Assembly: GCA_050300815.1 (NCBI GenBank) | Contig: JBNKYI010000034.1 | Span: 1-12,899, forward strand | Origin: Fibrobacterales bacterium | GTDB lineage: Bacteria; Fibrobacterota; Fibrobacteria; Fibrobacterales; CAWVXU01 | Direction of reading: 5' to 3' | Length of the DNA: 12,899 nt | Shown: positions 1 through 12,899 of the stretch, in pieces | Layout: every line of letters starts with the position of its first letter | Position numbering within the stretch: position 1 is the stretch's first letter | The notes under the pieces: generated by a model | Databases searched by the model: none | The model's input: the letters and a program-made list of their open reading frames with translations, nothing else | What the model was told of the DNA's origin: nothing | Program-made: the position numbers and the translations under genes

Positions 1-328
1 CCCACGCCAGTGGGGATGATCCGTGAATAGACTTGATCGGGTAGCGGATAAATCTGTGTTCCCCACGCCAGTGGGGATGATCCGATCCAACAGCTACGGA
101 ATCTGCGGATAATGTGGTGTTCCCCACGCCAGTGGGGATGATCCGTCCGTGGGATTCTAGACGCGTCAGCAGATGCAGTGTTCCCCACGCCAGTGGGGAT
201 GATCCGTTATCTGTTCCAGCCCGCCAGATGTTGCAGATGTGTTCCCCACGCCAGTGGGGATGATCCGATCATCCGTCTATTGAGATGACGCGCGATGAAG
301 TGTTCCCCACGCCAGTGGGGATGATCTG
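1..328 (+). CRISPR. CRISPR array, type I-E-like. The window starts inside the array: a partial repeat at 1-23, then full 29-bp repeats at 56-84, 117-145, 178-206, 239-267 and 300-328. Five 32-nt spacers lie at 24-55, 85-116, 146-177, 207-238 and 268-299.
   Basis: Read directly: the repeat GTGTTCCCCACGCCAGTGGGGATGATCCG recurs with an exact 61-bp period and spacers are all 32 nt. The repeat closely resembles the E. coli I-E repeat GTGTTCCCCGCGCCAGCGGGGATAAACCG, and its internal hairpin CCCCAC-GCCA-GTGGGG is preserved by a compensatory A/T pair. The last copy is degenerate (ATGATCtG), which marks the trailer end. Confidence 0.92.
300..328 (+). repeat. Terminal degenerate CRISPR repeat (GTGTTCCCCACGCCAGTGGGGATGATCTG; C to T at repeat position 28) marking the trailer end of the array
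   Basis: One mismatch relative to the five upstream copies. It is followed by non-repeat AT-rich sequence. Realigning at 343-371 finds no further repeat (10/29 matches only). Confidence 0.8.
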
Positions 329-438
329 ATTGAAATAATGCTCGAGAACGAAGATGGGTGGGGAGAGGTTTCTTTTCTGGTGATTAAAGGATTGAAATTA
401 AGAAGAAACACCAAAAGCTATTTTTTAACACATCGAAT

Positions 439-468
439 TTGATGGGTTTAAAAAATCACCTCTAAACT
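439..468 (+). promoter_or_regulatory. Candidate sigma70-like promoter for the abiEi-like gene (TTGATG, about 18 nt, TAAACT) in the AT-rich array-trailer/abiE intergenic region
   Basis: Hexamers read by eye with plausible spacing. There is no experimental or statistical support, and the AT-rich context makes chance matches likely. Confidence 0.2.
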
Positions 469-513
469 GTAAAAGATGTCGTTATAGTGCAATTAAATAA
501 ACCGCTTCCATAG

Positions 514-1317
514 ATGCAAGCCAAAGTACCAATGAGCAAAATACTGCAAGAAAACTTCCCTAAGGGCCTGGTTTTACCAAGAAAATACCTACTTGCTAAA
601 GGGGTTCAGGCATACACTCTAGATAACAATGTGAGAAACGGCAAGTTTAGATTGGCGGCCAAAGGGATCTACAGTTGGAGTGAATCTTCAGTGAGTGTCG
701 AGGGTTTTTTAGCTTCGCTTCCATACCTTATGCAACAAAAAATATGGCTAGGGGCAGAGTCGGCATTGCGCTGGCAGGGTTTTGTGCATAACGTTTCTTT
801 TAGCAACTTGCAACGAGTTTCTCTTTTGAGTGAGTCTCATATACCTGCAAATATCAAGGCGGTTGCAAGTCAGATAAAAGGATTAGAGGCAGATTGGTGC
901 AGCGGGTCAAGGTTGTGGGATTATTCAACTCTACAAGCCTGTTCATCAAATGGTATGACGACTCAGATAGAGCGAAAAGGATTTCGTATAGAACTATCAA
1001 CACCCGAAATGGCAGTTCTTGAATTACTACATCAGGTGCCTGATAAAGTGAGTTTCGAAATGGCAGATCATATCATCCAAAGTCTCACTCAGTTATCTCC
1101 CCGCAAAATGACGAAGTGTTTAATCGCGTGTAAAAGTGTAAAAGCCAAAAGGCTCTTTTTTTGGTTTACCCAGCGTTACCAATATCCCTATAGCCAACAC
1201 CTGCAATCTAATGATTTTGACTTAGGCTCAGGTAAGCGCAGGGTAGCTAAAGATGGGGTATTAGATAAAGACCTTTTAATCACGGTGCCCAAAGAGATGC
1301 AAGAGGGGACGCAATGA
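514..1317 (+). CDS. AbiEi-like type IV toxin-antitoxin antitoxin / transcriptional regulator (267 aa). An alternative start at 532 (MSKILQ) is possible.
   Basis: The N-terminal segment KYLLAKGVQAYTLDNNVRNGKFRLAAKGIYSW fits the AbiEi N-terminal wHTH pattern (…eLlalGvs…l.rlv..G.L.rl.rGvY…). The mid-protein motif LSTPEMAVLELL resembles the STPERtllDll motif of the AbiEi C-terminal domain. Its stop overlaps the downstream AbiEii-like start (ATGA at 1314-1317). No Shine-Dalgarno is visible upstream of either candidate start. Confidence 0.55.
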   Translation: MQAKVPMSKILQENFPKGLVLPRKYLLAKGVQAYTLDNNVRNGKFRLAAKGIYSWSESSVSVEGFLASLPYLMQQKIWLGAESALRWQGFVHNVSFSNLQRVSLLSESHIPANIKAVASQIKGLEADWCSGSRLWDYSTLQACSSNGMTTQIERKGFRIELSTPEMAVLELLHQVPDKVSFEMADHIIQSLTQLSPRKMTKCLIACKSVKAKRLFFWFTQRYQYPYSQHLQSNDFDLGSGKRRVAKDGVLDKDLLITVPKEMQEGTQ

Positions 1318-2012
1318 GGGAAAGAGGCTCGGTATATTATAGACAGGTGCAGTTTTTAGTACAAATTTTCCCCTTAATTTTTACTAGAGAAATGTTTGCT
1401 CTAAAAGGCGGTACAGCGATCAACTTGTTTTATCGAGACCTGCCCCGTTTATCGGTAGATATTGATTTGGCCTATTTAGGGCGAGAGCCCAGAACAGAGG
1501 CATTGCACACCATAAGAGCTGTATTGGATGAAATTGCGGAAACAATTGAAAAACGTATGAGTGGGGTGGTCGTTCAAAAAAGTTATGAAAATAAAGAAGA
1601 TGCACTTCGGTTAGTGGTGCAAAGAGCAGATGTCAATGTCAAAATAGAGCTCTCTCCTGTGCTAAGAGGAATCGCTTTTCAGGTTCAGCAAAAAGCAATT
1701 TGCCCTAGGGCAGAAGATGAATTTGGTTTTGTCGAAGTGCCAGTTTTATCAATGGGAGATCTGTATGGGGGTAAAATCTGTGCGGCTTTAGACCGTCAAC
1801 ACCCTAGAGACTTTTTCGATATATGGCTGCTGCTTAAAAATGAGGGAATTACTGAAGAAATACGCAAAGGCACTTTAGTGTATTTGCTAAGCCATCGTAA
1901 GCCTTTAAGTGATCTATTAAACCCTAAACTCAAAGAATTAAAAAGAGTTTTTCAAAATGAATTTGAGGGCATGAGTGAACAGCCTATTGAATTAGAAGAA
2001 TTAGACTTTTGA
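1314..2012 (+). CDS. AbiEii/AbiGii-family nucleotidyltransferase toxin (DUF1814-like), 232 aa from 1314. The internal ATG at 1391 is an alternative start.
   Basis: The translation contains FALKGGTAINLFY…RLSVDIDL, the hallmark N-terminal motif of AbiEii nucleotidyltransferases (consensus about fvLKGGTAlnl…R.S.DIDf). It also contains the downstream GDLYGGKICAALDR…RDFFDIWLL (consensus about EKirAll.R…rDlyDiw.l). It is coupled to the upstream gene by an ATGA overlap. Confidence 0.75.
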   Translation: MRERGSVYYRQVQFLVQIFPLIFTREMFALKGGTAINLFYRDLPRLSVDIDLAYLGREPRTEALHTIRAVLDEIAETIEKRMSGVVVQKSYENKEDALRLVVQRADVNVKIELSPVLRGIAFQVQQKAICPRAEDEFGFVEVPVLSMGDLYGGKICAALDRQHPRDFFDIWLLLKNEGITEEIRKGTLVYLLSHRKPLSDLLNPKLKELKRVFQNEFEGMSEQPIELEELDF

Positions 2013-2149
2013 AGTCTAATGGGGATCAAAAAACAGGCCCTTTTATTTAAGATCTTGGTTACATACTTGAAAAATTAATCGTCTAAGTAAATTAAGAAGT
2101 CAATTAAATTTAAAGAAAAGTCAATTGCAACTAAGGTGCACGAGATCCT

Positions 2150-4111
2150 ATGAATAATATCGCTGCCCAATGGGATACCTTCCCCAAATGGTATAAAAAG
2201 TGGAAAAAGCTCAGCCCAGAGCAACGGTTTTTGATCCTTAAGTTAAAAGCAGGGCTTATGGGCGCTAGAGAAATATCAGGGATCGACAGAGGTGTTTTAG
2301 TTAAGCACGGTTTCATTGATAATGAAAATCCCGATTTCTATAAAATCAATATCGAAAAAGAAGCCCTGCGCTTTTTGAGGGTGGTCGATAAAATATATCT
2401 CTGGTCACAGTTAGAATTGCTCGATGCCTATTGGGAGTTTGGTAAGGCCTTCACGCAAAAAGACCAGCGTGTTTTTATTAGTCAAGAAGATTACAATTTA
2501 GATCGTATCAAAAGCGGTATGTGCTCAAGGTGGTTTTCTGGAGTTTATCTACGCGAGATAGTCGAGTCTAAAAATGAAATTGAATATTTTGCCAATCGAA
2601 ATTTGAAGTATAATTTTGAATGTCTCGACATCATTGAAAAAGATTTTTTTAAACAAATAAAAGCAGTGGTAGCGATTGCAGAAGAACAGGGCGGTGAAGA
2701 TGTGACTGCGGTCTCTACGCCAGACCTATTAAAATTGATTGATACTCAACATAAAGGAATAAGGCACGAAATCACTCAGTTCAAATTTTTTATCGACAAT
2801 GCTTTACATGCCCTGTTCTTGCCGATGCTTGATTCTGATCTCGACATCGTTTGGGTTATCCCTGCAATGAAAGATGAAGTTTTTGATGTCGAAATTAAAC
2901 TCCCCGAAGTGGCTCCAAAACATTTGATTTATCAATGCGATCAAGTACTCTACGACCTGAGGTTTTTCCTTAAATACATAGAAACTCATGATGTAGATGA
3001 ATTAATGATGGGTGGCGTTTCGGCGGTCAATCACCGCAAAATTATTTCGAATTGTGCTAAAACGCATCCTCTATTAGGTGACTGGGGAGTGGAAGACTTG
3101 CAACGCGGACGCATTTGTTATCAAATTTTATCTGATAATAACCTGATAACGACCATCAAAAAAAGCGCGCGCAAGTGGTTGGTCAAACCCAGTGCAGAAG
3201 CCGAGACGTTTTTGCAGTTAAATGCGAAAAATCAAAAAGAAACCATTTTAAAAACGCTTAGTATTGGCAAGACACAAGTGAGTAGTGAGTGGGTCAAGTG
3301 GCTTGATGGTTGGGATGCTCAACCCATGCCTTGGAAGGCGCAAACCCTTGTGATGTGGGAATCTCTCTCGGTTCATCTTAAACAATTAGCTAAGAGCTAT
3401 CCATTAAATTCATTGATCAATAAAATAGAGCACGAAGCCAACCCCCTTCGAATTGAATTGATGAGCAACCCCGAAGTCATGTCTGCTTGGCGCGGTTGGC
3501 GAGGAAGTCCACAAGAAATCTATCCATTTTACTTCTTAAAAAATGTGGCGGTACTGATCTACTTTGGTTTGGTGCAAATTCTTCACTCAGAAAAAGGACT
3601 GGTCCTTTTGTTAACCAATGAAGGCACAGAGTATTTCAATCTTGGTTCACAAAAATCAAGTAAGCCAATGTCACCGCCAAAATGCCTTATCGTTAATTCA
3701 GACCATACCCTATTTCAAACCGATCAGAAATTATACTTGGGGCATGTTTATCATCTTTTCTGTGATGAATACATCGTCGATGGTCCGGTTAAACTCAGTA
3801 AAGAGGCGATTTTGCGGTCGATTCAGATGGGATTTTCTGAACAAGAATTGATAAATACTTTGCAAGAATTTTCACAGAATAAAATCCCCCCTAATGTGGT
3901 GAGTGAGATTAGGCATCTTGCCCGTCCCAAAGAACCTGTGGTGGTAACCGAAACCCTCTTGATAGAGTCAAACGATATAATGCGCATTGCTTCAATTAAA
4001 GAAAAGTTTTCAAAAGATTTTGAAATGATTAACGCGCATATGCTAAGGTATGTGGGCAAACAAAAGGCAAGCGCGGTAAAGAAAAAGTTGATGGCAAAGG
4101 GATTGCTATAA
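2150..4111 (+). CDS. Hypothetical 653-aa protein with an N-terminal HTH-like segment and a C-terminal region resembling the XPB N-terminal 'helicase-associated'/damage-recognition domain. There is no helicase partner in the window.
   Basis: A long uninterrupted ORF has AGGTG 12-17 nt upstream of the ATG. The N-terminus LSPEQRFLILKLKAGLMGAREISGIDRGVL looks like a sigma-70-region-4/LuxR-type HTH. The C-terminal stretch VKLSKEAILRSIQMGFSEQELINTLQEFSQNKIPPNVVSEIRHLARPKEP aligns by eye with the mycobacterial XPB N-terminal segment ITPLALWNARAAGHDAEQVVDALVSYSRYAVPQPLLVDIVDTMARYG. I recognised no other family. Confidence 0.8.
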   Translation: MNNIAAQWDTFPKWYKKWKKLSPEQRFLILKLKAGLMGAREISGIDRGVLVKHGFIDNENPDFYKINIEKEALRFLRVVDKIYLWSQLELLDAYWEFGKAFTQKDQRVFISQEDYNLDRIKSGMCSRWFSGVYLREIVESKNEIEYFANRNLKYNFECLDIIEKDFFKQIKAVVAIAEEQGGEDVTAVSTPDLLKLIDTQHKGIRHEITQFKFFIDNALHALFLPMLDSDLDIVWVIPAMKDEVFDVEIKLPEVAPKHLIYQCDQVLYDLRFFLKYIETHDVDELMMGGVSAVNHRKIISNCAKTHPLLGDWGVEDLQRGRICYQILSDNNLITTIKKSARKWLVKPSAEAETFLQLNAKNQKETILKTLSIGKTQVSSEWVKWLDGWDAQPMPWKAQTLVMWESLSVHLKQLAKSYPLNSLINKIEHEANPLRIELMSNPEVMSAWRGWRGSPQEIYPFYFLKNVAVLIYFGLVQILHSEKGLVLLLTNEGTEYFNLGSQKSSKPMSPPKCLIVNSDHTLFQTDQKLYLGHVYHLFCDEYIVDGPVKLSKEAILRSIQMGFSEQELINTLQEFSQNKIPPNVVSEIRHLARPKEPVVVTETLLIESNDIMRIASIKEKFSKDFEMINAHMLRYVGKQKASAVKKKLMAKGLL

Positions 4112-4144
4112 GAAGTGATTGAGGCTTTAAGTCAAGAGAGCATC

Positions 4145-4181
4145 CAAATAAAATGGGAGAGTGGTGAAGCCACACTCTCCC
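4145..4181. terminator. Hairpin terminator between convergent genes: stem GGGAGAGTG (4155-4163) pairs with CACTCTCCC (4173-4181) around a 9-nt loop. An A/T tract at 4145-4154 gives a U-run (AUUUUAUUUG) for the - strand transcript of the glycosidase gene.
   Basis: Inverted repeat read directly. The U-tract fits - strand transcription. On the + strand the hairpin is followed by AAAACAAA, so it may stall but not classically terminate the 2150-4111 transcript. Confidence 0.55.
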
Positions 4182-4212
4182 AAAACAAATCGAATGGATT
4201 AGACTAAGAATT

Positions 4213-6033
4213 TTATTGTGCAAACACGATGGGTTTAGCTAAAGCAGAACTTGTAACTTTCAAAAGGGTTCCTTTTTGTGACCAGCCTGTGAGTTGCACG
4301 GTTTCAGCAGAATTCGCGTTAAACGCTTTTTGACGCAAGAGTCGGCCTTGATTGTCAAAAACCTGAATGGTATACAGCCCTGCTTTTTCGGCGGTGAATT
4401 GCAAGTCATCACCGTTCAAAACAAATGCTTTGCCGGGGTTTTGAGACAGTTGATTGTTTGTAACGGCATCGCCTTCTAAAACAAAATGCAGAACAGAGCG
4501 AGCGGGCAGTGAATAGGCAAAAGTATTTGAAACGATTGAGCTTACGGCGGTGCGTTGAGTGATGTTGCTAGAGCCTGAGTCATAACCCCAAACGGCGCCT
4601 GTATTTAGGTTGATTCCGACATTTTGAAGATTAAATGTTGCGGTTTCAGCAGTGCTTGATTTGTTGATGGCAATAAGGTGAAGCACTTTGGGGTCACTTG
4701 ATTGCTTCGCGGCGTGAATAGAAACGAGTCCGTTATCGCTTGATGTTGCTCCCAAGGCAATATCGCCAAAACGACTGCCACTGCCGTCGTAGTTGCCATA
4801 GATTTTAAAGCCAGCTTGGCCGTAGGCGTCAAGAGTGCCCCAATAGGTTGCGGCATAAACGCCGAATTTACCGTAAACGCCAAGAACATCGGCTACGGCT
4901 AACCCCCCGCTCCAATGTTCGGTCGCCCCAAAATCCCATTCGGTCACACTAAATTTAGTTCCCGGATAGTTAGCGGCAATTTTTTCGTTTAAGCGGGGAA
5001 TGAGTTTGATAGGACCTTGAGTCATCCAAGTGGCAATCCAGCTGGTTTCAGTATAGGTCGTGTCCCAAAGTGAACGAGGAGCTTGAATACGCGCTTCAGA
5101 CTGAAGGTCTGAGGTTTGGTTACAGTTTGTAGACATCAAAATACGGCAATCGGTTTCACCTTGAGCTTCGGGGTACCAATGGATATCAATAACGTCTAAA
5201 AGGCGTTTGCCGACGCTTTCGCTTTCGGTCTTCATGTCTTGTAAAAACTTGTCAAAAAACCAGGTGCCAGAGAGGTCAGACCAAGCGTCAGAATAGGCTG
5301 ACCATCCAAAAAGAACACCTCCGTAGACCTCGGCGCTGGGGTCGACGGCTTTAACGGCTTTGGCCAAAGGAATACTCTTGGCGAGGACACTCGCATAAGT
5401 GGCGGCGGTAGGTACGATACGAGGGTGGGTGCCATTCCAGAGATAAGGCTCATTATCGAGCAAATAACCTTGCACCCCGCCTTGTGCGGCGGTTCCATAT
5501 TTAGAGACTAAGAAGTTGACGAATTCGTCCATATAAACAGCGCTGTCGGTTAGGTCGGGAGTGGTCACAAAGGCGCTGCCTTTGGCGGCATGAACGGGTA
5601 TCCAGCGCGAGCTGGGAGCGGCCTCTGCCACAGAAACGGCTCCATTTTTATCAGCGGCGACATAGCCTGCCATTTGCAGGGTCACGATTGATTTTTGACT
5701 GCGGCTATTGCCAGCATCGACAAAATCGGTCACTACAATGCCCGGTACGTCACTGTTGCTCAAATAGCCATCACTGCTGTGTTGCCAATCCGAACCGGCG
5801 TTACTGGCATTTGTTTCCCAGTTGTAACCCGTAAAGCGGTTTCCACCTTGGCGTTGAAAGGTCATTCCCGAGCCTGAAAAATAGTTGTGGTCGTTATTCC
5901 CATAGACGTAAGGGCTTATTGTCTTTTGAGTTGTGGTATCAACGGTCAGAGTGACTTGGGCGTTAGCCGTTCCCATCGCAAGGGTAAAGGGAAACAAGAG
6001 ACTGAGGATTTTTGGGTTACTTATTATTTTCAT
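4213..6033 (-). CDS. Secreted clan GH-A glycoside hydrolase, most like family GH44 endoglucanase/xyloglucanase, with a C-terminal beta-rich sorting-like domain (606 aa)
   Basis: The N-terminal signal peptide is MKIISNPKILSLLFPFTLAMGTANAQ. LLDNEPYLW has the clan GH-A NEP acid/base (Glu195 by my count). SVTEWDFG has the TEW nucleophile (Glu365). The spacing of about 170 residues matches the roughly 173-residue spacing of the GH44 catalytic glutamates as I recall them. The NWETNASNAGSDW block also fits GH44. The C-terminal approximately 70 aa (…LYTIQVFDNQGRLL…KGTLLKV…) resembles a T9SS-type C-terminal domain. GC content is visibly higher than in the flanking genes. Confidence 0.7.
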   Translation of the reverse strand: MKIISNPKILSLLFPFTLAMGTANAQVTLTVDTTTQKTISPYVYGNNDHNYFSGSGMTFQRQGGNRFTGYNWETNASNAGSDWQHSSDGYLSNSDVPGIVVTDFVDAGNSRSQKSIVTLQMAGYVAADKNGAVSVAEAAPSSRWIPVHAAKGSAFVTTPDLTDSAVYMDEFVNFLVSKYGTAAQGGVQGYLLDNEPYLWNGTHPRIVPTAATYASVLAKSIPLAKAVKAVDPSAEVYGGVLFGWSAYSDAWSDLSGTWFFDKFLQDMKTESESVGKRLLDVIDIHWYPEAQGETDCRILMSTNCNQTSDLQSEARIQAPRSLWDTTYTETSWIATWMTQGPIKLIPRLNEKIAANYPGTKFSVTEWDFGATEHWSGGLAVADVLGVYGKFGVYAATYWGTLDAYGQAGFKIYGNYDGSGSRFGDIALGATSSDNGLVSIHAAKQSSDPKVLHLIAINKSSTAETATFNLQNVGINLNTGAVWGYDSGSSNITQRTAVSSIVSNTFAYSLPARSVLHFVLEGDAVTNNQLSQNPGKAFVLNGDDLQFTAEKAGLYTIQVFDNQGRLLRQKAFNANSAETVQLTGWSQKGTLLKVTSSALAKPIVFAQ

Positions 6034-6224
6034 ATGTGGCCTATCGGTGAGGGTTTAAATTCACTTCTTTGGGCATTAATTTAATCTCAAAAAATAGGGA
6101 TAGGAAAAGAATATTGAATAAATTGACGGATGTTGACTAAAAATCTGTCAATACCCAACAGATATAAACTGGCCTGATTGATTGGTGCTAAAATGGCAAC
6201 GATCTAGGTATGATTGCAGACTGG

Positions 6225-6254
6225 CCTCAGAGGTACCTCAGAGGTACCTCAGAG
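6225..6254. promoter_or_regulatory. Tandem repeat (CCTCAGAGGTA x about 2.7) containing two copies of the perfect 10-bp palindrome GAGGTACCTC (6230-6239 and 6241-6250) in the divergent promoter region. It is a candidate operator.
   Basis: Read directly. GAGGTACCTC is its own reverse complement and the two copies are 11 bp apart. It lies between the divergently transcribed glycosidase and HEXXH-protein genes. Confidence 0.35.
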
Positions 6255-6373
6255 CAGTTTGCGTTCTTGGTGCGGGCTAAGATAAAATCGGGCAGCCGCT
6301 AAATACTTTATTTTGTCTTGAAGACGTTTTTAGAATTTAGTTTGAAGGATTCATAGCCGTTAGAAGGGGTTTT

Positions 6374-8239
6374 ATGTCATTCAATCCTCAGAGGGGTTTT
6401 GGCCTCATTTCGTTAAGTGTGCTGATTTTTTTGACCTCCGTTTTTTCGGGGCAAGCCTTCGGGCAAGTTGCGCAAAAACAAATCTATATCCCCACTTTTA
6501 TAACCAACGCAGGGATGGATTTAAATGATTCATCGAGTCAATGGAGCTATCGGCGAAGTGTAGAAACCGAAAATTGGATCATTTTTTGGGAGCCCGGATT
6601 TGGAGCCGACCCCGCGCAAGCTCAAGGTGATTATTATGTCAATATGGAGCAATTGAAACAGACGGCAGAAGAGAGCTTTAAGGTGATGCTTGAAGAACTC
6701 AAGATGGTCGAAAAAGGCAAGTCTAAGACGGATCAATATAAGCAGATGATCTTTTTGCTTTATTCGACAGATTGGAGTGCTTATGGTTCGGGCCAAGATG
6801 ATAAGGTGGGAACCTTGCATGTTAACCCTGCTGCGGCGAATATCCCTACCGTTGTTGCCCACGAGATTGGCCACTGCTTTGAATACATGACGGGTGCCGA
6901 CGTGCCCGGAGGAGGTCTTCGCTATGGCTTCGGGCCCAACGCTTCGGGCGGGAATGGTTTTTGGGAACAAGTGGCTCAATGGCAATCCTTTAAGGTCTAC
7001 CCAAATGAACAATTTAAAGTATGGGATTTTGGCGAATATGTGAAAAACAATCACCTGCACATCATTCATGAAACACCTCGATACGCCAACTACTTTTTGC
7101 CAGACTATTGGGCTTATAAGCGCGGAATCGATTTTATGGGGAAATTGTGGAGAGGGGCCAAGCAACCCGAAGATCCCATCGAAGCTTATCAGAGGTTAAA
7201 TGCGATTTCACAAAGCGAATTTAATGATGAGATGTATGAGCACGCCGCTCGTTTAACCACATGGGATTTGCCCTTGATAAAAAGTTACGGCCAATCCTAT
7301 CTCGCCGCGAGGCCCCAGGTGAAATTCAACGCTGATCAAAATTCCTTTTACAGAATAGATTCGGCAGAGACACTTGAAAATTACGGTTATAATAGCATTC
7401 AACTTGAAATACCCACAATGCAGAGGCGAATCCTTGTCGAATGGGAAGGTCTAGCGGGGGCGCAAGGCTATCGAAATAAGAACTACGAGCAAGCCGGTTG
7501 GCGAGCGGGATTTGTGGCTTTGCTTCAAGATGATTCTCGCATTTATGGACCTATGCAGGCATTTGAATATAAGGGAGGGAATCCTTTAGACTCGATGTTT
7601 TTTGAAGTGCCCCAAAGTGCGAAATCCCTATGGCTTGTCGTTAGTGGTGCCCCACAAAATCATTGGCGACATCCTTGGGATGATGATAATAGCAATGACG
7701 AGCAATGGCCCTATCGCTTGCGATTTACCAATACACAGTTTAAGGGAAGTGCCATCGATCGAGTGCAAACGTTTTATCACATCACGGCAGATACCAGTCT
7801 ATACGGTCAGGTTCGCATTTCAGATGAATGGCTTGCCGAAGGTAAAACGGTTCGTATAGAAGCGATACCTCAAGAGGGTTATTCATTTAATCAATGGCTG
7901 GGAGATCTTGCGGGGCAGGCAAATCCAATACAATGGGAGATGTATAGCGATCTAAAGGTGAGTGCTGAATTTATTTCTCAGACGGTGGCCTTAAATACTT
8001 CAGAGCCTAGGGGGCGTGAACCTGATGGGTCGCTAAATGGAATTGAACAGTTTTTAAATCAAAGTGGAAATCAAATAGAGATTTACAATAGCGAGGGACG
8101 TTTAATGAGCACGGTGCGAAGCCCCAGAGCAATGAATGAGGTCAGCAGCTATCTGGCGAATTCGCCAGGGAATTATCTCTTTGTGTGGGTCGAAAATGGT
8201 TTTAAAACGAAATCTCACCAAGTTTTTATCAAACCTTAA
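6374..8239 (+). CDS. Secreted HEXXH-motif protein (putative zinc-dependent hydrolase, family unresolved) with an InlB-B/Listeria-Bacteroides-type repeat and a C-terminal sorting-like domain (621 aa)
   Basis: AAGGGG Shine-Dalgarno 7 nt upstream. The signal peptide is MSFNPQRGFGLISLSVLIFLTSVFSGQAFGQ. VVAHEIGHCFEY contains HEXXH. IPQEGYSFNQWLGDL matches the bacterial repeat domain pattern. The C-terminal IEIYNSEGRLMS…GNYLFVWVENGFKTKSHQVFIKP resembles a T9SS-type C-terminal domain. Confidence 0.75.
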   Translation: MSFNPQRGFGLISLSVLIFLTSVFSGQAFGQVAQKQIYIPTFITNAGMDLNDSSSQWSYRRSVETENWIIFWEPGFGADPAQAQGDYYVNMEQLKQTAEESFKVMLEELKMVEKGKSKTDQYKQMIFLLYSTDWSAYGSGQDDKVGTLHVNPAAANIPTVVAHEIGHCFEYMTGADVPGGGLRYGFGPNASGGNGFWEQVAQWQSFKVYPNEQFKVWDFGEYVKNNHLHIIHETPRYANYFLPDYWAYKRGIDFMGKLWRGAKQPEDPIEAYQRLNAISQSEFNDEMYEHAARLTTWDLPLIKSYGQSYLAARPQVKFNADQNSFYRIDSAETLENYGYNSIQLEIPTMQRRILVEWEGLAGAQGYRNKNYEQAGWRAGFVALLQDDSRIYGPMQAFEYKGGNPLDSMFFEVPQSAKSLWLVVSGAPQNHWRHPWDDDNSNDEQWPYRLRFTNTQFKGSAIDRVQTFYHITADTSLYGQVRISDEWLAEGKTVRIEAIPQEGYSFNQWLGDLAGQANPIQWEMYSDLKVSAEFISQTVALNTSEPRGREPDGSLNGIEQFLNQSGNQIEIYNSEGRLMSTVRSPRAMNEVSSYLANSPGNYLFVWVENGFKTKSHQVFIKP

Positions 8240-8315
8240 GGTTCGATTTTCGCAAACCGACAACAGCGCGGTTTAAATTGTTACCATTCTGCTACGAATT
8301 CAATGAGGAGGCATA

Positions 8316-9200
8316 GTGGAAAAGAAACTTGCAATCAAAGCTTTACTGATTCCGATCATTCTAATAATTGTCATCGTGAGCGCTTTTACAATGTTTGAAA
8401 CGGTGCCCGCGGGTCACGTTAAGGTGGCGACTTTGTTTGGCAAAGTGGCCACGAGCTATGACGAGGGCTTACACATTGTTAACCCTCTTTACAAATTTCA
8501 CCTTTATGATGTCAGGCAAAAGTCGCTAAAAATGGAACAGGTGGGTGTGCCGAGCATGGATCAAATGATCACTAACTTTGATGTTTCGTTGCAATACCGC
8601 GTCAATAGAGCGATGGTGGCCTCGATTGTCAATGAAACGGGAACTCTGCAACAATTGGTTCAAGTGCACATGGTTCCCAAGTTTAGGTCGTTGTTGCGCG
8701 AGATATCAAAGAGCGTAGAGAGAGCCGAAGACTTTTATCAAAAAGACGTGCAACAAACGGTGCAAACGTCGCTTTTAGAAGGGCTTAGAGAGTATTGTGC
8801 ACCCAAAGGGATCGAAGTGCAAGAGGTGCTGATTCGCGGAGTGCAATTACCTACAGTGATTCGCGAGGCGGTAGAGCGCAAAAAGCGTCGCCAGCAACAA
8901 GCCGAAGAGCAAAAGGCAGAATTGACCCGCTTTAAGGTTGAGCAAGAACAAAAGCTAGCTCAAGCGCAAGCCGAGAGAGCGGCCGCTGAAGAAGAGGCAA
9001 AGAAGATTAAGCTTATGGCCGATGCAGAAGCCTATAAAATTCAAAAGTTAAACCAAGCGATCGCTCGAAATCCGGCATATATTCAACTGCAAGCGATTCA
9101 GGCGATGGAAAAAATTTCTCAAAACCCGGCCAGTCAAGTCTACTTCATCAATGGCGACAGCCCTAACCCTTTGCCTTTAATGAACTTAGGTAAGAAATAA
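8316..9200 (+). CDS. SPFH/band-7 (prohibitin/stomatin/HflKC superfamily) membrane protein, 294 aa, GTG start
   Basis: Strong GGAGG 7 nt upstream of the GTG. The N-terminal TM helix is LLIPIILIIVIVSAF. VPAGHVKVATLFGKV is a typical band-7 domain start. The C-terminus is an A/E/Q/K-rich coiled-coil (…RRQQQAEEQKAELTRFKVEQEQKLAQAQAERAAAEEEAKK…). Confidence 0.75.
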   Translation: MEKKLAIKALLIPIILIIVIVSAFTMFETVPAGHVKVATLFGKVATSYDEGLHIVNPLYKFHLYDVRQKSLKMEQVGVPSMDQMITNFDVSLQYRVNRAMVASIVNETGTLQQLVQVHMVPKFRSLLREISKSVERAEDFYQKDVQQTVQTSLLEGLREYCAPKGIEVQEVLIRGVQLPTVIREAVERKKRRQQQAEEQKAELTRFKVEQEQKLAQAQAERAAAEEEAKKIKLMADAEAYKIQKLNQAIARNPAYIQLQAIQAMEKISQNPASQVYFINGDSPNPLPLMNLGKK

Positions 9201-9346
9201 TACGGGGTGGGGTTATGTTTGCAAATAGGCCTGATTGATTGGAACTTAAATAACCCGCCTATGCGGTGTAAGTTAAAAAAAGCTTGTCTAGATCTCTTTA
9301 AAATTCATACAAAGAAGGTCATGTAACTTAAAGCATTCGACATCTG

Positions 9347-10102
9347 ATGAAACGTGTAGCGACTCTATCTATTTACTGTATTTATTTGTTTTTAACATGG
9401 GTTCGCGCCGATGAACAAGGGCCTTATTTAAGAATTGCCTATGGCCAGCACAATGGAGAACCCTATGTGATGACCACCGAGGGGCGCGTTCTTGCGGGGA
9501 TCGTTAAAGATTTGGGAGATGAATTGGCGGCGCGCCTTCACCTCGTTCCCGAATACGTAAATATTCCTCGCAAAAGACTCGATGGGGCCATTCAAAAAGG
9601 AGACGCTGACGTCAGTTTTATTTCGAGCAAGAAATGGACGCCCAACGAGACCGCTTATCTATGGAGCGAGGTTCTTTTTGTTGAGCGAGATGTTTTTTTA
9701 TTTGTGCGTAAAGCAGATCCCCCCTATGAGAGGTTAGAGCAGATGGAAGGGCTCAAAGTGGGAACCATTTTGGGCTATGTTTATCCCGAGTTAGATTCGC
9801 TGTTTGAGTTGGGATATTTGGTGCGCGATGATGCACTCAATTTAGAGCAAAGCATAAATAAACTGCTCAATGGGAGAGTCGATGTTGTTGTTAATGCCGA
9901 TCGAATGTCTGAGTATTTGGTTAAAAGAAAAAACCTCGCGGGGCTCTTAGAGTTCGGCCGCTTTCCTCTAGATAGCAATGAAATTAGGGCGCGTTTTTCT
10001 CCTGAAAAATTGTTGCCTGTAAAATTTGAACAAATCAATAAAGCCCTCAACGAAATGATCGAAGAGGGCTTTGTCGAAAGAGTATTAGAAAAATACCGCT
10101 AG
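9347..10102 (+). CDS. Periplasmic/secreted solute-binding protein, family 3-like (amino-acid-type transporter substrate-binding domain), 251 aa. It is an orphan: no permease or ATPase lies adjacent.
   Basis: Signal-peptide-like N-terminus (MKRVATLSIYCIYLFLTWVRA). The size and overall pattern fit an SBP_bac_3 fold (…KVGTILGYVYPE…). The assignment is by general resemblance only. The stop at 10100-10102 lies 12 bp from the convergent leuS stop. Confidence 0.5.
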   Translation: MKRVATLSIYCIYLFLTWVRADEQGPYLRIAYGQHNGEPYVMTTEGRVLAGIVKDLGDELAARLHLVPEYVNIPRKRLDGAIQKGDADVSFISSKKWTPNETAYLWSEVLFVERDVFLFVRKADPPYERLEQMEGLKVGTILGYVYPELDSLFELGYLVRDDALNLEQSINKLLNGRVDVVVNADRMSEYLVKRKNLAGLLEFGRFPLDSNEIRARFSPEKLLPVKFEQINKALNEMIEEGFVERVLEKYR

Positions 10103-10114
10103 TGCTCGCTTTGT

Positions 10115-12859
10115 TTATCCCTTGATAACAATATTTATCAATTTGTTGGGTACTGCAATCACCTTGACAATTTCTTTTCCTGCAATCCACTTTTGCATGA
10201 TTTCATCTGTCATAGCCAGTTTTTCCATTTCTGTTTTGGGAAGGTTTGCAGGAACCTCGAGTTTCGCGCGCACCTTGCCGTTGACTTGAAAGACAATCGT
10301 CACCTCATCTTCTTTCATTTTTTCGGCGTCGGCGACGGGGAAAGGGGTAAAGCACAGGTTTTTTTCGCCTAACATTTCCCACAATTCTTCGCCTAAGTGC
10401 GGAGCGAAAGGAGCGAGAATTTGCACAAAAGATTTAGCTGTTTCACGGGGGATGAAATCGAGTTTAGTCAATTCATTGTTGAGAATCATCAAGGCTGAGA
10501 TCGCGGTGTTAAAACGCAAAGCCTCGATGTCTCCGCTGACTTTGTCGATGGTTTGATGCAGCAAGCGCACCAGCTTTTTGTCTGCCGTAGAATCGTTGAC
10601 CTTGAGGGTGCCATCTTCAGCGACAAAATTCTTCCAGACCTTTTGCAAAAAGCGAAATTGACCTTCGAGGCCGGCGGTTTGCCAAGGCTTAGTGGCTTCA
10701 AGGGGGCCCATGAACATTTCGTATAAACGCAGAGCGTCAGCACCGTGGCTTTCGACCACATCGTCAGGGTTTACCACGTTTTTAAGTGACTTAGACATTT
10801 TAGCAACGATTTGCTTGAGTTCTTCACCCGTTTCGATGTGAAAGTACTTGCCAGCATCTTCGCGAACCAAATCAGAGGGTACCTTCGAACCTGAGATCGT
10901 TTCGTAGGCAAAAGCGAGAATCATTCCCTGATTAAAAAGCTTTTGATAGGGCTCAGAGGTCGAAACCACACCGAGATCAAAAAGCACTTTGTGCCAAAAG
11001 CGAGAATACAACAGGTGAAGAACGGCGTGTTCGGCTCCGCCTACGTAAAGGTCGACAGGCATCCAGTAGTTTTCGAGAGCCTCATCAAAGGGGTTTTTGT
11101 CGTTTTGGGGATCAATGTAGCGCAAGTAATACCAGCACGAGCCTGCCCATTGGGGCATAGTGTTGGTTTCGCGACGGCCTTTGCGGCCGTTGGCATCAAT
11201 GACTTCGAGCCATTTGCCTGAGTTGGCTAAGGGAGATTCACCGGTGTCAGAGGGCTTAAATTCTTCGAGCTCGGGCAATGCCAGTGGCAATTCTGCATCT
11301 TCAAGGGTGCTCACCTCGCCGTCTTCCCAGTGAATGATAGGAAAGGGCTCACCCCAATAGCGCTGACGACTAAAGAGCCAATCGCGGATTTTATAGTTGA
11401 TTTTAAACTCGCCCTTGCCCTGATCTTGCAACCACTGGGTGGTTTTTTCAATGGCTTCAGATTTGTTGAGTCCGTTGAGGTCGAGAGAGGCGTTGGCTGA
11501 ATTGATCGCCTGACCTTGGCCAGACCAACACTCTTCGCCTGCGAGAACAGCGGCGCGAATTTCTGCTTGGCCTTCGGGTGTTTTGAGACGTTCGCCGATT
11601 TCATTGCGATTCCATTTATGACAAGCGGTATGGTCGGCTTTGGCTCCTTTAAAATCGGGCTCTTGAATACAGATCACAGGAATGTCAAAGGTTTTGGCAA
11701 ATTCAAAATCCCGTTGATCGTGAGCGGGAACGGCCATGATGGCACCTGTGCCGTAACCCGTTAAAACGTAATCGGCGACCCAAATGGGGATTTCTCTGCC
11801 AGTGAGGGGATTGATCCCATAAGATCCCGTAAAGACACCCGTTTTTTCTTTAGAAAGCTCGGTGCGCTCAAGCTCAGATTTAAGAGTCGCTTTAGTAACG
11901 TAGGCTGCAACAACTTGTTTTTGCTCTGCCGAAGTCAGCGCGTCTAAGAGAGGGTGCTCGGGAGCGACGACCATGTAAGTGGCACCGAATAGAGTGTCGG
12001 GACGGGTGGTGTAAACGCGCAATTTGCTGTTGAGGCCGTTAACTTCAAAATCCACCTCGGCTCCTGTCGAACGGCCGATCCAGTTGCGTTGCATGTCTTT
12101 AACGCCTTCGGGCCAATCAAGTGCGTCGAGCCCTTCAATTAAGCGTTCGGCATAATGAGGGATACGCAGTTGCCATTGCTTAAGGTCTTTGCGAAAAACA
12201 TTTTTTGTGCCACATTTTTCGTGACTGCCATCTTGTAGCACCTCTTCGTTGGCGCATACTGTTTTGCAGTGATCACACCACCAAACTTGAGCGTTGTCGT
12301 AATAGGCTAGGCGCTTTTCTGCTTGGTATGCCCGCACGGCCTCTTTACCTGCAGCTTCAACTTCTGCGGGAATGGGCAACTCATTGATGGGGCGGCCCTT
12401 TTGGGTTTCTTTGTCAAACCAAGTGTTGTACAGGCGAATGAAGATCCATTGTGTCCATTTGTAATAGGTGGGATCAGTGGTGTTGATCTCGCGATCCCAA
12501 TCGTAACTCAACCCTAGACTTTTGATTTGGCGTTTAAAATTGTCACAATTTTTTTGAGTGGTGATCGCGGGGTGAGTTCCCGTTTGAATTGCGTACTGTT
12601 CGGCGGGTAGACCGAAGGCGTCCCAGCCCATGGGATGCAATACATTAAAGCCCTTGGCGCGCTTATAGCGACAAATGATGTCTGTCGCAGTATAACCTTC
12701 GGGGTGACCGACGTGCAAACCGTTGCCACTTGGATAGGGAAACATGTCTAAGCAATAAAACTTGGGTTTGCTTAAGTCATTTGTGGTTTTAAAGGTTTGA
12801 TTGGCTTCCCAAAAATTTTGCCATTTGGGCTCGATCTCGCTGGGGGTGTATTTACTCAT
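10115..12859 (-). CDS. leuS: Leucine--tRNA ligase (leucyl-tRNA synthetase), complete, 914 aa
   Basis: The translation shows class I synthetase motifs: [10 protein letters not shown] (HIGH-type), KMSKS ([13 protein letters not shown]), the conserved LeuRS N-terminus …KWQNFWE…[12 protein letters not shown]…, and the zinc-binding CDHCKTVC region. The start is at 12859 with AGGA about 8 nt upstream on the - strand. Confidence 0.95.
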
Positions 12860-12899
12860 GGGTTGTCCTGGGTTTTGCGCAATTTTTTGGGCCCAAAGG

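Follow-up and report, generated by a model that had tools for sequence, protein, structure and literature searches.

The window analysed here, that is the whole stretch of DNA under study, is the 12,899-nt contig JBNKYI010000034.1 of a Fibrobacterales bacterium (assembly GCA_050300815.1), taken on the forward strand. It opens with the trailer end of a CRISPR array (1..329, + strand) composed of six 29-nt repeats, the last one degenerate, and 32-nt spacers with a 61-nt period; the repeats resemble those of type I-E. The array is followed by an AbiE pair (type IV toxin-antitoxin/abortive infection) comprising AbiEi (514-1317, + strand; Pfam AbiEi_3 and AbiEi_3_N, PADLOC E 7.9e-58) and AbiEii (1314-2012, + strand; Pfam AbiEii, PADLOC E 6.1e-92). 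The pair ends 137 nt upstream of a gene on the same strand (2150..4111, +) that codes for a p52/Tfb2-like, PF13625-bearing protein of 653 aa, and no terminator was detected between AbiEii and this gene. Downstream lies a convergent GH44 glycosidase gene (4213-6033, - strand) with a G+C of 0.48, against 0.40 for the 653-aa gene and 0.41 for AbiE, and the segment formed by AbiE and the 653-aa gene has a G+C below that of its neighbours. ORF and composition thus agree with the earlier note on this DNA, which had described one large gene between CRISPR/AbiE and a glycosidase of different composition. As to signs of a mobile element, the contig showed no tRNA, no Rfam family and no bounding repeats. 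Synteny sought via LeuRS was also lacking, the closest LeuRS being that of a Fibrobacterales MAG (73% identity) on a contig that ends 99 nt past LeuRS.

The ORF at 2150-4111, with its stop codon at 4109-4111, is a real gene with full-length homologues, the closest with an E of 6.9e-44 (P0002). Its ATG start is backed by the N-terminal alignment with the homologues, in which M1, W8 and W18 are invariant, and 11 nt ahead of the start codon stands AAGGTG (2133..2138, + strand), possibly a Shine-Dalgarno sequence. A search of 1900-4400 gave no sigma-70-like promoter. Searches of NCBIfam and PHROGs with the 653-aa protein returned noise only, and a single-sequence phmmer search of the PDB gave chance matches only (topoisomerase II, a periplasmic binding protein).

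An exhaustive HMMER search identified a family of 17 representatives among 1.84 billion, made of proteins of about 650 aa from organisms scattered over 32-66% G+C. All usable relatives came from this search and not from the word-indexed homologue search, which returned only the query for the full protein and for alignment A1, and only seven fragments with alignment A2. No related loci were found by a protein search of reference genomes, no relatives in viral contigs, phage records or plasmid records, and none encoded in 80 LeuRS-anchored loci (0/80). The family is very rare and bacterial, and it is p52/XPB-like without a helicase, as described below. At two loci, L002 and L091, it is represented by a conserved A/B paralogue pair (L091_A and L002_A share 80% identity, L091_B and L002_B 62%, A and B 44-49%), which makes the label of a single-gene system uncertain for the 653-aa gene. 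A distant relative (P0017 cluster) bears the NCBI name "helicase-associated domain-containing protein".

Conservation within the family is highest in the C-terminal module (aa 501-653; 3650..4108, + strand), which resembles the XPB N-terminal domain and the p52 "clutch" (PF13625). In the 653-aa protein the PF13625 (Helicase_C_3) match, from aa 548 to 609 against positions 39-103 of the 125 in the profile, scored 22.5 bits (E 1.2e-4), below the gathering threshold of 34.2 bits. The same model was matched by 15/15 aligned family members (best E 1.4e-13), those from L091 and L092 reaching 45-52 bits, over threshold, so that family membership in PF13625 is transitive: the homologues match the model and the 653-aa protein is the most divergent member of the family. 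Comparison with a bona fide bacterial XPB N-terminus gave a BLASTP E of 1e-7 for aa 501-653 and, by hhalign, a probability of 97.9% (E 3.7e-13) for the family C-terminal profile; the family and bacterial XPB also have in common the motif LPxNVxxEI. The C-terminal module is homologous to the XPB N-terminal domain and to the TFIIH p52/Tfb2 "clutch", and the resemblance to the XPB N-terminus that the earlier note had pointed out is confirmed both by the family PF13625 matches and by BLASTP. The label of DNA-damage recognition that came with it is not supported, the domain corresponding to the XPB N-terminal domain/p52 clutch, which in TFIIH is a protein-protein pairing module and not a demonstrated DNA-recognition domain (PMC6422496).

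The likeness to p52 extends beyond this module. The AlphaFold model has a pLDDT of 80-94 across aa 250-653, and it includes, upstream of the C-terminal module, a confidently modelled, p52/Tfb2-like winged-helix array (aa 253-500; 2906..3649, + strand) with winged-helix-like units at about aa 258-347 and 400-488. When aa 250-653 were compared with the PDB by Foldseek, the top 17 matches were all TFIIH p52/Tfb2, followed by XPB chains; the p52/Tfb2 matches had E values from 4.9e-7 to 4.9e-3 and covered 390-590 aligned columns and several domains. The family profile, in turn, matches the p52 clutch region (aa 292-392 and 308-408) with an E of 5.5e-5. A differing domain arrangement keeps the TM-scores against p52/Tfb2 low (0.14-0.35), the likeness residing in the single domains and in their order, without a rigid superposition. 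The Pfam Tfb2 model PF03849 was matched by one of 15 members (E 0.061), and the 653-aa protein was unmatched even at E up to 10. Taken together, the fold predicted for the C-terminal two-thirds of the protein is that of p52 (Tfb2), a repair/transcription factor of eukaryotes. The earlier statement that most of the protein is without a matching family is hence correct for sequence libraries and incorrect for structure, where aa 250-653 match p52/Tfb2; the earlier note had overlooked this likeness of the entire C-terminal two-thirds.

The N-terminal region is less clear. A conserved segment spans aa 1-85 (2150..2404, + strand), with W8, W18, L21 and R26 conserved in the alignments, and may be a winged HTH. 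A helix-helix-helix-hairpin is predicted for aa 10-85 with a pLDDT of 60-78, a separate AlphaFold run on the N-terminal domain gave a mean pLDDT of 54.8, the only Foldseek matches were non-significant ArsR/MarR-type wHTH (E > 1), and the N-terminal profile found nothing meaningful in the PDB. The models thus weakly suggest an N-terminal HTH. The following region (aa 86-252; 2405..2905, + strand) is helical, poorly modelled and variable, being indel-rich and non-conserved in the alignments, with a pLDDT < 50 at aa 152-166 and 188-246. It is in this region that a PD-(D/E)xK nuclease core (D...DVEIK) had earlier been proposed, at aa 226-252 (nt 2825-2905). We rejected it: the motif is not conserved in the family alignments and falls in an unmodelled linker with a pLDDT < 50, and the 653-aa protein has neither a nuclease fold match in Foldseek nor a match to a Pfam nuclease family. 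The HMM and structure searches suggested in the earlier note therefore yielded PF13625 matches for the family and a p52/Tfb2 fold, with the 653-aa protein itself sub-threshold and no nuclease fold.

None of the genes of the 12,899-nt contig codes for a helicase, though the host genome may encode one of XPB type outside this 12.9-kb stretch, and no XPB-type helicase is adjacent to the family gene in any of about 11 loci (the window, L001-L004, L009, L091, L092, L094, L097 and the P0014 contig). The description of an XPB-type domain detached from any helicase, already given in the earlier note, holds across these loci. The canonical arrangement, in which an XPB helicase adjoins a PF13625 partner, was seen only in L093, which is outside the family. 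We take M. tuberculosis Rv0862c to be another XPB-adjacent "helicase-associated domain" protein.

As for the genomic context, AbiE is found next to or near family genes in 4/10 loci and in 0/80 control loci, the control being a crude tblastn and HMM survey of 80 LeuRS-anchored FCB-group loci (1.39 Mb) with an AbiE HMM built from only four AbiEii sequences. For this small sample and crude control the hypergeometric probability is ~8e-5, or ~7e-4 when L002 and L091, which are related lineages and not fully independent, are merged. AbiE directly adjoins the family gene in the window, L002 and L097; in L091 it is on the upstream side at a distance of about 6 kb. From locus to locus the AbiE modules diverge from one another and belong to different subfamilies (AbiEi_3 and AbiEi_4), and they may lie upstream on the same strand, between the paralogues, downstream in convergent orientation or about 6 kb off. 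This variation in orientation and distance is a counterpoint to the idea of one fixed AbiE operon. In L091 the DISARM genes DrmA, DrmB and DrmC are directly upstream of the family gene, on the same strand and 53 nt away, and CRISPR is beside the family gene once, in the window. The defence-island setting first noted for the window gains tentative backing from the comparison of AbiE frequencies and from DrmABC in L091. A role in defence is probable for the family by guilt by association, since the 653-aa protein matches none of the defence families of PADLOC-DB v2 at E up to 1.

The reading that we put forward, holding it a little short of an even chance, is that the family consists of non-enzymatic multi-winged-helix scaffolds that dimerise via the XPB-like module and reside in defence islands. 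In TFIIH the p52 clutch and the XPB N-terminal domain, which have the same fold, pair as a pseudo-symmetric dimer, and bacterial XPB operons likewise place two PF13625-bearing proteins side by side, and for these reasons the C-terminal module is proposed as a dimerisation device. Single-copy loci such as the window would yield a homodimer and the loci with the conserved paralogue pair an A/B heterodimer, and the dimer would present two winged-helix arrays able to bind DNA or another partner. Because the gene recurs beside AbiE, and is found once beside DISARM and once beside CRISPR, the protein could be a component of defence islands (a sensor, a scaffold or a regulator) and not an effector, no catalysis being predicted. 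A counterpoint to a non-enzymatic role is that the unassigned N-terminal 250 residues could hide an activity. A bolder form of this proposal, which we regard as somewhat unlikely, sees in the protein a class of defence-island component not recognised before, namely a helicase-free p52/Tfb2-like scaffold whose XPB partner has been replaced by its own second copy, as homodimer or A/B heterodimer. Such a scaffold would partner nucleotidyltransferase toxins of the AbiE type, or systems of the DISARM type, in sensing DNA or in regulation, and would also be a bacterial relative of p52 in full architecture.

The protein could instead work in trans, as an adaptor or activator of a helicase of XPB type (or of another SF2 helicase) whose gene lies in a different part of the genome, docking on the PF13625 N-terminal domain of the helicase as p52 does on XPB, with a role in repair or coupled to transcription and not in defence. 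The C-terminal fold is indeed the one by which p52 and XPB pair and by which the XPB ATPase is stimulated (PMC6422496; PMC3353954), and the pairing of XPB with a PF13625 protein in bacterial XPB operons (L093) and the shared LPxNVxxEI motif point the same way. We nevertheless consider this unlikely: no XPB gene adjoins family members in the roughly 11 loci, the XPB-adjacent partner of L093 aligns with the family over 121 columns only, the A/B pairs suggest that the family itself supplies the second PF13625 copy, and patchy rarity together with a low-GC island is more in keeping with an accessory gene than with a repair factor.

We are equally doubtful of a DNA-binding or structural protein unlinked to immunity, for which CRISPR, AbiE and DISARM would be mobile insertions into a permissive variable region. 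About half of the family loci are without defence neighbours: no recognised defence gene is beside the family gene in L003, L009 and L092, and L004 has an NTase pair about 3 kb away and otherwise none beside it, the neighbours being instead alginate lyase and amine oxidase (L003), aconitase and NRPS (L009), purA (L004) and PEGA/CsgG (L092). The variable position and orientation of AbiE, the lack of a PADLOC match and the absence of relatives from phages, plasmids and viral contigs are also consistent with this explanation. It accounts poorly, however, for AbiE of divergent subfamilies at 4/10 loci against 0/80 controls and for the same-strand DrmABC that precedes the family gene of L091 by 53 nt, and extreme rarity with a spread over 32-66% G+C is typical of horizontally mobile accessory genes.

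The system that recurs at four loci, in three of them as immediate neighbour, is specifically AbiE and no random assortment, which could mean that the protein works with the adjacent AbiE as a third component or regulates it, for example by sensing infection and then releasing or controlling AbiEii; in the window 137 nt separate the gene from AbiE, both are on one strand and no terminator was detected in between. We find this very improbable, as six family loci are without AbiE, the arrangement is not conserved, the AbiE subfamilies differ and AbiE is described as a complete, self-sufficient bicistronic operon (PMC3985639). Finally, the single-gene defence effector of the earlier note, in which a PD-(D/E)xK nuclease core lies between an HTH and a domain for DNA-damage recognition, is hardly credible, having in its favour only the local D...DVEIK pattern and the defence-island position, with a core that shows no conservation, confident structure or fold match.

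Should the association with AbiE, DISARM and CRISPR be functional, a non-enzymatic, winged-helix-rich component would be added to bacterial immunity, and prokaryotic conflict systems would contain relatives of a eukaryotic core-transcription/repair module. A purely positional association would still leave the corrected annotation, p52/XPB-N-terminal-like and not nuclease. In the literature searched we found nothing on stand-alone PF13625 proteins, and a bacterial protein with a p52-like domain order would be a simple model in which to study how the XPB-N-terminal/clutch fold functions without a helicase; a bacterial relative with the full p52 architecture, if true, would bear on the origin of the XPB-p52 pair of TFIIH.

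Among known systems, AbiE has no sequence or fold relationship with the 653-aa protein, the association being positional only. In XPB/Ssl2/Rad25, including bacterial XPB, the PF13625 domain is N-terminal and fused to two RecA-like helicase domains, whereas here it is C-terminal in a protein devoid of a helicase. The XPB-adjacent helicase-associated proteins (L093:11563-13518) are likewise stand-alone, of roughly 650 aa and with one PF13625 domain, but in the L093 partner this domain is mid-protein, the sequence after it contains a SEC-C motif, and the gene is immediately beside that of XPB; hhalign aligns it with the family over the PF13625 module only (121 columns, probability 96%). Eukaryotic p52/Tfb2 (GTF2H4) differs in that the 653-aa protein is bacterial, about 200 residues longer and shows no sign of counterparts of the p52 partners XPB, p8, p34 and p62; what the two have in common is the multi-winged-helix and clutch architecture of the solved p52/Tfb2 structures.

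The gene at 2150-4111 on the plus strand encodes a p52-like protein of 653 aa in an ORF that starts with ATG, and AAGGTG lies 11 nt 5′ of this codon. The gene is genuine, the homologues including P0002, the closest of the representatives from the exhaustive protein search, which aligns end to end (E 6.9e-44). Because M1, W8 and W18 are kept invariant in the N-terminal alignment of the relatives, the annotated start is supported.

The C-terminal two-thirds of the protein has a domain order like that of the TFIIH subunit p52/Tfb2, in which winged helices precede the 'clutch' fold. In the AlphaFold model built from the family alignment, aa 250-653 reached a pLDDT of 80-94 and aa 1-250 were poorly modelled. 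The top 17 Foldseek matches in the PDB were p52/Tfb2 chains (best E 4.9e-7), and since these alignments extend over 390-590 columns, several domains match; XPB chains ranked after them, with ~157 columns. Searched against PDB sequences, the family profile matched human p52/GTF2H4 (E 5.5e-5, on p52 aa 308-408), fungal Tfb2 and, at E ~6e-3, XPB N-terminal domains. PF13625 (Helicase_C_3), the Pfam model of the XPB N-terminal domain, was matched by 15/15 aligned family members (best E 1.4e-13), so that the proposed Pfam assignment held for the family but not for the window protein on its own, whose score of 22.5 bits at aa 548-609 is below the cutoff of 34.2 bits. With this protein as query, PADLOC gave no match and NCBIfam and PHROGs gave only noise. 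Its last 153 residues nevertheless aligned by BLASTP with the N-terminus of the bacterial XPB encoded at the unrelated reference locus L093 (E 1e-7, 27% identity over 110 residues), to which the family profile was also related by hhalign (probability 97.9%, E 3.7e-13) and with which the family has in common an LP(A/P)NVxxEI motif. The XPB-like C-terminus read by the earlier note is thus upheld by PF13625 at family level, by the predicted fold and by direct alignment with a bacterial XPB. The Pfam Tfb2 model was not matched by the window protein, which is therefore not filed as a p52 orthologue. We hold its assignment as a multi-winged-helix protein with an XPB-N-terminal/p52-clutch-like module with high confidence.

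Members of the family are extremely rare: when 1.84 billion representative proteins were scanned exhaustively with HMMER, 17 relatives emerged, most of them of ~650 aa, a search of 5.8 billion clusters added only a few fragments, and the plasmids, phages and viral contigs searched held none. Among the family clusters listed, nearly all are singletons from metagenome assemblies. The distribution is patchy over distant lineages, since the G+C of the family loci spans 32% to 66%.

In the window, the surroundings were found as first described, with a CRISPR trailer and an AbiE pair on one side and a compositionally different glycosidase on the other. The trailer (1-329) has six repeats at a 61-nt period, with 29-nt repeats (GTGTTCCCCACGCCAGTGGGGATGATCCG), 32-nt spacers and a degenerate final repeat (…ATCTG); the repeats resemble those of type I-E, and no cas genes were found within the window. 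AbiEi (514-1317; Pfam and PADLOC, E 7.9e-58) and AbiEii (1314-2012; Pfam and PADLOC, E 6.1e-92) have reading frames that share 4 nt. The AbiEii product, of 232 aa, spans 3-216 of the 290 PADLOC-model positions and 2-219 of the 238 Pfam positions, so the toxin may be C-terminally shortened. Downstream, the GH44 glycosidase gene is convergent with the gene under study. At 4213-8239 the GH44 (minus strand) and DUF6055 (plus strand) genes are divergent, both products have weak C-terminal T9SS sorting-domain matches, and G+C climbs from ~0.40 to 0.45-0.48 at the boundary. The G+C is 0.41 for AbiE, 0.40 for the gene, and 0.48 for both GH44 and LeuRS; the LeuRS is nearest to that of a Fibrobacterales MAG (73%), followed by Prolixibacteraceae (~68%), which places the host in the FCB group, probably in Fibrobacterota. 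No sigma-70-type promoter-like sites were found in 1900-4400, where shuffles predict 6.2 ± 2.2, which fits an organism using non-canonical (Bacteroidota/FCB-type) promoters.

Across a neighbourhood survey of about 11 family loci, no XPB-type helicase adjoins a family gene, in agreement with the view of an XPB-like domain detached from a helicase partner. The canonical bacterial order, an XPB with PF13625, ResIII, Helicase_C and ERCC3_RAD25_C followed by a 651-aa PF13625 protein, was seen only in L093 (9848-13518). In this reference pair the helicase stop overlaps the start of the partner, which ends with a SEC-C motif, a metal-binding motif. The partner and the family share only the 121-column PF13625 module. 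At two loci the family is present as a conserved paralogue pair (L091_A and L002_A 80% identical, L091_B and L002_B 62%), A and B being 44-49% identical to each other; they stand side by side in L091 and have the AbiE module in between in L002.

Within TFIIH, the clutch of p52 and the N-terminal domain of XPB have homologous folds and form a beta-sheet-paired pseudo-symmetric dimer, by which XPB is recruited (PMC6422496); contact of p52 with this domain of XPB also stimulates the ATPase of the helicase (PMC3353954). On this precedent, the C-terminal module would be a pairing device requiring a second copy of itself, which would come from the helicase in XPB operons such as that of L093, and in the family from the paralogue of an A/B pair or, at single-copy loci like the window, from a homodimer. 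Each such dimer would carry two arrays of winged helices that could bind DNA or protein partners. The same precedent could describe an adaptor acting in trans on an XPB encoded elsewhere in the genome; set beside the conserved paralogue pairs, we consider this unlikely.

Further helicases and relatives were observed at other loci. In L094 (1654-5992; also L095 and L096), the gene of the N-terminally short family member P0011 (417 aa) is separated by 11 nt from a convergent one for an SNF2 helicase of 1024 aa with a weak ERCC3_RAD25_C match; the SNF2 protein encoded in L002, 3.6 kb upstream of the family gene, is only weakly similar to this helicase (24% identity over 216 aa). In L005 (10001-12595; also L006 and L007), the distant relative P0015 (864 aa) has PF13625 fused to a WYL domain, and two N6_Mtase/Eco57I-type genes lie ~4-9 kb upstream. 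WYL is a ligand-sensing domain, and one family of WYL-domain regulators is reported to co-localise with phage defence systems and islands (PMC9122601). Both L002 (6627-7082) and L003 (1474-1872) have a DUF2721 gene on the opposite strand, 3-4.5 kb upstream of their family gene, which may be residual synteny of related hosts and not function.

The setting among defence genes, claimed from the window CRISPR and AbiE, gained some support from the recurrence of AbiE and from DISARM, in a small locus sample. AbiE lies immediately upstream of the gene in the window, between the paralogues in L002, convergent and 22 nt downstream in L097, and ~6 kb upstream in L091. Neither tblastn nor HMM found AbiE in 80 unrelated LeuRS-anchored control loci (1.39 Mb), giving a hypergeometric probability of ~8e-5, or ~7e-4 with L002 and L091 merged, against what is a crude control. 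In L091 a DISARM core (PADLOC E: DrmA 1.7e-269, DrmB 2.2e-86, DrmC 1.7e-73) is followed on the same strand, after a 53-nt gap, by the paralogue pair; this 20-kb locus showed neither a methyltransferase nor DrmD or DrmE. The same-strand block at 878-12467, near-identical in L090, reads AbiEi-like, AbiEii, DrmA, DrmB, DrmC, paralogue A, paralogue B. L002 also has PIN and Fic genes, and its SNF2 gene matches the PADLOC HKD+Snf2 candidate model; L004 has an NTase pair (NTase_sub_bind and NTP_transf_2 matches) ~3 kb downstream. A functional link of the family to AbiE and DISARM is suggestive and unproven. The recurrent AbiE, DISARM and CRISPR neighbours suggest that the protein might be a sensor, scaffold or regulator, and a self-pairing winged-helix dimer with such a role in defence islands is our tentative preference, with a chance just short of even. 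Other neighbours have no apparent tie to defence (in L003 alginate lyase and amine oxidase, in L004 purA, in L009 aconitase and NRPS, in L092 PEGA/CsgG), as would suit a DNA-binding protein without a defence role in a permissive region; next to the AbiE enrichment, we judge this improbable, to about the same degree as the adaptor. That the protein is a third component of AbiE would agree with their adjacency in the window, but the AbiE modules at family loci belong to different subfamilies, mostly without detectable mutual similarity, and therefore represent independent juxtapositions, and we give this reading a low probability.

The nuclease effector of the earlier note is highly improbable: the PD-(D/E)xK arrangement claimed mid-protein (aa 226-252) is within, and at the edge of, a stretch that AlphaFold left unmodelled (aa 188-246), none of the aligned relatives has the motif in this linker, which is rich in indels, and Pfam nuclease families gave no match even up to E 10. 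N-terminal to it, where the earlier note saw an HTH-like segment, residues 10-85 are predicted with moderate confidence as three helices and a hairpin; a dedicated model of the N-terminal region had a mean pLDDT of 54.8, its best fold matches, the ArsR and MarR regulators, were non-significant, and its profile found nothing meaningful in the PDB. The analyses show a protein of multiple winged helices that ends in an XPB-N-terminal/p52-clutch module and has neither a recognisable catalytic domain nor an adjacent helicase. Of the original proposal, the helicase-free XPB-like module and the position in a defence island are supported, but the nuclease is not.

On a computational basis and from a small sample of loci, the family is rare and uncharacterised, and its eukaryote-like architecture is unexpected. 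Our literature search found nothing on helicase-less, stand-alone PF13625 or p52-like bacterial proteins, and a preprint that describes YprA helicase systems related to DISARM makes no mention of XPB, p52 or AbiE components. What appears new, as judged from sequence and structural models, is a helicase-less protein with PF13625 placed C-terminally, a p52-like architecture and a bias towards defence islands. With respect to DISARM, the L091 paralogue pair occupies the usual place of the accessory genes. Bacterial XPB-associated partner proteins by definition adjoin XPB, whereas the family genes have no adjacent XPB at the loci surveyed; the XPB PF13625 domain and the p52 clutch are homologous to the C-terminal module and, by analogy, may work alike.
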